Positions 1-64,000 of a stretch of DNA of 64,000 nt are shown here, piece by piece. Under the pieces are notes generated by a model, which saw only the letters and a list, made by a program, of their open reading frames with translations, had not been told where the DNA came from and did no database searches. The stretch is from a virus (Duplodnaviria; Caudoviricetes), in IMG/VR virus record IMGVR_UViG_3300035703_002708; one strand, given 5' to 3'. Position numbers and translations under genes: made by a program. How positions within the stretch are numbered: position 1 is the stretch's first letter; each line of letters begins with the position of its first letter.

Positions 1-165
1 TTGTTTGAAAAGTATAAAATTACCATAAAAAGCCATTATCATCATCCAAATAGCAATCCAAAACATACCACTTCTTTGTAATTTTGGTTTATTTTTACAG
101 GTTTTACAATTTGGGTCTTTTTGACCCACTTCTTTTGCGTATAGTGTTTCTAGTAATTCGTCCAT
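1..165 (-). CDS. small membrane protein with CxxC (3'-truncated by window edge)
   Basis: Hand translation MDELLETLYAKEVGQKDPNCKTCKNKPKLQRSGMFWIAIWMMIMAFYGNFILFKQ..., open to the window edge. Confidence 0.6.
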   Translation of the reverse strand, partial: MDELLETLYAKEVGQKDPNCKTCKNKPKLQRSGMFWIAIWMMIMAFYGNFILFKQ

Positions 166-210
166 AATATTTTTTTCAAAAAAATAAACTCAATTTTTTT
201 TTGGTAAAGA

Positions 211-241
211 TTTGGACGGAATGATATTTTTAGTATCTTTG
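211..241 (+). promoter_or_regulatory. Bacteroidota-type primary sigma promoter
   Basis: TTTG (211-214), 19 nt, TATCTTTG (234-241); matches the TTTG/TAnnTTTG consensus. Confidence 0.7.
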
Positions 242-272
242 TATCACAATAAACAAATAAACACATACAGTC

Positions 273-398
273 ATGAAAACTTTCGAAGGTCTCTCAGAAC
301 GTCACGTAGCACAAATCATTCGTCGTAAGATGATTCAGAAGGTTAAACCTTCAGGTAAGGTCTATGACCGTAACAAAACTAAGAAGTCAGTGTTTTAG
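273..398 (+). CDS. small basic hypothetical protein (41 aa)
   Basis: MKTFEGLSERHVAQIIRRKMIQKVKPSGKVYDRNKTKKSVF; A-rich leader directly after the promoter. Confidence 0.6.
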   Translation: MKTFEGLSERHVAQIIRRKMIQKVKPSGKVYDRNKTKKSVF

Positions 399-454
399 TC
401 AGGTTGGTGTTGATATATCACCCACAAAATGCTATACTTCTCTAAAAAACAATT

Positions 455-1300
455 ATGCCAGTTAGTTATATCGGGGGTAAATCCAAAATCGGTAAGTGGA
501 TTACCCCCCACTATCCAAAAGATATCAAAACATACTCTGAATGTTTCGGGGGAATGTTTTGGTGTTTTTTTAATATGGACCTGAAAGAGTTTTCAGAGTT
601 ATCTACCGTAATTTATAACGACTTCAATCCACTTAACTCGAACTTCTTTCGGTGTTTGAAAAACCCTGAACAATTATTGATTGAGGTGGAGAAAATACCT
701 TGTCAACAAAAGGGTGTTTCATCAACGCCACCCGAATATAAGGAACTATTCAATAACTACCAAAAGAAATTATTTGATAGTGAATTTAAAGTAGGAGATG
801 AACCCGATTACGAAGTTGCGGCTCAATACGCTTACATACTAACACAAGTATTTTCAGGAAGTAAACCTGAAAAGAGTTCATACATAGACCTCAAAGGAAA
901 TTACAAGTCAAAGTATTTGACATTCAGAGATAAGTTGAAAAATCCAAAATGGGTCGAGAAGTTTAAGAAAATACAAGTTGTTGAGAATATGGATTTTGAA
1001 GAGTTCATTAAGAAATACGACAACGAAGATTTTTATGTGTATGTAGACGCCCCTTACTACAAAACAGAAGATTACTACTCCAATCACGACTTCGGTTTGA
1101 AAGACCACGAAAGACTGGCAAATACCTTAAAAAATATGAAAGGAAAGTTCTCTATGTCATATTATTATTTTTCACAATTGGAAGAATGGTTTCCAAAAGA
1201 CCAGTACAGATGGGAATCCAAGTCATTCGCAAAGGCTGCGGGTGCTAAAAAGGGTGGGAAACAATCTATTGGTGAGGAACTTTTGATTATGAATTATTAA
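455..1300 (+). CDS. dam: DNA adenine methyltransferase (Dam/D12 class)
   Basis: YIGGKS start, ECFGG SAM motif, IYNDFN, DAPY catalytic (DPPY-like) motif. Confidence 0.9.
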   Translation: MPVSYIGGKSKIGKWITPHYPKDIKTYSECFGGMFWCFFNMDLKEFSELSTVIYNDFNPLNSNFFRCLKNPEQLLIEVEKIPCQQKGVSSTPPEYKELFNNYQKKLFDSEFKVGDEPDYEVAAQYAYILTQVFSGSKPEKSSYIDLKGNYKSKYLTFRDKLKNPKWVEKFKKIQVVENMDFEEFIKKYDNEDFYVYVDAPYYKTEDYYSNHDFGLKDHERLANTLKNMKGKFSMSYYYFSQLEEWFPKDQYRWESKSFAKAAGAKKGGKQSIGEELLIMNY

Positions 1301-1348
1301 TTTTTTTCCGTTTCATAGGTATTTATTTAAGAATAAAACAAAATACAA

Positions 1349-3175
1349 ATGAGATTAGTAAAACTATTGTCTTCAGTCGTAACTGAAAGGTCAACACCTA
1401 AGTCCGTGTTGTTAGAAATTTCAGCAAAATTAAAAGCCTCTTTGGTAGCCAAATTTAAAGAACAAACATCTGATTCACCTGATACAATCGGAGAATACAT
1501 CGATGAGTTTGAAAAGTATAAAAATGGTCTTCCGGCAGATAAAAGGGATTTAAGTAAATTCAACTACCCCGAACTTAAAAAAATTATCGATACCAAAAAG
1601 TTCCAAAAAAACGAAAAGGAACTCTTCACTAAATTTAAGAAAAAAGAAGAGAAACTTGAAAGAGTTGAGTTGGCAAGAACCGTAAGAAAGTTCTTGGAAA
1701 TCCAATCTAAATTTGGTAAGGTAAAAGACCCAACCAATTATAAGTTTTTAGATTTTTCTAAATTGGTAACTCAAGTTTATCCTAAATACATCAAAGAGAT
1801 TTTGATGGATAAATTCAAAAAGGAAAACACACAACTTACAGAAGACATATTAGATTATTATATCTCTGCATACATCGATAACTTTGATGAGTTGTATCCA
1901 CAAATGCCGCCACCAACACAATTAACATTCTCAGATTTCGAACACTACATTGATGGAATGAACAAAGGTTTGGCAAACGCAGGAGGTAAAGAATCAACTG
2001 AAGATATTGAGATTGTTTATGACGACAATAACTTGATGATTTTCCAACCAAAAACAAGAGACCAATGTATCAGATTGAAAAATGGTCGTAGTTGGTGTAC
2101 ATCCCGTGAAGGAAGCTCAAACTTGTTTTATAACTATAGATTAGACAACAGAAGAACACTTTATTATGTAATTGACCAAGATAAAGAATACTCTGATGTG
2201 AATTTTGCGGTTGTTGTTTTGGTTGACCCTGATGGAGATATGTCTCTTGCTGATGGCACAAACTCAGGTAGATATTCAGGACATCAAAACATTCCTTGGA
2301 ATGAGATTGCTACAAAAATTCCAAAACTTAAAAACCTTAGAGAGGTTTTCAAACCAAAACCACTAACTCAAGAAGAACTCGAGGTGATTAGTCAAATAAG
2401 AAATACTAGAGTTGGAGATAATCCAATTGAAGATTTAGGTTCTGAAGATAGAGCAGAAATGTGGTTGGAAATTAAATCACCAAGATTAAGTGACAAACAA
2501 TTTGAAAACCTTACAGTTCCATTAAGAAAAAAATACATCGCACTTGGACACGATTTGACTGCGGGTATGATTAATGTGGCGGACCCTGATACAAAAAAAT
2601 ATTACGTAAGTAAACAAATTGAATTAATTAAAACAAAGAGTTTAAATCAACTTTCTGAGTCAGATATTGCTATCCTTAACTTACCTGGTATGACCAAGTT
2701 AAAAGAGGAGATGAAAAAGAAATTTGCAACCGACTTCCAATCAGGAGACAACATATCAATCAGAATACCAGCACAAAAAGAAGGTAAATATATTGCTCTT
2801 TACGGTTTTGATGAACTTATTAGAAATCTTTCTTCAAATGTTAAATTCTTTGAGATTGTTTGTACGGAGAAAAATTATCCACAGTATGATTTACCGTCAG
2901 AATTTTGTGAGAGATTTACACAATTAGAAACTTTGGTGTTGGAAAACATCGTATCTAGTATCCCTGATAATATTAGTAACTTGAGAAATCTTACAGTACT
3001 AAATCTGAAAGGCAATCAACAACTTAAAACACTACCTAGTTCAGTATTGAAGATGGGTAATTTGGATATGGTTATTTTAAGAAATGCTCCTGATGACTTT
3101 ACACCTCCGCAAGGGTTTGATGAATATTTCGAAGACATGGGAGATAATTTTTATTACAGAACGAAGTTCGATTAA
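1349..3175 (+). CDS. phage protein with central WCT domain and C-terminal leucine-rich repeats
   Basis: SWCTSR...LYYVID; C-terminal LETLVLEN..IPDNISNLRNLTVLNLKGNQQLKTLP; TATTTAT at 1320. Confidence 0.7.
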   Translation: MRLVKLLSSVVTERSTPKSVLLEISAKLKASLVAKFKEQTSDSPDTIGEYIDEFEKYKNGLPADKRDLSKFNYPELKKIIDTKKFQKNEKELFTKFKKKEEKLERVELARTVRKFLEIQSKFGKVKDPTNYKFLDFSKLVTQVYPKYIKEILMDKFKKENTQLTEDILDYYISAYIDNFDELYPQMPPPTQLTFSDFEHYIDGMNKGLANAGGKESTEDIEIVYDDNNLMIFQPKTRDQCIRLKNGRSWCTSREGSSNLFYNYRLDNRRTLYYVIDQDKEYSDVNFAVVVLVDPDGDMSLADGTNSGRYSGHQNIPWNEIATKIPKLKNLREVFKPKPLTQEELEVISQIRNTRVGDNPIEDLGSEDRAEMWLEIKSPRLSDKQFENLTVPLRKKYIALGHDLTAGMINVADPDTKKYYVSKQIELIKTKSLNQLSESDIAILNLPGMTKLKEEMKKKFATDFQSGDNISIRIPAQKEGKYIALYGFDELIRNLSSNVKFFEIVCTEKNYPQYDLPSEFCERFTQLETLVLENIVSSIPDNISNLRNLTVLNLKGNQQLKTLPSSVLKMGNLDMVILRNAPDDFTPPQGFDEYFEDMGDNFYYRTKFD

Positions 3176-3196
3176 TTTATTTTTTAATTTTGTGAA

Positions 3197-4567
3197 ATGA
3201 GAAACATAAAACTAAATAACGTCCTTCGTAGAATATTAAGAGAGGATTCTCGTTTGGATGTCTTGATTGACAAATATACTAAACCAAAAAAAGACGCTGA
3301 AAGAGGTACATCTAAAGCCTTAATGGGATTGGATATTTTGGGACAGATTATATTCGCTGACCCAACTACAAAAAAACCACAAGGAGATTTTGATACAACT
3401 GATTATAGTTTGGAAAACCTTAAAAAGGTACAACCTGGTCAGTATGTAAATTGGATGTTAAAAAACTTTGAAAGACCTGAATTAGACGATACTGGTGATT
3501 TGGCAAGGGCAAGGTCTTTATTTATGGAGGACCTATTCAAAGTAACGGACGATTTAGTTAAATTCACAAAGTACAAGCAATATTTCCCCGTTGATAAAAG
3601 AGATATCAACAAGTTTACACCACAATCATTATTTACGTTTTTGAATAACTTTGAACTACCTGAACGAGTAAGAGAAAAACTTAAAAAGTCAGAAGTTAAA
3701 AAAGAAATCAGAAAAGAACGAGAAGGATTCAAACATCCTGGTGCAAAAGTTGAGATGGTAGGTGATAATTACACGGTAGTGAAAATAGAAGGAACTGATG
3801 AGAAGGCACAAGAAGCCGCATCTTGGTATGGTGGATATTATGACCACGCAAACGGTGAGTCAAGATGGTGTACTTCACCACCTAATTCGAATTACTTCAG
3901 AGGATATGCAAAAGATGGTCCTCTTTATGTTATATTAGCAAATAACGATAATGGTAAAGTTGGAGGAAGAACTGGACTACCACAAGAAAGGTACCAATTC
4001 CATTTCCCATCCAATCAATTTATGGATAGATTAGATAATCAAATCAATTTAATTGAGTTTCTTAATAACAAGGCACCTGATTTGAAAGAATATTTTAAAC
4101 CTGAGTTTGCTGAGGGTATTGCTCAAAAAGGTACCAAAGTTGATATTAGTTATCCAAATAGTGCCGCAGGAAAATATATCGCCCTTTACGGATTTGAAGA
4201 ACTAATCGAAAATCTACCAGCGACCTTAACAGAGTTCGGATTTGTCAATAAGTCAAGTGATAAATTGGCTTGGGATATACCACCAAGTATTGGTAAATTC
4301 AAAGACCTAACGATGTTACAATTAGATGGAATTGTTAATACATTACCTGACGAGATTGGTAATTTATCAAACTTGTTTATGTTGGTATTATCTAATAATA
4401 AGAACCTCAAATCCTTACCACCTTCGATTGGTAAGTTGGATAGTTTGGTTGTATTGAACCTTATGGGTTGTGATAAAGACCTGTTTGGAACATTACCTCA
4501 AGACGTTCAAAAACAATTTAGTACAGAGTCACACGCAGAACAATTTTATGTTCATAACACTAATTAA
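3197..4567 (+). CDS. paralogous WCT-domain/LRR protein with ILRE leader
   Basis: RWCTSP...PLYVIL; GKYIALYGFEELI shared with upstream gene; LPDEIGNLSNLFMLVLSNNKNLKSLPPSIGKL. Confidence 0.75.
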   Translation: MRNIKLNNVLRRILREDSRLDVLIDKYTKPKKDAERGTSKALMGLDILGQIIFADPTTKKPQGDFDTTDYSLENLKKVQPGQYVNWMLKNFERPELDDTGDLARARSLFMEDLFKVTDDLVKFTKYKQYFPVDKRDINKFTPQSLFTFLNNFELPERVREKLKKSEVKKEIRKEREGFKHPGAKVEMVGDNYTVVKIEGTDEKAQEAASWYGGYYDHANGESRWCTSPPNSNYFRGYAKDGPLYVILANNDNGKVGGRTGLPQERYQFHFPSNQFMDRLDNQINLIEFLNNKAPDLKEYFKPEFAEGIAQKGTKVDISYPNSAAGKYIALYGFEELIENLPATLTEFGFVNKSSDKLAWDIPPSIGKFKDLTMLQLDGIVNTLPDEIGNLSNLFMLVLSNNKNLKSLPPSIGKLDSLVVLNLMGCDKDLFGTLPQDVQKQFSTESHAEQFYVHNTN

Positions 4568-4569
4568 AA

Positions 4570-4863
4570 ATGAATAACTTAGATGTCGAATTGTATATGA
4601 GTCAGTTTGTGACTTTCTTCGAGAATAACCCAAATGATTTATTAGATTTAATTGGGGACTCGGACAAGGAATTATTTTATGATTTGGTAAAAGAGCAGTG
4701 TGAAAAAAATATAGAATCTGGTGATGAGGTGTCATTAACACAACATCAGATTATTGAGATTGTTGTAAAACTCAAAAAAGTTAATTTGGAAAATCACCAA
4801 ATGGTTGTAATAGTAGATAAGGTATTTCAATCAACATCTTTCGGAATGATTGGACTTAATTAA
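4570..4863 (+). CDS. hypothetical acidic protein
   Basis: 97-aa ORF tightly packed after the LRR gene. Confidence 0.6.
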   Translation: MNNLDVELYMSQFVTFFENNPNDLLDLIGDSDKELFYDLVKEQCEKNIESGDEVSLTQHQIIEIVVKLKKVNLENHQMVVIVDKVFQSTSFGMIGLN

Positions 4864-4895
4864 TTTGTTTTTATTGTAGATTGTTTTTATATTTG
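4864..4895 (+). promoter_or_regulatory. Bacteroidota-type promoter
   Basis: TTTG, 20 nt, TATATTTG upstream of the PcfJ-like gene. Confidence 0.65.
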
Positions 4896-4920
4896 TGTTT
4901 GATTCAAAGTAATATTTTCT

Positions 4921-6594
4921 ATGATGAAAACAGATGTTGAAATCCTATATAAGCCTGAACGCGATGTTGAAATCCTATATAAGCATGAACGCAAAGTCTA
5001 CGGTACCAATTTTTTCAAAAACTCTTGTAGTTTAGAGGAAAGAACAAATACTAATCCTTTACCTCATATTACAGATGGTTTTGAATTTGATTCTTTATCA
5101 TCTGACAAGGAAGAAGATTTTGAAACAAACTTCGGTAATCCATTTTGTAGCGTCTCAAGAAGAAATAGAACTTTAGTTGTAGAAAAAACAGAAGATAAAG
5201 TTTCAATAAAAATATTTATCACAAGCACCGCAAGAAGAGTTGGTAGAGTTTATTTTGAAAAAACTAAGAACCTTTACTTCTTCACTTACAACATTAAGAC
5301 ACACGACTTTTATGATGGTGAGATAATTAATTACCACAAAAAAAGGAATTTCAGAAAAAAATTGAGGAGAAATCAGTTTTGGAGACAACCTATGATTCGT
5401 CTTATGGAATTTTTTGGGGGATTTTTCGCACAATCTGGTGAGAAACCAAGTAAAACTTTAGCCGTCACAGAATACGAAAAAGTAGTTAACCTTTTCACTT
5501 CCCAAATTCCCAACTACGACAAAAACTTTTTATTAACAAATGACGAGGCTTTGTTCAAAACACGGTGTGATAATTTAGGATATAAATTACCTGACAATTG
5601 GGCTTTATTTAGTAAAGTTTATCCAACCCCAACTAAAAAACTTTTAAAGAAACATAACTTCAAGTTTATAGATGCTTTACAATCAATCTATGGATTAAAT
5701 GGTGATAAGTTCAAAAAGATATTCCACGAAATAACTGATATAAATTCAAGGGCTTTAGAGTTCTCGGTAGATTTCTTCGGTGCCGAATTTTTTAAACAAC
5801 AAAAGGTAGAGTCCATTTTGAAAATCTTAACACACCACGACAGTTGGAGTTTTAAGTATTTGTTAGATAACCTACAAAAAATTGAATTCACTAAGCAAGA
5901 AAAGACAAACTTTTGGAATCTGTTTATATTAACAAGTGATAGTACGATTGATTTTTTTACACTATCTGAACACATAGATTTTATTGCAAGATTAAAAGGT
6001 TTTGGTGAGCAAGTTAAATTGAAGGCTAAAAACCGTAATCAGTTTATAGATGAACATACCGAGTTTTCGTCATTACTTCAGATGTATAAAAAAGGGGTTG
6101 TTTATAGACACTATAACGATGACTTTGTAAATAGAGTTGAGACACCTATTTTTGATAACGAATATTACTATCCTGTGTTACTCACAACAACGGAAGAGTA
6201 TAATCAGGAGTCGGCGGTTCAAAGTAATTGTGTTAGGGGATATTCAGATAAACCTTCGTCATTAATCATATCTTTACGTAAAGGAAGTAAAACATCCAAT
6301 GAACGGGCAACAATCGAATATAACTATCGGATGATGTCAGGTAAGATTTATATGACTAACATTCAGTGTTTGGGTAGGTTCAATAACAAACTGCCCGATG
6401 ACTGGAATTATGTTGTAAGAAAACTAAATGAGAGAATTCAATTACTAGGTTCTTCCAACGTATTTACCTTACCTGAACTAATAACTAAATTTAAACACAA
6501 AGAAATTTACCAAAAGGCGACATTCGATAAAAACGGATACCCCCATTGGGATAATGGATTAGAAAACGAAGAAGCGGATTTATTAGTATGGTAA
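4921..6594 (+). CDS. PcfJ-like domain protein
   Basis: C-terminal LLTTTEEYNQESAVQSNCVRGY...IISLR...ATIEY...QCLGRFN pattern. Confidence 0.65.
   Translation: MMKTDVEILYKPERDVEILYKHERKVYGTNFFKNSCSLEERTNTNPLPHITDGFEFDSLSSDKEEDFETNFGNPFCSVSRRNRTLVVEKTEDKVSIKIFITSTARRVGRVYFEKTKNLYFFTYNIKTHDFYDGEIINYHKKRNFRKKLRRNQFWRQPMIRLMEFFGGFFAQSGEKPSKTLAVTEYEKVVNLFTSQIPNYDKNFLLTNDEALFKTRCDNLGYKLPDNWALFSKVYPTPTKKLLKKHNFKFIDALQSIYGLNGDKFKKIFHEITDINSRALEFSVDFFGAEFFKQQKVESILKILTHHDSWSFKYLLDNLQKIEFTKQEKTNFWNLFILTSDSTIDFFTLSEHIDFIARLKGFGEQVKLKAKNRNQFIDEHTEFSSLLQMYKKGVVYRHYNDDFVNRVETPIFDNEYYYPVLLTTTEEYNQESAVQSNCVRGYSDKPSSLIISLRKGSKTSNERATIEYNYRMMSGKIYMTNIQCLGRFNNKLPDDWNYVVRKLNERIQLLGSSNVFTLPELITKFKHKEIYQKATFDKNGYPHWDNGLENEEADLLVW
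4933..4992 (+). repeat. 2 x 30-bp in-frame tandem duplication
   Basis: GATGTTGAAATCCTATATAAGC(C/A)TGAACGC twice, encoding DVEILYKPER/DVEILYKHER. Confidence 0.95.
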
Positions 6595-6932
6595 ATGAAC
6601 CTCAATTATTCAAAATCGAGAAAGATTTTCTAAATCGACAGGACACCCTGTTGAGTGTTATTACTTTTCACGATTTGGAATTGAGTCCGATATTTTTCGT
6701 AGAAAACGAAAAATTAGTTGATGAGTATGTATATATAGATATGACCACCCACAATAGAGGAGATGGTCAGGATATTAGAGAATATATAGTAAAACTAAAA
6801 GAGGGGTATTTTCTTTATTTCTCAAGAAGACCGAATGATTCAAGATTTAATCTGAAGGTTTTTTTCGGTAGTGATAAGAAATACTCTGACATTATTTTTC
6901 AAATAAACAGATATAATAATATAAAAAAATGA
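6588..6932 (+). CDS. hypothetical protein
   Basis: 114-aa ORF in operon with overlapping neighbours. Confidence 0.6.
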   Translation: MVNEPQLFKIEKDFLNRQDTLLSVITFHDLELSPIFFVENEKLVDEYVYIDMTTHNRGDGQDIREYIVKLKEGYFLYFSRRPNDSRFNLKVFFGSDKKYSDIIFQINRYNNIKK

Positions 6933-7243
6933 TTGAATTAACAGCACAACAAGTACAAGAAAAAATATCAGCAAATGAAAATTTCATTTTGGATTGCTAT
7001 GCACCGTGGTGTGGTCCGTGCAAAGTAATGATGCCGATGTTAGAAAACGCCTCATCTCAAATCTCAGAACTAAACATCTACAAATATAATGTGGATTCGG
7101 ATATGACACTGACATCTCAACTTGGAGTAAGAGGAGTTCCAACTATTAAAGGATTCAAAGAAGGTAAGGAAGTATTCAATAAAGTTGGTATCATGCAAAC
7201 AAACGAAATCATAAATTTATCTAAACAACTTATTAATGGATAA
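6929..7243 (+). CDS. trxA: thioredoxin
   Basis: WCGPC active site, GVRGVPT cis-Pro motif, 104 aa. Confidence 0.92.
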   Translation: MIELTAQQVQEKISANENFILDCYAPWCGPCKVMMPMLENASSQISELNIYKYNVDSDMTLTSQLGVRGVPTIKGFKEGKEVFNKVGIMQTNEIINLSKQLING

Positions 7244-7520
7244 GTTATTGATTTTATTCACGATGGAGGGGTGCCCTTTCTGTCAAATTATGAAAGACAG
7301 ATTGAACGAAGAGGAGATAGAATATTATGAAAGGGATATCAACATTTATCAAGAAGAATACGATATGTTCAAGGAAATCACCGAGAATGATTTTGTGCCA
7401 GCATTTATGATTGTCGAATCACCCGATGAGGAACCTTTCACACATTTATTTGCACCTGAAAGAGATTACAACGAAATAGAAGAAGGTATTGGTATTATCA
7501 AAGAACATTTCAGTCGTTAA
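7236..7520 (+). CDS. glutaredoxin-like protein
   Basis: GCPFC motif, FVPAF cis-Pro motif. Confidence 0.8.
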   Translation: MDKLLILFTMEGCPFCQIMKDRLNEEEIEYYERDINIYQEEYDMFKEITENDFVPAFMIVESPDEEPFTHLFAPERDYNEIEEGIGIIKEHFSR

Positions 7521-7534
7521 GGTATTTATGTCAT

Positions 7535-7879
7535 ATGGACATAATAGTAGATAAACCACAGTTAGTAAGAGTAGTTTTACTGTATCTTAATAAGAATTTT
7601 GGAAATTTAACTCCTAAGACTAGTTCAAAATTTCCTGACTCAGTATTTTACGTAAACTCAGATAACGAGATTCTTATGGAATACAATAAGGAAACTGAAC
7701 GTGTTTATATTCATTACGACCAAATTTGGTCAAAATTCGAATCGTTATTTCACCTTAATCCTGTGGATATTCTATCAATTATGAAAGTTTGGTTGGAAGA
7801 GGATTACAAATTGGGGAATTCAAAACTTCGTATCCTCCCAAAGCACTCTGTTAACCATTGGAAGAGACTTACAAATTGA
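7535..7879 (+). CDS. hypothetical phage protein
   Basis: 114-aa ORF directly after TATTTAT (7523). Confidence 0.6.
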   Translation: MDIIVDKPQLVRVVLLYLNKNFGNLTPKTSSKFPDSVFYVNSDNEILMEYNKETERVYIHYDQIWSKFESLFHLNPVDILSIMKVWLEEDYKLGNSKLRILPKHSVNHWKRLTN

Positions 7880-7909
7880 AGTAAGAAAAATAACATTTTA
7901 GTATATTAT

Positions 7910-7943
7910 AAACCCACCCCCATTAAGGTGGGTTTTTTGTTTT
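7910..7943 (+). terminator. intrinsic terminator
   Basis: AAACCCACC/GGTGGGTTT stem plus T-run. Confidence 0.8.
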
Positions 7944-8000
7944 CAGATATTTATAGGTAAGTCCTAAAAATGAAAACTAAACCTAAAAATATACTAACAG

Positions 8001-8690
8001 ATGAAATCCTTTATCTTACTATTGTTATTTTTACTTCCTTCATTAATCCAAGGTCAAAGTTATACCATAAGTGGTAATTATACTTATGGAATTTCAGTTT
8101 TTGATTTGGATAAAACATCCTTTTATGATTTAAGAAACGAAAGAAGATTTACACCAGGGTATTCCTATGGTCTGTCAATTGGAAAGTTTTACAGGTCAGG
8201 ATATTATCAAAAAAAGTTTTGGGGTGTGAAACTCGAATTCAACAAGTTTCAGTATGCGCAGAACATCAGGCTAGTTCCCGAATCAATTCCACTGACCTCA
8301 CTCAAATTTATTGAGAAACGAATACAAGTAGATGGTTATTCAATTACACCAACCGCTTGTTATTACCCATCTGTAGGACAAAGTTTATTTGTTGAGTTCG
8401 GACCATCTTTTAATCACATATCTCAACAAACACAATCAACAGTATCAAATACAGTAGGTTTTGACTCACCATTAGTGCCCTATGAGTTTAAAAAAAATTT
8501 TCTTAGTTTATATTTGAGGTCTGGAGTATATTTTAATTTGACTGATTGGTTAGGTTTTAATATCGCTCTATTTTCAAAAACTAATATCACACCTGTTGTA
8601 GAAGATAACACATTTAGAAGTTATTTTTTTGGTGTTGATGGTGGTTTGACCTTTAGAATTGGAAAATGGAAAAGTTCTCGTACTCGTTAA
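8001..8690 (+). CDS. secreted outer-membrane beta-barrel protein (PorT/OMP_b-brl-like)
   Basis: Signal peptide; about 8 amphipathic strands; final strand GVDGGLTFRIG. Confidence 0.65.
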   Translation: MKSFILLLLFLLPSLIQGQSYTISGNYTYGISVFDLDKTSFYDLRNERRFTPGYSYGLSIGKFYRSGYYQKKFWGVKLEFNKFQYAQNIRLVPESIPLTSLKFIEKRIQVDGYSITPTACYYPSVGQSLFVEFGPSFNHISQQTQSTVSNTVGFDSPLVPYEFKKNFLSLYLRSGVYFNLTDWLGFNIALFSKTNITPVVEDNTFRSYFFGVDGGLTFRIGKWKSSRTR

Positions 8691-10060
8691 TACTAATTTT
8701 ATTGTCAGTATTTTGTTTTGGACAAATACCTGGTCCATCAACTAATTGGTATTTCGGAGCTTTTGCAGGAATTACATTTAATTCAGGAAGTCCTGTTGCG
8801 CTTACCAACGGAGTTTTAAACACTACAGAAGGGGTTGCGACAATATCTGATAACTCAGGTAATTTACTATTTTATACAGATGGTGTAACTGTTTATAACA
8901 GGTTTCATGCGGTTATGACAAATGGATTGGGTTTGTTTGGAGATGCTTCATCCACACAATCGGCAATCATAGTTCAGAAACCTAATGAACCAAACATATA
9001 TTATATTTTTACATCAGATAATGATGTCGGACCAAATGGTATTTGTTATTCTACCGTTGATATGAATGCTGGATTTGGATTAGGTGCCGTAATAACAAAA
9101 AACATACAACTAAAAACACCCTCATGTGAAAAACTATGTGCTGTCAGAAATTGTAACAATCAAGACATATGGGTTATTTCAAAGGATTGGGGAAACAATA
9201 CATTTACCGCTTGGTCAGTAAATTCTTCGGGTGTTGGAGTTATCACATCTTGGTCAAATGCCGGTAGTGTTATAAATGGTGTTTCACAATCATCTTATGG
9301 ACAATTGAAAGCATCGCCTAATGGTAGAAAATTAGCCGCCTGTCATTATGGAACCACCACAGGAGGAATCAATAAAGTAGAATTATACGACTTTGACCCA
9401 GCGACAGGATATGTTTCAAATGGAGTTACTTTACATACTCAATTAGGTGTGTATGGTGTTGAATTCTCACCTGATGGTAAAGTATTATACGCTGGCACCA
9501 ATCAAGGATTACTTATGCAGTGGAACTTATGTGCGGGAACAATACCTCAAATACAATCATCAAGAACAACCATATCAAACGCAGGACCATTTATCGGTTC
9601 AATTCAAAGAGGACCTGATGGGAAGATATATGTTGCAAGAAATAATGATTCGTTATCTGTTATCAATAATCCAAATGTCGTAGGGTTGGGATGTAATTAT
9701 ACCAATTTGTCATTACCTCTTGCAAATAGGTCAAGTAGAATGGGACTACCAAATTTTGCCTCTTTTTATATTCAACAACAATTCGTTTTACCTGACCCCA
9801 CCATTAATTGCACTACCGCCAGTTTCTCAATTCCAATCTCTCAAAACACAGATTGTTTGTCTCAAAATGTTCAATATACTTACCTGTGGGACTTTGGAGA
9901 TGGGACAACATCACCTCAACAAAACCCAAATCACACATATTTATTATCAGGGGTGTATAATGTTTCAGTTACCATTACAGGACCTTGTACATCTACCACA
10001 ATAAACAAAGTTGTTAACATTCCACCTGGAGGTATAACAGTATCAGTATATACAAATTAA
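8666..10060 (+). CDS. secreted beta-propeller + PKD domain protein
   Basis: Signal peptide; NWYFG...LLFYTDG and ASPNG/FSPDG repeats; YLWDFGDGTTS..QNPNHTY..SGVYNVSVT PKD domain. Confidence 0.8.
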   Translation: MEKFSYSLILILLSVFCFGQIPGPSTNWYFGAFAGITFNSGSPVALTNGVLNTTEGVATISDNSGNLLFYTDGVTVYNRFHAVMTNGLGLFGDASSTQSAIIVQKPNEPNIYYIFTSDNDVGPNGICYSTVDMNAGFGLGAVITKNIQLKTPSCEKLCAVRNCNNQDIWVISKDWGNNTFTAWSVNSSGVGVITSWSNAGSVINGVSQSSYGQLKASPNGRKLAACHYGTTTGGINKVELYDFDPATGYVSNGVTLHTQLGVYGVEFSPDGKVLYAGTNQGLLMQWNLCAGTIPQIQSSRTTISNAGPFIGSIQRGPDGKIYVARNNDSLSVINNPNVVGLGCNYTNLSLPLANRSSRMGLPNFASFYIQQQFVLPDPTINCTTASFSIPISQNTDCLSQNVQYTYLWDFGDGTTSPQQNPNHTYLLSGVYNVSVTITGPCTSTTINKVVNIPPGGITVSVYTN

Positions 10061-10062
10061 TT

Positions 10063-10629
10063 ATGAAAAAAATAATCTTTACACTTATTCTTACAATCTT
10101 ATCTGTTGTAGGATATTCGCAAGTACCAACCCCCAATCCTGCAAATGGTGATTTTTATTGTCCTAATGATGTTCAAGTATATGGTGACCAAGTTATCGAC
10201 CCAAACGCCACTTATTCATTTTCAATCACACCAGCATTTCCTTTTAACGTAATTTCAGGTGGAGACCAAATTGAGGTTACTTGGACAACACCAGGTGTTT
10301 ATACAATTGAAATTACAAAAACAATCGGTGAGTGTTCTTCTGTTGCGACCGCACAAATTACGGTTTATCCTCCGACAATTCCTATTGTAATTAACGATGC
10401 GTTATGTCAAGGAAACGGAACAATAAACTTGACAGCAAATCCTTTGGGAACAAATCCTGTTTTTGGTGGTATAGGTGTAACAGGAAGTGTGTTTAACGCA
10501 GCAGGGTTAGCACCTGGCAACTATCCAATCACTTTTACATCCATTGATGCAAATGGTTGTCCTATGTCAGGAAATGGTTTAATTGTGATAACTCCTCCTC
10601 CTACCACACCTATAATCTATACTGACTAA
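10063..10629 (+). CDS. secreted Ig/PKD-like domain protein
   Basis: Signal peptide MKKIIFTLILTILSVVGYSQ; IEVTWTTPGVYTIEI; GLAPGNYPITFT. Confidence 0.7.
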   Translation: MKKIIFTLILTILSVVGYSQVPTPNPANGDFYCPNDVQVYGDQVIDPNATYSFSITPAFPFNVISGGDQIEVTWTTPGVYTIEITKTIGECSSVATAQITVYPPTIPIVINDALCQGNGTINLTANPLGTNPVFGGIGVTGSVFNAAGLAPGNYPITFTSIDANGCPMSGNGLIVITPPPTTPIIYTD

Positions 10630-11243
10630 TGAAAATACTGGGGGTATTAAATTCATTTACAGCGAAGGTATTACTGATATTTACAGTAATATTTATACTT
10701 TCTTCTGCTGTTCCTGTAGGTGAGGACCCACAAGTAATTAACCTTTGTGATACAACTTTCGTATTAAAAAAATACACGGTATATCCTCCATCAGGATATT
10801 TTAGTTCTTGGTTTGTAAATCCCGAAGCAACTATTATTGGCTCGTCAACTGAAAACACATTAACAATCAAATGGACTGAACCAGGAAACTATACAATTAT
10901 CGCTCAGTTCTCAAATGGTAGATGTGTAAGTAATAGTAAATTGGATGTTATTGTTGAAGGTTGCCCTGATTTTACGTTGTATATACCAAACACATTTACT
11001 CCTGATGGTGATAACATAAACGATGTATTTGGTGCATACGGAACCGAAATTGAAGAGTTCAGTATGGAAATATATAACAGGTGGGGAGAACTCATATTTG
11101 TATCTAACGCACTTGAATATAGATGGGATGGATACTATAAAGGTAACCTTTGCCAACAAGATGTCTATGTATTCAAAATAAGATATAAAGCAAGAAACTT
11201 CGTATCCAAAGCAATCTACGGTAGAGTTCTTCTACTTAATTAG
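10629..11243 (+). CDS. T9SS type-B (gliding motility-associated/CHU_C) C-terminal domain protein
   Basis: LYIPNTFTPDGDNINDVF...IYNRWGE...WDGYYKG...QDVYVFKI...GRVLLLN. Confidence 0.9.
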   Translation: MKILGVLNSFTAKVLLIFTVIFILSSAVPVGEDPQVINLCDTTFVLKKYTVYPPSGYFSSWFVNPEATIIGSSTENTLTIKWTEPGNYTIIAQFSNGRCVSNSKLDVIVEGCPDFTLYIPNTFTPDGDNINDVFGAYGTEIEEFSMEIYNRWGELIFVSNALEYRWDGYYKGNLCQQDVYVFKIRYKARNFVSKAIYGRVLLLN

Positions 11244-11950
11244 AAAACTACAATATCTTCAATCCTATTTTTTATTAACCAAGGCTTTGATTCAAATGGA
11301 TTAAGTAAGTCCTCCAAGATATCATAAGTGTTGATTATTTCTCTTAACTCTTTGATAATATTTTCTGTGTAAAATACATCCAATAGTAAATCAAAGATAT
11401 AATCTTCAGATAAAAAAGATTTATCCAAACTTAACATCAATTTGAAGTCCTCGATAAATTGTTCTTTATTATGTTTTATCTCTATGGAGTTGGCATTAGT
11501 GATATTAAAAATATGATTTGATACATACTCACCAAAATAAAACTCAAATCTACCCATATCCAATCCATAACCGTGAGGAAATTCTGATGTGATGATGGTT
11601 TGCTCATAACCAAATGTTCTATCTTGACCATCGATATTATTTTGTGAGTATATCGGTCTTTCAGTGTCGTAATATTTAAACCAAGTTGGGTCCAACTTAG
11701 GTTTTGTGTTATAAGTTATTAAATCAATAACGTTAAATGTTTTGATATATGCGTTTGGGTAATCTTTCAAAAATTGTTCTTTGATTGGTCCCAAATCTAC
11801 AACCTCTGTAAGTGGTGTTTCTCCTTTAACAACAAAGAATGGTCCGCAATCTGAAACTTCTATAATTGTTTCAGAGTCAAACTTTTTAAGGATATAATCC
11901 GCAAATAAATTAACACAACCTCTTTTTGATTTTGAATCTATGTATCTCAT
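11240..11950 (-). CDS. hypothetical protein with weak resemblance to SAM synthetase (MetK) N-terminal/central domains
   Basis: VNLFADYIL...FFVVKGET and ITSEFPHGY loosely echo MetK elements; GHPDK absent. Confidence 0.35.
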   Translation of the reverse strand: MRYIDSKSKRGCVNLFADYILKKFDSETIIEVSDCGPFFVVKGETPLTEVVDLGPIKEQFLKDYPNAYIKTFNVIDLITYNTKPKLDPTWFKYYDTERPIYSQNNIDGQDRTFGYEQTIITSEFPHGYGLDMGRFEFYFGEYVSNHIFNITNANSIEIKHNKEQFIEDFKLMLSLDKSFLSEDYIFDLLLDVFYTENIIKELREIINTYDILEDLLNPFESKPWLIKNRIEDIVVF

Positions 11951-12046
11951 AACTTTTTTTAGAATTGATAAAGAAAATAAATGATACTCTAAACACTATT
12001 TGACATTTATCACATCATTTTTTATATTTTCTCAAAACTTATTTAT

Positions 12047-12322
12047 ATGACAATAGCAGTCGAGGTAGAAGATGTTCTTTGGAGTATGACATCTTACGAG
12101 AAAAAAGAAATGTTTGAAGAACTATTATCTGAGTTAGATATCAATTGGGTTATGCAATGTCTGAACGACGCAAATATCACAGCAAAACTTTCTAAATCTG
12201 TTGATAAAAATCGTGATGATGAATACAATAACAAAGTTTTATCTTTACTTAACAATAAGTTCAAATTAACAAACGAGGAAGAGGAAATGATTTATAAAAT
12301 CTCAGATAGGATTAATCCTTAA
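12047..12322 (+). CDS. hypothetical protein
   Basis: 91-aa ORF after a TTGACA-N17-TATATT promoter-like site. Confidence 0.6.
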   Translation: MTIAVEVEDVLWSMTSYEKKEMFEELLSELDINWVMQCLNDANITAKLSKSVDKNRDDEYNNKVLSLLNNKFKLTNEEEEMIYKISDRINP

Positions 12323-13383
12323 AGTTCCAAGTAGTCAAAGAATGAATCGTTGATATACTCTATTACTTTTCTATAGTCAGGATAATCAGAAACTCTCAAT
12401 CTCAAACATTCATATTCGTCGCTATAATCTCTTGTCTCTTCTACTAAACTAAAATAGTTGGTGAAGTCACTTAAATTAGTACCATAACCAATATGCGATT
12501 CAATAAAAGCATGAATTAAGTCCACGAAATTTTCTGTAATGTCTATTCTATAAATATTTTTTTTATTTTCATCAGAACCCCAAACACCTTTTCCGATACC
12601 AACTGATTCCAATTCTTTTCTTACAGATTTATAGTATTCATCTGACAAAGCACCGTTATAAGCATTAGAATGGCAACTCTTTAAAGAAATTCTGAAATCA
12701 TCAGAGAAAACTTCATCTTTCAAAAACTTAAATGTGTTGGAATCTTTCAACATCTCGGCAACATTTTTCTCTGAAAATCGTAAAGTATTTTCATCTCCAT
12801 CCAAACTTGCCAAATTAGGTATAAGAGTATTATGAATTTTATAAGAAAAATTATTAATATTCAAAGTGTCAAAATTTTGTGAAATTATATTACAAAGTTT
12901 TTTGAAATTTTCTTTTGTTAGAACTTTTATAACATCTTCATGTACATCCTGTGTTGTATCGTAATAAGGTTCAAAACTATCTTCTCTTAATATATTATAG
13001 GCTAAATCATAAGATGATGGACCACTTCTTGTCTCGTCGCCAAAACAAAATAACTGAGCCAAGTCTTCCATATCTTTTAAAACCAAAAATATTCTACCAT
13101 TTTCATATGAAATATTTTTCCACAAACCTCTTGCAACATACTCTATGAATTTATTTCTTGTTTCGGGATTATTAAACAAATATTTATCAAACATATTTTG
13201 AATATAGTTGTATTCAAAACTCCTCTCTCCAGGAGAAATCAATTCTATCAAACCCTTTTTCTCAACTAAGTTCAAAAATCTTCTTATAGTGTCCCACTCC
13301 TCTTCATCTTTATTACCAACAAAAACGGTAAGAAACTCTAAATCATTATTATTGAATCTATCTATTAAGTTTTTTAATGCCAT
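12319..13383 (-). CDS. hypothetical phage protein
   Basis: 354-aa ORF; TATTTAT on the minus strand at 13390-13396. Confidence 0.7.
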   Translation of the reverse strand: MALKNLIDRFNNNDLEFLTVFVGNKDEEEWDTIRRFLNLVEKKGLIELISPGERSFEYNYIQNMFDKYLFNNPETRNKFIEYVARGLWKNISYENGRIFLVLKDMEDLAQLFCFGDETRSGPSSYDLAYNILREDSFEPYYDTTQDVHEDVIKVLTKENFKKLCNIISQNFDTLNINNFSYKIHNTLIPNLASLDGDENTLRFSEKNVAEMLKDSNTFKFLKDEVFSDDFRISLKSCHSNAYNGALSDEYYKSVRKELESVGIGKGVWGSDENKKNIYRIDITENFVDLIHAFIESHIGYGTNLSDFTNYFSLVEETRDYSDEYECLRLRVSDYPDYRKVIEYINDSFFDYLEL

Positions 13384-13400
13384 AATAACATAAATATAAT

Positions 13401-13426
13401 AAAAAAGGGGATTTTTGGTCCCCTCT
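13401..13426 (-). terminator. intrinsic terminator
   Basis: AGGGGA/TCCCCT stem with T6 tail on the minus strand. Confidence 0.6.
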
Positions 13427-13456
13427 GTTTAATTCTTAACCCCACTCAATATTTAA

Positions 13457-13603
13457 TTACTTCTTGTAATACTTCTCAACAGTTTTCCTAACCGCCTCTT
13501 GAATTGCACTGTTTTGTGGTCCAGTTGGTTGAGGTTGTGGCTGGGGTTGAGGTTGTTGAGGTTGTGGTTGAGGTTGATTGTTTTTACATCCGCATCCGCC
13601 CAT
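13457..13603 (-). CDS. 48-aa GCGCK microprotein with QP linker (not in ORF track)
   Basis: MGGCGCKNNQPQPQPQQPQPQPQPQPTGPQNSAIQEAVRKTVEKYYKK. Confidence 0.75.
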   Translation of the reverse strand: MGGCGCKNNQPQPQPQQPQPQPQPQPTGPQNSAIQEAVRKTVEKYYKK

Positions 13604-13607
13604 AACT

Positions 13608-14219
13608 TTAATTTATTATTTCAAATTTATGTCCATAGCAAGTTTTTCTTATTGACTTACCATTTCCGTTATTTACTGGTATTCCTCTCAAACAATTTGA
13701 GATTTTCATTCTTACGTGTTTAGGATTCCCTTTAGAAAAACCATTAGATATAAGATAATTAGCACCATCTACTAAATTATCAAAAATAACAGTTTCTTTT
13801 GAAATTATATTAGTTAATGAATACTTTGTAAAGTTATTATTTTTAGATAGATTATGTTTGGAAAGTTTAACTTTGACTTCAGTATTAAGAATATTTTTTC
13901 TAGAATCACTTACTTTCGCTAAATTGTATCCAAAAGACGAATCATTACTGTTATATTTTTCAATATAAAAATTTTCTCTCTCAATAAGTGTTTCTTTATC
14001 ACAATTTTCTAAAATCTCAAAAACAAAATTTGGTTCGCCATTTTTATTGAAAGAATTTTGTAAATAGTCGTTATCGTGAATACCTTTTCTCAACATCCAA
14101 AAATGTTTTGCTTTCCTGTAATCTAAATTTACGGAACTCCCGATATAAACCTTATGGTCAATCTTGTTTTGTATTTTATATATTCCTATTGTTTCGGACA
14201 TAGAATAATCTATATTCAT
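13608..14219 (-). CDS. GIY-YIG homing endonuclease
   Basis: GIYKIQNKIDHKVYIGSS...R...H; ERENFYI; GYNL. Confidence 0.88.
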   Translation of the reverse strand: MNIDYSMSETIGIYKIQNKIDHKVYIGSSVNLDYRKAKHFWMLRKGIHDNDYLQNSFNKNGEPNFVFEILENCDKETLIERENFYIEKYNSNDSSFGYNLAKVSDSRKNILNTEVKVKLSKHNLSKNNNFTKYSLTNIISKETVIFDNLVDGANYLISNGFSKGNPKHVRMKISNCLRGIPVNNGNGKSIRKTCYGHKFEIIN

Positions 14220-14274
14220 AAATATTTAGAATTGTAGTTTATAAGTTAATTAAAAGATATTTATCGATAACATT

Positions 14275-15663
14275 ATGGAGAAAATTACATTAAAAAAACA
14301 AGATATAACAAAGTTAATACAAATCCTTAAAGAACAGGATGAAGTAGAAGAACCAAATGACGAAATTTATATTGATTCAGAAGAACTCAATAGATTACTT
14401 CCAGCAATTGATTATAACTTGAATGCATTGTCCAAATTAAGAAAATTCAAGGACAAGAAAATTGTTATTAATGGTGATTTGAAATTAAGAGGAAAACCTG
14501 TAAAATCTTTGGGTCCTATTATTAGGGTTAATGGTAATTTAGATATAGTTGATACTGGTATAGCATCAATTGAAGGTGTGCAAATAGCGGGTAGAGTCCA
14601 AGATTGGGGAAGTGAAAGGGCAAAAATCAGAGAAAGAAAAAGAGTTGCTGGTTTAATGTCGGAAGCGCAGTCAAGAAGAGAAGATGACGATTGGAATATA
14701 GAAAATGGAGACCCTGAAGGATTAGCGGCGCACGCAGTCATCAAAGTAATGGAATATAATGACGAGAATGTTAGAACAGAAGAAGAAACAGAAGAACTCA
14801 GAGGATTAAAAGAAAGATTGGGTAATTTATATTACGACCAAGAACAAGGAAATGAAAGTGATGAATTATCTGATGAAATTTCTGAAATAGAAGGAAGAAT
14901 TGAAGAAATAGAAGAAAAGTATGATGTGTATGATTTGGTCCCATCAAGACATAAATATTATGGTAATTTATATAGATTTGATTTGGAGTGGGGTGCTGCC
15001 AAAGGTAATGAATATGCCGCAGGAAAAGAAGAGGATGCCGAAGCCGCAGCCTTGGAATATGCCGAGCAGTGGATAGATGAAAATGGAGTTCGTGGGTTTA
15101 ATGAAAATTTTTGGATGGACCACTTGGATGAAGAAGGAATATTGGATTATTTCAGAGATTTCTATGAAGATGACATAAGAAATAATACTGAGGTGTATTT
15201 TGATGACGATGATTTTGAACTAACAACAGAACAAGAGGCTCGCAAAGAACAATTGGAGAGTTATATTGAAGAAATGGAAGATTTACTATCAGAAACAGAA
15301 GAAGAGCAAAGAAATCTTGAGGATTCAGATAGTGAAGAATATTATGATTTGGATGAGAAAATAAAAGAAATTGAATCAAATATTGAAACCGCCCAAGAAG
15401 AACTAGATGGAATTGAACCTGACAAAGAACCAACAGAGGACATGATTGAAAGAAAAGTTGATGATATGTTGGATGATGTCAAATACGATTACGCAGCGAA
15501 ATTAGATGAATTTGGACTTGATATTGAAGATTGGGTTGATAAATCTTCACTTGCACAAGCCTACGTTGATTCAGATGGATATGGTATAATGAGTGGATAC
15601 GATGGAAGTTATGAAACCGAATATATCAACGAAGTTGCATATATCGTAATGAGAATAAATTAA
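14275..15663 (+). CDS. very acidic protein with ILKE leader
   Basis: KLIQILKEQ; short INGDLKL/VNGNLDI repeats, then D/E-dominated coiled coil; TATTTAT at 14258. Confidence 0.75.
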   Translation: MEKITLKKQDITKLIQILKEQDEVEEPNDEIYIDSEELNRLLPAIDYNLNALSKLRKFKDKKIVINGDLKLRGKPVKSLGPIIRVNGNLDIVDTGIASIEGVQIAGRVQDWGSERAKIRERKRVAGLMSEAQSRREDDDWNIENGDPEGLAAHAVIKVMEYNDENVRTEEETEELRGLKERLGNLYYDQEQGNESDELSDEISEIEGRIEEIEEKYDVYDLVPSRHKYYGNLYRFDLEWGAAKGNEYAAGKEEDAEAAALEYAEQWIDENGVRGFNENFWMDHLDEEGILDYFRDFYEDDIRNNTEVYFDDDDFELTTEQEARKEQLESYIEEMEDLLSETEEEQRNLEDSDSEEYYDLDEKIKEIESNIETAQEELDGIEPDKEPTEDMIERKVDDMLDDVKYDYAAKLDEFGLDIEDWVDKSSLAQAYVDSDGYGIMSGYDGSYETEYINEVAYIVMRIN

Positions 15664-15712
15664 CCTTTAATAAATCCCAACGTTTTATTATAATTTAGAA
15701 AAAGAAAAAATT

Positions 15713-16483
15713 ATGTCGGGAAGAAAATTAAAAAAAGGTTTTGAGTTTCTGTTAAATACAGATTGGGTATTTCAAACTCCAATTGATTTAGAACACAAAC
15801 AATATGTCTTATTAAGTTATTTTCAAAAACTTAACGAAAGGTTTGATAAATTCGAGGTATATCCATCATTTATAGAATTGTCATTACATTTCGCCAACGT
15901 AAGAACGATGATTGGTGAGAATAAAATGTTATCAACAGACAAGAAGTTTGAATACTTTGATGATGAACTCTTGGTTTCAGATTTGAAATATAATCAAATA
16001 CCCCAACTTAATTCTGATGAGGAGCAGCAATACCAAGAAATATTAAAATACACAGCCCCAAAGATTTATGATTACTTTAATATTGCAAAATCAATATGGG
16101 GTTTGGTAAATGAAAGCATTACAGTTCAGTTAAGAAGAAATAAAAACGAATTATCAAAAAAATCAGGATACTTTTACTATCACAACAAAAAAGAAAAAAC
16201 TCTTTATGTGTGGGAGTATAAGTTAAAGAAAACAAAAGGGTCGGTTGAATATAGAAATTTCTCAAACCAAATTTACTCCGGTCCAAAAGATGATTTGACT
16301 TTGACAGAAATAATTAATAATTTCAGCAAATGGAATAAACCAGACGTTAATAACAAATACCCAATATTTGAAGTAACGGGAGGAGATGACTACCCACTAG
16401 AACAAACATTATTACCAATATTCAAAAGAAGAGTATTAAGTTATATAAATCAATCTTTGTCATTAAAATACGATAGAGTATGA
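15713..16483 (+). CDS. hypothetical phage protein
   Basis: 256-aa ORF. Confidence 0.65.
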   Translation: MSGRKLKKGFEFLLNTDWVFQTPIDLEHKQYVLLSYFQKLNERFDKFEVYPSFIELSLHFANVRTMIGENKMLSTDKKFEYFDDELLVSDLKYNQIPQLNSDEEQQYQEILKYTAPKIYDYFNIAKSIWGLVNESITVQLRRNKNELSKKSGYFYYHNKKEKTLYVWEYKLKKTKGSVEYRNFSNQIYSGPKDDLTLTEIINNFSKWNKPDVNNKYPIFEVTGGDDYPLEQTLLPIFKRRVLSYINQSLSLKYDRV

Positions 16484-16965
16484 AAACAGAAATCACATAC
16501 GAGTTAATCGAAAAACTTGTTTATCAAAATCCAAATGATTATACTTTGGGAAAGAAAGTAAGAGAACTAATCAATTCAATAAAATATCCCGATGACAAAG
16601 AGATTTCTGACGATTCAACAGATAAAGACAAGCCTTGAAAGAGGACAAACTTTACGTGAGTTATTCAAAGCAGATGCGATAATCTTTATAGATAAGTTCG
16701 CAACTGATGTGTATAAGTTATTTCAAAACGGACAAAACGAAAAACAAATCTTACAACAAATAAAAGACTGGAATATATGAAAACCCTAAGAAACAAAACA
16801 ACAGGTAAAATCGAACGAGTAAAAGACAAAGAAGCCGAACCAAAAGTAAAATATGGTTTTGAGTATGTATCAAAATCAGAGTGGAAAAAACAATTCAGAA
16901 CCCCAACTACAGAAACAAATGACAACACCACTTCCAAAAAACAAAGAAAAACTTCTTCTAAATAA
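16480..16965 (+). other. three small overlapping hypothetical CDS (16480-16638, 16592-16780, 16777-16965)
   Basis: Short ORFs with ATG starts overlapping the preceding ORF. Confidence 0.5.
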
Positions 16966-17122
16966 ATTAAGGGGTCCTTTACATATCTCTTTCATAGCAG
17001 AAAGTATTTTGAATTGTAGTGAGTATATGGCAATTGAAATATTGAAAGAATATATTGAGGAGGGTATTATAGAAGAGTCAAACGATTATAAGAATTTTTA
17101 TAAATTGAAACAAAATGGTTAA
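16919..17122 (+). CDS. small winged-helix-like protein
   Basis: LHISFIAESILNCSEYMAIEILKEYIEEGIIEES...FYKL pattern; start taken at internal Met. Confidence 0.45.
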   Translation: MTTPLPKNKEKLLLNKLRGPLHISFIAESILNCSEYMAIEILKEYIEEGIIEESNDYKNFYKLKQNG

Positions 17123-17498
17123 AATATCAGAACTACCAAAGGCTGTCGAACCCTTAATGTCAAATAGGTTCATAATTAAATTTAACGAAGAAGTAACAAT
17201 TCCTGAATATCTATTTAGAAATTTCAAAATATATAATGAAGGGGAATCATTAATTTTCAGAACTGAAATGTATCAGACTGTAAATTACTCATTCAACCCC
17301 TCTGATTTATTTAAGATGACGAGTGTAACAATACATTATTTAGACCCTGTTGGTGAAGTCGTTAATGGCATCAATTTCAACTTAAAAGGTTCCAATCTTG
17401 TCTATAAAAACGATTACAGAGATGATGGACTCTCAATACTTAAATTTCAGTTTGTGATTGATGTTGAATCCATGAAATTGATTTACCAAAATAGTTGA
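17115..17498 (+). CDS. divergent T4 gp19-like tail-tube-family protein
   Basis: EPLMSNRFIIKF...IPEYL and IHYLDPVGEVV...DY.DD.L motifs resemble phage tube proteins. Confidence 0.4.
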   Translation: MVKISELPKAVEPLMSNRFIIKFNEEVTIPEYLFRNFKIYNEGESLIFRTEMYQTVNYSFNPSDLFKMTSVTIHYLDPVGEVVNGINFNLKGSNLVYKNDYRDDGLSILKFQFVIDVESMKLIYQNS

Positions 17499-17501
17499 AT
17501 T

Positions 17502-17723
17502 ATGGAAAAAGAAATGGTGAATCATCCTAAACATTACGGAGGTGAGTCAAATCCATATGAGGCGATAAAGGTGATTGATGCTTGGGACTTGGATTTTTGT
17601 TTGGGTAACACAGTAAAATATATATCGAGGGCTGGAAAGAAAAGTCCTGAAAAAGAATTGGAGGATTTGAAAAAGGCTCTTTGGTACTTACAACATAAAA
17701 TAAATAAGTTAGAAAACAAATGA
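17502..17723 (+). CDS. DUF3310-like phage protein
   Basis: VNHPKHY...EAIKVI...FCLGNTVKYISRAGKK...DLKKALWYL. Confidence 0.85.
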   Translation: MEKEMVNHPKHYGGESNPYEAIKVIDAWDLDFCLGNTVKYISRAGKKSPEKELEDLKKALWYLQHKINKLENK

Positions 17724-18568
17724 TTGAAACAGGAAAGATTATAAACGGAGATTGTATTGAGGTTCTAAAAACTTTTCCTGAATCATTTATTGATTTAATT
17801 GTGACATCTCCACCCTATGGAGTAGGAATTGCATATGATGTTCACGACGATGATGTTTATTTTGAAGAATATTTAAAGTTCTCGGAGGATTGGTTAACCC
17901 AAGCATTTAGAGTGTTAAAAGATGACGGTAGAGTGGCCATTAACATTCCTTATGAAATCAATCGCCAAGATAAAGGTGGTCGGATTTTCTTTGTGTCGGA
18001 GATATACCAGATAATGAAACAAATTGGGTTTAAGTTTTTTGGTATTGTCGATTTAGAAGAAGATTCACCCCACCGAAGTAAGACCACTGCTTGGGGTAGT
18101 TGGATGAGCCCATCTTCCCCCTATATCTATAATCCTAAGGAGTGTGTGATACTTGCATATAAAAACAAACATATTAAGAAAGTAAAAGGGGAACCACAAT
18201 GGAAGGGTGAACCAACCCAAGTGGAACAAGAAGATGGAACTTATAAAACCAAGGTGGTTTATAAGGAGGAGGATAAACGTGAATTTATTGAATTAGTTTA
18301 TGGACAATGGAAATACCTTAACGATTCAAGACCGCTCACTAAGGCAACGTTCTCGATGGACATACCTACAAAGGCTATCAAGATACTATCTTACAAAAAC
18401 GATATTGTACTTGACCCATTTGCAGGAAGCGGAACAAGTCTGGTTGCGGCACAGATACTAGACCGAAGATGGATTGGTATCGAACTTTCGCCTAATTATT
18501 GTCAAGTCGCTGAAACAAGAGTAAATTACTTCAAAACACTTGAAGAGATAAAAGAAGACCAACTTTAA
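17720..18568 (+). CDS. N4-cytosine/N6-adenine DNA methyltransferase (beta class)
   Basis: IVTSPPY catalytic motif first, VLDPFAGSGT SAM motif near the C-terminus. Confidence 0.9.
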   Translation: MIETGKIINGDCIEVLKTFPESFIDLIVTSPPYGVGIAYDVHDDDVYFEEYLKFSEDWLTQAFRVLKDDGRVAINIPYEINRQDKGGRIFFVSEIYQIMKQIGFKFFGIVDLEEDSPHRSKTTAWGSWMSPSSPYIYNPKECVILAYKNKHIKKVKGEPQWKGEPTQVEQEDGTYKTKVVYKEEDKREFIELVYGQWKYLNDSRPLTKATFSMDIPTKAIKILSYKNDIVLDPFAGSGTSLVAAQILDRRWIGIELSPNYCQVAETRVNYFKTLEEIKEDQL

Positions 18569-18581
18569 GTTGGTTTTTTTG
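18558..18581 (+). terminator. intrinsic terminator
   Basis: ACCAAC/GTTGGT stem plus T-run. Confidence 0.6.
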
Positions 18582-18603
18582 TTTTGTATCATATTTATTG
18601 GAT

Positions 18604-20001
18604 ATGAAAAAAATACTCAAGGAATCAGGTATCAGAGATATTAATAAGTTAGCCGACAGATACAAAAAAGCAAAAATTTATTTTCACCAAGATTTGGACG
18701 GAGTAACTACCGCCCTAGCCATGAAAAACTACTTAGAAAACCAAGGGATTAAAGTAGTTGATACAGAAATAATACAATACGGAGATAGAGAGTTTGCGGT
18801 CAAAAAAACTGACGCAGAAGGAGATGTAATGCCGGTTTTGGTTGATTTTGCACACGGAAAACCCATGTTTGTCATTCATACAGACCACCACGACACTCAA
18901 GCAGGAGCAGAAGATACCAAATCAACAAGTTTCAGACCATCAAGGTCAAATGTTAAAACAATATCACAAACGGTATCACCCAAAGAAATATTCACATCTG
19001 AAGACATTGAATTAATCTCTATGGTTGATTCCGCCGACTATGCCTCTAAAGACATAACACCAAAAGAAGTTATCACTTATCTATTTCAATTAGATAAGGA
19101 TAAATCACTCCAAAGAAATAAAACCTTATTAGGTTTGGTTACGAACAAACTTTTATTGGCATTCAAAAACAAACCTGAGTTTTTGGAAAATATCGTAATG
19201 AATGCGCAGCCATCAATAATCTCCATTCTAAACAACATCAAAAGACAAATCAAAGAAAGAGGTTTTGCTGATGTTGATACATTAGAAAAAAACAAAGAGG
19301 GTTACATAGAACAAATGAAAAAAAGCCCAAATGTCCAAGATTTAGGTAATATTATAGTTCAATACGGTGGTGGTTATATGGTAAAACCAGGTTCTTATGA
19401 TAGATACACACCATTTGAGAATAACCCCGATGCTGACTTTTTGGTAATCGCATGGCCTTTAGGGTTGGTTCAAGCATCTTGTAATCCATTCAAAAAAGAA
19501 AGACAACTCAAAGGAGTTAATTTAGGTGAAGTTAAAGATGAAGTACTATCGAAGTGGGAAGGTCAGTTGAAACAAAAACAAGTTCCACTCTCAACAATTA
19601 AGTGGGTATCAGAAACATCAGTAGGTGAAGGTTCAGTAGGTTTTACATTCAAAGATTTTGTTGCAATTTACGGAAAAGAATTTACTAAGATGGATAATGG
19701 TAGAGATATCTTAACAGAAATTGGTTATTCTATGAACAAACACTTTGATGAATTATCTGAGGATGAGAAAGAGTTATTAGATAACGTTACAGTAAATGCT
19801 TGGGACATAATACAAGCAAACTCCGGTGGGCACAAATGTATAACAAACATCTCGGGACTTAATTATTTGGGAAGAGGAAAAAGACCACCTTCAGGAAAAC
19901 CAAAATTTGGTGACGAAGAAAAGGAATCATACGTTAAATTTGTAAAGATGGTTCAAAAAGAGTTTGTGGATGTGTTGAAAAAGAAAATCGATACTAAATA
20001 A
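18604..20001 (+). CDS. DHH/DHHA1-family phosphoesterase with ILKE leader
   Basis: HQDLDG, VDFAH, TDHHD, DSAD, C-terminal SGGH; MKKILKES leader; TATTTAT at 18592. Confidence 0.75.
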   Translation: MKKILKESGIRDINKLADRYKKAKIYFHQDLDGVTTALAMKNYLENQGIKVVDTEIIQYGDREFAVKKTDAEGDVMPVLVDFAHGKPMFVIHTDHHDTQAGAEDTKSTSFRPSRSNVKTISQTVSPKEIFTSEDIELISMVDSADYASKDITPKEVITYLFQLDKDKSLQRNKTLLGLVTNKLLLAFKNKPEFLENIVMNAQPSIISILNNIKRQIKERGFADVDTLEKNKEGYIEQMKKSPNVQDLGNIIVQYGGGYMVKPGSYDRYTPFENNPDADFLVIAWPLGLVQASCNPFKKERQLKGVNLGEVKDEVLSKWEGQLKQKQVPLSTIKWVSETSVGEGSVGFTFKDFVAIYGKEFTKMDNGRDILTEIGYSMNKHFDELSEDEKELLDNVTVNAWDIIQANSGGHKCITNISGLNYLGRGKRPPSGKPKFGDEEKESYVKFVKMVQKEFVDVLKKKIDTK

Positions 20002-20020
20002 TATTTATATAAAAAAAACT

Positions 20021-21091
20021 ATGAAAAAATCAGAATATATCGAATTGAACAACAAATGGGAATCATTTTCAAGCGAAGAAAGACAGTTTGTTATAAATTT
20101 ATTGGAAAATTTCCAAATAGATAAAAAAATAAACTTATCAGAGGCCAGATGGTGGAATACTGTTGGAGATATTTTAGGGATTTTTGACCCTACAGGTGTT
20201 ATAGATTTAATTAACGGAGTGGATTATATCAGACAAGGTGACTATTTTTATGGTTTTTTATCTATGATTGCTGTTTTACCATTCGTAGGCGATGCTATTG
20301 CAAAACCTATTATGGGAGTTAGTAAAAGTAGTAAACTTATGAGGGGTATGAACGAAGCTTTACGGTTATCAAAAATGGGTAAGACGGCTGAAGCCTCGAG
20401 AATACTAGCAAGTGCTTCCTCAACTCCAGGACTTATACAAAAATTGATAAAATCCTCAATAAAGTGGGGTGAAAAATTAAAAGATGCAGTTTGGGCTTTA
20501 CCTGGTGGTAAACTAACTACTGGTCTTAGAAAGACGATTATAGATTGGATTGATTTATTTATAAATGCTGCCGGGAAATCCTCACGAGCGAAAAAACTTG
20601 GGGCTATGGCGGCATCAAAAATAAAATCTCTTCCTCCTAATGAGGCGGCAAAACTATTAAATAATCTACAAAAAACAATTTCCAAAAATAGTAGAGTTTT
20701 TAGAAATTTCAAACCAAAAGACCCTGGTTTCATGGCTAAATATTTTTGGCCAGGTGCGACAGTAGGTGTTCTTTGGAGAAGTCGACCTTTAGCAGGTTTG
20801 GCTCGAAGAACAAAATGGTATGTTGGGTTTCTTTCTTCATTAGGTTTACCTTTTATGGAACCGGAAGAATTACCGAAACAAATGTCTGAGGAAGAATTGG
20901 ACCAAAAATTTCAAGAGTATGTTTCTTCTGAGAAGGGAAAGAAAAATTGGCAAGAAGAGTTTGGTGATGTTGATTTGGAAACTCAATCCGATGCTAGTCC
21001 TACAGAACCTGAAACTTTCAGTAAACCTAAACCTCAAAAGACTTCAGGTGACCCACTTTTTGATACGTTCACTGAATTTTTTGGAGTTTAA
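20021..21091 (+). CDS. protein with pre-toxin-TG-like hydrophobic segment
   Basis: DILGIFDPTGVIDLINGVDYIRQGDYFYGFLSMIAVLPFVGD; TATTTAT at 20002. Confidence 0.55.
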   Translation: MKKSEYIELNNKWESFSSEERQFVINLLENFQIDKKINLSEARWWNTVGDILGIFDPTGVIDLINGVDYIRQGDYFYGFLSMIAVLPFVGDAIAKPIMGVSKSSKLMRGMNEALRLSKMGKTAEASRILASASSTPGLIQKLIKSSIKWGEKLKDAVWALPGGKLTTGLRKTIIDWIDLFINAAGKSSRAKKLGAMAASKIKSLPPNEAAKLLNNLQKTISKNSRVFRNFKPKDPGFMAKYFWPGATVGVLWRSRPLAGLARRTKWYVGFLSSLGLPFMEPEELPKQMSEEELDQKFQEYVSSEKGKKNWQEEFGDVDLETQSDASPTEPETFSKPKPQKTSGDPLFDTFTEFFGV

Positions 21092-21435
21092 TCAACCATC
21101 TTTATAATATCACCCTCCTCAATACCTAACCTTTCACAGGTTCCACCTTCTAATTCAAGGACCATATCTCCAAATCCTTCATAGTGAGGACAATTTTTTT
21201 CGTGACAAGGTTCGCAGTTTGAATGAATTTTTGTAATTTCGTTCCCGTCAATAAAAATTATGTCAAGAGGAACAATGCAATTTCTCATCCAAAATGAATG
21301 GTCGCCAGAACCCATCAGAAATAACATACCATCAAAGTCCTTGTTGAACCTTTTTCTCATCATGCCATTTTGAATGGCTTCTCTTGTAGCGGCAATCTTA
21401 ACTTTGAACTTTGAACTATTTATAGTTATAATCAT
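21088..21435 (-). CDS. DUF192 family protein
   Basis: GMMRK...GMLF...SFWMRNCIVPLDIIFID...VLELEGG. Confidence 0.88.
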   Translation of the reverse strand: MIITINSSKFKVKIAATREAIQNGMMRKRFNKDFDGMLFLMGSGDHSFWMRNCIVPLDIIFIDGNEITKIHSNCEPCHEKNCPHYEGFGDMVLELEGGTCERLGIEEGDIIKMVD

Positions 21436-21456
21436 ACAGATAAATATAACAAGAAA

Positions 21457-21900
21457 ATGGAATTGAAAAGATACTCAGGTGTTTTAATCAGATGTAAAGA
21501 TAAAGTTTTACTTTGCCAAAGAAGTTTCGATGAGGATTCAAGACCAGGTGAGTGGTCAATTCCTTGTGGTCATCAAGAAAAAAACGAAGATAAGGTGTCT
21601 TGTGCCATAAGAGAATTATATGAAGAAACAAACATTCAAGTAAGTCCGAGAGATTTGGCTTACGTGGGTGGAATTAAAACTAACGATGAATCAAATAATT
21701 ATGTGAGAGGAATATTGAGTGTGTTTGTTATGGATTCAGATGAAGAAATTTATCCTGATTTAACAGGTGCGAAAGATGGACAAGAACACCAAGAATGTGG
21801 ATATTTTACCATAGATAATTTACCTTCACCATTAGGTTCAGGACTAAAAGAGATTATCAACAAGTTATTATCAAAAAAACTTTCAACAATTAAGTTATAA
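21457..21900 (+). CDS. Nudix hydrolase
   Basis: Nudix box GHQEKNEDKVSCAIRELYEETNI. Confidence 0.88.
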   Translation: MELKRYSGVLIRCKDKVLLCQRSFDEDSRPGEWSIPCGHQEKNEDKVSCAIRELYEETNIQVSPRDLAYVGGIKTNDESNNYVRGILSVFVMDSDEEIYPDLTGAKDGQEHQECGYFTIDNLPSPLGSGLKEIINKLLSKKLSTIKL

Positions 21901-22006
21901 TATTGAATTTTTTTTTACATACTATTGATTTTCAGAAATTATGTGATATTTATGTTATCATAATATCAGCCAACAAAACCCCCTATATTTAGTTGGTTTA
22001 TACTTT

Positions 22007-22052
22007 AAGCCCCACTTTCGAATTAGTTTTTGATAAGTGGGGTTTTGTTTTT
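22007..22052 (+). terminator. terminator-like hairpin overlapping next promoter
   Basis: AAGCCCCACTT/AAGTGGGGTTT plus T-run. Confidence 0.6.
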
Positions 22053-22074
22053 CAGAAAACTTTTTTTACCTTTG
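22044..22074 (+). promoter_or_regulatory. Bacteroidota-type promoter
   Basis: TTTG, 19 nt, TACCTTTG; similar site TTTG-N20-TATATTTG at 23076-23107. Confidence 0.7.
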
Positions 22075-22094
22075 TAGAACCAAAAACAAAAACT

Positions 22095-23557
22095 ATGAAA
22101 GAAGGAATTGATGATATCTTTTTTGTTGTCGGAGCGGTTTTTTGTCTGACAGTGATTATTCTAAAAGTAGTTGTAACAGTTGCTAACGCCTTTTTACTAT
22201 GACAGTAGGACAAGTAATTTATTTTGTTGGTATGACAGCACTTTGTCTGTACTTAATTTATTGTATGATTTTTAAAGACGGTAAACTCGGAAAATAATGA
22301 AAACATTCTCAATCAAAATCCAACACGAAACTTTCGGAACTCTCATAAACGAGACAATCGTAGATGCAATACAGTTCAAACTATTTCTCAAAGCAATCAA
22401 CGCTTCATTGGAACTGAAAGACGACTTGTCATTTTTCAACGGAGAGGATTTTCTCTTTCACATACCCTTTAAATTTTTGAAGGAATCACTTATACTTACA
22501 TCCGTTAATGAGGTAGAACTCGCCCAACGTATGAAAAGTAAAGTTGAGGCATTAGTGACAAAAGAAACACGATGAACAAAAAAGTATCTTTGGTAGTAAT
22601 TCCAAAACCAAACGAAGAGATTACACAGTGCAAAACAATTATGAGTAAAGAAGGTCGTATGACCATCGCTACTTATGACCACACAGTGAAACAAGAACTC
22701 AAATCTGGATTCACTCCTGTTGAGTATTATTTTGTGGATGACCAGCCCATATTACCCAATAATTATTATATCTCATATGAGAATGGTCCTACATTAAAAC
22801 TTCATACTGAGATTGACCACGTTATGAACAAAGGTCAATTCAAAAAAGGTGAGAGAAGAGTTTATCTTACTGAGAAAGATGTGTATTGGTTTTATAAGTC
22901 AGATACCAAAGAATATTTTGACTTCGCACCTTGGCATTTGAATGAAATAGTTGAAAAAGGATTTACTTGTTTTGTAAAAGAAAAAGATAACGAATGTAAT
23001 GGTGAGACCTGTCTAAATTGTAATTGCCACGAATTCAAAGAAGAAAATTTTGTGGCAGATAAATATAGAGATAAGTTTGTGGTTGTCGTTTAATGTTCTT
23101 ATATTTGTAGAACCAAAACGATAAACTATGATTACTGTTGAAAAAGACACCCAAATCACGATTGTTTGCACTTTCGAAGGGCAAAATGAAAATGAGTTTT
23201 TTGATTTTGATGTTTGTAAAAAAGGAGATGTGTTAAGGTCAGAGAACTTGTATAACGAACTTTCGTTCGAACCCGAAGTATTACAGGTAAATTATTTTAT
23301 CGGTGACACATTCATTAAAGGATATTCTAAAATTGTAAATTGTAATTAATATGGAAACCCCAATCCAAAAAGCAATAAAAATGTGTGATGACCTCTTGGC
23401 AGAACTCGAGGTAATGTCACGAACCGATTATGACGGGGCTCAACCCCGCATCGAAATGGTAGAACTTGTATCAACTAAAATCCGGTCGTTGGTAACAGAC
23501 GAGAAGGAAATGATTAATCAGATTTATTCAAACTGCGAAAAAATTAAGTTACAGTAA
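22095..23557 (+). other. run of small hypothetical CDS (22095-22202, 22297-22575, 22572-23093, 23128-23349, 23351-23557)
   Basis: Co-oriented short ORFs with A-rich leaders behind host-type promoters. Confidence 0.6.
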
Positions 23558-23559
23558 TT

Positions 23560-24000
23560 GTGAAAAGGTTTATTGTCATTTTGTCAGTTATTTTGGGTTT
23601 TATGACATCTTGTCAGAAAGAGGACCCTATTGACCCTCCGACATATAATCAAATCAATCAACCACCAACTACTGATATTCCTAAATTTGCTGGCTCCACT
23701 TGGGTAATATATAAGTTTCAACCCTTATATTTCGTGACCGACCCAGAGTTAGTCACCGATACTTTGATATTCATCAATAACACCGAACTAAAATATAATG
23801 GTGTTTCTTGTGAATACTCTTTTTACCCAAGTGGATATCTGTGGTATTTCGAACTAAAACAAACTCCGAGATTTATTGGAAGTATAAATGCGTTTTTAAG
23901 TGAAGGACCAATCAATTATGGTGAGATTTTGGCACAAGAATATACAAATGTTTACAACCGAAACCAAAAATGGTTGGTTTGGATGAAAAAAGTAAATTGA
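23560..24000 (+). CDS. lipoprotein
   Basis: Signal peptide II (FMTS-C) followed by QKED, resembling the Bacteroidota surface export signal. Confidence 0.7.
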   Translation: MKRFIVILSVILGFMTSCQKEDPIDPPTYNQINQPPTTDIPKFAGSTWVIYKFQPLYFVTDPELVTDTLIFINNTELKYNGVSCEYSFYPSGYLWYFELKQTPRFIGSINAFLSEGPINYGEILAQEYTNVYNRNQKWLVWMKKVN

Positions 24001-24005
24001 CCCTC

Positions 24006-24034
24006 TTGACCTTTTAAATCACAATTCTTATACT
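24006..24034 (+). promoter_or_regulatory. sigma70-like promoter of the TROVE gene
   Basis: TTGACC, 17 nt, TATACT. Confidence 0.6.
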
Positions 24035-24070
24035 TTCTAAACAAATTCGTCAAAAAAAAATTGTACTAAT

Positions 24071-25696
24071 ATGGCAAAGTTCCGAAATTCCGCAGTTGTA
24101 GAAAAATTAGATAACACCCCACCCAAAGAAAACTTGGTTGCATCAAACGCAGTTCCGAAACCCGATACGACAAATCTTCAAGGGTTCGAGGCTTATTCAA
24201 TTGAAAATTGGCTCCGTCTGATTTCTATTTTGAATACTTCTAAATTGGAGAACCAGTATTATCGTTCAGAAACAGAAACTATGAAAGAGTTGAAATCTCT
24301 TGTGGATATCTGTGGTAAAGAGGACCCATACTTTGTGGCTCAGTGTATCGTGTATTCTCGTTGTATTGGTGAGGGTATGAGAAGTATTAATCACTTGGCG
24401 GCAGTTTATCTTGCTCCATTTATGAGTGGTAAAGACTGGTCAAAACGTTTCTTCTCAGGTTGGGATAAGAAATCTCAAAAAGGAGGTACCGTGTTTCGTC
24501 CTGATGATATGAGTGAGATGGTTAGTTGTTTTACCGCCCTTAATGGTAAGTCAATCACCAACTCAATGAAAAAAGGTTTTGCCTCTACGTTAGAGAAACT
24601 TGACACATACTCACTTTTGAAGTATAAGAGTTCGATTTTGGATTTGTTCAATTTGGTTCATCCAAAACAAGAAAACTCAAACGCCACCGTTGAATTCGAA
24701 GGTAGGGTTGTTCCAACATTTGAAGCCATCGTTAAAGGTTATAATGTGTCTGCTGACACTTGGGAGGTTGCTCAGTCAGATGCTGGACAAATTGTGGCTC
24801 AGGCGGTTCGTGAAGGTAAAATCTCAACAGAAGAAGCAAAACAAGTTCTTACTGAGGCAAAGTCTGAGAATTGGAAAGGATTACTTACCGAAAACAAACT
24901 TGGTATCTTGGCAGCAGTTCGTAACATTCGTAACATTCTGTTGAACAAACCTGATGGTGACACTATTAATAAGTTGTGTTCTCTTTTGAGTGATGAAGCC
25001 GCAATTCGTAACGGAAAGGTAATGCCATACCAATTAGATATGGCTAACGAAGTTCTAATATCAGAATTTAACGATTCTAACTCTCGTAAGGTATCAAAGG
25101 CGTTACTTGATGGTTATGAAAAATCCATTCCGAACCTTGCTGAGTTACTTACAGGTAACAACCTTGTAATGATTGATATGTCAGGTTCTATGAACACAGG
25201 AATCAATGACCCTAAAGGCAAGTCACGTTACAAATCTACGTGTTTGGACAAGGCATCACTAATCGGTATGACAATCGCCAAGGCAGTAAACGCCGATGTA
25301 ATTCGTTTCGGTTCACACGCTGAGTATGTTTCTTACAATACAAACTCTGATGTGTTCAGTTTGTCTAAATCTATCATTCAAGGAATGGGAGGAACCTCAC
25401 TGGCACAAGCGTGGAGTACGGCAGAAGCATCAGGTCGTAAGTATGATAGAGTATTTATTCTGTCAGATAATGAGTGTAATGAAGGTTCAACTTACTCTCG
25501 ATACAAGAGTTATGTTGAAAAAGTTGGGGACCCGTATGTCTATTCAATAGACCTAGCCGCTTACGGAACAATGGCTATCGCGGGACCAAAAGTAAGATAC
25601 TACTACGGATATGGTTTTTCAATGTTCGAAGATATTGCAAAATCAGAGTTCAACCCGATGCACCACATCGAAAAAATCCGCAAAGTAGAAATCTAA
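24071..25696 (+). CDS. rsr: Ro60/Rsr-like TROVE-vWA RNA-binding protein
   Basis: 541 aa; TROVE-like N-terminus (DPYFVAQCIVYSR..GMRS, KYK..I.DLFNLVHPK, TWE, ALVRNLRN-like AAVRNIRN); vWA MIDAS DMSGSM, GGT, LSDNE. Confidence 0.92.
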   Translation: MAKFRNSAVVEKLDNTPPKENLVASNAVPKPDTTNLQGFEAYSIENWLRLISILNTSKLENQYYRSETETMKELKSLVDICGKEDPYFVAQCIVYSRCIGEGMRSINHLAAVYLAPFMSGKDWSKRFFSGWDKKSQKGGTVFRPDDMSEMVSCFTALNGKSITNSMKKGFASTLEKLDTYSLLKYKSSILDLFNLVHPKQENSNATVEFEGRVVPTFEAIVKGYNVSADTWEVAQSDAGQIVAQAVREGKISTEEAKQVLTEAKSENWKGLLTENKLGILAAVRNIRNILLNKPDGDTINKLCSLLSDEAAIRNGKVMPYQLDMANEVLISEFNDSNSRKVSKALLDGYEKSIPNLAELLTGNNLVMIDMSGSMNTGINDPKGKSRYKSTCLDKASLIGMTIAKAVNADVIRFGSHAEYVSYNTNSDVFSLSKSIIQGMGGTSLAQAWSTAEASGRKYDRVFILSDNECNEGSTYSRYKSYVEKVGDPYVYSIDLAAYGTMAIAGPKVRYYYGYGFSMFEDIAKSEFNPMHHIEKIRKVEI

Positions 25697-25708
25697 TGGG
25701 GATTAGTT

Positions 25709-25739
25709 ATGGGGTGAATGGTTGATTCACCCCATTTTT
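25709..25739 (+). terminator. intrinsic terminator after TROVE
   Basis: ATGGGGTGAA/TTCACCCCAT 10-bp stem plus T-run. Confidence 0.85.
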
Positions 25740-25759
25740 CAAAAAAACAATCAACCCAC

Positions 25760-25808
25760 TTGACTGGTGTCAAAAGTTTGATTAATATTGTCACATAGTT
25801 CTTTAAAA
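25760..25808 (+). promoter_or_regulatory. promoter and boxA-like leader of the ncRNA unit
   Basis: TTGACT-N17-TAATAT, then GTTCTTTAAAA (25798-25808) resembling rRNA/tRNA-operon boxA. Confidence 0.5.
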
Positions 25809-25812
25809 AATA

Positions 25813-25939
25813 GACGTAGTAAGATTAGGGTTACTTCAATACATCGGTTCGAATCCGATACCTGTGAAAACAGGTTAGACAAGTGGATAAGTCGGAATTC
25901 TCATAAATTCAAAACAACACCCTGTTCATCATTCTCGTC
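25813..25939 (+). ncRNA. Y RNA-like element 1 (YrlA-like, permuted tRNA mimic)
   Basis: Paired ends; T arm ATCGG-TTCGAAT-CCGAT; closed acceptor ACCTGT-GAAA-ACAGGT; D arm GAC-AAGTGGATAA-GTC; GAATT-CTCATA-AATTC arm; directly downstream of Ro60. Confidence 0.85.
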
Positions 25940-25948
25940 ACCTTATAC

Positions 25949-26027
25949 TTTAAGGTAGTAAGTTAAGTGTTACTTCGAAATAATCTGGAAATGTTCAAAA
26001 AAAAACACTTACGATATTCTCCTTAAA
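25949..26027 (+). ncRNA. Y RNA-like element 2 (minimal)
   Basis: Same scaffold TAGTAA...GTTACTTC / AACAC...ATTCT; closing stem TTTAAGG/CCTTAAA. Confidence 0.7.
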
Positions 26028-26035
26028 TCGTTCTT

Positions 26036-26168
26036 TTCAGATAGTAATTCAAGAGTTACTTCTACAATTTAAATTAAATCGCGCCCTATATGGGCATCTA
26101 TCTATGAACGAAATCTAACCTTCGGGTTATTTTTCACCTAAAAACACTCTTGGAAAAATTCTTCTGAA
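26036..26168 (+). ncRNA. Y RNA-like element 3
   Basis: Same scaffold; closing TTCAGA/TCTGAA; internal GCCC-TATAT-GGGC and TAACC-TTCG-GGTTA hairpins. Confidence 0.72.
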
Positions 26169-26175
26169 TTCATTT

Positions 26176-26206
26176 AAAAAGGGGACCATCGGGTCTCCTT
26201 TTTTTG
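26176..26206 (+). terminator. intrinsic terminator of the ncRNA unit
   Basis: AAAAAGGGGACC...GGTCTCCTTTTTTT. Confidence 0.8.
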
Positions 26207-26239
26207 TTTTATACACTATTTATAAAAAAAGGACATACT

Positions 26240-26545
26240 ATGGTTAATATAATGATTTCTGAAGAACAACTTGCCAGATTGGTTAATAAAATGAAACCAG
26301 TTAATGAAAGCAAAGATGGTAGTTATATGGCAAAACAACAACTATTTACCATCGCTACAATGGCTCACGAAATGTGGCAAGCGTTGGATGAGGGAGAACA
26401 ATTGGACGATTGGATGGAATCAAAAATCGCACAAGCAGACCAAAGTATTACTTCCGTTGTTAAGGCTTATTTCTATGATGAGATAACCGATGACCAAAAA
26501 GGAATGGGAATGTTGAATTACGATGATTTAGTAATAGGAAAATAA
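26240..26545 (+). CDS. hypothetical, probable virion protein
   Basis: TATTTAT at 26217; MISEEQLARL...VNES leader; start at internal Met. Confidence 0.6.
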   Translation: MVNIMISEEQLARLVNKMKPVNESKDGSYMAKQQLFTIATMAHEMWQALDEGEQLDDWMESKIAQADQSITSVVKAYFYDEITDDQKGMGMLNYDDLVIGK

Positions 26546-26558
26546 AAAACGATATATT

Positions 26559-27014
26559 ATGAAACCCCTCCGAAAATATTTCAGTTTGTTGGGGACACTT
26601 CTTGGACTTTTTCTACCATTATTTTTAGGATTAATTGCAGGGTTCGACAAACCTTCATTTTCAAGTTATTATTTTACAGATGCCAAACTATTTTTTATTG
26701 TTAGTTTGACAATCATATCTTTAAGTTTTGTTACATTATCCAAAACTTGGTTCATACCCTGTTTATCACTTATCGTACTAACATACTTCAATTGTCACGA
26801 TTTTAGTGAGATACATCAATTCGCGGCTCATTTATTTTTTGCTAGTTCAACTTATCTAATACTCAAAGACAAAAGGTTCAGGGGATTTGGATTTTTGATA
26901 TTACTTGCGACTCCGATTGTATTTTTCTCTATTTACTATTTTGAACTAATCTCGGTTTTACTTATTTCAATTTTTCACTTATTTTATATGCGAAGAATTC
27001 TAAAAACAAAATGA
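26559..27014 (+). CDS. multi-pass membrane protein
   Basis: About 5-6 hydrophobic segments; SFSSYY and H...A..FF motifs. Confidence 0.7.
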   Translation: MKPLRKYFSLLGTLLGLFLPLFLGLIAGFDKPSFSSYYFTDAKLFFIVSLTIISLSFVTLSKTWFIPCLSLIVLTYFNCHDFSEIHQFAAHLFFASSTYLILKDKRFRGFGFLILLATPIVFFSIYYFELISVLLISIFHLFYMRRILKTK

Positions 27015-28027
27015 CTATGAGATTAATACTTCTATTTTTATTATTTCCAATATTTTTAAAATCTCAACTAATACCTGAGGTCGGATACAAACTACAACTT
27101 ACTAATCAATTAGGTGTAATAAGACAATTAATTATCGCATTTGATAGTACAACATCAGATGGATTTGATTTGTGTTGTGATGCGGGAACTTTTGGAGGAC
27201 CAAACTCATTTTTAGGTATATATACACTTCTGAATGGAAACACATATTCGATTATGGCTTATGATAAACTGATTTCTGACAGAAGTATTAGTTTATATAC
27301 AACAGCAAACCCTGACCTTATTGAATTTACAATAAATGTAGTTGATACAATAGGTTATGAAAAAACAATAGTATCCTTATCTGATTCAGTATTTCCTGAC
27401 CAAAAGTTCAACTTTCCTTATACCTGTCAAGGTCCGATAACAGGAAATAGATTTACATTTCATACATCAGCACCTGTCAAATTAAATGTGATTAATGGTT
27501 GTGAGAGCGATAGCGGTGGTAGGGTAATCATCAATAATCCTAATGACAAATGGTCAGAAGAACTACGTTTGTATGGTGAATTATTTCAAAATGTAGATGA
27601 TACAATCATAACAAATCTTCAAAGCGGTTCTTACCAATATAAATGGTATAATCAAACAGGAGAACAAACTATTGATTTTGAAGTTAATAACAATCCATTT
27701 GATTTTGATTTGTTATTACCCAATAATTATGTATGGATAGACGACCCTGGTATCATACCACAATTATTCATAACGGGAAATTATGACCAAATAATGTGGA
27801 ACTTTGGAGATGGAAGTGAACCGAGATATGACGATTTGAACCCTGTTTATTATTATTCAGAGGTTGGACAATATACATTGGCTGTGACTGTAACGTCAGG
27901 CAATTGCACAAAAACCATTCAAGAAGTCATCACCGTAGATGATATTTTTGGATTTCCTAACATAAAATCAAAAAAAAATGATTATCCATTCTATTATGGA
28001 TTGGATGGTCGATTACACAAAAAATGA
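27011..28027 (+). CDS. secreted PKD-domain protein
   Basis: Signal peptide; WNFGDGS...NPVYYYSEVGQYTLAVTV; same domain order as the C-terminal third of 40304-43981. Confidence 0.75.
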   Translation: MTMRLILLFLLFPIFLKSQLIPEVGYKLQLTNQLGVIRQLIIAFDSTTSDGFDLCCDAGTFGGPNSFLGIYTLLNGNTYSIMAYDKLISDRSISLYTTANPDLIEFTINVVDTIGYEKTIVSLSDSVFPDQKFNFPYTCQGPITGNRFTFHTSAPVKLNVINGCESDSGGRVIINNPNDKWSEELRLYGELFQNVDDTIITNLQSGSYQYKWYNQTGEQTIDFEVNNNPFDFDLLLPNNYVWIDDPGIIPQLFITGNYDQIMWNFGDGSEPRYDDLNPVYYYSEVGQYTLAVTVTSGNCTKTIQEVITVDDIFGFPNIKSKKNDYPFYYGLDGRLHKK

Positions 28028-28174
28028 AACCAACAGGATTATTTGTGATTTGGATGTTATTAACAATTTTACTAACTTTCAGCATTATTGGTGTGATACT
28101 TTTCATACCTAACGGCACCAACCCTTCTACATGGATGCAAATAGGATTGAAATTGTTAGATAAAATTTAAATTT

Positions 28175-29508
28175 ATGACACAAGAAGATTTTGAAAATCA
28201 TTTGAAACCCGCATATGAAGTTTATCTGAAAGAACATAAGTCAGAACCTTTTGTTTTATTGGATGAGTGCGATTTGACATATCAAGAATTTTTGAATAAA
28301 ATTAGAAGTCGGTATTCATTTGCCCATATGTGGGGCGTAGACCTCAAGGTAGAGTTGTTATCAGACGAAGAAAGATACAAAATTTGGTATGGAAATAATT
28401 TTGAGACAGGATTTGAATATAATCCAAAAATTTTACCTAACTTTGATGACGAATATTGGGAACCAACACCAATAAAGAAATTTGTTTTAACTTACAATAA
28501 CAAAACATTTGAATTTTACGAACCTTCAAAATAAATAAGACATGGGAAAAGTAATTTTAGAATTTGATTCAGTTGAAGAGTCACAAGATGCAAGAGTTGC
28601 ATTGGACGCCATGAAATGGAAGATGTCGATGTGGGACTTGGACCAAAAACTTCGCACGGTCACAAAACACGGTATTAAATTTTCAAGTAACAACCAAGAA
28701 GCAACATCAGAAGAAATCGATTTTGCCGATAAAGTTCGTGAAGAAATCCGAGACATACTTAATGGTTATGGTTTAAATTTAGAAGATTAAGTTATGAACA
28801 GAGAAATTAAAAAAGGAAATCTTAACTATGACCAATCAGGTAGAGCATATCCTGATAATCCTGAAATTAAGGAAAATTGGGATTGTATTTGGGAAAATAA
28901 TGGTAAATATTATGAGTTGGTTGGTGACAATGAACATAAGGAGTGGGAAGAAGTCAGTAATAGAATGAAAATCAACAGAGAAGAACTATACAAACTCTAT
29001 ATGGAGTGGGTGGAACAAGTTACGGAGGAATGTGATTGGAAGACTTCATTTGGTCCTGAAGAAATAGTTGGAGCAATTGCTACCATTTTAGAAAATAATC
29101 CACATTTGTATGAGTAAAGAATTAATCTCTAAACTTTTAAAGGCATCTCAAGAAATTGATAGAACACCCAAAGCCAATTACATCCATTTAACTACACACT
29201 TTATTCAAAGTGAGGCTGATAAAAATGGGGTTACATTTGATGAAATGGTTGAAATTATTGAGAATGTCTTGAATCCAAAACAATAGAAAGTTATGAATGA
29301 TATAAATAAACTAATAGAACAAGGTAAAGAATTGGCTCGTAAACACGAAGAAATTCGTGATGAAATTCTAAACAATCCTGATATGGCTCAGGAATTAAAA
29401 GATATTATCATTAAAAATAGAATACCCGATGATAATGTTATCGATTTATCTGGGGGTAAAAGAATAAAAAGAATAGACCCTGACACATTTGAAATTGAAT
29501 ATGAATAA
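28175..29508 (+). other. small hypothetical CDS (28175-28534, 28542-28790, 28794-29117, 29110-29286, 29293-29508)
   Basis: Co-oriented, tightly packed ORFs. Confidence 0.6.
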
Positions 29509-30631
29509 CATCGATAAGCAATACCAAGCACTCCTACAAGACATACTTGACAATGGAGTTGAGAAGAAAGACCGCACAGGAACTGGTACCATTTCAGTGT
29601 TTGGTAGACAAATCCGTCATAAAATGTCTGATGGGTTTCCACTACTCACAACAAAGAAAATGGCTTGGAAAACTATGGTAACAGAATTACTGTGGTTTTT
29701 AAAAGGTGATACTAATATCAAATACCTTGTTGATAATGATTGTCATATTTGGGATGGTGATGCGTATAAGAACTTCAAGAGTAGATTTAGTCAAATGCCT
29801 GGCATTCAATCTTCGCTTCCTACAAAAGAAGAGTTTATCGATAAAATAAAAAATCAAGATGGATATGCTGAATTGTGGGGTGAATTAGGACCAATTTATG
29901 GTAAACAGTGGAGAAAATGGGAAGTAAATGAACCCAAAGAAATTTTAAGAACTGAAAATGTTACTTGGCCTTATGAACCAAACCCACACACATACCAACA
30001 AAGGGTAGGTACGTTCAAGATAAAACAAATAGACCAAATCCAAAATTTAATCAACAACCTTAAAACAAACCCAGACTCAAGACGATTAATGGTTAATGCT
30101 TGGAATGTAGGTGAATTGGACCAAATGGTTCTTCCACCCTGTCATTATGGATTTCAAGTTTATACAAGAGAGTTGAGTAGAGATGAACGATTTAGATTAT
30201 ATGTCAAAAGAGATAACCCATTATACCCTTTAAATGTTAAAGATGTTAACGAGTATTTAACATTGATAGGAATACCTAAACGAGCAATCTCTTTAATGTG
30301 GAATCAACGTTCAGTAGATACATTCTTAGGTTTACCATTCAATATTGCTAGTTATGGTTTGCTGCTTGAAATTATTGCTAAGGAAATAAATATGGTACCT
30401 GATGAATTGATTGGAAACTTAGGTGATGTACATCTTTATAGTAACCATGTTGAACAGGCTAAGGAACAAATTAGTAGAAAACCATTTGAGTTGCCTAAAT
30501 TAAATATTTTTGAACCAGCAATCGGTAAAGAAATATCTATACTGGATAATTTACATATATGGTCACCTAATTGTTTTATTATAGAAAACTATCAATCACA
30601 CCCCACCATTAAAGCACCTTTATCCAATTAA
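29501..30631 (+). CDS. thyA: thymidylate synthase
   Basis: DRTGTGT, FPLLTTKK, ELLWFL, LGPIYGKQWR, MVLPPCH, QRSVDTFLGLPFNIASY, GDVHLYSNH. Confidence 0.97.
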   Translation: MNNIDKQYQALLQDILDNGVEKKDRTGTGTISVFGRQIRHKMSDGFPLLTTKKMAWKTMVTELLWFLKGDTNIKYLVDNDCHIWDGDAYKNFKSRFSQMPGIQSSLPTKEEFIDKIKNQDGYAELWGELGPIYGKQWRKWEVNEPKEILRTENVTWPYEPNPHTYQQRVGTFKIKQIDQIQNLINNLKTNPDSRRLMVNAWNVGELDQMVLPPCHYGFQVYTRELSRDERFRLYVKRDNPLYPLNVKDVNEYLTLIGIPKRAISLMWNQRSVDTFLGLPFNIASYGLLLEIIAKEINMVPDELIGNLGDVHLYSNHVEQAKEQISRKPFELPKLNIFEPAIGKEISILDNLHIWSPNCFIIENYQSHPTIKAPLSN

Positions 30632-30633
30632 TC

Positions 30634-32567
30634 ATGGAACAACAAACAGATTTTCAAGAAATCTTAAAACTTATGACCCTCAAGTTAAATAATGTCTCAT
30701 ACAACAACGGTGATATATCAGACATAGGTAATGAAGTTGGGTTAGCAATTGGGTCAATTTTGGAAAATATGACCGATGAAGAAATAGATGACTTTGTAAG
30801 TGGATTTAGACACGGAGTAAGTTTAACAAATGGAACACATTAAATTATGAAAACAGAATTAGAAATCAAACAAAAGTATGACGAAATGTTAAAACATACT
30901 GAATACTTGATGGGTCTTATAGAAAATTCGCCAGACTTAACTAATGACCAAATTAAAGAAATAATTTGTGAGCAAAACGCTCAACATCAGATGAATGCCT
31001 TGATGAGGTGGGTATTGAACATTAAACAATAAATTAATATATTTTGTATTATGGCAAAACTTGAAACGCAATACGAAAACTATTTGAAGGAGGTACCAAC
31101 CTCAACTTACTCATTTGATGAATGGTTAACCGAAGTTTGGGAACCTGAGATTGATGAACTAAAGGAGTGGGATGTCACTTTATCAGATGGATTGGACGAT
31201 ACTGAAAAATGGAACTAACAAAAATAAACTTAAATAAACAAAACCGAATGTTACGGATTGGTTTTGGGAAACACTATGGAACTTGGTTTTTCAGAATTGA
31301 TTTGTGGTTCTTCGGTATAAGATTAAATTAATTATGAAATTACAAGAATTATTAACAGAAATTCTCACATCAGGAGAATTTACCAAACCAAAGGACAAAT
31401 TTGGAATTACTAATGAAACAATTTACGGAGAAGAATTAGAACAATTCAAAGACCGAATTTTACAAACAGAAGAGTTTGCCGACTGTGAAGAATTGATTAT
31501 AATGAAACATCCAGTCAATCAAAACGAACTCGGAGAAGTAATCCACCCAAAGATGTATAAAGTAAGTAGCGAGGATAAACACACATTCAAAGGGAAGTGT
31601 TATTTGTTATCGTTAGCACTTACACCTGAAATGTATGACCCCAAGAAATTACACGAACCTGTATTGGAAGGTGCTTGTATTACACCAACTATTTATGACC
31701 AACAAACTTTTGAACCAAAAAAGAAAATTGTTTTAGAATTTTCTCCTGAATTGGCACAAGACCAACATATATATGATTTGGGTAATCCATCTATGATTGA
31801 GGATGCCGAAAAAAACGGAGAAACAATTTTAAGAAAACAATTACACGAAAAACTTGATAAGATTTTAGACAATCCTGAAAATTATAAAGTTAAAGGTGAA
31901 AAAGGTATGTTGGTGAGAGGTCTTTTTGAAGAAGTTAATAACAAAAATACAAATTCCAAAACCGACCTTTTAGGACTTCAAACAGAAAAACAAACTCACA
32001 CAACAGTTTATTTCTTTGAAAAAGACGAAAAAAACTCAACCGAAGGTCAAGTTAGTCTCAAACTATCAACTATTCCAATTCCAATCGAACTTCGTGATAA
32101 ATTTGTGGAAGAAGTAGGTTCCGACCCAATGAAAATAACAAGACAAGAAATAGAAGATTTCTTAAAAAGAAATGAAAAATAAATCTCCGAGATATATATA
32201 AATAATCAACCTAATCAAATTCAGAAATGAAAGATAACTTGGAAGATAAATTATCAAAATATAAATTCAGAATGGAATTATTGCGGACTGGTATTGGTGT
32301 GGTAGTATTAATCATTCAATTAATCATATTAAACCATTTGCTCAGTCAATAAACATTAAAACCACCTTTATGGATTCGATTCCCCTGTATAGTTACATCG
32401 CAAATTTTTCACCCAACCCAATAGGAATAACACTTTACGACAATCATAATCAAGAGATTGGTCAATTTTTAGGAACAGACATTATTGATGGGTATGTATT
32501 CGTTCACGATGGAACAGAATTATATACCAAAGATATGAAAGAGTGTTTCGTAATGGAGGGAGCATAG
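30634..32567 (+). other. hypothetical CDS (30634-30843, 30847-31032, 31334-32182, 32370-32567 and shorter ORFs)
   Basis: Co-oriented ORFs with no recognisable motif. Confidence 0.55.
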
Positions 32568-32610
32568 ATATCTGAATTTAAGTGACCCATAGATATTTAT
32601 GTAATAAATT

Positions 32611-32946
32611 ATGGGTTACACACATTTAGATAAATTGTTAAACGTTGTATTAAAACTCAAATACGATTGGATATCAAAAATAGATATTCCATATCATTAT
32701 GAAACTGCACACGGTGATGTGTATTATGTTCATTTATATGTGAATGACGATATATTAAAAATATTAGATGACCCAAAACTCTTTCCAAAAAATCAATATA
32801 AAATTCCCCTTGATGAGTTTGAAAAGAAAACCAAAACAAAATTCAAATCATTAAGAAGAGATATTGATGACTTGTTTCGTTCACAAATATTATCAGGTCA
32901 GGTTGAGCAGGACATATGGATTTTCGTACCAGAACATTTAAGATAA
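32611..32946 (+). CDS. hypothetical protein, KYDW family
   Basis: LLNVVLKLKYDWISKIDI; TATTTAT at 32594. Confidence 0.65.
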   Translation: MGYTHLDKLLNVVLKLKYDWISKIDIPYHYETAHGDVYYVHLYVNDDILKILDDPKLFPKNQYKIPLDEFEKKTKTKFKSLRRDIDDLFRSQILSGQVEQDIWIFVPEHLR

Positions 32947-32986
32947 TTTGGAATACTAATTGATATCTATGAAAAAAATTATTCTT

Positions 32987-33952
32987 ATGAAAACTATATT
33001 CTACCTTCTGTTAGTCATTTTTATGACATCTTGCTCGTTTTATAACGTAACGGGACAATCACCATATCAATACACATCTGTGTCAGAACAAGTAATTGTA
33101 AATGACTTTTATGATGAACCATTCGATGTTCAAAATGTTTACATAAATTACACACCAACATTTTCATTTGTTGATTATTACTCTTGGTATTGGTGGAGAC
33201 CAAACAGAAGATTTTATTATTGGATGTATCCGACAACCAATTATTGGGGTTGGAACTCTTGGAACGGATGGAATTATTATAATAGTTGGGGATGGAATAG
33301 TTGGAATTATTATGGTTGGAATAACTATGGGTATTATCCATATTACTTAAATAATTGGTCGTATTATAATAACATATACCATCCTTACACTTATAATCCA
33401 TATTTTTACCATCCAAACAATTTCGGTGTAGGTTGCCATAGTCCATTTTATAAACAAAATACACACAATTGGAAAAAGAGTTTGAACCAACCAACTGTAA
33501 ATCTTCAAAAACTTGCTCACAACAAAACAAATTATACCTCAATAAAACCTGAACCAGTAAAAACCTTTTCAGGTAATTCTCCAAAAAGACCTGATAACCT
33601 TTCTCAAAGAAGTTATGATAGACCAAAACAAGATTTGAGAGTTTATAACGAACAAAGATATAATACACCAAGTCGTAATACTGAAACAAGAACCTATACA
33701 AAACCTGAAAGAGTTGAGTATAAAAGGGAAACTTACGAACCAACAAGGTCAACATATCAAAGGCAAGAAAGAACTAATCAGATTAGACCAAATTACGAAA
33801 GACCAAAATCAAATTATCGACCAAGTAACCAACCTTCAAGGTCATCATATCAACCAAGAACAAATTACGGAGGAACAAGAAGTAATTTTGGTGGGTCAAG
33901 AGGAAATTCTCCAAGTCCAAGAAGTAATTTCGGTGTAAAAGGAGGAAGATAG
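32987..33952 (+). CDS. low-complexity lipoprotein (W/Y/N-rich middle, R/S/P-rich tail)
   Basis: FMTS-C lipobox; YWGWNSWNGWNYY repeats; disordered C-terminus. Confidence 0.7.
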   Translation: MKTIFYLLLVIFMTSCSFYNVTGQSPYQYTSVSEQVIVNDFYDEPFDVQNVYINYTPTFSFVDYYSWYWWRPNRRFYYWMYPTTNYWGWNSWNGWNYYNSWGWNSWNYYGWNNYGYYPYYLNNWSYYNNIYHPYTYNPYFYHPNNFGVGCHSPFYKQNTHNWKKSLNQPTVNLQKLAHNKTNYTSIKPEPVKTFSGNSPKRPDNLSQRSYDRPKQDLRVYNEQRYNTPSRNTETRTYTKPERVEYKRETYEPTRSTYQRQERTNQIRPNYERPKSNYRPSNQPSRSSYQPRTNYGGTRSNFGGSRGNSPSPRSNFGVKGGR

Positions 33953-33965
33953 CATATTTATTAAC

Positions 33966-34424
33966 ATGGGAAGCATAGAAATAGACAAATTATCACCAAA
34001 GACAATCATAGTAATTTCTAAATTGGTTTATGAAAGTCAAGGTTCTGGCACTTTTGATTTAGATGATTTGAACAAGGCAATTAAAAAACTTGGTATCCAC
34101 ACAGATTTTAATTTAGATGTTAGTTTTGTTTATGAAGTTATACAACTTAATGAACAAAAATTTCAAACTAATACAATTTCAATAGAAAACTTAATTTTAC
34201 CTGAATTAAAAGATTTGGACGTTGAATACTATAAAACCTATTCAGAAATAGTGACATATTATTACCAAAAAGACCTCCAATCATACTCGAAAAAGAAAGC
34301 GATTGTAGATAATTTTTTCAGATATGAAGGAAGTGATTATGTTGATATTGATTATGCAACAGAATATGACAAAGATTATGGTGATTCAGAATATTTGGAT
34401 GGAGGAATTAATAATATCAATTGA
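33966..34424 (+). CDS. hypothetical acidic protein
   Basis: TATTTAT at 33955. Confidence 0.6.
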   Translation: MGSIEIDKLSPKTIIVISKLVYESQGSGTFDLDDLNKAIKKLGIHTDFNLDVSFVYEVIQLNEQKFQTNTISIENLILPELKDLDVEYYKTYSEIVTYYYQKDLQSYSKKKAIVDNFFRYEGSDYVDIDYATEYDKDYGDSEYLDGGINNIN

Positions 34425-34505
34425 CACTTTACAACCCCAATTTGTTTCATAAAATTAATCAAACTATGAAACGAAATAAAAACATAAAACTTAACTTATA
34501 ATAAG

Positions 34506-34532
34506 TCCCTCATTTATTGAGGGATTTTTTTT
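34506..34532 (+). terminator. intrinsic terminator
   Basis: TCCCTCA/TGAGGGA plus T8. Confidence 0.75.
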
Positions 34533-34563
34533 GCCCGTACATAAACAAATAAAAATAAAAAAA

Positions 34564-35373
34564 ATGGAAGACATTTTAATCTACAACGAATTAATTCAGA
34601 AACTCAGATTTTTCTTTCTGAAAAGGGGATATGTTGAGGTCCCAACACAATCAAACTTATCAATCTTGGCGGCTTGTGAAAACCCACAGTCAATTGTCAA
34701 ATATGTATTTGACGGACAAGAATGGCCTATGATTCAAACAGGTCAAATGGTATTAGAAGAAGTATTACTTAAAAATCCTGATTGGGAAGGAGTATTTTGT
34801 ATCACAACATCTTATAGAGATGAGAAGGACCCAATACCTGGAAGACACAACAAAGTGTTCCCTATGTTTGAATTTGAATCAAAAGGTGGGTTTGAAGAGT
34901 TAAAGCAAGTAGAAAAAGAATTACTTGAATATCTAGGTTTCAGAACACCACTTGAAGTCACATACGAAGATATGTGTAAAAAATATAACACAAGTATTGT
35001 TGAAGCAGAGCACGAGACAAAAATGTGGAGTAATCTCGGAACGTCAATCTCATTACAGAAGTTTCCTAAAAGAACATCACCTTTTTTCAATATGAAATCA
35101 GAAGATGGAGAAACATTTCAAAAGATTGATGTGATTCTTTTTGGTATGGAAACAATCGGAAGTGCGGTGAGAAGTTCTGACCCTGTTATGATGAGAAAAA
35201 TGTTTTATGAAATCTCAGATGGTGAATATGCCGGTAAATTATTTGAGTTATTCGGCAGAGAAAGAGTTGAAAAAGAATTGGAAGAATTTTTATCTAACAA
35301 GTTCTTTGACAGGTTCGGTGCTGGTATTGGAATGACCAGATTAATGAGAGCGTACCAATTACTAAAACAATAA
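34564..35373 (+). CDS. class II aaRS catalytic-domain-only protein (Asn/Asp/Lys type; AsnA-like or EpmA-like)
   Basis: Motif 1 GYVEVPT, motif 2 SYRDE...RHNKVFPMFEFE, ETIGS, motif 3 GAGIGMTRL; no anticodon-binding OB domain. Confidence 0.85.
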   Translation: MEDILIYNELIQKLRFFFLKRGYVEVPTQSNLSILAACENPQSIVKYVFDGQEWPMIQTGQMVLEEVLLKNPDWEGVFCITTSYRDEKDPIPGRHNKVFPMFEFESKGGFEELKQVEKELLEYLGFRTPLEVTYEDMCKKYNTSIVEAEHETKMWSNLGTSISLQKFPKRTSPFFNMKSEDGETFQKIDVILFGMETIGSAVRSSDPVMMRKMFYEISDGEYAGKLFELFGRERVEKELEEFLSNKFFDRFGAGIGMTRLMRAYQLLKQ

Positions 35374-35425
35374 CTTGTAAAACAAATATTACACTTAATC
35401 CGAATATTTATAGTTAAAAACTATA

Positions 35426-35677
35426 ATGTTAAAATTAACTTGGATATTCGGATTAATTTTACTTTTCTTCATTTTTTTATTTATCAATCACAAGTTGAAT
35501 AAAAAAATAGAGTTATTCAAATCAATCCAAGAACCCACCAAAAAAGAAAAAATAAAGTTAATTTTATATTTAGGTTTAGATAAGTTATTAAGTTTCGTTT
35601 TACTTCTATATTTTATGGTGGTACTTTTGAGTATTGTGGGAATTATGGCTTTATTAACAATTGCATTATTTAATTAA
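35426..35677 (+). CDS. small two-helix membrane protein
   Basis: Two hydrophobic segments; TATTTAT at 35405. Confidence 0.6.
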   Translation: MLKLTWIFGLILLFFIFLFINHKLNKKIELFKSIQEPTKKEKIKLILYLGLDKLLSFVLLLYFMVVLLSIVGIMALLTIALFN

Positions 35678-35679
35678 AA

Positions 35680-36126
35680 ATGGAAAACAAAAATTTAAAA
35701 AAAATGGTTGAGTCCGAAATGAAAAAAAGAGGACTTATTGAACAAGAAATGATGGGTGAATCAAACCCATTTGTTGAAATGATTTCAAAATTACGATTTT
35801 CAGTAGAACAAACACAAGTTTATCACTGGCAAAGTCAATCTTATGCTGAACATATCGCACTTAACGAATATTATGATGGTATTCCTGCGATTGTTGATGG
35901 TATTGTTGAATCTTATCAGGGTAAATACGGCATCCAAAAAGGATACAGATTATTCGAAGTTAGAGATTATTCAACACCTGAAGAAGTAATTAACTTTCTA
36001 AAAAAATTGGACGAAGATGTCGAAATGCTCCGTCAACCAATCAAAGAAAGTTATATTCAAAATCAGATTGACAATGTTCTACAACTAATTGAAACAACGG
36101 TCTATAAATTAGAAAACCTTAAATAA
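35680..36126 (+). CDS. ferritin/Dps-like four-helix protein (DUF5856-like)
   Basis: VYHWQS.SYAEH.ALNEYYD...D.IVESYQGKYG...TVYKLENLK. Confidence 0.75.
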   Translation: MENKNLKKMVESEMKKRGLIEQEMMGESNPFVEMISKLRFSVEQTQVYHWQSQSYAEHIALNEYYDGIPAIVDGIVESYQGKYGIQKGYRLFEVRDYSTPEEVINFLKKLDEDVEMLRQPIKESYIQNQIDNVLQLIETTVYKLENLK

Positions 36127-36129
36127 CAA

Positions 36130-36162
36130 AAAACCCCTCCAAAAAAGAGGGGTTTTGTTTTT
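36130..36162. terminator. bidirectional terminator
   Basis: AAAACCCCTC/GAGGGGTTTT between convergent genes. Confidence 0.8.
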
Positions 36163-36175
36163 ATATATGTTGAGT

Positions 36176-36907
36176 TTAGAAATCTAATTTAACATCAAAG
36201 TCATAATTGTCAGAATAACCTTCTTCACCATTCATATTCATTTCTAATGACCAACTAACTTTACCAGGTTCAGAGAAGTTAAGAATAATTTGTCCGTAAC
36301 CACCCTCATTATTTTCCCAACCACCATAATGCTTTTCCAAAAGATTGTAACCAAAATCCTCAAATGTTGAGGGTAGTGTGACAGTTCCACCCAACTCGTT
36401 CTCACCATCAGCCTCAATATACCCACTATCACCGCCACCATCAAATTTCATGGTGATAATATCTCCGTTGAGGTCATCTGAATCGTTTTTGGAGTTTATA
36501 AGCGCTTGTGCAATATCTTGTTTAGCCTCACCATCATTCTCCATATATGATGATTCATAATAACTTACATCATGACCAAAATTTAATGTTTTGTTTTCGT
36601 AATTGAATTCACACCAAATTGAACCCCAACTTTCCTCACTTTGGTCGGCAAATGGTTGATAAAAAGTGTCCATATTATCCTCTACAAATTCAAAAACCAA
36701 ATCATATAGTGAATCATAATCTATATTTTTTGACCCACTTTCTGTTTCAATTGAACATTCAGGTCCGTGCCAGTCTTGTTCTAAACCACCACCTTGCTCA
36801 ACTTGAAACCTCATATAAATTTCAGGTCGTTTAGGTTTATAAGATTTGGCAAGTAATGCTGCTCTCTTAAATAGTTTTTTGTGTTCGTCTGTTAAAATTA
36901 CTTCCAT
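36176..36907 (-). CDS. DUF6878-like acidic protein
   Basis: KFDGGGDSGYIE and GGWENNEGGYGQI motifs. Confidence 0.6.
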   Translation of the reverse strand: MEVILTDEHKKLFKRAALLAKSYKPKRPEIYMRFQVEQGGGLEQDWHGPECSIETESGSKNIDYDSLYDLVFEFVEDNMDTFYQPFADQSEESWGSIWCEFNYENKTLNFGHDVSYYESSYMENDGEAKQDIAQALINSKNDSDDLNGDIITMKFDGGGDSGYIEADGENELGGTVTLPSTFEDFGYNLLEKHYGGWENNEGGYGQIILNFSEPGKVSWSLEMNMNGEEGYSDNYDFDVKLDF

Positions 36908-36931
36908 AAAAAAATTTTACTATAAATATTG

Positions 36932-37285
36932 TTAATCTTCCAAATTGATTTTCATAGTTTTCATCATCCAAATCGGTCGTTCATTTTTTTCTAAACAAAC
37001 AATCCAATCCTTAGCCGATGGAATGAAGTTATTACAATCTTCTTTTACGTGCTGCTCACCAATGTATCTGGTATATACAATTTTACCATCTGAGTTGGTA
37101 AAGTAACTACCAAATACTTTTTCACATTCAAATATTCCCTCACTATGATGACGAAACACTCTATGGATAGAATGTCCATACCAAGCCTTAGTTTCATCAA
37201 ACCATTCGTGGATTTTGATGTAGTCCTCAGGTTTTCCTCCAAATTGTTTTACAGATGACTTAGCGTGAACTAATGGATGTGCCAT
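36932..37285 (-). CDS. DUF6915-like His-rich protein
   Basis: MAHPLVHAKSSVKQFGG...IHEWFDETK...HR..RHHSEG...EQHVKED. Confidence 0.7.
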   Translation of the reverse strand: MAHPLVHAKSSVKQFGGKPEDYIKIHEWFDETKAWYGHSIHRVFRHHSEGIFECEKVFGSYFTNSDGKIVYTRYIGEQHVKEDCNNFIPSAKDWIVCLEKNERPIWMMKTMKINLED

Positions 37286-37356
37286 ACCAAATAAGTTTCA
37301 ACAAAGATATATAATCTAACTTCAAATATCAAACAAATATTGATATATTTATTAAT

Positions 37357-37824
37357 ATGCCAAAAACAGAAAAGTCATTAAAGTCGGAGAAAATAATTGA
37401 AAAGTTAATCAACATGAACAACGTTTTAGAAGTTGAAGATGTTGATGCGATGGGTCAAGATGTTTTGGTTAAAGTGACAATCAAGTTTGACCCAGAAACA
37501 AGTATTGATGAAATTGATGAAGATTATATAGAAAGACATAATAGTGTTCATGCTCATGGTCCATACGGTAATTTAAGTAGAATAAAAGAAGGTGTTAAAT
37601 TTTATGGTACGGTAAAGGTAAGAGTTGTAAAATTAGTTGAGATGTGGTTCGATGAAGATGATGTAGAACAGGAATCAACAAATATAAATCCACAAAAAGA
37701 CGATTTAAGTTGGGGAGTAAGAGATGGAATTTATGACCAACTCATTACGAGATTATATAAATTTCTACCTGATAGTCTATACGATATAGATGTAGATTTT
37801 ACTTTCAAAAAATATGGAATATAA
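37357..37824 (+). CDS. hypothetical acidic protein
   Basis: TATTTAT at 37346. Confidence 0.6.
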   Translation: MPKTEKSLKSEKIIEKLINMNNVLEVEDVDAMGQDVLVKVTIKFDPETSIDEIDEDYIERHNSVHAHGPYGNLSRIKEGVKFYGTVKVRVVKLVEMWFDEDDVEQESTNINPQKDDLSWGVRDGIYDQLITRLYKFLPDSLYDIDVDFTFKKYGI

Positions 37825-38248
37825 AGTAGGAAACGATTATCAGTGGGGTCATTGTCATTTCTTTGCGAGATATGTAAAGAAAGTATTCCAAAAGTTATTA
37901 TCAAACAAAGAAATAAAGTTTTATTTGTTGTTGGCGAATAGAATTGATGACGATGATGAAGTGATTGATGAGGTATTGATACATGCTTACTTGAAAATTG
38001 ATGATTACTATATTGATTCCGAAGGTGTGTTTGATAAAGAAGAGACCGAAAGAAGAGTTATGGAGTGGGCGGATAGAGAAAAAGACTTAACACCAGATGG
38101 GTATGACTTTGAAACTTGGGAAGATGTCACAGACGAAATTCCTGAAATATTTTTTAATAGGTTTTGTTCAACCAAACATTTGGAACAAGATGTAAAACAA
38201 TTTATGAAACGACCTGATATTGTGTCGTTAATAAAATCTTTAAAATAA
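37814..38248 (+). CDS. putative papain/transglutaminase-like enzyme
   Basis: GHCHFFA (Cys), IHAY (His), YIDSEG (Asp) in triad order. Confidence 0.45.
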   Translation: MEYKVGNDYQWGHCHFFARYVKKVFQKLLSNKEIKFYLLLANRIDDDDEVIDEVLIHAYLKIDDYYIDSEGVFDKEETERRVMEWADREKDLTPDGYDFETWEDVTDEIPEIFFNRFCSTKHLEQDVKQFMKRPDIVSLIKSLK

Positions 38249-38298
38249 TTTTGTTTATTAGAAAACTTTGCATACCTTTGTTAATTAAATAAAAGGTC

Positions 38299-38511
38299 AT
38301 GGAAATATTCAATCAATTTGGAAGGTTCTTGGGTTCTATCATCCGTACATCGGTTTGGTTTGCCATATTCATCATAGTGTTTGCCATCTACTTCATTCTA
38401 TCAAATTTTGTGGAGTTGGTAATCTTCGGTGCCACCTGTATGGGTTTTTACCTTGTATATAAGGGGGCAAATGTTTATTTCGACTACATTAGGAAGAAAT
38501 ATAACTTATAA
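38299..38511 (+). CDS. small membrane protein
   Basis: Two hydrophobic helices; TTTG-N19-TACCTTTG promoter at 38250-38280. Confidence 0.65.
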   Translation: MEIFNQFGRFLGSIIRTSVWFAIFIIVFAIYFILSNFVELVIFGATCMGFYLVYKGANVYFDYIRKKYNL

Positions 38512-38539
38512 TGAGATATTTATTATTAAAAATTTGTTA

Positions 38540-39634
38540 ATGAAACTTTTGGATATATTGAAAGAAAGTGTTGCGAATGACCCTATTTTTGAAAAGTGGT
38601 CAGAAAAGTATAAGAAAAGTATTAATTGTAAAAATCCAAAAGGGTTCTCACAGCGTGCTCATTGTCAAGGAAGAAAGAAAAAATTACAAGAGGATGAAGA
38701 AACATCAGACGCAGAAAAAATCAATTATGTTAATGATTACTCTTTCGATAAATTACGTAAAACAGATAAATACACAACATTCATGGGTTTAGATAAGGAG
38801 TATAACCCAGACCCCAATAAAGAAATAACTCTGACTCATGGTGAAGACATATACAAATTCAGTCCTAAGGATTTGAATTTGAGTTTTTATGATAAAAAAA
38901 ATGTTTTCACCCCAAATCAAAAAGTAAAAAACAGAGGGGAAAAACCGACTTTCGACTCAAGAAATTTCAAACAAGCACTTCAAACAATTTTTCCAGGAAA
39001 TTGGCATTCAGATAATCAAGAATTTACACCTGGTCTGAGAGGTATTCATCCTTTTGACGAAGACGACGATTGGTCAATTTTGAATTTTTTTGATACGAAC
39101 CCTCACAGGATGAGAGAATTGAATATATTATTTACCGCATCTGATGACACAGACCCGATTCTGTGGTTAAAAAAATTTCTTAACGATAACGAAAATCCTG
39201 CGTTGAGAAATATGTTAAGAAAACAAAAAAATGCTGTAGGTCGTTCAGACAAGGTTGAAAAAGACGCAATGTCTTTGATTACCAATAACATTCAAACATT
39301 CCCAAAAGGACATAAGAAAGATAGGTACGATGCTATTGATGCAATTGACTTAAATACAAATCTTACTTATCAAATCAAAGCGACACAAAGTGTAGAAGAA
39401 ATGGTTGATGAAGATACTGCAGAAATTATTTATGTTATCAAAGGAGATAAAAGTAGATTCAAAGATTATAAGAATAAAAAAGAATTAAATAAAATATTGT
39501 ACTACATACCCAAAAAAAATAAGGCTTATGTATTCGATAATGATAATTACAAAGTTATTTCTAACGATGAAGTAATACATTATGGTGTTCCTACAGAATA
39601 TACAAAAAAACCTTCTGATTTGAAAAAAAAATAA
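38540..39634 (+). CDS. ILKE-leader protein with CKNPKGFSQRAHC module
   Basis: MKLLDILKES; TATTTAT at 38517. Confidence 0.7.
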   Translation: MKLLDILKESVANDPIFEKWSEKYKKSINCKNPKGFSQRAHCQGRKKKLQEDEETSDAEKINYVNDYSFDKLRKTDKYTTFMGLDKEYNPDPNKEITLTHGEDIYKFSPKDLNLSFYDKKNVFTPNQKVKNRGEKPTFDSRNFKQALQTIFPGNWHSDNQEFTPGLRGIHPFDEDDDWSILNFFDTNPHRMRELNILFTASDDTDPILWLKKFLNDNENPALRNMLRKQKNAVGRSDKVEKDAMSLITNNIQTFPKGHKKDRYDAIDAIDLNTNLTYQIKATQSVEEMVDEDTAEIIYVIKGDKSRFKDYKNKKELNKILYYIPKKNKAYVFDNDNYKVISNDEVIHYGVPTEYTKKPSDLKKK

Positions 39635-39682
39635 TTTCCTATGTCACAAATATTATCTAAATTTGTGACATAACAAAAATAT

Positions 39683-39910
39683 ATGTCATTACTCGAAGAT
39701 TTCGCCGATTTAAGAAGCAGAATGAACCAAGAAGGTTTCCATTACTGTTTTAAACATTATTCAAGTTTCTCAGATATAGATGACCAAGAGTTTCATAAAT
39801 TACGAAAAGCGTATTTATCTGCAGCAGACAAACTCGAAAAATATATCGTTGACAAAGCCGAACAATTTTATTTAGGTGGAGATGTAGAATTTGACGACGA
39901 ACAATTTTAA
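39683..39910 (+). CDS. hypothetical protein
   Basis: 75-aa ORF after TAAATTTG (39658). Confidence 0.6.
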   Translation: MSLLEDFADLRSRMNQEGFHYCFKHYSSFSDIDDQEFHKLRKAYLSAADKLEKYIVDKAEQFYLGGDVEFDDEQF

Positions 39911-39978
39911 CAATCTCTTAACACATATTTCACATTTTATCAATTTACTTTTTTTGTTGAACCTCCTAAATTTGGGTC

Positions 39979-40293
39979 GTGTTAAAAAAACTATTAATTT
40001 TTTGTCTATTTTTACTATCTGCAACAGGGTTTTCACAAATTTGGAAACCTATAAAAAACTCAATTCAGGCAGATTACTTAATTTATCAAACTAATATTAA
40101 AGAAGAAGCGGACATAATCGCTTTCGAGGTCGAATCAGAACTTGGATGTACGAAACCTGGTATGATTTACCTCGCGCCAATTTATTACTCAAGAGGTAAA
40201 AAAGTAACATTCGTTTGTCACAAAGAAGAGGCAGACCTAATAGTATATTGGACAAAAAATAAAAACGAAGTCAAATGGAAAATAAACAAATAA
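39979..40293 (+). CDS. secreted DUF6150-like repeat protein
   Basis: Signal peptide; repeated ADYLIY/ADIIAF/ADLIVY. Confidence 0.55.
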   Translation: MLKKLLIFCLFLLSATGFSQIWKPIKNSIQADYLIYQTNIKEEADIIAFEVESELGCTKPGMIYLAPIYYSRGKKVTFVCHKEEADLIVYWTKNKNEVKWKINK

Positions 40294-40303
40294 CCAATTA
40301 AAT

Positions 40304-43300
40304 ATGAAAACAATTATTAATCTTATCAAAAACAAAGTCTCGTTAGTCACGGGTCTTATTTTGATGTCCATATTAAGTTATGGGCAAATGTCATTAACAA
40401 CAACGGGGGTTGCTGTAACACAAAATTTTAACTCAATAGGAAATACCGCTACCGCTAGTTTACCATCGGGATTTAGACTTGGACAAAACGTGGCTTATTC
40501 ATCAGGTGTTTCCAATACTACAGCCGCGGCAGGAACCTCAGGTGCTGGTATAATTGCAACAACTGGTGGGTATTACAATTTTGGAGATGGTGTCAATTCA
40601 TCATCAACTGATAGGTCTGTCGGAGTTCTTACTTCTAGTGGATTTATTTCCCCAAGAGATTTGATGTTACAAATTCAGAACAACACTGGTGGAATCGTTA
40701 CTGATTTGGCTTTAACCTTTAAATACGAAAAATATAGGTCAGGTACGAGAATGTTTGACATCAAGTTTTTTGTTGGAACCGACGGTTCAACTTGGACACC
40801 ACTAACTTCTGGTGACCAAAACTATCCTGCTGACGCTAATAACACGACAGTTTCCAATCCGCCAACTTCGATAACTAAAAACATCAATGTGACAGGTTTG
40901 AACATCACAAATGGAGGTTTTTATTACTTGAAATGGTCTATTATTGGTAATGGTGGTTCATCAAATGGACAAGCTTTAGGTCTTGATGATATTTCAGTGA
41001 CACCAACAACACCACAACCATCAATATCTATTTCATCAATACCTAATTTCTCAACTATCGGTGGAGTTACCGCACCTATTCAATCATACACAGTATCTGG
41101 TGCAAACCTCATTCAAAATCTTACAATACAACCATTCAATTCTAATTTTGAAATCTCGACAGACGGAGTAAATTTTAGTGCCGGTGCAATTTTATTAACC
41201 CAATCAGGAGGAGTTGTTAATCCAACCACGATTTATGTAAAAATGGTTCCAACCACTGTAGGAACATTTACAGGTTCTATTTCACATAGTTCAAGTGGTG
41301 CAACATTACAGACACAAAATTTAACTGGTACTGTTGTTCCATCAACTTGGTATTCTGTTGCTTCAGGAAATATTAATGGTGCCGCAGTTTGGTCATCAAC
41401 ACCAACAGGAAGTCCTGACCCAATTGCTTATTCTAAATTCAGAACAGATGTAAGTTTGATTATTCAAAACGGACACACAATCGCACTTCCCTCATCATTG
41501 GGTGCTACAAACGTAAAAGATTTGACAATAAATTCAGGTGGTAAGTTATGGAGAAATTCATCATCAACCGCTAATATGGTCTATTTAAATGTTTATGGAA
41601 ATATCGTAAATAACGGAGAGATTGGTAATGGAACTACTTTTGATGCTTGTGGATTCAACATCGAAGGAAATTGTTCGGTCCAAGGAACAGGTATTTTCAA
41701 TTTAGGTCGTGTAAGAAAAAACACAACTTCACCAATATCTTCACTAACAATCCAAACTGACTCAGTTAATGTTAGATTCCCTGGTCTTGCACTTTATAAT
41801 GCTGTAGACAACACATCACTTACCGTTACAGTTCCAACAGGAAAAAAACTTTTACTTCCTCAAGGAGAGTTTTCTTTGACCTCAACAAACGGTACTGGTA
41901 ATAATTCTAATATGATTGTTTCTGTTAACGGAACCTTCACCGCACTTGGTTCAGGAACATCATATATCATCAATTTATCTACCCTATCAATACCATCGGC
42001 ACCTGTTGATAACACAAACCCTTGTTCATTTACTATGAATATCGGCTCAAAAGTTAGTATCAGAAACTTGGATATTAGACAAACTACAGTATCTAATTTA
42101 AATATCAATGGGGGTAACTTATCTGTATTCGGAACTATGCGAGTTTTTGCGGGTTCAGTTTCAACCAACAATTGTTTAACAATAGAAAATGGTGGTAACT
42201 TACTTTCGGGTACAGGTTTTACATACCCATACGTACCTTCAGGTGGTGTTGTTACAGGAAATGTTAAAGTTAGAAAAACAGGTAATACAGGTTTTGGTGA
42301 ATATAACTTTTGGTCATCACCAATTACAAATGCAACTTTAAATACCATAACTCAAAATGGTTCTTTAGCAGGTTCTCCTTTGAACACTTATGAGTATAAT
42401 CCAACTTTAGTTACAACAGAAATTCAAGACGGATGGGTAAATGTTTCTCCATCATCAACTATGTCAGTTGGTAAAGGTTATATCACAACAGGGGCGGGTT
42501 CTGTCGTATTTAATGGACCTGTAAATGATGGCACGGTAAATGCTCCAACACAGCAAGGAATTGGAACCAACTTTAATTTGGTTGGTAACCCATATCCATC
42601 ATCATTAACATCATCTACTTTTTTGACAACAAATGGTATTTCTGCTCTTTATCTTTGGGACGACGACGCATCCAATGGAGTTGATTATCAAAGTGGAGAC
42701 TATATTGTTGTTGGAACTCTAGGTGTCGTATCAGGAAGTCAATCAACACCATCACCAACAATTAACTCAATTTCACCTTGTCAGGGATTTTTCGTTCAAA
42801 CAAACTCATCATCTGTTACCTTTAATAACACTATGAGAAGTTCAGGAACTTCTACATTCTTCGAGGAAGACCCAATTCAAAGATTTTGGTTAAATGCAGT
42901 TTCACCTTCACAAGATTACAAAGAAACTCTAATAGCATTTAAAGAAGACGCAACCTTCAATAAAGATACTGCTTATGACGCTGAGGTGTTCGGTTCTATC
43001 CCTAATCCACAATTTGATTTTTGGTCAAAGTCTCAGGATGATTTTAATTTGACAATTCAAGCAATTCCAAACACAGGATTCGATATGGAAATTCCACTCG
43101 GTTTCAATTCACAAGAACTCGGTGAACACGTAATTTCTTTGGGTAATGTAGAAAATTTGGATGGAACAACTTTGTTTATTTTGGAAGATAAAACATTAAA
43201 CCTATTTCATTCATTAAGACAATCTCCATACATTTTCTCTATCACTCAACCTGAATTGGGTGACGATAGATTTGTTTTACATATCAAAAAACCTGTGAGT

Positions 43301-43981
43301 GTTAATGGTGGTTTAACAAATTGTATCGGAACAGGTGGAGATATTGTAATAGATGGTTCAAGTGATTGGACATACCTTGTAAATGACCAAGTTGGACAAC
43401 TTAATGACACTTTGGTCACTACTATAGAAAATTTGGCAGCGGGTGATTATTTAGTATATCTTTACCACGGCTCATATGTTATAACAAAATCAGTTACAAT
43501 TGGAAGTTCAACACCAGTAAGTATTAATATTAATAACTTCATTTCACCTTTAGTGGTGGGAGAACCTTTTACACTCTCATTCGAAGTGGAAGGGGCGTTT
43601 AATCCACAGATTTGGTACGGTGATGAATCAGATATAACTGAATCACCTATCCATACTTATAATGAACCAGGTGTTTATGTTATTACAATAATCGCTTCAA
43701 ACGACTACTGCTCAGGTATCGGACAAATCGAAGTTTCCGTAATTGGTCAGACAACATCAATTGACAATCCAACATTTAATTACGATTTTTATCCAAACCC
43801 CGCTAATCACATCATCAATTTCAAATCATACCAACAAAAAACAATCGTTGTATATAATTCAGTTGGTCAAGTGGTAAAAAATGAATTGGTTACAAATCAG
43901 TTATCATTAGAAGATTTGAATGAAGGTGTGTATATTTTATTAGTGGATGGAAAGACACACAAATTAATCGTAAATAAATGA
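40304..43981 (+). CDS. large T9SS type-A sorted surface protein (1225 aa)
   Basis: Signal peptide; beta-rich passenger; PKD; C-terminal FYPNPAN...VVYNSVGQVV...LEDLNEGVYILLV...KLIVNK. Confidence 0.92.
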   Translation: MKTIINLIKNKVSLVTGLILMSILSYGQMSLTTTGVAVTQNFNSIGNTATASLPSGFRLGQNVAYSSGVSNTTAAAGTSGAGIIATTGGYYNFGDGVNSSSTDRSVGVLTSSGFISPRDLMLQIQNNTGGIVTDLALTFKYEKYRSGTRMFDIKFFVGTDGSTWTPLTSGDQNYPADANNTTVSNPPTSITKNINVTGLNITNGGFYYLKWSIIGNGGSSNGQALGLDDISVTPTTPQPSISISSIPNFSTIGGVTAPIQSYTVSGANLIQNLTIQPFNSNFEISTDGVNFSAGAILLTQSGGVVNPTTIYVKMVPTTVGTFTGSISHSSSGATLQTQNLTGTVVPSTWYSVASGNINGAAVWSSTPTGSPDPIAYSKFRTDVSLIIQNGHTIALPSSLGATNVKDLTINSGGKLWRNSSSTANMVYLNVYGNIVNNGEIGNGTTFDACGFNIEGNCSVQGTGIFNLGRVRKNTTSPISSLTIQTDSVNVRFPGLALYNAVDNTSLTVTVPTGKKLLLPQGEFSLTSTNGTGNNSNMIVSVNGTFTALGSGTSYIINLSTLSIPSAPVDNTNPCSFTMNIGSKVSIRNLDIRQTTVSNLNINGGNLSVFGTMRVFAGSVSTNNCLTIENGGNLLSGTGFTYPYVPSGGVVTGNVKVRKTGNTGFGEYNFWSSPITNATLNTITQNGSLAGSPLNTYEYNPTLVTTEIQDGWVNVSPSSTMSVGKGYITTGAGSVVFNGPVNDGTVNAPTQQGIGTNFNLVGNPYPSSLTSSTFLTTNGISALYLWDDDASNGVDYQSGDYIVVGTLGVVSGSQSTPSPTINSISPCQGFFVQTNSSSVTFNNTMRSSGTSTFFEEDPIQRFWLNAVSPSQDYKETLIAFKEDATFNKDTAYDAEVFGSIPNPQFDFWSKSQDDFNLTIQAIPNTGFDMEIPLGFNSQELGEHVISLGNVENLDGTTLFILEDKTLNLFHSLRQSPYIFSITQPELGDDRFVLHIKKPVSVNGGLTNCIGTGGDIVIDGSSDWTYLVNDQVGQLNDTLVTTIENLAAGDYLVYLYHGSYVITKSVTIGSSTPVSININNFISPLVVGEPFTLSFEVEGAFNPQIWYGDESDITESPIHTYNEPGVYVITIIASNDYCSGIGQIEVSVIGQTTSIDNPTFNYDFYPNPANHIINFKSYQQKTIVVYNSVGQVVKNELVTNQLSLEDLNEGVYILLVDGKTHKLIVNK

Positions 43982-44361
43982 AAAAAATCCTTTTAAGTGT
44001 TTTAATAACACTATGTTCTTTAATTTCTTATTCTCAAAATGTTTTTCAAAAGGCTTATGACGCATCAATCGGAACAAGAGAAGATGCTAATAGTCCTGTT
44101 GAATGGTATGTAAAAAATAAAGAAGTTGATATTCTGATTTGTTATGAAAATGACAAAGTTAAGATTTTTGCTGATGAAACAAAAACCTACCGCTCAATCA
44201 AAGTTGTAGAAGATAATGAAGATTATACAAATTGGTTGATGGTTGATGATAAGGGACTGAAATGTTTTTTATCTGTTGGAGTTCATAAAGAGACAAAGTT
44301 ATCTTATTTGAAGATAGAATATGTTGACACTGTGGTTCTGTATTTTACTAAACCAAACTAA
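43978..44361 (+). CDS. small secreted protein
   Basis: Signal peptide ending SYS-Q. Confidence 0.6.
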   Translation: MKKILLSVLITLCSLISYSQNVFQKAYDASIGTREDANSPVEWYVKNKEVDILICYENDKVKIFADETKTYRSIKVVEDNEDYTNWLMVDDKGLKCFLSVGVHKETKLSYLKIEYVDTVVLYFTKPN

Positions 44362-44367
44362 TTTTCG

Positions 44368-44403
44368 GGTCTGTGTGGTATTTATCTACACAGACCTTTT
44401 TTA
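44368..44403 (+). terminator. terminator hairpin with TATTTAT in its loop
   Basis: GGTCTGTGT/ACACAGACC plus T-run; loop GGTATTTATCT. Confidence 0.75.
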
Positions 44404-44406
44404 TAA

Positions 44407-45140
44407 ATGAAAACAGGATATCGTATTGCGGACTTAGTCCAAAGAATTATTGACAAGAAAAAAGAAAAATACCAATTTATAAAAAAAATTGAGATTTTAT
44501 ACAGAGAGAACATAGACACATATATGATTTATATATCGGTTAATAGGACCGATTTATTAGAAGAATATGAAAAGTTTTTATCTGACACGCCAACTGGATA
44601 TTGGTATCACAAATTCAAAAACATCATAAAACATTCCCTTTCTGAACCGACTAATAATTATTATGGCATACTCACTTTTGCGGATGTTGATGAAATAGAT
44701 GAAATTCGCGGACATATAACCAAAATATTCCAAATGAGTGAAGTCCCTGAGGCGTATTTAGATTTTAGAGTAATATTAGAAGAATGAAAAGTTACGGAAT
44801 TAATATAGAATTATTAAAAAAACTTATTGATAAATTAATAATCAGTAAGACAGAATTGTTTCAAGGATATGAAATCAATATGGATGATAATGGAAAAAAA
44901 ATTTTCATATTCATGACATTTTATTTTGACAATAGAAAATTAGCATCTTTTGAAGATGAATACTACGAAAACCTCACTCAACAATACGGAGATTTGGATA
45001 ATGTACCTGAAGAAGAATATAGGTATTGCGATGATTATATTAGAACTGAAATGTTATATGCACCGATACATAGATTACTTTTTTCAGTTATGGGATATGA
45101 CAAAACTAAATACAGATTGAATATTGAAACTGTAGAATAA
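44407..45140 (+). other. two hypothetical CDS (44407-44787, 44784-45140), KYDW-like family
   Basis: KEKYQFIKKIEI; downstream of TATTTAT at 44379. Confidence 0.6.
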
Positions 45141-45150
45141 TTAGTTATAT

Positions 45151-46214
45151 TTGTATTCACAAATGAGAGAAATAGATAACTTAATTGTTTTAGACAAATC
45201 ACAAATAAAAAAACGTATTGAAAGTTTGAAAGTTCTTAGAAAAAAGGCGGTGGAAGAACAAACTTTTGAAATTGCTCAGTGGATTGATGGTAAAATTGAA
45301 TCTCTGAAATCTATATTGACTGATTGTGAGAGTTTGGAGACTTTTGTAACGGAATCATTTGATAAGGGGTGGGAATTATGTAGTCAATTAAATGTTAATT
45401 ACAGTCAATCTTTGAACGAACATTTAGAACAAATCACATTAAAACAAACACATGACGACTAAAGGTAAATTACATAAAGTTGATGAAAATTGGATGGTCA
45501 GATTGATTGAAGATAAAATGTCTGATTGTAAATTACATCCAAAGAATATAAATTTTGTTGAATCATTACTAACAGAAAACAAAATTAAAGAAGGTCAAGA
45601 ACTAAATTTTCACGTAGGAATTGATTGTCTAAAAGATTGTATGGGTTTATGTGGCGAATGTGATGGTATGCAAAAATACGCAACTTTAAGTGAATTAGAT
45701 TATAAGTAATATGAAAGGTAAATTACATAAAAAAGGTGACCATTGGGTGATTAGATATAAAATGGAGGATGACCTAATCGCAACCGATGGCGGAGAATTG
45801 TCATTACACCCTGAAGATACCGATGAAATGTTGTTTTGTTTTCAAGGAAGGGAAGTTGATTTTGAGATAGTTCCACATATGCATGACACATTTGTTGCTA
45901 AGGTTATTTATGGTGAGCCAAAAGTAAGTGATGACTTCCAAATAGGTCCTGATGGGGCTTACGAAAACGTAGATGAGTGGGACCCCGATTATGTGGATGG
46001 TCAAAACGAAGATACTTGGTTTGATGAATTAGACCTACCACCAAATTGGAAAAAACACCTAAAGAAATTCAACTTGTCTCCTGAAGTATTAAATGTTATA
46101 TGTAGATTACATTATGGTGAGACAATCGCCTTGAAACAATCTATGGAAGACCAACTTAATTGGATTCAGAAATACCACAGACTAAAAAAAGACATAAAAA
46201 ATTTGTTGGATTAG
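45151..46214 (+). other. three hypothetical CDS (45151-45462, 45452-45709, 45711-46214)
   Basis: The last two share the N-terminus KGKLHK...W.(V/I)R...LHP; TATATTTG at 45146. Confidence 0.6.
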
Positions 46215-46247
46215 AAACTTTTCCGTAGTTTTGTAAAAAATCAAACT

Positions 46248-46466
46248 ATGGAAATCAAGATTTGCTCAACCTGTCAAGGTCAAGGATTAGTAGTTGTTAA
46301 AGACCGCATCAATCTAGCCGACGAAATTAATTGTGATAAGTGTAATGGAACAGGACGTGTTATGGTAAGAACATTCACGGTTGAGGTTCCTTTTGGGTTC
46401 AATAAGTCAAAACTTACAACTGCCTGTGATACAATATTCAAAACTATTTTAGATTTGAGAAAATGA
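46248..46466 (+). CDS. DnaJ-type zinc-finger microprotein
   Basis: CSTCQGQG and CDKCNGTG motifs; TTTG-N20-TAGTTTTG promoter at 46202-46233. Confidence 0.75.
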   Translation: MEIKICSTCQGQGLVVVKDRINLADEINCDKCNGTGRVMVRTFTVEVPFGFNKSKLTTACDTIFKTILDLRK

Positions 46467-47734
46467 TTTCTGAAAAGTTAAAAAACATACCAAAATTTGC
46501 GGGTTGCTACTTATTCAAGGACGATAAGGAGCAGGTTATCTATGTTGGTATGTCAAAATACTTACCAAAAAGAGTATCATCTTATTTTCAAAAGAAACAC
46601 TCTGATTTCAAAACCAAACAATTGGTTGAAAATGCAAGAGATGTGGATTTTATGATTACATCTTCCGAGTCTGAGGCTTTATTGATGGAGGAAGAACTTA
46701 TCAAATTATACAGACCAAAGTTCAATATCAAAGGTAAGGATGATAAGTCACGTAAGTGGTCCATTTGTTTCAGTGAAGAACCATTTCCTAAGTTGGAAGT
46801 GGTGAGAAACAAAGAAGATGATAGACCAAGTTTAGATTTTACAAATGGTCTTATCTGTTATGAAATCTACGACCTTATTCACGATGCGTTTGAATTACGT
46901 AGTTGTTCTTATGAACTGACCGATGAGAATATTGAGAGTCAAAAGTTCAAAGCCTGTTTGGAGTATCAGATGAAAAGATGTCTTGCTCCTTGTTTGGGTC
47001 TTGCAACCAAGTTTCAGTATTTGAATCGTATTGAGCAAGTCAAAAGAATATTTGAGTTGAACTTCGAGAAAGTGAAATCGGACATCAAACGAGTTATGAA
47101 GTATCACTCTGGTAAATTGGAGTTCGAACTTGCACAAACACAACTACACAAACTAAAAGTTGTTGAAGAACTTGAACAAAAGTTGGAGGTTGTCAGATTG
47201 AGAAAATACAATAAGAAAGCCTTTGAAATCAAACGAGAACTAAACCTTGACAGATTACCTTTAATTATCGAGGCTTTTGACAACTCACACAATCAGGGAG
47301 ATTCAAATGTTGCAGCTTCCGTAAGGTTTGTAAATGACAGACCAAACAAGAGTGACTACCGTAAATACATTATCAAATCTTTTGAAGGTGTCAATGACTA
47401 CGCTTCATTTGAAGAGGTCCTTACTCGTAGGTTCACTCGTATGTTGAAAGAAAAAACGCAGTTACCACACCTTGTTGTTATTGATGGAGGTAAAGGTCAG
47501 TTAAATGTTGCTATCAAAGTATTCGATGCTCTCAAACTACACGACAAGATTGATTTGATTTCTATCTCCAAAGACGGTAATCACAAGTCATCACAGGTTC
47601 ACACAAGAGACGGTAAGTCATTTGGTATTATGTCAAATCCAAACTTTGTTTTGTTGTCAAAAGTTCAAGAGGAAGTCCACAGATTTGCTATCAAGTTTCA
47701 CCGAGATAAACAATCCAAAAAGTTGATATCGTAA
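46463..47734 (+). CDS. uvrC: UvrC-like excinuclease lacking C-terminal HhH
   Basis: GCYLFKD..VIYVGMSK.L.KRV.SYF; IEAFDNSH; VVIDGGKGQL; VQEEVHRFAIKFHR then stop. Confidence 0.9.
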   Translation: MISEKLKNIPKFAGCYLFKDDKEQVIYVGMSKYLPKRVSSYFQKKHSDFKTKQLVENARDVDFMITSSESEALLMEEELIKLYRPKFNIKGKDDKSRKWSICFSEEPFPKLEVVRNKEDDRPSLDFTNGLICYEIYDLIHDAFELRSCSYELTDENIESQKFKACLEYQMKRCLAPCLGLATKFQYLNRIEQVKRIFELNFEKVKSDIKRVMKYHSGKLEFELAQTQLHKLKVVEELEQKLEVVRLRKYNKKAFEIKRELNLDRLPLIIEAFDNSHNQGDSNVAASVRFVNDRPNKSDYRKYIIKSFEGVNDYASFEEVLTRRFTRMLKEKTQLPHLVVIDGGKGQLNVAIKVFDALKLHDKIDLISISKDGNHKSSQVHTRDGKSFGIMSNPNFVLLSKVQEEVHRFAIKFHRDKQSKKLIS

Positions 47735-47787
47735 TTGATATTCGGTTCAATTTTTATTATAGTTTTAACACACTAAAATGATAGATT

Positions 47788-48009
47788 ATGGAAAACGAAC
47801 TACAAATTACGACAAACGAGAAAAATGATGTTATCATCACAAACCCCAACCGAAGATTGGTTTTAGAAAACGAAATGGGGGAACAAATTAAAATTAAAAT
47901 AAAAGAAGGAAAGTTTGAGATTAAATTCCAAGACAAGAAAATTGTGATTTCAAATGGGTCATTCGAATTGAAAAACAAATCACTTCAAAAACATACTTAT
48001 TGGATTTAA
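47788..48009 (+). CDS. hypothetical protein
   Basis: 73-aa ORF. Confidence 0.5.
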   Translation: MENELQITTNEKNDVIITNPNRRLVLENEMGEQIKIKIKEGKFEIKFQDKKIVISNGSFELKNKSLQKHTYWI

Positions 48010-48177
48010 TTATTGTTTTACCAAATATTATAATCAGTGTATTTATAGTATTATGGGAAAAACAAGAAAACCACTCAAACCGAAAGGTAACAGAAGCAAC
48101 ATAGTAAGAAACACCAAAAGGATTCAAAAAAACGAACAGGTGTTATCCGAACTGAAAAAAAAGTTATCCAAGTAGTT

Positions 48178-48206
48178 AAAACCCTCCATTTAGTGAGGGT
48201 TTTTTG
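48178..48206 (+). terminator. intrinsic terminator
   Basis: AAAACCCTC/GAGGGTTTT plus T-run. Confidence 0.75.
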
Positions 48207-48239
48207 TTGCCAATTGTCAAAAATAGAATATTTATTGGG

Positions 48240-48695
48240 ATGAACCTGAAGGAATCAATTAAGAGAATACTGAAAGAGGAAAATAATATCCTCAAGTTAA
48301 GTTCATATTTGGAAGTAGAGCCTTTTTATAAATTACCATATAAGTATAAAAAATCATTAATGATATTCAGAAATGAAGGTGTAGTAAATGATGAAGATAT
48401 AAAGGAATTAATTACTGATGAATTAAAAACTAAGTTTAAATATAAATCATTTTATATTGGGGACGTTCCGATGGATTTAATAAAAGAAGAGGTCACCAAA
48501 AGATTGGATTGGGATAATTTTGAGGATTACCATAAATGGTATGGCGACAAAAAAACAGACCACGGTGACTCCATACTTCCAATAATTATAGATTTTGATG
48601 ACGAGGAATTTATTATAGATGGTTGGCACAGATTTCATTCGTATGTCAGAAAAGGATTAAATAAAATACCTGTTTTAGGAATATACAGAGATTAA
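48240..48695 (+). CDS. ILKE-leader protein with ParB/Srx-like domain
   Basis: MNLKESIKRILKE; LPIIID...IIDGWHRF; TATTTAT at 48229. Confidence 0.7.
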   Translation: MNLKESIKRILKEENNILKLSSYLEVEPFYKLPYKYKKSLMIFRNEGVVNDEDIKELITDELKTKFKYKSFYIGDVPMDLIKEEVTKRLDWDNFEDYHKWYGDKKTDHGDSILPIIIDFDDEEFIIDGWHRFHSYVRKGLNKIPVLGIYRD

Positions 48696-48699
48696 AATT

Positions 48700-49092
48700 A
48701 TGAACCTAAAAGAATCCATAAAAAGAATATTAAAAGAAACCCGTGAAGAAAAGGTTAAGAACTTTATCTATTCAAAATTCGATAAAGTATTTGACGAATT
48801 GAATTTAGAGGTTGATTATGAGGAAAATAATTATGTTTATGGTAAATGGTCTGACAAAAATAAACGAGAAGTATTCCACAGAAATGATTGGGGTTCTTTT
48901 TGGATTATCGAGTGCGAACCATACAGGACATTATACAGATATTCCAAATCCGTTGGTTTAGATTATGAAGAATTTGAAAAAATGCTTATTGACTATTTGA
49001 ATGATAAATACAAAGAACAATTCCTTAACAAAAAATTCAAAAGTGTTGGGGATGAACTCTATTGTTTAGAAGATGAATCAATATGGAACTAA
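48700..49092 (+). CDS. ILKE-leader hypothetical protein
   Basis: MNLKESIKRILKET. Confidence 0.75.
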   Translation: MNLKESIKRILKETREEKVKNFIYSKFDKVFDELNLEVDYEENNYVYGKWSDKNKREVFHRNDWGSFWIIECEPYRTLYRYSKSVGLDYEEFEKMLIDYLNDKYKEQFLNKKFKSVGDELYCLEDESIWN

Positions 49093-49670
49093 AAGAAGAT
49101 AAACATTACGACTTCCTTTTTTTGGATTACAAATTCACAAAGGGTTTGGAGTTTGTAATCAACAGGTTAATGAAAAGAAAGTTTGATTGGTTTAATTCAT
49201 TCAAATTAAATTCGGTAATGGTCAATTCGATGAGTCCTTGGGAAGGAATACATGTATTTTATTTGGGAGTATTGAATGTTGATGAAAATTGGGGAGAGAA
49301 AATGTGGATTGAGGAAGGACAATATGGTAAATTTCCTGGTAATAGAGAATATGATTTTGACAAATATAGTGGTGTATTACTTAACGAACTTGTAGGTTCA
49401 AGAATAATGTCAGAGATTTCTGAAGTGTTTAACTTTGCTTTCAGAGGAGTAAGACCAATTGAAGATACACCGAGAGTGTCAAGAGTTGGAAGATTATTAT
49501 TACATTTTGATAAAAGTAAAAAAGAAGATAATTTACAAGAAACAATCAAACGAGTATTGAAACAACAAACAGAACTAAAAGAAAGATGTTGGCCTGGTTA
49601 TACTCAAAAAGGTATGAAAACTATGTTCGGTAAAAGATATCCTAACTGCGTAAAAAAGAAAAAGAAATGA
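49083..49670 (+). CDS. KYDW-family domain + internal leader + CWPGY module
   Basis: KRKFDWF; NLQETIKRVLK; CWPGYTQKGMKTMFGKRYPNCVK. Confidence 0.7.
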   Translation: MELKEDKHYDFLFLDYKFTKGLEFVINRLMKRKFDWFNSFKLNSVMVNSMSPWEGIHVFYLGVLNVDENWGEKMWIEEGQYGKFPGNREYDFDKYSGVLLNELVGSRIMSEISEVFNFAFRGVRPIEDTPRVSRVGRLLLHFDKSKKEDNLQETIKRVLKQQTELKERCWPGYTQKGMKTMFGKRYPNCVKKKKK

Positions 49671-50113
49671 CACTCAGACAAACCATAAAAAAAGTCCTCA
49701 AAGAAAGCACCCGTGATGAGTTCATAGAAAAACTCAAAATCAAGCGAAAAGATTTGGGTTTGGTTAAAATGAGAAAACTTCTCGGAGGTTTCGATGAGTA
49801 TATTAAGTTATTACACGACGGAGATTACGAGGACTTCTTCCAAAAAGAAATTAGAGATAAGTTTGATGATTATTTATCATTTTTAGTTAATAATTATTAT
49901 GGACATCCTTGTGAATACGAAAACGAACATCAAATGATTGAAGTTATAAAATATGCCATTATAGAGAGAATGTATTATGATTACTTTGGTGATTTAGATG
50001 ATAACGGTAAAGAATGGAGAGAGATGTTTAATGTTATGGACGACCATATATATGGCAGTTGGGGCGAAAAACTCTCAGAGTATTACAATTTAAGATGCGG
50101 ACATTATAAATGA
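49667..50113 (+). CDS. VLKE-leader hypothetical protein
   Basis: MTLRQTIKKVLKES. Confidence 0.75.
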   Translation: MTLRQTIKKVLKESTRDEFIEKLKIKRKDLGLVKMRKLLGGFDEYIKLLHDGDYEDFFQKEIRDKFDDYLSFLVNNYYGHPCEYENEHQMIEVIKYAIIERMYYDYFGDLDDNGKEWREMFNVMDDHIYGSWGEKLSEYYNLRCGHYK

Positions 50114-51024
50114 TGAGTAGTACAAGAAATGAATTAGATAAATCTGTCGTAAAAAAAATGGAACTTGTATTAAACAGGTACCTGAAAAGATATGATTGGT
50201 TCAAAAAAATTGAACTTGAAACCATAGGTTACAGTCCATCTGAAAAGGTAAGTCATTTCGCACCTGTCGGAACAATATATGTTGATGGGGATTGGTTATA
50301 TGAAAGATGGAGAGAATATCATTACGAAGGACCATTTCCTGATTTATATGATGAAGAATTGGGGGTAAGTTTGGGTGATTTTATCGGTGGAGATTTATCA
50401 GAAAAATTAAGAGGTGAATTCATTACGACTTTTGTTGCCGTAACTGGCTATCTAAGACCAAAATACATTAGTTGGAGTTGGTTAAAAGTCAGAACAAAAG
50501 ACGATGAAACACAAAATTTGAGAGAGTCAATCAGAAGAGTTTTGAAAGAGAATACACAAAGAGTTAGAATAGAAAAATTGATTGATAAAGTTGGTTTCGA
50601 AAACGCTTGTAAATCAGTTGGAGGTATTCAACAAATAGCGAAAATAATGGATGTTAGACCAATTGAATTATTAGAAAAGTATTTCATCGGTAACAAGTTA
50701 TCAACTCAAGATATAGACAAAGATGTTCCTGTTGGTGGATATGATTTTGATTTCAAACCAACCGCTATTTCAGAAAATTATATGGAGGGAATTTATATTG
50801 ATTATACAATAACAAAAGGAACAATACATTTAATTTATGGTACTGGTGAAACATTTGATTTATTTGACCCCTCTTTAAGAAAAAAAGAATATTGGTGGGA
50901 AATAGAATATGAATTACAAGATATTTTCAGAGATTATTCTATGATTTATTTGAGGAGATTAAATTATAATATGGATGATGATACTGCGATATTTATTGAA
51001 GTTAATTTTGATGACAAGGCATGA
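50110..51024 (+). CDS. two-module protein joined at an internal leader
   Basis: KRYDWFKKIEL domain, then NLRESIRRVLKEN. Confidence 0.75.
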   Translation: MMSSTRNELDKSVVKKMELVLNRYLKRYDWFKKIELETIGYSPSEKVSHFAPVGTIYVDGDWLYERWREYHYEGPFPDLYDEELGVSLGDFIGGDLSEKLRGEFITTFVAVTGYLRPKYISWSWLKVRTKDDETQNLRESIRRVLKENTQRVRIEKLIDKVGFENACKSVGGIQQIAKIMDVRPIELLEKYFIGNKLSTQDIDKDVPVGGYDFDFKPTAISENYMEGIYIDYTITKGTIHLIYGTGETFDLFDPSLRKKEYWWEIEYELQDIFRDYSMIYLRRLNYNMDDDTAIFIEVNFDDKA

Positions 51025-51614
51025 AACTGAGACAGACCATAAAAAAAGTATTAAGGGAATCAATTGAACTTGACCATTCAATCAGAAGAAGATTGAATGT
51101 AAATCAACAAGAAATGATTGACAGATATAAAAAAGAAGTCTTAAGAAATTTCAAATACGAAAAAGATTTGAAATTAATTATAGATAAATCATCGAGAGAC
51201 GCTGCATTTGAAATCTTGGATTACATCGAAGCATGGCGTGATTTACCACAAGCAAAGGCTATGGATGAACTTTTAATTTTGAGTAAATACCTTTATAAGA
51301 ATTATGGAGATATGATGATGGATTTTATTAGAAACACATTTGACGAAAATCATAAAGGTTTTGATGACTTTACATATGTGTTTCACAAACACTCAAACAG
51401 AAATGGTACAGGAAATGGATTTTCAGATGGATACCAAACTTGGTTCGAACTCCTCAAAGATAAGGCAAGTTGGTTTTCCGATTTGAATTGGAATGAAATT
51501 AAATCTAAGTTAGACAAACAAAATGGACCTGCAAGTGTGCTCATCAAAAGTCCTGGCGATGAAGGAAATATGTATAACTATTATTTCAGTATAAGAAAAG
51601 AACCAAGAAGATGA
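51021..51614 (+). CDS. VLRE-leader hypothetical protein
   Basis: MKLRQTIKKVLRES. Confidence 0.75.
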   Translation: MKLRQTIKKVLRESIELDHSIRRRLNVNQQEMIDRYKKEVLRNFKYEKDLKLIIDKSSRDAAFEILDYIEAWRDLPQAKAMDELLILSKYLYKNYGDMMMDFIRNTFDENHKGFDDFTYVFHKHSNRNGTGNGFSDGYQTWFELLKDKASWFSDLNWNEIKSKLDKQNGPASVLIKSPGDEGNMYNYYFSIRKEPRR

Positions 51615-52072
51615 ACCTACAAGAATCCATAAGAAGAATATTAAGGGAGGAAACTCGTTTTAACAAAATGGGGGAAGAAAGATATAAATCTTGTTCTATG
51701 TCAGATATTACTAGAATGGAAATAATAGATAATTTTCTAAAAAAAGTGGAAACAAACTCAAAGTATAATGAGGAAGAACCAAACTATGATATGTTACTTG
51801 ATGATTGGGATGGGTATGATGACCAAGTTTATATTCAAAATCAATTAGACAAAGGGAAAATTATATTCTATGAAGGGTGGGTTGATTCTTGTTGGTCTGC
51901 CGTATATAAAAAACCACAATATAAAGGGATGGATGAAGAAGAAGTTATTGATAATATAATAACAAAAAGATTCCCAAGAATTGCCGAAGAGTTTAATATG
52001 ACAATTGATGATTATGGGTATTTTAATAATGGTGATGGATATATAATGTATATAGTATTTAAAAGAATCTAA
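51611..52072 (+). CDS. ILRE-leader hypothetical protein
   Basis: MNLQESIRRILREE. Confidence 0.75.
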   Translation: MNLQESIRRILREETRFNKMGEERYKSCSMSDITRMEIIDNFLKKVETNSKYNEEEPNYDMLLDDWDGYDDQVYIQNQLDKGKIIFYEGWVDSCWSAVYKKPQYKGMDEEEVIDNIITKRFPRIAEEFNMTIDDYGYFNNGDGYIMYIVFKRI

Positions 52073-52073
52073 T

Positions 52074-52670
52074 ATGAACCTCAGAAACACCATAAAAAAA
52101 GTATTAGTTCAAGAAAGTAGAGCGCTTGAAACAATCAAGAACTATGTTGAAAAATATGGTTTATTGAGAACTTCTGAAATATTAGGATTATCTTTAACAG
52201 AAATTGTCAAAATAACAAATCATCCGATTAATACCGAGTTAGCCAACGAGTTGATTGTTGAAAACTTCAAAAATGGTAATTTAGACAGAACTTATAAAGA
52301 GTTCAAACTATCACTTGAATATGGTGATGTAATAGGTTGGTTTGGACAATTTGATAACGGACCTTTCGGAAATTATGTTGAGCAGTATTTTATTTACGCA
52401 ACACCATATTACGATTATAAACAACAAATACCAGTAGATGTTTCTTGGTGTGATTTATTGAATCAAGATGATGGTAGTGTGAAAAGTATTGAAGGGGAGG
52501 GTAATTACTTTTTTAGTATAAATGTCCAAGATAATTTCAAATCGGTGGAACATTTATTTGATTGGTATAATAACTTTTATCTTCCTTTAACCTACGATGT
52601 AATAATGACTAAATTAGTTCCTGAAGTGAGAGATGACTTAGAATGGAAATACTTTGGTAAAAAATTCTAA
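52074..52670 (+). CDS. leader-bearing hypothetical protein
   Basis: MNLRNTIKKVLVQES. Confidence 0.75.
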   Translation: MNLRNTIKKVLVQESRALETIKNYVEKYGLLRTSEILGLSLTEIVKITNHPINTELANELIVENFKNGNLDRTYKEFKLSLEYGDVIGWFGQFDNGPFGNYVEQYFIYATPYYDYKQQIPVDVSWCDLLNQDDGSVKSIEGEGNYFFSINVQDNFKSVEHLFDWYNNFYLPLTYDVIMTKLVPEVRDDLEWKYFGKKF

Positions 52671-52672
52671 AT

Positions 52673-53086
52673 ATGACAAAACAAGAAAAATTAAGAGATA
52701 AGTTAAGATTAATGACCAAAACAATTGGTGTGATTCAGATGATGAAATCAATTGGTCTCAAAGATTTATTAGAAAAAACTGAAGGTTTTGATTTCCTTAC
52801 AGAAGAAGAGCTCGCAAAATCAATCCAAGAATGTGTTGATATTACAGGACCGATGCAATATAACGAATTGGGTATTCAACCAATATTGTGGAGAGAAACA
52901 AGAGATGAAATACACCAATTAGAATATTTCTCGGGAACAAGAGCGGTGGTCCAAGTATGGGAAGGATATAATTACGATACTGATGGAGGAGAATATCAAG
53001 TTTTTTATCATAGTATGAACAAAGACCAACTAATGTTAATTTTGTATGGTTTTTTAGATTTTATAGAAACCGAAATGACTTTGTAA
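52673..53086 (+). CDS. hypothetical protein
   Basis: N-terminal module similar to those in the 49667/50110/52074 proteins. Confidence 0.65.
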   Translation: MTKQEKLRDKLRLMTKTIGVIQMMKSIGLKDLLEKTEGFDFLTEEELAKSIQECVDITGPMQYNELGIQPILWRETRDEIHQLEYFSGTRAVVQVWEGYNYDTDGGEYQVFYHSMNKDQLMLILYGFLDFIETEMTL

Positions 53087-53115
53087 AAAAAAAGTTTTAT
53101 ATTTGCCAATATCTT

Positions 53116-56100
53116 ATGAAACCAAAAGATAAGGCAATAGAATTAATCACCACTTTTGATAAAATGTTATCACAAAGACACTACAAACCTGATGTAGAAA
53201 CAAAGTTGTGTGCCTTAAAAGTTGTGGATGAGATTATAAAAAGTCGTCAAGAAGATAGTTCATTTGATGATAAAATGTTATCTTTGTCTGAATATCATTC
53301 ACCTCACCCGATGTATTTGAGTTATTGGACACAAGTCAAACAAGAAATAAATAATCTATTATGAGTGGAGGACATTTTAATTATAAACAATATGAAATTG
53401 GTCACATCGCTGAATCAATACAATCCGTAATTGAAAAAAACGGAAGGAAAAAGACCGAAGAAGAACTAAAAGATGAAAGGTGGGGATATTACGAACCTGA
53501 CTATTACAAGAAATATCCTGAAGAATTATACCACTTCAAACATTCAGACGAGATTATAGAGAAATTCAAAGAGGCGGTTGATATATTACGAAAGGCTGAG
53601 GTTTATGCTCAAAGAATTGATTGGTATTTGTCAGGTGATGATGGAGATGAAACATTTATAACACGACTTAAAGAAGATTTGGAAAAGTTATGAAAAAAGA
53701 ATTTTTAACATACGAACAATCTCTCGATATGAGAGCGATAGGTTTTAATGAACCTTGTTTGGCGTATTACGACAAAGACGGAGATTTCTTGGGCGACATC
53801 TCAGTTAATGAAGATACTGACAATTTATATACAAACGCAGATTTTGTGATGTATCAGGATTTCAAAGTTGCAGATGTATCGGCACCAACAATAACACAAG
53901 CACATAGATGGTTAAGACAAAAACATAATCTATATGGATGGACCTATACGAGTGATGGTGTTAAGTTTTTTTACACAGTATTATCAGATGGAAGATATGT
54001 CAGAGAAAATGGAAGTGGCGAAACTTTTGATGAAGCAGAACAGGAATGTTTAAACAAGCTAATTGAAATTGTAAAAAATAAATAATATGGAAAAAGAATT
54101 TGTGTCATATCAACAAGCATTAGAACTTAAAGAATTAGGATTTGATGAACCTTGTTTTGGGTGGTACGCTTCAGATAAGTCTCTGATAAAAGATTATGTG
54201 ATAAAAATGCATTTGTTAGCACCAACATTCTCACAAGCATTTAGGTGGTTTAGGGAGAAGCATAAAATAGGAACTTGGATTCATCATTATTTTAACATGG
54301 ATAAAGGTAATTTTGAATATAGTTTTGTAATAACATTACCATATAAAGATGATGGATATGTTTATGAAAAACACGAAGAAGCAGAACTTGCCTGTTTAAA
54401 CAAACTAATAGAAATTGTAAAAAATGAAATTAATAAAAATTGACACAGACCACTACATTATTGTAGATGATTCAGAGATTAAAATTGGGGATTGGACACA
54501 TAACATTTCGAGCAAAACTATCTTTATAGCAACAAATTCGTTAATTAATTTAATTAACTGCCCGAATGTTGTTCTAACCACAAACAAAAAAATCACTCAC
54601 TCCACACAACCTTTAGGTGATAATAAAGACACTCAATATTTTCCAAATCAACCATATTACCAAAAAAATGGTAGGTTGTCTCTCCAAGAAGTAAAAGAAC
54701 TAATTGGTGAGGTTGAGCCCTTAAAGAATATGTGGTACGAAAGAAATGTACAAAATCCTTATCCAACAACTACTACATCATACACAGGTTTTAATAAAGG
54801 TTTTGAACTCGGTTACAACCAAGCCCTTGAAGATAACAAGGATAAGAAATATACAGAGGAGGATTTGAAGTATATGTTTGAATGCGGTAGAAACTATCAG
54901 AATAATGCTGAGATAACTTTTAAGGTGTCTATGGAATACCTCCAACCAAAAACAGAATGGGAAGTAGAATTTTTTGATGGTAAATTAAAAATTAAATAAT
55001 ATGAATAATTGGATGGGAGTGTTATTAACACTAATTGTTTTTTTTGGAATAATGTTTATAGCATATTATTTAGACGAAATCAGAAAGAGTATTGATAAAC
55101 TCAATAAATAAAAACATATGAACAAAGATAGAATTCAAATAGACGGAGTTTGGTATGTTAGAGAGGACAACCGAGAAGATGAACCAATTAAATTGGATGT
55201 TGTTGAGACACAAGGATGTGTTGCAGAAAACGAGGACTTTTGTTATGAAGCAACAATAATTGCTAACGGTAAAGGTGGTTTTTATGATAGTGTCGATATC
55301 AAAGTTACCGATAAAAGACAAAAACCTTGGAAAGAAGACCATTGGGATAACAATAGTTGGATGTTAGGGATATTAGAAAATAATCCTGACTCATTAGAAG
55401 AGTTGGGATACTATACAAGAGACAATTTCAAATTTCTCCAAGCGTTTTTACAATACCTAAAAGATAAGGAGTGGTTATGAAAGATTGGACAACATTTAAC
55501 GTAAAATATTTGGCAATACCATTTACTATGTTGGTGTTTGGTATGGTAATAGGATTCGGTTTATCTGAATCAAAAAAGAAACCGTCAAAAAAATATCCGA
55601 TAGAAGTTCAGTGTTATTGGGCAACAAATGGATATGTAAGTTATCCAACTATGGAGTGTGACTCAATCAAAGGTGACACAATATGGAAAGACGGGAACAA
55701 AGTGGTAAATAAGAACATTATTAATATATCATTCCAATGACAGAAGAAAAATTTAAGGAGATTAAAGAACTCCAATCAAAAATTGAGAAAAAGCAAACAA
55801 ACCTAAGAACAATTGATGGACTTCTTCAAAGTTGTGGTGTCGGGTGTAAAATAACGGGAACACCAAGAAATTCTTTCAATTTCAAATTAGAATATCAATT
55901 TTCCGATAAATCACTTATAGTTCAAATATTAGAGTCCGAAAAAGAAAAAATATCAAATGAACTCAAAGAATTACAAAACCTTTTTGAAACATACTAATAA
56001 ATAATAATATGAAAACTATTGACGATTTCATAAAAGAGTTGCAACGAATAAGTGAAGATAAACGAAAGTTGCCATTAGTAATCCAAACTCCAAATGGGGA

Positions 56101-58402
56101 ACTAACCTCACCATCCATAAAAATGATGTGGGATGAACCACTTATGATGTTTGAAAAAGAACCAGACAAAATGTTTATTGATTGGAGGTAATTATTTTAT
56201 TATGAAAACAATATTAATCAAGGTTATATTCACATTACCATTTATGGTATTAGACATAATTGTTTTACCCGTTCAGTTGATATATTGGATTTTTTCAGGT
56301 AAACTTTTAACGCCATTCACACAACAATTATGGGAAGCGGAGTAAAACCAAAAAATAAACGAAAATGATAATTGAATTTCATAAGAACAAATTGGATGAC
56401 CACGAATGGTGGTTTGATTTAGGTTTGGGTTATCAAAATACCGATTACTACGAATACAAAAAAGTATTCACCATAGGATTAGGTCTTGTAACAATTTATT
56501 TTAGATGGGGGAAACGATGACAGCAAAAGAAAGAGCAGAAGATTTGGTAAGTAAGTTTTTCTTCTTAACAGAAAATTTGGAAAATCAAAAAAAATGTGCT
56601 TTGACAACTGCGGACCAAATCATTTTGGAACAGTGTAAAAGTAGCGAAAAAAAAGATGCAAAATATCAAGATGAAAGATTGTCATATTGGTTTGAGGTAA
56701 AAAGAGAAATAGAAAATATATGAAAAAACAAACAGCAGTAGATTACCTGATAGAACAATTAGAAGCGCCATGCAGAGGTATTCCATCTTTCATAATAGAA
56801 AAAGCAAGAGGAATTCAAAAAGAACAAATGAGATTGATATACGAAGGTATTTTACAAAACGTGGGAACCTCAATCAAACAATCTGATTTACCAACATTTG
56901 AACAATACTATAATCGTTATTACGAAAATGAACCATAACCCATTCGGTCTCAAAGTAGGAGACACCGCAATTTTGGATAACCAAAGATGTGTAAAAATTA
57001 TAAGTCAAACACCAAACGATATGTTTAGTGAAGTTAGGCCATTAGCATATTTCCTATCAACAGAAGGAAAGTGGGAAAACTTGGACAATTATGAAGTTAT
57101 GACAAACAGATTAACTCCATATTTCGGGACACATAAAGAACTCACAGTTAATAATGAGATTTCAGATGAGGAGATACATAAAGCGGCAACCAATTATTCA
57201 AACTTTTATTATGAATTTAGAGCGGGTGCTCAGTGGTATAAAGAACAATTGAAAAACATATAACGAAACTTATGTATAAATCTTTCAAATTAACAAAACG
57301 ACATAGTATAGCGTTTAATACTTTTCCTAAATCGGCCAAAAGTATCAAGACCAAAGTACCTGCATATCACACAGGTATATGTAAATCAACGGATGAAATT
57401 AACCAATTTGATACTTATTTTTTTGTATTGGGTAGATTTAGAATAATGTGGTATGTTCAACATAAACATAAATGTAGATTAACTAATGGGTAATAATAAA
57501 CAAACGGCAGTAGAATGGTTAGAAAAAATATGTAATGATAGAGGTTATCATTTAATGGAAGACTATTTCAAACAAGCCAAAGCAATGGAGCGTGAGCAGA
57601 TTGAAGAGGCTTATTATTCAGGAACTGCACAATTTGCAAATGACGCAAGGATAGATTACCCTAAAACATCAGAAGAATACTACAACGAAACATACAAAGG
57701 AGGTTCAAATGAGTAAGATATTATGCTTTTTTGGTTGGCATAACTGGAGTACAACTTTACAAGATTACTTAGATGAATATGGCACTTTGCCACTTGATGC
57801 TAAAATATCTTCAAAGTCAAAATGTTCAAGATGTGGCATAACATATAAAGGAGGTGAGCAATGAATAAACAAACAGCAGTTGAATGGTTAGAGAAAAAAA
57901 TAAGTGACTTAGTGTCTGAGTATGTTTTAAAAAATTTATTTGAACAAGCCAAACAAATGGAGAAGGAGCAGATAATTGAATCCAATTACGATGGTCAGTC
58001 ACTTCATGCGAAGTCCGTAACCAGTTTGATGATGAAAGATAATGCAGAACAATACTACAACGAATTGTATAACAAATGAAACCCGAATATATAACTTGTG
58101 CGGCAATTTGGTATAAAGACCTACCAACTCAAACTTATCTACCAAAAAACATAGATAAGGGAATCGTTGTGTGTGGTCATAGACACAATAACTGTATTGA
58201 TATTGTCAAAACTTTATCAGAGTTAAGGACCGTAAGATTTTCACCTGATGGAGTGGGTGAATCAATCCAAGGATTTATGACAAGTTATAATAGATTTGTG
58301 GATAGACAAGAAGCGATGGGAATCGCAAAAACAACAGGACAAATAGATGAATCAAAACTATATAATCCAATGACAGGATTATTTTCAGAAGATATATATT
58401 AA
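53116..58402 (+). other. array of about 19 small accessory CDS with internal paralogues
   Basis: Tightly overlapping ORFs after TATATTTG (53098); families GF(N/D)EPC (53690, 54087), KQTAV (56720, 57486, 57861), K.KA.EL (53116, 56505); unlisted 57709-57864 (LCFFGWHNW...CSRCG). Confidence 0.7.
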
Positions 58403-58408
58403 TTCTTA

Positions 58409-58440
58409 TTTGATTAGTTCGGAAATTATATATACATTTG
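58409..58440 (+). promoter_or_regulatory. Bacteroidota-type promoter of the ncRNA cluster
   Basis: TTTG, 20 nt, TACATTTG, 9 nt before tRNA-like A. Confidence 0.75.
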
Positions 58441-58449
58441 TGATGTAAT

Positions 58450-58558
58450 GGTCAGGTGGCGAAATGGTAGACGCATAGTGTTAGGTCTAATTAGACACGT
58501 TTGAAACAGAACTCCACTATTGTAGACGTACATACAGGTTCGAATCCTGTTCTGACCA
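58450..58558 (+). ncRNA. tRNA-like RNA A (Leu-type frame, anticodon loop replaced by 34 nt)
   Basis: GGTCAGG/TCTGACC acceptor; GCGAAATGGTAGACGC D arm; TAGTG/CACTA stem; TGTA-GACG-TACA variable arm; ACAGG-TTCGAAT-CCTGT T arm. Confidence 0.85.
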
Positions 58559-58560
58559 CA

Positions 58561-58770
58561 ATGAGTTAGAGATACTCAGCAGTCTTTGGTCCAAGACTCA
58601 TTTAACAATGGACTCGCTCAAACCGGACAGCGGAACGCCGGTTCTTGGGGATAAAGGCGGCAGCACACCCCCTCCCAAGTAGTGTGGCTGTTTTAATGAG
58701 GGATGCCTCGGAGGTTTTTAAGAGAATAGAAAACCCAAATAACTACTCACCCGTAATCTCAAGGTGGGGA
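58561..58770 (+). ncRNA. unassigned structured RNA
   Basis: GC-richer than flanks; several stems and two possible pseudoknots; lies between two tRNA-like RNAs. Confidence 0.55.
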
Positions 58771-58773
58771 AAT

Positions 58774-58861
58774 GGTCAGATGGCGGAATTGGATAGACGC
58801 TACCCTATATTTGGGGGAGAGGTGAAAGAAACTCATACAGGTTCGAGACCTGTTCTGACCA
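58774..58861 (+). ncRNA. tRNA-like RNA B (non-canonical anticodon arm)
   Basis: GGTCAGA/TCTGACC; GCGGAATTGGATAGACGC; ACCCT-ATATTTG-GGGGA arm lacking U33; ACAGG-TTCGAGA-CCTGT. Confidence 0.8.
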
Positions 58862-58918
58862 CTATAACGCTCCTAAGATATATTTAGGTTTTCTTATATT
58901 TATATATAAAACAAAATT

Positions 58919-59167
58919 ATGGAACACGAAATGAGAAAATACATAGACACTTTCAAACAGAAACTAACTGAATCAGAAAACTTGAATATAACTGATGATA
59001 TGTTTAGTTTTTCTGATATGATAGGATTCACAAGATGGATTCTTCAAGGTGATGATTTTGGTAATATAACACGTTATATTTACATAGAAACGAAAGATGA
59101 TTTCATTGATGACGATGGTAATAGATACTCTTGGGAAGATTTATATAAGATATATCAGGAAAATTGA
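58919..59167 (+). CDS. hypothetical protein with LTE leader
   Basis: MEHEMRKYIDTFKQKLTES; TATTTAT at 58897. Confidence 0.65.
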   Translation: MEHEMRKYIDTFKQKLTESENLNITDDMFSFSDMIGFTRWILQGDDFGNITRYIYIETKDDFIDDDGNRYSWEDLYKIYQEN

Positions 59168-59192
59168 TTATAACGTCTGATAAATAATAGAT

Positions 59193-59510
59193 ATGAAAAA
59201 CTCGCTAATAATTTTATTCGGTATTATTATATTAATGTCGTGTAATGTCGGGAAAACCAAAATAAATAAAATCACTAAGAAAGAAATGTCCGAATACAAT
59301 ATCATTCGAGACACCGTATATCACAATAACGAAAAAATTGCATATCTTAATCTAATTGAGTGGGAATATTTTAATGGTAATCTTATTCAAGAAATATCAA
59401 TTGTTCAATTTAATCCATCGGAACAAGATAAGACAATCAAACTTATTTCATACGTTCATACAAAACACCCCAAAGCAAAAATCGAAGTCAAATTTAAGAA
59501 TGATAAGTAA
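59193..59510 (+). CDS. lipoprotein
   Basis: ILMS-C lipobox. Confidence 0.6.
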   Translation: MKNSLIILFGIIILMSCNVGKTKINKITKKEMSEYNIIRDTVYHNNEKIAYLNLIEWEYFNGNLIQEISIVQFNPSEQDKTIKLISYVHTKHPKAKIEVKFKNDK

Positions 59511-59512
59511 AA

Positions 59513-59821
59513 TTAAATCTTACCACCACTATATTCATAACCCTCTCCACAATTAAAATAACAATTCACACTCTTTTTTTCAGAGAAGGGATTATCTTGG
59601 TCGGGGAAATATCGTATTAGAAAATTAACTTCCTTGTAGATTTGATTTTGCATTTCAGAAGATAAACATTCTTCGGTTGTAAATAATACATTGTAATGAA
59701 TCCCAAGGAAATTAGAAAAAAAACTTATACCTTCCATTTGGTCCTGAACAATAACATTAGTTAAAACGGGATATTTTCGTAAAATCACTTTGCGGATGGC
59801 ATTTTCATATACTTCAATCAT
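59513..59821 (-). CDS. hypothetical protein, KYDW-like family
   Basis: VILRKYPVLTNVIV; start MIEV behind minus-strand TATTTAT at 59826-59832. Confidence 0.6.
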   Translation of the reverse strand: MIEVYENAIRKVILRKYPVLTNVIVQDQMEGISFFSNFLGIHYNVLFTTEECLSSEMQNQIYKEVNFLIRYFPDQDNPFSEKKSVNCYFNCGEGYEYSGGKI

Positions 59822-59854
59822 AACAATAAATATATTTATATCATAAAAGAAGTA

Positions 59855-60271
59855 ATGAAACAATTAAGAAAGTCCATCAAATCTATAATAAGACAATACC
59901 TGACCGAGAGTTACAATAATCCACACTTAATAGAAGTAAAACCAAATAAGTATGTTTATCATACATCCAACCCTTTATTCAGAGATAAAATAGCAGAACA
60001 AGGATTAACACCGAAAGGTAAAAGTGAAAGTTGGTTAGAAGATACAAAAATAGAAGGAAAAGTAATATTTGCGGTTAACAGTAATGACAGAAATTATATG
60101 TGGGATTCAACTTATGATGATGATATATATAGAATCAATACAACTAAACTAAATAATACTTGGTATAACGACCCCAATTTCGATGAAGACGGAATACATA
60201 TCATTACATTCGAAAGTATACCAAGAAACGCAATCAAACTAATTTATAAAGGAACAGGGAAATGGTCGTAG
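59855..60271 (+). CDS. putative ADP-ribosyltransferase/Tpt1(KptA)-like domain protein
   Basis: YVYHTS...KIAEQGLTP...IFAV...IYRINT...ESIPRNAIKLI; leader ending YLTE. Confidence 0.5.
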   Translation: MKQLRKSIKSIIRQYLTESYNNPHLIEVKPNKYVYHTSNPLFRDKIAEQGLTPKGKSESWLEDTKIEGKVIFAVNSNDRNYMWDSTYDDDIYRINTTKLNNTWYNDPNFDEDGIHIITFESIPRNAIKLIYKGTGKWS

Positions 60272-60414
60272 GGTTATTTAAGGTAAATCATTCACTCACC
60301 CCACTTCGGTAGTTGTTCCCCCATAAAGGGGTCACAAAACCTCCGTTCATTCGTTCATAATTTACCTTAAAACCCCCACTTATATAATACACCAAAAAGA
60401 GGGGTCCATTAATT

Positions 60415-60528
60415 ATACCTATCGGTATTATACCATTTGGTATAAGTAAATCTTTTGTAATGGTTATTGATTACCCGATGGGGTATAATATTAACCACAA
60501 TGACAGATTTATACTAGAACGGGTATAA
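60415..60528. repeat. cluster of four TATACC/GGTATA-type inverted repeats
   Basis: ATACC-TATC-GGTAT, TTATACC-ATTT-GGTATAA, TACCC-GATG-GGGTA, TTATACT-AGAACG-GGTATAA. Confidence 0.7.
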
Positions 60529-60990
60529 TAATCCAATTAAGTAAATCTATATCTTTACTTATACATTAAACTTGTCAAGTTATATCTTTACTAAATAAAA
60601 GAGATTTGTATGGGGGATTTATTTACAAGGACCATTAAGTGGTGTAAATTTAGGGTCAGATAACAAGGGGTCTCGTTGAAGAGTATTATTTTACGATTCT
60701 AACAACACTAAAGTGTCTTCCCCCCAGTTACTCTATAAACGTAATTTTATTTGCTGGGAAATAGATATAGTAAAAAAAGTGGTCATAGGACTATCAGGAA
60801 CAAGGAAAAGTTGACACTACACTCTCAGAACGACAATTTCACCTATAAATGGTGGGAGTAAATTAGTGGTTAAAAGTGACGAAGGGGATTATCCCCCCTA
60901 TCAAAGGACCTGACATAATGACATTTTCAAGAAAAATAATAAAAAGTTATTAACAATATTTCCCCCCTCACAACACTAATACACAGGATT

Positions 60991-61317
60991 ATGAGTAAAT
61001 TTATCAACAGACTAAATGTCATGTTTTCCCATGTGGAAGCAGAACCCCCACTTTTTACCACCATATATGATTATGAAGGTGCAAGAGGTGAGGTAATTTA
61101 TGAACTGACATATATGGTGGGAGTAAAGAAACCTTTAAGACAGGAGTTTCTAATTACGTTGTCTGCAAATATGACACGTATTATTGATTTTATTAATAAT
61201 GAAACCCCCCTGACAGAAGATGATTTGTCAAAAATTAGATACGATATTATGGAACATTCAAAAATGATGGTGGAAAATTATCGAATTAATAATCAAACCA
61301 CAAGGTTATATTATTAA
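60991..61317 (+). CDS. hypothetical protein
   Basis: 108-aa ORF. Confidence 0.5.
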   Translation: MSKFINRLNVMFSHVEAEPPLFTTIYDYEGARGEVIYELTYMVGVKKPLRQEFLITLSANMTRIIDFINNETPLTEDDLSKIRYDIMEHSKMMVENYRINNQTTRLYY

Positions 61318-61718
61318 TTATTCAAAGAAGGGGGAGTATTATTACGAATAATGGAAATCTTCTTTATTCTAACATTATTACTTTTATGAGCGGTAAACAT
61401 GGAAGACTTCAAAATAAGGGAATCCAAAATACCACACCAATAAATTCTTGTTTTAATAGCCTTAACAATATTACGGTCTGCACCATAACGGAATAATCCA
61501 AGACTACCCTCATAAGTGGGGATGGTAACTTCAAGGTCAATTTCAAATTGATACCTTTCACCCCATTCTTGGGGAATTGTATTATCAACATACATTCTGA
61601 CATTGGTAACACGAACAGGTAATTCTGCCATACCGTGAAATGAACAAATATAGTCAGATGACTTATAAGCCTTATTAAGAATTTGTCTTAACTTTCCTTT
61701 AACGAGTGTGAGTGCCAT
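61314..61718 (-). CDS. hypothetical protein
   Basis: Start taken at MALTLVKGK. Confidence 0.55.
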   Translation of the reverse strand: MALTLVKGKLRQILNKAYKSSDYICSFHGMAELPVRVTNVRMYVDNTIPQEWGERYQFEIDLEVTIPTYEGSLGLFRYGADRNIVKAIKTRIYWCGILDSLILKSSMFTAHKSNNVRIKKISIIRNNTPPSLNN

Positions 61719-61749
61719 ATACAAATATAGAAATAATATTTGACTCCAC

Positions 61750-61780
61750 AAAAATAAATGTGGGGGAATTAACCCCCACA
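61750..61780 (-). terminator. terminator of the minus-strand ncRNA unit
   Basis: TGTGGGGG/CCCCCACA stem with T-rich tail on the minus strand. Confidence 0.7.
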
Positions 61781-61827
61781 AATAATTGGGACCATAAAGG
61801 TCGCTCCACCAATCTGATAAACAGATG

Positions 61828-61897
61828 TAGTCAGGACAGGATTCGAACCTGCATCTCCCGTACCAATACGAGGCGTTACCAATTACGCCACCTGACT
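61828..61897 (-). ncRNA. tRNA-like RNA C (anticodon loop reduced to 4 nt)
   Basis: rc: AGTCAGG TG GCGTAATTGGTAACGC C TCGTA-TTGG-TACGG GAGAT GCAGG-TTCGAAT-CCTGT CCTGACT A. Confidence 0.85.
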
Positions 61898-61953
61898 AAC
61901 CCCTTTGTTTTACTTCAGAGACGGGTACTCTTGCATAACATTTAATCTGTTAG

Positions 61954-62062
61954 CAGTCAGGACAGGATTCGAACCTGTATGATAAGTAGTAAAGTTATGG
62001 AAGTGACAATGTACTTACTTATCTATTCACTTCTAGCGTCTAACCAATTCCGCCACCTGACT
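61954..62062 (-). ncRNA. tRNA-like RNA D (expanded anticodon/variable region)
   Basis: rc: AGTCAGG/CCTGACT acceptor; GCGGAATTGGTTAGACGC; GAAGTGA-20nt-TCACTTC; ACAGG-TTCGAAT-CCTGT. Confidence 0.85.
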
Positions 62063-62067
62063 ATGTT

Positions 62068-62137
62068 ATCAATCGGTCACCTCCATGCTTCACGTACGAG
62101 TGGGAGGATTACTGAACCCGTGATATTACCGATTGAT
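62068..62137 (-). ncRNA. 70-nt hairpin RNA heading the minus-strand ncRNA unit
   Basis: 10-bp closing stem ATCAATCGGT/ACCGATTGAT with inner CCTCC/GGAGG. Confidence 0.55.
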
Positions 62138-62144
62138 TACACCA

Positions 62145-62175
62145 CAAAGATAATATAAATTATCATATTGACAAA
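62145..62175 (-). promoter_or_regulatory. Bacteroidota-type promoter
   Basis: On the minus strand: TTTG, 19 nt, TATCTTTG. Confidence 0.75.
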
Positions 62176-62445
62176 ACATTCCCCACTTTTTTACGACTAT
62201 TTTTTATTTAGTTATATGTCAAGTTATTACTATGATAATTTATGGTGGGGTTTATTATTAATATAATAAAGCAGGTTGGAGTATACGCTTACAAGGGACG
62301 CCTATTTCCCCAACCCTTACCTGAACTGAATCATTAGTACATAGTAAAGATAAAACTTTTCCCCCACACTAACAAACAAAATAGTTTCTAATAGTTATGA
62401 ACATTACTTGACATTGTTAATGGACCCACATAATAAACTATAATG

Positions 62446-62531
62446 ACGGGGAGGGGGTTAATTGTCAAATGGGGGGTGATATGGTCCCCCCTCTTACGGG
62501 ATAGTGGTATACTACCCCCTCCCTCCCCCGT
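62446..62531. repeat. G/C-tract inverted repeat
   Basis: ACGGGGAGGGGGT...GGGGGG/CCCCCC...ACCCCCTCCCTCCCCCGT. Confidence 0.65.
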
Positions 62532-62700
62532 ATCCGTCCTCCATATACTGACAAAATGACGTGTTTTAGGGGGCTTAATCCCTTCTATCAAGTACGGACC
62601 CCATATTCCCAAAAAAAATTCTGGAAAAAATTTCAGAAAAATCACTACATTTGTTTGATAAAAATTATTTATTTTTGGAGTATAATCCCTATATTATATA

Positions 62701-63457
62701 TATGGAAACAGAAAAAAAATGTAATAGATGTGGTTTGATTTTACCTGTTGATGAATTCTATAAACGCAAAGATGGTAAGGTTAGAAACCCGTGTAAGAAT
62801 TGTAAAAAAATTATTAATGCAATTTCAAATAAAAAATGGTCTCAAACTGATGAGGGGAAATCAAAACAGAAATTATATAATAAGAAATATAAAATTAAGA
62901 AAAAGGAAGAAAATAGAATAATCAGGGAAGAAAAGAGACAAATAAAAATTAATGAACAATTAGAAAAGAAACGTATTAAAGATTTAGTAAAACAGGAAAA
63001 ACTACAACTCAAAATACAACTAAAAAATAAAAAAAAGGAAGAGTATATAAAAAAGTTAGAATATTATAAGAGTGATGAATACAAAGAATTAAAGAGGAAA
63101 AGAACTAATGCCAAAAACTATATCAGATGGAAGAAAAAATGGGAAACAAATACAACTTTTGCGATGAAAGTCAGATTGAGAAATTTAATTAGAAAATCTT
63201 TCATTAAAAGGGGATATTCCAAATCATCAAAAACTCAAGATATTTTGGGTATAGATTACGAAGGTCTTGTTAAACATATAGAGAGTCAATTCAAAGACGG
63301 GATGACTTGGGAGAATAGAGGAGAATGGCACATAGACCACATAATTCCTCTTTCATCAGCAACATCTGAAGATGAACTCACAAAGTTATGTCATTATACC
63401 AATTTACAACCCTTATGGGAAAAAGATAACTTGGAAAAATCCAATAAGATACTTTAA
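62701..63457 (+). CDS. HNH endonuclease with N-terminal zinc finger
   Basis: CNRC...CKNC; WHIDHIIPLS...CHYTNLQPLWEKDNLEKSNK. Confidence 0.88.
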
Positions 63458-63513
63458 CACCCCACTATTAAAAAAATTTTTGGAAAATTTCTGAGAATTT
63501 GTATCTTTGTCTT

Positions 63514-63735
63514 ATGACCTTCAAAGAATCAGAAAAGTTTTTATTATCTCTTAATGTCGGTGAGGGATATAATGATGTTGTTGTAACCAAACGAACTGGT
63601 AAAAGAATATATCTCAACAACAAAAAGATTGTCCATATTAAAAATGGGGGAAACTTCTTATATCTTGATGGTAAAAATATTAATCAGATTTTGAGAGATA
63701 TTGAAGGGTATATGATTTATCTTATTCATCGGTAG
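63514..63735 (+). CDS. hypothetical protein
   Basis: Start MTFKES after TATCTTTG (63502). Confidence 0.55.
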   Translation: MTFKESEKFLLSLNVGEGYNDVVVTKRTGKRIYLNNKKIVHIKNGGNFLYLDGKNINQILRDIEGYMIYLIHR

Positions 63736-63774
63736 ATTTATTAATTTGGGGATATTTATAACTAAAATTATATC

Positions 63775-64000
63775 ATGAAAAAAGTTGTAAGATTAACTGA
63801 GTCAGAACTCGTTAGATTGGTTAAAAAAATTATTAATGAGTCTGAAATCAAAGACCAATATTATATTGTGGCATATCCCGACCATATTCGTGGTCGCGGG
63901 ATGTTTATATACACAGGGGACGACGGATATAGCATGATACCAACTTCAATTGAGTTTAGAAGAAAAATGCATTTAGAAATGGATAATCCCCCAAAATCAT
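63775..64000 (+). CDS. leader-bearing protein (truncated by window edge)
   Basis: MKKVVRLTESELVRLVKKIINESE...; TATTTAT at 63753. Confidence 0.7.
   Translation, partial: MKKVVRLTESELVRLVKKIINESEIKDQYYIVAYPDHIRGRGMFIYTGDDGYSMIPTSIEFRRKMHLEMDNPPKS

What the first reader, a model, noticed from the sequence alone, without database searches (positions are those of the whole stretch)
25813..25939. Y-like RNA 1 is a near-complete circularly permuted tRNA keeping a CAU anticodon-like arm
Seen in order: T arm (25843-59), acceptor stem sealed by a GAAA tetraloop (25860-75), UA, D arm with GG (25878-93), G, then GAATT-CUCAUA-AAUUC, one nucleotide short of the CUCAUAA loop of tRNA-Met/Ile2. The Ro-type stem occupies the variable-arm position. 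Known: YrlA RNAs mimic tRNA with T, closed acceptor and D arms. Inference: a non-chargeable whole-tRNA mimic that could bait anticodon nucleases, modifying enzymes or ribosomes and deliver them to Ro60.
Basis: partly seen in the sequence, partly recalled or inferred. Interest (0 to 1): 0.85.

Follow-up and report, generated by a model that had tools for sequence, protein, structure and literature searches.

The report
Phage Y RNA: complete permuted tRNA
Just after a phage's Ro60 gene lies a small RNA gene whose middle is a whole tRNA cloverleaf with its strand order rotated, including an anticodon arm that published bacterial Y RNAs lack; about 30 related phages carry the same design, so it is a real, apparently undescribed variant of the tRNA-mimicking Y RNAs.

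Summary
Observation confirmed. Window 25813-25939 (+) holds, in order, a bulged closing stem, T arm, GAAA-capped 6-bp acceptor stem, UA, D arm, G, and a 5-bp hairpin with loop CUCAUA. It is the first of three tandem Y-like RNAs in their own promoter-to-terminator unit behind a Ro60 (TROVE+vWA) gene.

A covariance model found 30 distinct full-length homologues in phage contigs. Twenty of 27 loci also hold a Ro60 gene on the same strand. All helices covary, the anticodon arm included. The 15-48 tertiary pair covaries in 29 of 30. After strand order is rotated back, ARAGORN calls all 30 as tRNAs.

Relatives have 7-nt loops with U33 and R37 and 16 different triplets; CAU is commonest. The window clade lost one loop base.

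Published YrlA lacks an anticodon loop, and Rfam YrlA (RF02553) does not match here. I therefore file it as a new variant of a known kind: the Ro60 stem leaves from the variable-loop position.

The whole-tRNA mimic is supported. The bait function is plausible but untested.

Earlier notes of this scan report other phage Y-RNA/tRNA chimeras with different wiring on other DNA.

The parts
24071..25696 (+). Phage Ro60 orthologue (541 aa; TROVE ring plus vWA domain with a DxSGS MIDAS motif)
   Evidence: phrog_850 at 1.4e-32. Single-sequence PDB match to 9KOP/9L5Y at 2e-10. A profile of 11 homologues hits 9KOP/9L5Y (Thermus phage phiLo Ro60) at 2.5e-28, Xenopus Ro60 1YVP at 6e-15, human RO60 at 9e-15 and D. 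radiodurans Rsr 2NVO at 3e-11. Pfam TROVE and vWA_Ro60 match only below threshold.
25709..25740 (+). Hairpin plus T-run ending the Ro60 transcription unit
   Evidence: Perfect 11-nt inverted repeat 25709-19/25725-35 followed by TTTTT.
25760..25788 (+). Promoter-like site for the three-RNA unit (TTGACT, 17 nt, TAATAT)
   Evidence: Consensus scan. Conserved in L001 and L002. Consensus match only, not shown to be used.
25813..25939 (+). Y-like RNA 1, whole molecule as predicted from end pairing (G25813-C25939)
   Evidence: Fold; R1 116.6 bits; independent model R2 105 bits, E 1e-20. Contigs from three metatranscriptome runs cover it with 0 differences: 25757-25974, 25783-25936 and 25819-25988.
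25813..25831 (+). 5' strand of the Ro60-type bulged stem, with conserved GUAGUAA at 25816-22
   Evidence: Shared by all three window RNAs. Helices 1 and 2 covary in 11 of 11 pairs.
25830..25837 (+). Invariant GUUACUUC motif, the probable Ro60 contact
   Evidence: Invariant in alignment A1. In a Streptomyces YrlA the same motif aligns to the gCgaAUG (GNCGAA) positions of Rfam RF02553.
25838..25842 (+). AAUAC, equivalent to the 3' part of the variable loop; C25842 is position 48
   Evidence: Position 48 covaries with position 15 (G25883): A-U 15, G-C 14, other 1.
25843..25859 (+). T arm: 5 bp plus loop UUCGAAU
   Evidence: 100% of cells paired; G53-C61 invariant.
25860..25875 (+). Closed acceptor stem: 6 bp capped by a GAAA tetraloop
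   Evidence: All 7 model pairs covary. L002 has a wholly different 7-bp stem at the same place.
25876..25894 (+). U8-A9 linker, D arm (3 bp; A14, G15, G18G19, A21) and G26
25895..25910 (+). Anticodon arm: GAAUU-CUCAUA-AAUUC (5 bp; 6-nt loop with C32, U33, C34 A35 U36, A37; position 38 missing)
   Evidence: Pair probability 0.70-0.85. All 5 pairs covary with 2-5 pair types each. Relatives have 7-nt loops. The rotated-back sequence is called tRNA-??? with a 2-nt anticodon 'ca' by ARAGORN.
25911..25939 (+). A-rich linker AAAACAAC, then the 3' strand of the Ro-type stem with conserved UUCUC at 25932-36
25950..26028 (+). Y-like RNA 2: same frame with a short unstructured insert
   Evidence: R2 43.4 bits, E 3e-7; fold.
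26036..26170 (+). Y-like RNA 3: same frame with non-tRNA hairpins (GCCC/GGGC and a UUCG-capped stem)
   Evidence: R2 33.9 bits, E 4e-5; fold z = -3.7.
26176..26203 (+). Intrinsic terminator closing the three-RNA unit
   Evidence: 12-pair stem plus T-run.

Best explanation
RNA 1 is a phage-encoded Y RNA of the YrlA kind. It is made with two sister Y-like RNAs from its own unit just behind the phage's Ro60 gene. Its paired ends, together with the conserved GUAGUAA, GUUACUUC and UUCUC elements, form the handle that docks on Ro60. The rest folds into a complete tRNA cloverleaf in rotated strand order: T arm, closed acceptor stem, D arm and a separate anticodon arm. The Ro60 handle leaves the fold where a class II tRNA has its long variable arm. 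As encoded it cannot be charged, because the acceptor is a sealed 6-bp stem.

Most likely it works as other Y RNAs do, as a tether. The handle holds Ro60, and the tRNA-shaped module is recognised by tRNA-binding proteins. The added anticodon stem-loop (Met/Ile2-type CUCAUA) extends that mimicry to factors that read the anticodon end.

Shown here: the anatomy, its conservation and covariation, the linkage to Ro60, and presence in RNA libraries. Inferred: Ro60 binding, the L-shaped fold in three dimensions, and any partner that reads the anticodon arm.
For: Anatomy and energetics.

Family: 30 distinct full-length homologues at 79-137 bits. Every helix covaries, and the anticodon arm has 2-5 pair types at each of its 5 pairs. 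An independent model built without the window clade finds the window copy at E 1e-20.

tRNA-type tertiary signature: position 15 covaries with position 48 in 29 of 30; window G-C against close relative L002 A-U. U8, A14, G18G19 and the UUCGAAU loop are present.

Rotated back, 30 of 30 are called tRNA by ARAGORN, while the native order is not.

Loop syntax: U33 in 29 of 30, purine 37 in 30 of 30, while positions 34-36 vary. CAU persists on six different stems. Between the window and L002 (88% Ro60 identity) the acceptor stem is completely replaced but the anticodon arm is identical at 16 of 16 bases.

Ro60 link: the protein is a Ro60 orthologue. Twenty of 27 loci with the RNA hold a Ro60 homologue on the same strand. 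Ro60 is the only neighbouring gene shared beyond the closest relatives.

Published precedent: YrlA tRNA mimicry and modification by TruB and DusA (PMC4201824); the L-shaped YrlA crystal structure (10.1101/312249); a phage Ro60 that binds phage Y-like RNAs and host PNPase (PMC12135203); a Ro60-like phage protein that counters a defence system (PMC11482910).

Weak support for expression: separate zero-mismatch contigs over RNA 1 in three metatranscriptome runs from two studies.
Against: No direct evidence of transcript ends, Ro60 binding, fold or partners. Contigs from RNA libraries can derive from contaminating DNA.

The window clade's loop has 6 nt, not 7, which would distort a true anticodon loop.

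Sixteen different triplets occur in the family, including A34 types (AAU, AAA, AAG, AGG) and UUA. This argues against one specific anticodon reader.

The handle differs from the published GNCGAA Ro60 motif, and Rfam YrlA does not match.

Alignment A3 was fitted to the model's structure, which favours pairing, although the MAFFT seed already showed the pairs.
Confidence: 0.6

Rival explanations
1. The structure is as described, but the anticodon-like arm is only scaffolding or a relic. It would be inherited from the tRNA ancestor and kept because a hairpin stacked under the D stem stabilises the L-shape or protects against nucleases. No factor reads the loop.
For: The triplet varies widely, and some triplets are not used by bacterial decoders. 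The window clade tolerates a 6-nt loop. Some cellular YrlA-like RNAs carry tetraloop-capped hairpins at this position, for example L290 and L263. The YrlA literature itself proposes nuclease protection as one role of the tRNA fold (PMC4201824).
Against: U33 and purine 37 are kept in 29 and 30 of 30. A pure spacer would drift towards stable tetraloops, as those cellular examples did. CUCAUA(A) is retained across six unrelated stem sequences, and the arm stays 16 of 16 identical where the acceptor stem was wholly replaced.
Confidence: 0.28
2. It is a precursor of a working tRNA. RNase P and 3' trimming or CCA addition would open the acceptor loop and give a two-piece, chargeable 'split tRNA' held together by the Ro-type stem. 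This would resemble the permuted pre-tRNAs of algae and archaea, or the cleavage of M. smegmatis YrlA.
For: Several relatives have a 7-bp acceptor stem whose loop starts GCCA (L008 twice, L048, L207, L148) or GCA (L006, L147, L226, L160), like an encoded discriminator plus CCA. M. smegmatis YrlA is cleaved by RNase P and receives CCA (PMC4201824). Many related Ro60 loci sit inside large phage tRNA islands.
Against: The window copy has a 6-bp stem sealed by GAAA with no CCA, and a 6-nt anticodon loop. A34 and UUA 'anticodons' occur in relatives. The long two-stranded arm at the variable position, presumably bound by Ro60, is hard to reconcile with ribosome use. No bacterial enzyme is known that would excise and ligate it (10.1101/312249).
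Confidence: 0.08
3. It is an ordinary YrlA fold. GAAUU (25895-99) would pair with the conserved ACUUC (25833-37) to make the usual 'anticodon stem' from the two RNA ends, and there would be no separate arm.
For: Four of five pairs are possible in the window copy (sequence). This is the published YrlA topology (10.1101/312249; RF02553 consensus).
Against: Pair probability is about 0 against about 0.84 for the hairpin. In relatives the 5' strand of the hairpin changes (ACGGU, ACUGU, GCAAU, UCUAA and others) while ACUUC stays invariant, so that pairing is not maintained; the local hairpin covaries at all 5 pairs.
Confidence: 0.03
4. It is not an RNA gene: the stretch belongs to the 56-codon open frame 25788-25958.
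For: An ORF is listed mechanically.
Against: Changes between relatives are compensatory in stems, and indels are not multiples of three; the acceptor region is 16 nt in the window and 20 nt in L002. The unit has its own promoter-like site and terminator and no coding-type conservation.
Confidence: 0.01

Closest known systems
YrlA (Y RNA-like A; Rfam RF02553) of bacteria and actinobacteriophages (Chen et al. 2014, PMC4201824; structure in Wang et al. 2018, bioRxiv 10.1101/312249)
   Same: Encoded beside Ro60 on the same strand. Paired ends form the Ro60 handle. Internal order is T arm, closed acceptor stem, UA, D arm. The Levitt 15-48 pair covaries. The conserved motif containing YUAY (GUUACUUC) sits at the junction. 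It is a non-chargeable tRNA mimic.
   Different: Published YrlA 'lacks the anticodon loop': its anticodon-stem equivalent is made by the two RNA ends and runs on into the Ro60 module, and any extra hairpin (V) lies 5' of the T arm. Here a self-contained 5-bp anticodon arm follows the D arm after a single nucleotide, and the Ro60 stem leaves from the variable-loop position. The D stem (3 bp, GAC/GUC) and T stem sequences differ from the nearly invariant YrlA ones. RF02553 gives no match at E up to 10, but does match a Streptomyces locus at 2e-9.
Deinococcus radiodurans Yrn1 (Chen et al. 2014)
   Same: A Ro60-bound Y RNA with a T arm and a proposed 'anticodon arm' of 5 bp with a 6-nt loop, the same loop length as the window copy.
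   Different: Yrn1 is in normal (unpermuted) order with the Ro60 stem at the acceptor position. Its D arm is doubtful, and it has no closed acceptor stem.
Circularly permuted tRNA genes of Cyanidioschyzon merolae and some archaea (Soma et al. 2007, as discussed in 10.1101/312249)
   Same: The 3' half comes before the 5' half, the acceptor end is initially closed by a loop, and all four arms are present.
   Different: Those junctions lie in loops flanked by a bulge-helix-bulge motif that is excised and ligated to give a working tRNA. Here the ends form a conserved Ro60-type stem at the variable position. No such splicing machinery is known in bacteria, and the window copy lacks CCA and has a short anticodon loop.
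Thermus phage phiLo Ro60 with Yrl1/Yrl2 (PMC12135203; PDB 9KOP, 9L5Y)
   Same: This is the closest solved relative of the window's Ro60. It is a phage Ro60 with tandem phage-encoded Y-like RNAs next to the gene. Binding was shown in vitro, and the complex recruits host PNPase.
   Different: The phiLo Yrls are described as stem-bulge-stem RNAs with a CGAA motif; no tRNA-like module or anticodon arm is reported.
[quoted passage not shown]
   Same: A whole-tRNA-like non-coding RNA linked to RNA-repair loci and occasionally to Rsr. It resembles the normal-order tRNA cargos seen inside the same Y frame in relatives (L008, L009).
   Different: It is in normal strand order and has no Ro-type closing stem. 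I know it only second-hand; the original paper was not readable here.

Membership tests
YrlA-class Y RNA (Chen 2014; Rfam RF02553) | Encoded within a few kb of a Ro60/Rsr orthologue, on the same strand | tested here: met
   The RNA starts 117 nt after the Ro60 stop codon, on the same strand. The same holds in 20 of 27 related loci.
YrlA-class Y RNA (Chen 2014; Rfam RF02553) | T arm, closed acceptor-like stem-loop, UA, D arm in that 5'-to-3' order, with tRNA tertiary signatures (Levitt pair covariation) | tested here: met
   Positions 15-48: A-U 15, G-C 14, other 1.
YrlA-class Y RNA (Chen 2014; Rfam RF02553) | Anticodon-stem equivalent formed by the 5' and 3' strands and continuous with the Ro60 module; no anticodon loop | tested here: not met
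   A local 5-bp hairpin with an anticodon-type loop is present and covaries; the end-to-end pairing is not conserved.
YrlA-class Y RNA (Chen 2014; Rfam RF02553) | Match to the Rfam covariance model RF02553 | tested here: not met
   No RF02553 match at E up to 10 over 25600-26300. Positive control: Streptomyces locus L251 matches at 46.5 bits, E 2e-9.
YrlA-class Y RNA (Chen 2014; Rfam RF02553) | 5' Ro60-binding motif GNCGAAN0-1G | tested here: inconclusive
   GACGUAG at 25813-19 differs from the motif by one base, and relatives vary there. The invariant GUUACUUC occupies the model positions of gCgaAUG in the control alignment. Binding itself is not testable here.
YrlA-class Y RNA (Chen 2014; Rfam RF02553) | Nearly invariant D- and T-stem sequences (GCUC/GAGC; GCGGG/CCCGC type) | tested here: not met
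   The window has GAC/GUC and AUCGG/CCGAU. The RF02553 consensus is shown.
Y RNA in the functional sense (Ro60-bound) | Physical association with Ro60 | not testable with these tools
   Only genetic linkage is available, plus precedent for a phage Ro60 binding adjacent Yrls (PMC12135203).
tRNA (functional) | Standard cloverleaf in normal order, recognised by tRNA finders | tested here: not met
   ARAGORN and Rfam tRNA find nothing at 25813-25939. It is recognised only after strand order is rotated back in silico, and then as tRNA-??? with a 2-nt anticodon.
tRNA (functional) | Free 3' CCA acceptor end and 7-nt anticodon loop | tested here: not met
   The acceptor is sealed by GAAA, and the loop is CUCAUA, 6 nt.
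Ro60/TROVE protein (the neighbouring gene) | TROVE HEAT-repeat ring plus C-terminal vWA domain with a MIDAS motif | tested here: met
   The profile hits 1YVP, 9NEN, 2NVO and 9KOP across residues ~22-528. D369, S371, G372 and S373 are invariant. Pfam models match only below threshold.

The most novel reading that the evidence does not exclude
Freshwater phages carry sets of Ro60-tethered, non-chargeable tRNA decoys. Each would display a different genuine-looking anticodon stem-loop: CAU in this phage, and GCA, UGA, UAU, CUU, GUA and others elsewhere, sometimes two per phage. These would intercept host anticodon-targeting defence nucleases or toxins and hand them, or the damaged RNA, to Ro60 and its partners. 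That would make this an anti-defence system specified by the anticodon.
Probability: 0.2. Interest if true: 0.85.

Novelty: new variant of a known kind. Interest (0 to 1): 0.62.

Why it matters
Y RNAs are known to mimic the tRNA elbow, but what that mimicry is for has remained open. A subclass that also keeps a proper anticodon stem-loop narrows the list of candidate partners. That loop has U33 and purine 37 conserved, and its triplets differ between phages and between paralogues. The likely partners are therefore proteins that read the anticodon end: anticodon nucleases, synthetases, and loop-modifying enzymes such as TilS, the t6A machinery or MiaA. This makes the question directly testable.

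The finding also bears on origins. Some members have a 7-bp acceptor stem followed by GCCA, and all have a full anticodon arm. They look like little-eroded descendants of a permuted or tandem tRNA, which is the origin proposed for YrlA.

In relatives the same Ro60 handle also frames normal-order tRNA-like cargo. This suggests a modular 'Ro60 frame plus tRNA cargo' design in phage tRNA islands.

Tried and rejected
- Rfam at gathering scores and at E up to 10: no Y RNA, YrlA or tRNA match on the stretch.
- ARAGORN on the native sequence: nothing.
- blastn of 24000-26300 against 50,697 deposited phage genomes: no match.
- tblastn of the Ro60 protein against those genomes: best hit 33% identity, in a 635-kb uncultured phage. 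That phage's Ro60 neighbourhood holds only a minimal frame RNA. No cultured phage carrying this RNA was found.
- The second pattern also hits ordinary tRNAs by chance, so hits were filtered and then re-scored with the covariance model.
- Cellular genomes: in the 100 cellular loci scored with R1 (of 120 fetched that share the motif), none scores above 49 bits, against 79-137 for the phage set. The scan was row-capped, so absence from cells is not proven.
- The window's own genome is not held.
- Contigs from RNA libraries cover RNA 1, but they cannot show strand, ends or transcription; parts without cover are not interpreted.
- No neighbouring protein other than Ro60 is conserved beyond the closest relatives, so no candidate partner gene emerged.
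- The reviews by Sim and Wolin (2018, 2020) and Burroughs and Aravind (2016) were not readable here. An earlier description of this variant cannot be excluded.
- No protein-RNA complex prediction was attempted, because the tool takes proteins only.

Full report
**1. What is in the sequence**

The stretch lies 117 nt downstream of a 541-codon gene at 24071-25696 (+). That gene ends in a perfect hairpin plus T-run (25709-25740). A promoter-like site follows (TTGACT, 17 nt, TAATAT; 25760-25788). Then come three tandem modules and one intrinsic terminator at 26176-26203.

The three modules share a 5' element, RTAGTAA...AGNGTTACTTC (at about 25817, 25956 and 26042). They also share a 3' element, TTCA...AAACAC...TTCTC.

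- closing stem;
- AAUAC;
- T arm ATCGG-TTCGAAT-CCGAT (25843-59);
- ACCTGT-GAAA-ACAGGT (25860-75);
- TA;
- D arm GAC-AAGTGGATAA-GTC (25878-93);
- G;
- GAATT-CTCATA-AATTC (25895-25910);
- AAAACAAC;
- 3' strand of the closing stem.

The minimum-free-energy fold reproduces this five-way junction. The CAU hairpin has pair probabilities of 0.70-0.85. The alternative in which GAAUU pairs with the conserved ACUUC, which is the published YrlA wiring, has probability about 0.

**2. The neighbouring gene is a Ro60 orthologue**

- Pfam sees TROVE and vWA_Ro60 only below threshold.
- PHROG 850 ('RNA-binding protein') matches at 1e-32.
- The single sequence hits PDB 9KOP/9L5Y at 2e-10.
- A profile of 11 homologues hits 9KOP/9L5Y at 2.5e-28, Xenopus Ro60 (1YVP) at 6e-15, human RO60 at 9e-15 and D. 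radiodurans Rsr (2NVO) at 3e-11.
- The MIDAS motif DxSGS is invariant.

9KOP/9L5Y is the Ro60 of Thermus phage phiLo. That protein was shown to bind two adjacent phage Y-like RNAs and to assemble with host PNPase (PMC12135203).

**3. Homologues and covariation**

Nine IMG/VR contigs encode 63-98% identical Ro60 proteins, each with arrays of similar RNAs beside the gene. A pattern scan joining the frame motif to a T loop brought in more phage contigs.

I built covariance model R1 from 15 sequences with a hand-set structure. It found 30 distinct full-length matches at 79-137 bits.

On their alignment:
- 98.5% of cells form standard pairs;
- 28 of 31 pairs show changes on both sides;
- the covariation score is 0.77, against 0.18 in column shuffles (0 of 500 reach it) and 0.06-0.11 when partners are slid by 1-3 columns.

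The five anticodon-stem pairs each show two to five pair types, for example AU 12, UA 10, CG 3, GC 3.

That alignment was fitted to the model, which favours pairing. However, the MAFFT seed alignment already showed the same pairs.

As an independent check I built R2 from the 27 sequences outside the window's own clade. It finds window 25811-25943 at 105 bits, E 1e-20, and aligns every arm with a single-base deletion in the anticodon loop.

**4. It is a whole tRNA in rotated order**

- Position 15 in the D loop covaries with the last base before the T stem (position 48): A-U 15, G-C 14, other 1. The window (G-C) and its close relative L002 (A-U) differ by exactly this double change. This is the Levitt pair that Chen et al. 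used as the hallmark of tRNA mimicry in YrlA (PMC4201824).
- U8, A14, G18G19, A21 and the UUCGAAU loop are all present.
- I rotated the strand order back in silico: acceptor 5' strand, UA, D arm, N26, anticodon arm, the five bases before the T stem, T arm, acceptor 3' strand. Neutral A-runs and an added ACCA tail flanked each construct. ARAGORN called 30 of 30 constructs as tRNA genes, 27 of them with a normal 7-nt loop. The window, L001 and L002 came out as 'tRNA-???' with a 2-nt anticodon because their loop has 6 nt.
- In native order neither ARAGORN nor Rfam tRNA sees anything here.

**5. The anticodon arm in the family**

The loops follow anticodon-loop syntax: C32 in 25 of 30, U33 in 29 of 30, purine 37 in 30 of 30, while positions 34-36 vary. 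Counts per triplet:
- CAU 9
- UGA 5
- UAU 3
- GCA 2
- AAU 2
- AAA 2
- UCC, CUU, AAG, AGG, GUA, UAA, UAG, UUA: 1 each

CUCAUA(A) sits on six different stem sequences: GAAUU, ACGGU, ACUGU, AUCGU, UCUGA and UCUAA. It is identical to the loop of the genuine CAU tRNAs in the same phages.

Between the window and L002 the acceptor stem is wholly replaced (16 nt against 20 nt) and the D loop has three changes. The anticodon arm is still identical at 16 of 16 bases.

A single phage can carry two such RNAs with different triplets: L008 has CAU and GCA; L177 has AAG and GUA.

These facts argue that the loop is under selection. The A34 triplets and UUA argue against these RNAs being ordinary decoders.

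**6. Link to Ro60 and distribution**

- Twenty of the 27 loci holding the RNA also hold a Ro60 homologue (28-98% identity) in the same stretch and on the same strand, either before or after the RNA.
- Ro60 is the only window gene shared beyond the closest relatives.
- Many relatives place the cassette inside phage tRNA islands of 19-38 tRNA genes.
- In the collected phage loci the same frame is followed by a T loop (the permuted type) in 33 distinct cases. In 32 distinct cases it is followed directly by a normal-order, ARAGORN-callable tRNA.
- In cellular genomes the motif GUUACUUC plus a T loop is common in YrlA-like loci of Streptomyces, Acidobacteriota and Bacteroidota. None of the 100 sampled loci exceeds 49 bits with R1. 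In this row-capped sample the arm-bearing type is therefore confined to phages.
- No cultured phage carries it.

**7. Expression**

Three metatranscriptome runs from two studies each hold a separate contig over RNA 1 with no differences: 25757-25974, 25783-25936 and 25819-25988. These are distinct from the contigs over the Ro60 frame. This shows presence in RNA libraries. It does not show transcription, strand or ends.

**8. Comparison with what is known**

In published YrlA, T, closed acceptor and D arms lie in this order. The 'anticodon stem' is made by the two RNA ends and runs on into the Ro60 module. 'YrlA lacks the anticodon loop', and an optional V hairpin lies 5' of the T arm (PMC4201824; 10.1101/312249). 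The Rfam RF02553 consensus has the same wiring.

- RF02553 does not match the window even at E up to 10. It does match a Streptomyces control locus at 2e-9.
- In that control alignment GGUUACUU occupies the positions of the GNCGAA Ro60 motif. The invariant GUUACUUC here is therefore most likely the Ro60 contact; this is inference.
- D. radiodurans Yrn1 has a proposed 5-bp, 6-nt-loop 'anticodon arm', but in normal order with Ro60 at the acceptor end.
- Wang et al. already noted the likeness of YrlA to the circularly permuted pre-tRNAs of algae and archaea.

The present RNA is thus a YrlA relative that fails three of the family's defining features: the wiring of the anticodon stem, the conserved stem sequences, and the model match. 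It works like YrlA, but with a fuller mimic. I file it as a new variant of a known kind.

I found no description of it in the papers I could search. The two Sim and Wolin reviews and Burroughs and Aravind 2016 were not readable.

**9. Mechanism**

The best-supported reading is a Ro60-tethering, non-chargeable whole-tRNA mimic. Its anticodon arm would extend recognition to factors that read the anticodon end.

Phage context and precedent make an anti-defence or RNA-damage role attractive:
- phiLo Ro60 forms a complex with its Yrl RNAs and host PNPase (PMC12135203);
- a Ro60-like protein of phage Bas63 counters the Ppl defence system (PMC11482910);
- jumbo-phage TROVE proteins are discussed as RNA-repair platforms (PMC7824862).

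Nothing here tests that role. The main rival is that the arm is merely structural or a relic.

A precursor of a split, chargeable tRNA is unlikely for the window copy, given the GAAA cap, 6-bp stem and 6-nt loop. It is not excluded for relatives whose acceptor loop begins GCCA or GCA, given that M. smegmatis YrlA is cut by RNase P and receives CCA (PMC4201824).

**10. Earlier notes of this scan**

Notes on this window agree on the Ro60 plus three-RNA unit. Notes on other phages describe different Y-RNA/tRNA chimeras, in which a Ro-binding hairpin is grafted into normal-order tRNAs. Those notes gave me the RF02553 accession, which I then tested myself. They are not independent evidence.

Noticed in passing
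L008:4711-4838, L008:4851-4980, L009:3592-3724, L006:6520-6651 and others: In related phages the same Ro60-type frame (GUAGUAA...GUUACUUC ... UUCUC) encloses normal-order tRNA-like cargo that ARAGORN can call (Lys UUU, Ile GAU, Pro, Leu CAG and others). Part of the conserved motif (CUUC) serves as the acceptor 5' strand. There are 32 distinct cases, against 33 of the permuted type, in the collected loci.
   Followed up: partly
L008:5238-5387, L008:1340-1488, L048:5102-5246, L207:5619-5765, L148:6856-6999 (acceptor loops): In several permuted members a 7-bp acceptor stem (AUUUUCC/GGAAAAU) is followed directly by GCCA; others have GCA. This looks like an encoded discriminator plus CCA. It could be a relic of a tandem or permuted tRNA ancestor, or a processing site.
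   Followed up: partly
window 25950-26028 and 26036-26170: Y-like RNAs 2 and 3 share the frame but carry non-tRNA inserts: a short A-rich loop in RNA 2, and GCCC/GGGC and UUCG-capped hairpins in RNA 3. Both are found by the independent model R2 (43 and 34 bits).
   Followed up: partly
window 58450-58558 (+), 58774-58862 (+), 61828-61897 (-), and about 61900-62015 (-): A small family of odd tRNA-like genes shares the start GGUCAGGUGGCG. One has a 32-nt insert in the anticodon region and one has a 6-nt anticodon loop (ARAGORN 'tRNA-???', anticodon 'tg'). On the minus strand, tandem copies with the same acceptor sequence give a weak 'permuted' hit with R2 (33.7 bits).
   Followed up: partly
window 34531-35373 (+): A 280-aa class II aminoacyl-tRNA synthetase catalytic core with no anticodon-binding domain (Pfam tRNA-synt_2 1.8e-9; phrog_29758 1e-89), about 9 kb from the Y RNA unit.
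   Followed up: partly
L192, L207, L148, L048, L193, L008 (whole loci): In many relatives the Ro60/Y-RNA cassette sits inside very dense phage tRNA islands (19-38 tRNA genes in 8-13 kb). The window phage has no such island around its cassette.
   Followed up: no
window 25802-25808 and 26030-26036; L008 about 4690; L009 about 3568: The short motif GTTCTTT recurs just upstream of several Y-like modules (window RNAs 1 and 3, and relatives). It may be a processing or promoter element.
   Followed up: no
L290 about 6746-6881 (Pontibacter); L263 (Bradyrhizobium): Some cellular YrlA-like RNAs carry a tetraloop-capped hairpin (GCAA or UUCG) right after the D arm, at the place where the phage RNAs have a 7-nt anticodon-type loop.
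   Followed up: no
window 17720-18568, 455-1300, 21457-21900, 29489-30631: Ordinary phage accessory genes: two DNA methyltransferases, a NUDIX hydrolase and a thymidylate synthase. Most large ORFs in the window match no PHROG or Pfam family.
   Followed up: no

Follow-up and report, generated by a model that had tools for sequence, protein, structure and literature searches.

What is encoded between the two neighboring tRNA-like units of this phage DNA, and is it an RNA with a fold and a function of its own? The window (the whole stretch analyzed, 64,000 nucleotides) is AT-rich phage DNA with 16 exact matches to a Bacteroidota-type promoter. Since it also encodes a type IX secretion tail protein (1225 aa with a type IX secretion C-terminal domain, 40304-43981), the host is probably a Bacteroidota bacterium. 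A preliminary description of the locus had proposed an unassigned pseudoknotted RNA that the tRNA-like units on either side could excise precisely. The locus is organized as follows.

58409-58440, + strand: sigma-A promoter of the Bacteroidota type (TTTG, 20 nt, TAnnTTTG), an exact consensus match; putatively active
58450-58558, + strand: tRNA-like unit A, with a leucine-type body (Rfam tRNA, 41.3 bits)
58559-58773, + strand: ncRNA gene, predicted 215 nt between two processing sites; 228 distinct homologues with the same ends
58774-58861, + strand: tRNA-like unit B (ARAGORN), with a non-canonical anticodon arm
58872-58895, + strand: weak hairpin and U-run, a candidate terminator from sequence inspection and folding

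The predicted transcription start of the promoter lies at about 58445, just before unit A; the position of the promoter box, -12 to -5, follows PMC9723704. In unit A, a loop of about 34 nt replaces the anticodon loop, and CCA is not encoded. Processing at the 3' end of unit A would set the 5' end of the ncRNA, and processing at the 5' end of unit B would set its 3' end. A terminator scan made no call at 58872-58895.

Searches of the window and 20 homologous loci with Rfam 15, at the gathering thresholds and at E values up to 10, returned nothing on the ncRNA. The nested folding energy of the window ncRNA was no better than that of shuffles (z +0.82), which is unsurprising since half of the helices are pseudoknotted, and the window sequence alone could therefore not settle whether the RNA is real. 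We gathered homologues by pattern scans of viral and metagenome contigs followed by iterated profile searches, which gave 340 matches, 305 of them near full length. The full-length family comprises 228 distinct sequences of 203-300 nt (median 213 nt), with a mean identity of 60% and a minimum of 27%. The family holds no conserved ORF, and a small ORF is not kept.

From 5' to 3', the fold runs through a hairpin, three H-type pseudoknots placed back to back, a core of conserved sequence, and a final hairpin, and the two terminal hairpin loops pair with each other.

58562-58578, + strand: 5' hairpin P1, 5 bp with a 7-nt loop; 97.7% paired, four of five pairs changing on both sides
58581-58613, + strand: pseudoknot 1, 58581-85/58594-98 and 58589-93/58609-13, with an A-rich loop 3
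58614-58643, + strand: pseudoknot 2, stem 1 58614-18/58629-33 and stem 2 58621-26/58638-43
58644-58688, + strand: pseudoknot 3, 58644-49/58674-79 plus 58655-57/58671-73 across a 5-nt bulge, and 58660-66/58682-88
58688-58745, + strand: core, with a U-tract, hairpin A, hairpin B, a linker, and a near-invariant C-U-A (58743-45)
58698-58709, + strand: hairpin A, 3 bp, a bulged G, a lone pair, and an A-N-G triloop; 95.5% paired
58711-58736, + strand: hairpin B, a lone pair, a bulged A, and 6 bp; 84.6% paired
58746-58768, + strand: 3' hairpin, 95.7% paired, whose loop 58756-60 pairs with the P1 loop 58569-73

Across an alignment of 44 sequences, pairing under the full model reaches 80.3%, against 69.5% with shuffled partners; none of 500 shuffles attained this value, and 51 of the 61 pairs change on both sides. 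The alignment is imperfect in the variable pseudoknots, so the per-helix figures there (38-88%) understate their support. Whole-length mutual information on a MAFFT alignment was drowned by subfamily signal. A descriptor of the three pseudoknots parses 59 of 73 divergent representatives versus 32 of 365 shuffles, which also score lower, and 191 of 225 copies overall. It likewise parses three held-out members that had been identified with only the core model. The window itself scores 89.7; the maximum is 73.7 among 200 shuffles, 19 of which parse. We regard it as virtually certain that this is a real, conserved structured RNA.

With covarying helices and no Rfam match, the earlier assignment to a pseudoknotted RNA of no known class holds, and all the motifs it named are present at or near the places given for them. 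Its first pseudoknot, the CTTGGG/CCCAAG pairing now placed in pseudoknot 3, and the later stems GAGG/CCTC, GGTTTT/AAAACC, and CTCACC/GGTGGG are each supported by homologues. The helix AACCGG/CCGGTT is also supported, as stem 2 of a separate middle pseudoknot that had gone unseen, and in the longer GGCAGC-ACAC/GTGT-GCTGTT pairing the support covers the inner ACAC/GTGT; on inspection of the alignment, the outer GGCAGC/GCTGTT looks specific to the window. The domain-closing helix CTCATT/AATGAG (58597-58700) is not supported, since it is 61.8% paired, 473 of 500 shuffles do as well, and it clashes with two covarying helices. Stem 1 of the middle pseudoknot, the 5' hairpin, and the pairing between the terminal loops were absent from the preliminary description.

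The pseudoknots behave as structural units, and the invariant bases sit in the core instead. Each pseudoknot stem occurs in 37-90 sequence variants, and the linkers between abutting pseudoknots are 0-2 nt in nearly all copies. The module types occur in 116 combinations, which points to reassortment of the pseudoknots. In homologues, loop 3 of pseudoknot 2 can hold inserts as long as about 60 nt. Long forms with structured inserts of 40-60 nt were seen at L118:5-266 and in L264, L291, and L380, as well as in L337, L361, and L407; the inserts sit either in loop 3 of pseudoknot 2 or in the stretch separating hairpins A and B, and those of the first type seem to contain further helices of their own.

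In the core, the invariant bases are the U-tract, the bulged G and the A-N-G triloop of hairpin A, and the C-U-A before the 3' hairpin. Every pair of hairpin A shows changes on both sides, while the A and G of its triloop are the same in 100% of anchored cores. The triloop base between them tracks the base preceding C-U-A (58704-58742, U-A or A-U), which is suggestive of a tertiary pair of the T-loop type. Four core positions, this pair included, switch together as one block, and the switch could reflect a single split in descent. A possible fourth pseudoknot would join the U-tract to the loop of hairpin B; this pairing is 80% paired, shows no both-side change or covariation, and gave 115 of 300 in the swap test.

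The pairing between the terminal loops (58569-73/58756-60, hereafter the kiss) is 99.1% paired, with both-side changes in all five pairs, and cognate loops pair better than 300 of 300 swapped combinations. Five homologues (L103, L350, L364, L375, and L398) carry wholly different yet complementary loops. This covariation fits an intramolecular ring and an oligomer alike. Another long-range partner considered for the 5' strand, 58744-49, is 91% paired with it, and covariation there does not go beyond that of shuffles (48/500).

A variant architecture bears on the role of the 5' arm. In a second copy on contig L186 (6905-7160, + strand), a tRNA-like body is fused directly to the core and 3' hairpin, forming a stand-alone unit with a sigma-70-type promoter and a terminator; similar forms occur in L187, L195, and L263. 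ARAGORN reads a CUA anticodon in an 11-nt loop of this body, and the enlarged anticodon loop is complementary over 4 bp to an altered 3' loop, in this one lineage. The same contig bears a full-length copy (L186:100-311), and the fused copy may be a deletion product. In the light of this fusion, the core looks like a module, and the arm from P1 to pseudoknot 3 like a spacer that a tRNA may replace.

The surroundings of the gene are as regular in spacing as they are varied in kind. Upstream, a tRNA or a tRNA-like T-arm and acceptor is present for at least 189 of 223 copies, 175 of which start exactly 3 nt after the discriminator. Downstream, at least 176 of 219 have a tRNA or tRNA-like unit that begins 4-9 nt beyond the end of the model. 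The upstream trailer is CAA in 161 of 189 copies versus 858 of 1817 tRNAs in the same loci. The neighbors comprise more than 30 kinds of tRNA on each side, most flanks are ordinary tRNAs, and only about 24 of 224 copies have A/B-type mimics on both sides. Some copies stand alone: those of L306 and L316 directly follow a promoter, and that of L222 ends at a terminator. Copies without an upstream tRNA retain the whole fold. The fixed spacing fits the proposed precise release, so that excision by tRNA processing is likely, whereas mimic flanks are unnecessary for it. Units A and B are not special partners, given the predominance of ordinary tRNAs at the flanks and the existence of stand-alone copies. 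The fixed ends, varied neighbors, and stand-alone copies together indicate that the ncRNA is an autonomous gene that borrows tRNA processing to form its ends. Two of the loci hold other RNA elements. A freshwater-1 RNA (RF02979, 71 bits against a cut-off of 72) lies 25 nt upstream of one copy (L138:295-356, - strand), and an HDV-like ribozyme match of 35 bits, below the cut-off, lies directly 3' of a tRNA-like gene (L370:1390-1457, - strand) and is probably a theta ribozyme.

The family appears to belong to very large phages. A covariance model built on the core and used to scan genomes found one copy in each of ten genomes of 261-430 kb, eight of which had been picked as carriers and two only for the tRNA-mimic motif, without reference to the ncRNA. 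A further 41 records chosen for this motif include 11 that clearly carry the ncRNA, almost all of them pieces of large genomes; none of the eight complete records of 37-120 kb has it. The carriers are phages of 260-430 kb with Bacteroidota-type promoters, usually with one copy. An exception is L409, with two copies (5836-6051 and a second site) in different neighborhoods. The frequent single-copy presence in very large phages suggests a general role in the infection cycle.

All five carriers tested encode tmRNA, and two of the five encode bS21; in these respects they resemble the freshwater Bacteroidetes jumbo phages of PMC9723584. One 380-kb genome (G004, that of L438) has two tmRNA matches above the Rfam cut-off (327939-328335 and 82619-82990). 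Among the neighboring genes, no constant partner protein of the ncRNA was found; the commonest neighbor, an RNase H-like protein, lies close to 26 of 217 copies and is encoded by 4 of 11 carrier genomes.

Outside the homologues gathered here, traces of the family are few. A blastn search against 50,697 phage records found no match to the ncRNA, and a pattern scan of GTDB gave one true match, a full copy (L431:35-248). The contig that holds it, 711 bp long and assigned to a Nanopelagicales MAG, has phage-style tRNAs on both sides of the copy and is probably misbinned phage DNA. In the literature covered, which takes in few of the subscription journals, the family's sequence strings occur in no paper and we found no description of it. 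The RNA candidates listed by an IMG/VR survey (PMC10690425) are at most 151 nt long, and fragments of the family could be among its unnamed candidates. The class is apparently undescribed, with a new architecture in a known setting, that of the orphan structured RNAs of phage tRNA arrays.

Several known systems share traits with it. T4 RNAs C and D and the stable RNAs of T5 are cut from phage tRNA-cluster transcripts, as predicted for the ncRNA; they differ from the ncRNA in size, and no sequence match was found in the 50,697 phage records. The upstream pseudoknot domain of tobamoviruses has three tandem pseudoknots in a quasi-continuous helix upstream of a tRNA-like structure. However, it is a cis element of a plant-virus genome with no kissing clamp and no comparable core, and we do not suggest homology. 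Rfam gave no match to group I introns or RNase P RNA on the ncRNA at E values up to 10, and no match to YrlA Y RNA (RF02553) on it in 20 loci.

What could such an RNA do? We tentatively favor, with slightly less than even confidence, a free, stable, end-clamped phage RNA that would act in trans by virtue of its shape, its core binding a host translation or decay factor. Transcription from the 58409-58440 promoter would place the ncRNA within a tRNA-type precursor. As expected from established enzymology, RNase Z would cut after the discriminator of unit A (58558) and RNase P before 58774, releasing 58559-58773. The covariation indicates that this RNA folds into P1, three abutting pseudoknots, the core, and the 3' hairpin, with its terminal loops paired. 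The pseudoknots may stack into a bent rod of fixed length that acts as a spacer, and the kiss would clamp both ends, as a ring or as a head-to-tail oligomer, protecting the RNA from exonucleases. The core would then be the working surface, perhaps a scaffold or decoy for a host translation or RNA-decay factor during infection. This partner is a guess from context: the tmRNA and bS21 genes of the carriers imply that these phages invest in translation control.

A somewhat unlikely alternative shares the transcription, release, and folding steps, and takes assembly itself as the function: the kiss would form between molecules and build head-to-tail rings or cages of RNA only, like ROOL, GOLLD, and phi29 pRNA. 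The strict retention of a 5-6 bp loop-loop pairing and the missing partner protein are in keeping with this, and the core would have a long way to fold back along a straight rod from P1 to pseudoknot 3, estimated at about 41 bp. ROOL offers a precedent, a phage RNA near tRNA islands that is held together by kissing loops, earlier predicted as tertiary contacts (PMC12286853). ROOL and GOLLD (PMC12286853, PMC5737381) resemble the ncRNA as phage RNAs near tRNA islands with multiple pseudoknots, loop-loop pairings, and no known protein partner. However, they are multi-stem junction folds of about 580 nt and more than 800 nt, respectively, whereas the ncRNA, far smaller at a median of 213 nt, is built from serial H-type pseudoknots and terminal kissing hairpins and matches neither Rfam model. 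The complementarity between the tRNA body and the 3' loop in the fused L186 copy suits an intramolecular clamp at least equally well.

A new ribozyme, which would cut itself from the upstream tRNA or help to mature neighboring tRNAs as theta does, is distinctly unlikely. Theta (HDV-like) ribozymes also start immediately 3' of phage tRNA genes (PMC10879173), and the exact 3-nt distance to the discriminator, the preference for CAA, and the invariant unpaired bases of the core would suit such an activity. However, CAA is the commonest trailer in these arrays anyway, and the ncRNA, unlike theta, also occurs without an upstream tRNA, with its entire fold kept. The theta fold is minimal, a double pseudoknot of nested form with a catalytic C in J4/2, while the ncRNA exceeds 200 nt and its pseudoknots are serial; Rfam found no HDV-model match over it in the window and 20 loci, and no other ribozyme model matched. 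A short A-rich run in one subtype is reminiscent of the hatchet core. Hatchet ribozymes (RF02678; PMC4604424, PMC6561176) likewise begin with a short hairpin with a purine-rich loop, but three conserved bases join their P1 to P2 where three pseudoknots intervene in the ncRNA. RF02678 had no match on 20 loci, and its weak matches in carrier genomes lie elsewhere, with no overlap with the ncRNA.

More speculative, and just as doubtful, is the idea that, closed into a pseudoknot ring, the RNA could bind the host ribosome. The dimensions of P1 (5 bp, 7-nt loop) are those of an anticodon stem-loop, and the kiss might mimic the pairing of anticodon and codon. In L186, the arm from P1 to pseudoknot 3 can give way to a real tRNA body, and the ring would resemble that of tmRNA, lacking its tag and acceptor. 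In tmRNA (RF00023), pk2, pk3, and pk4 follow one another as H-type pseudoknots of variable sequence within a closed ring. The ncRNA shares the serial arrangement, and pseudoknot 1 is superficially like pk1 of some phage tmRNAs. It is not itself a tmRNA: ARAGORN and Rfam call none on it, and the tRNA-like domain (alanine acceptor and T-arm) is missing. No tag frame has a conserved length, an early AUG is missing in 48 of 228 sequences, and a stop in the 3' loop is not conserved. Family profiles compared with nine phage tmRNAs gave a best E value of 3, and a permuted tmRNA is rejected since profile similarity is lacking and the same phages carry a separate, complete tmRNA. If the ribosome-binding idea were true, jumbo phages would be using an RNA translation factor or ribosome blocker of a new kind.

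It is improbable that the ncRNA is a cis element that only stabilizes or paces the processing of tRNA precursors and never becomes a free RNA. It almost always lies within tRNA arrays, and pseudoknots can block exonucleases. However, its neighbors change freely, a genome usually has a single copy, stand-alone transcription units exist, and a clamped fold of 215 nt seems more than such a role needs. An array of decoy antitoxins, like the ToxI pseudoknots of type III systems, that neutralizes host abortive-infection nucleases is very improbable. The three modules of about 32-45 nt are variable and reassorting, but they are unlike one another rather than repeats, number always three in the copies inspected, and lack the single-stranded A-rich linkers for toxin cleavage; no constant neighbor gene accompanies them, and RF02519 had no match in the two records searched. 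A functionless chance spacer or degenerate sequence, with which the nested folding result would agree, can practically be dismissed since the covariation contradicts it, along with hundreds of homologues, compensatory changes, and conserved ends.

This compact and widespread class enlarges the small set of ornate phage RNAs. Its length of about 215 nt makes it far more accessible to dissection than ROOL or GOLLD, as do its interchangeable pseudoknot modules, its natural kiss variants, and its natural fusion with a tRNA, and it offers a tractable route to the roles of orphan RNAs in phage tRNA arrays.

Other genes of the window include a UvrC-like nuclease (46463-47734), an endonuclease VII-like gene (62651-63457), and a 541-aa Ro60-like protein (24071-25696, + strand; phrog_850, E 1e-32, with a weak match to the Ro60 vWA domain). 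The last has a relative in one of five carrier genomes, and we consider it a candidate partner of the tRNA-like units, not a constant companion of the ncRNA. Two further tRNA-like units of the same body type, with abnormal anticodon arms, lie on the opposite strand (61828-62062, -), and this second transcription unit has its own Bacteroidota-type promoter, with a match starting at 62175.
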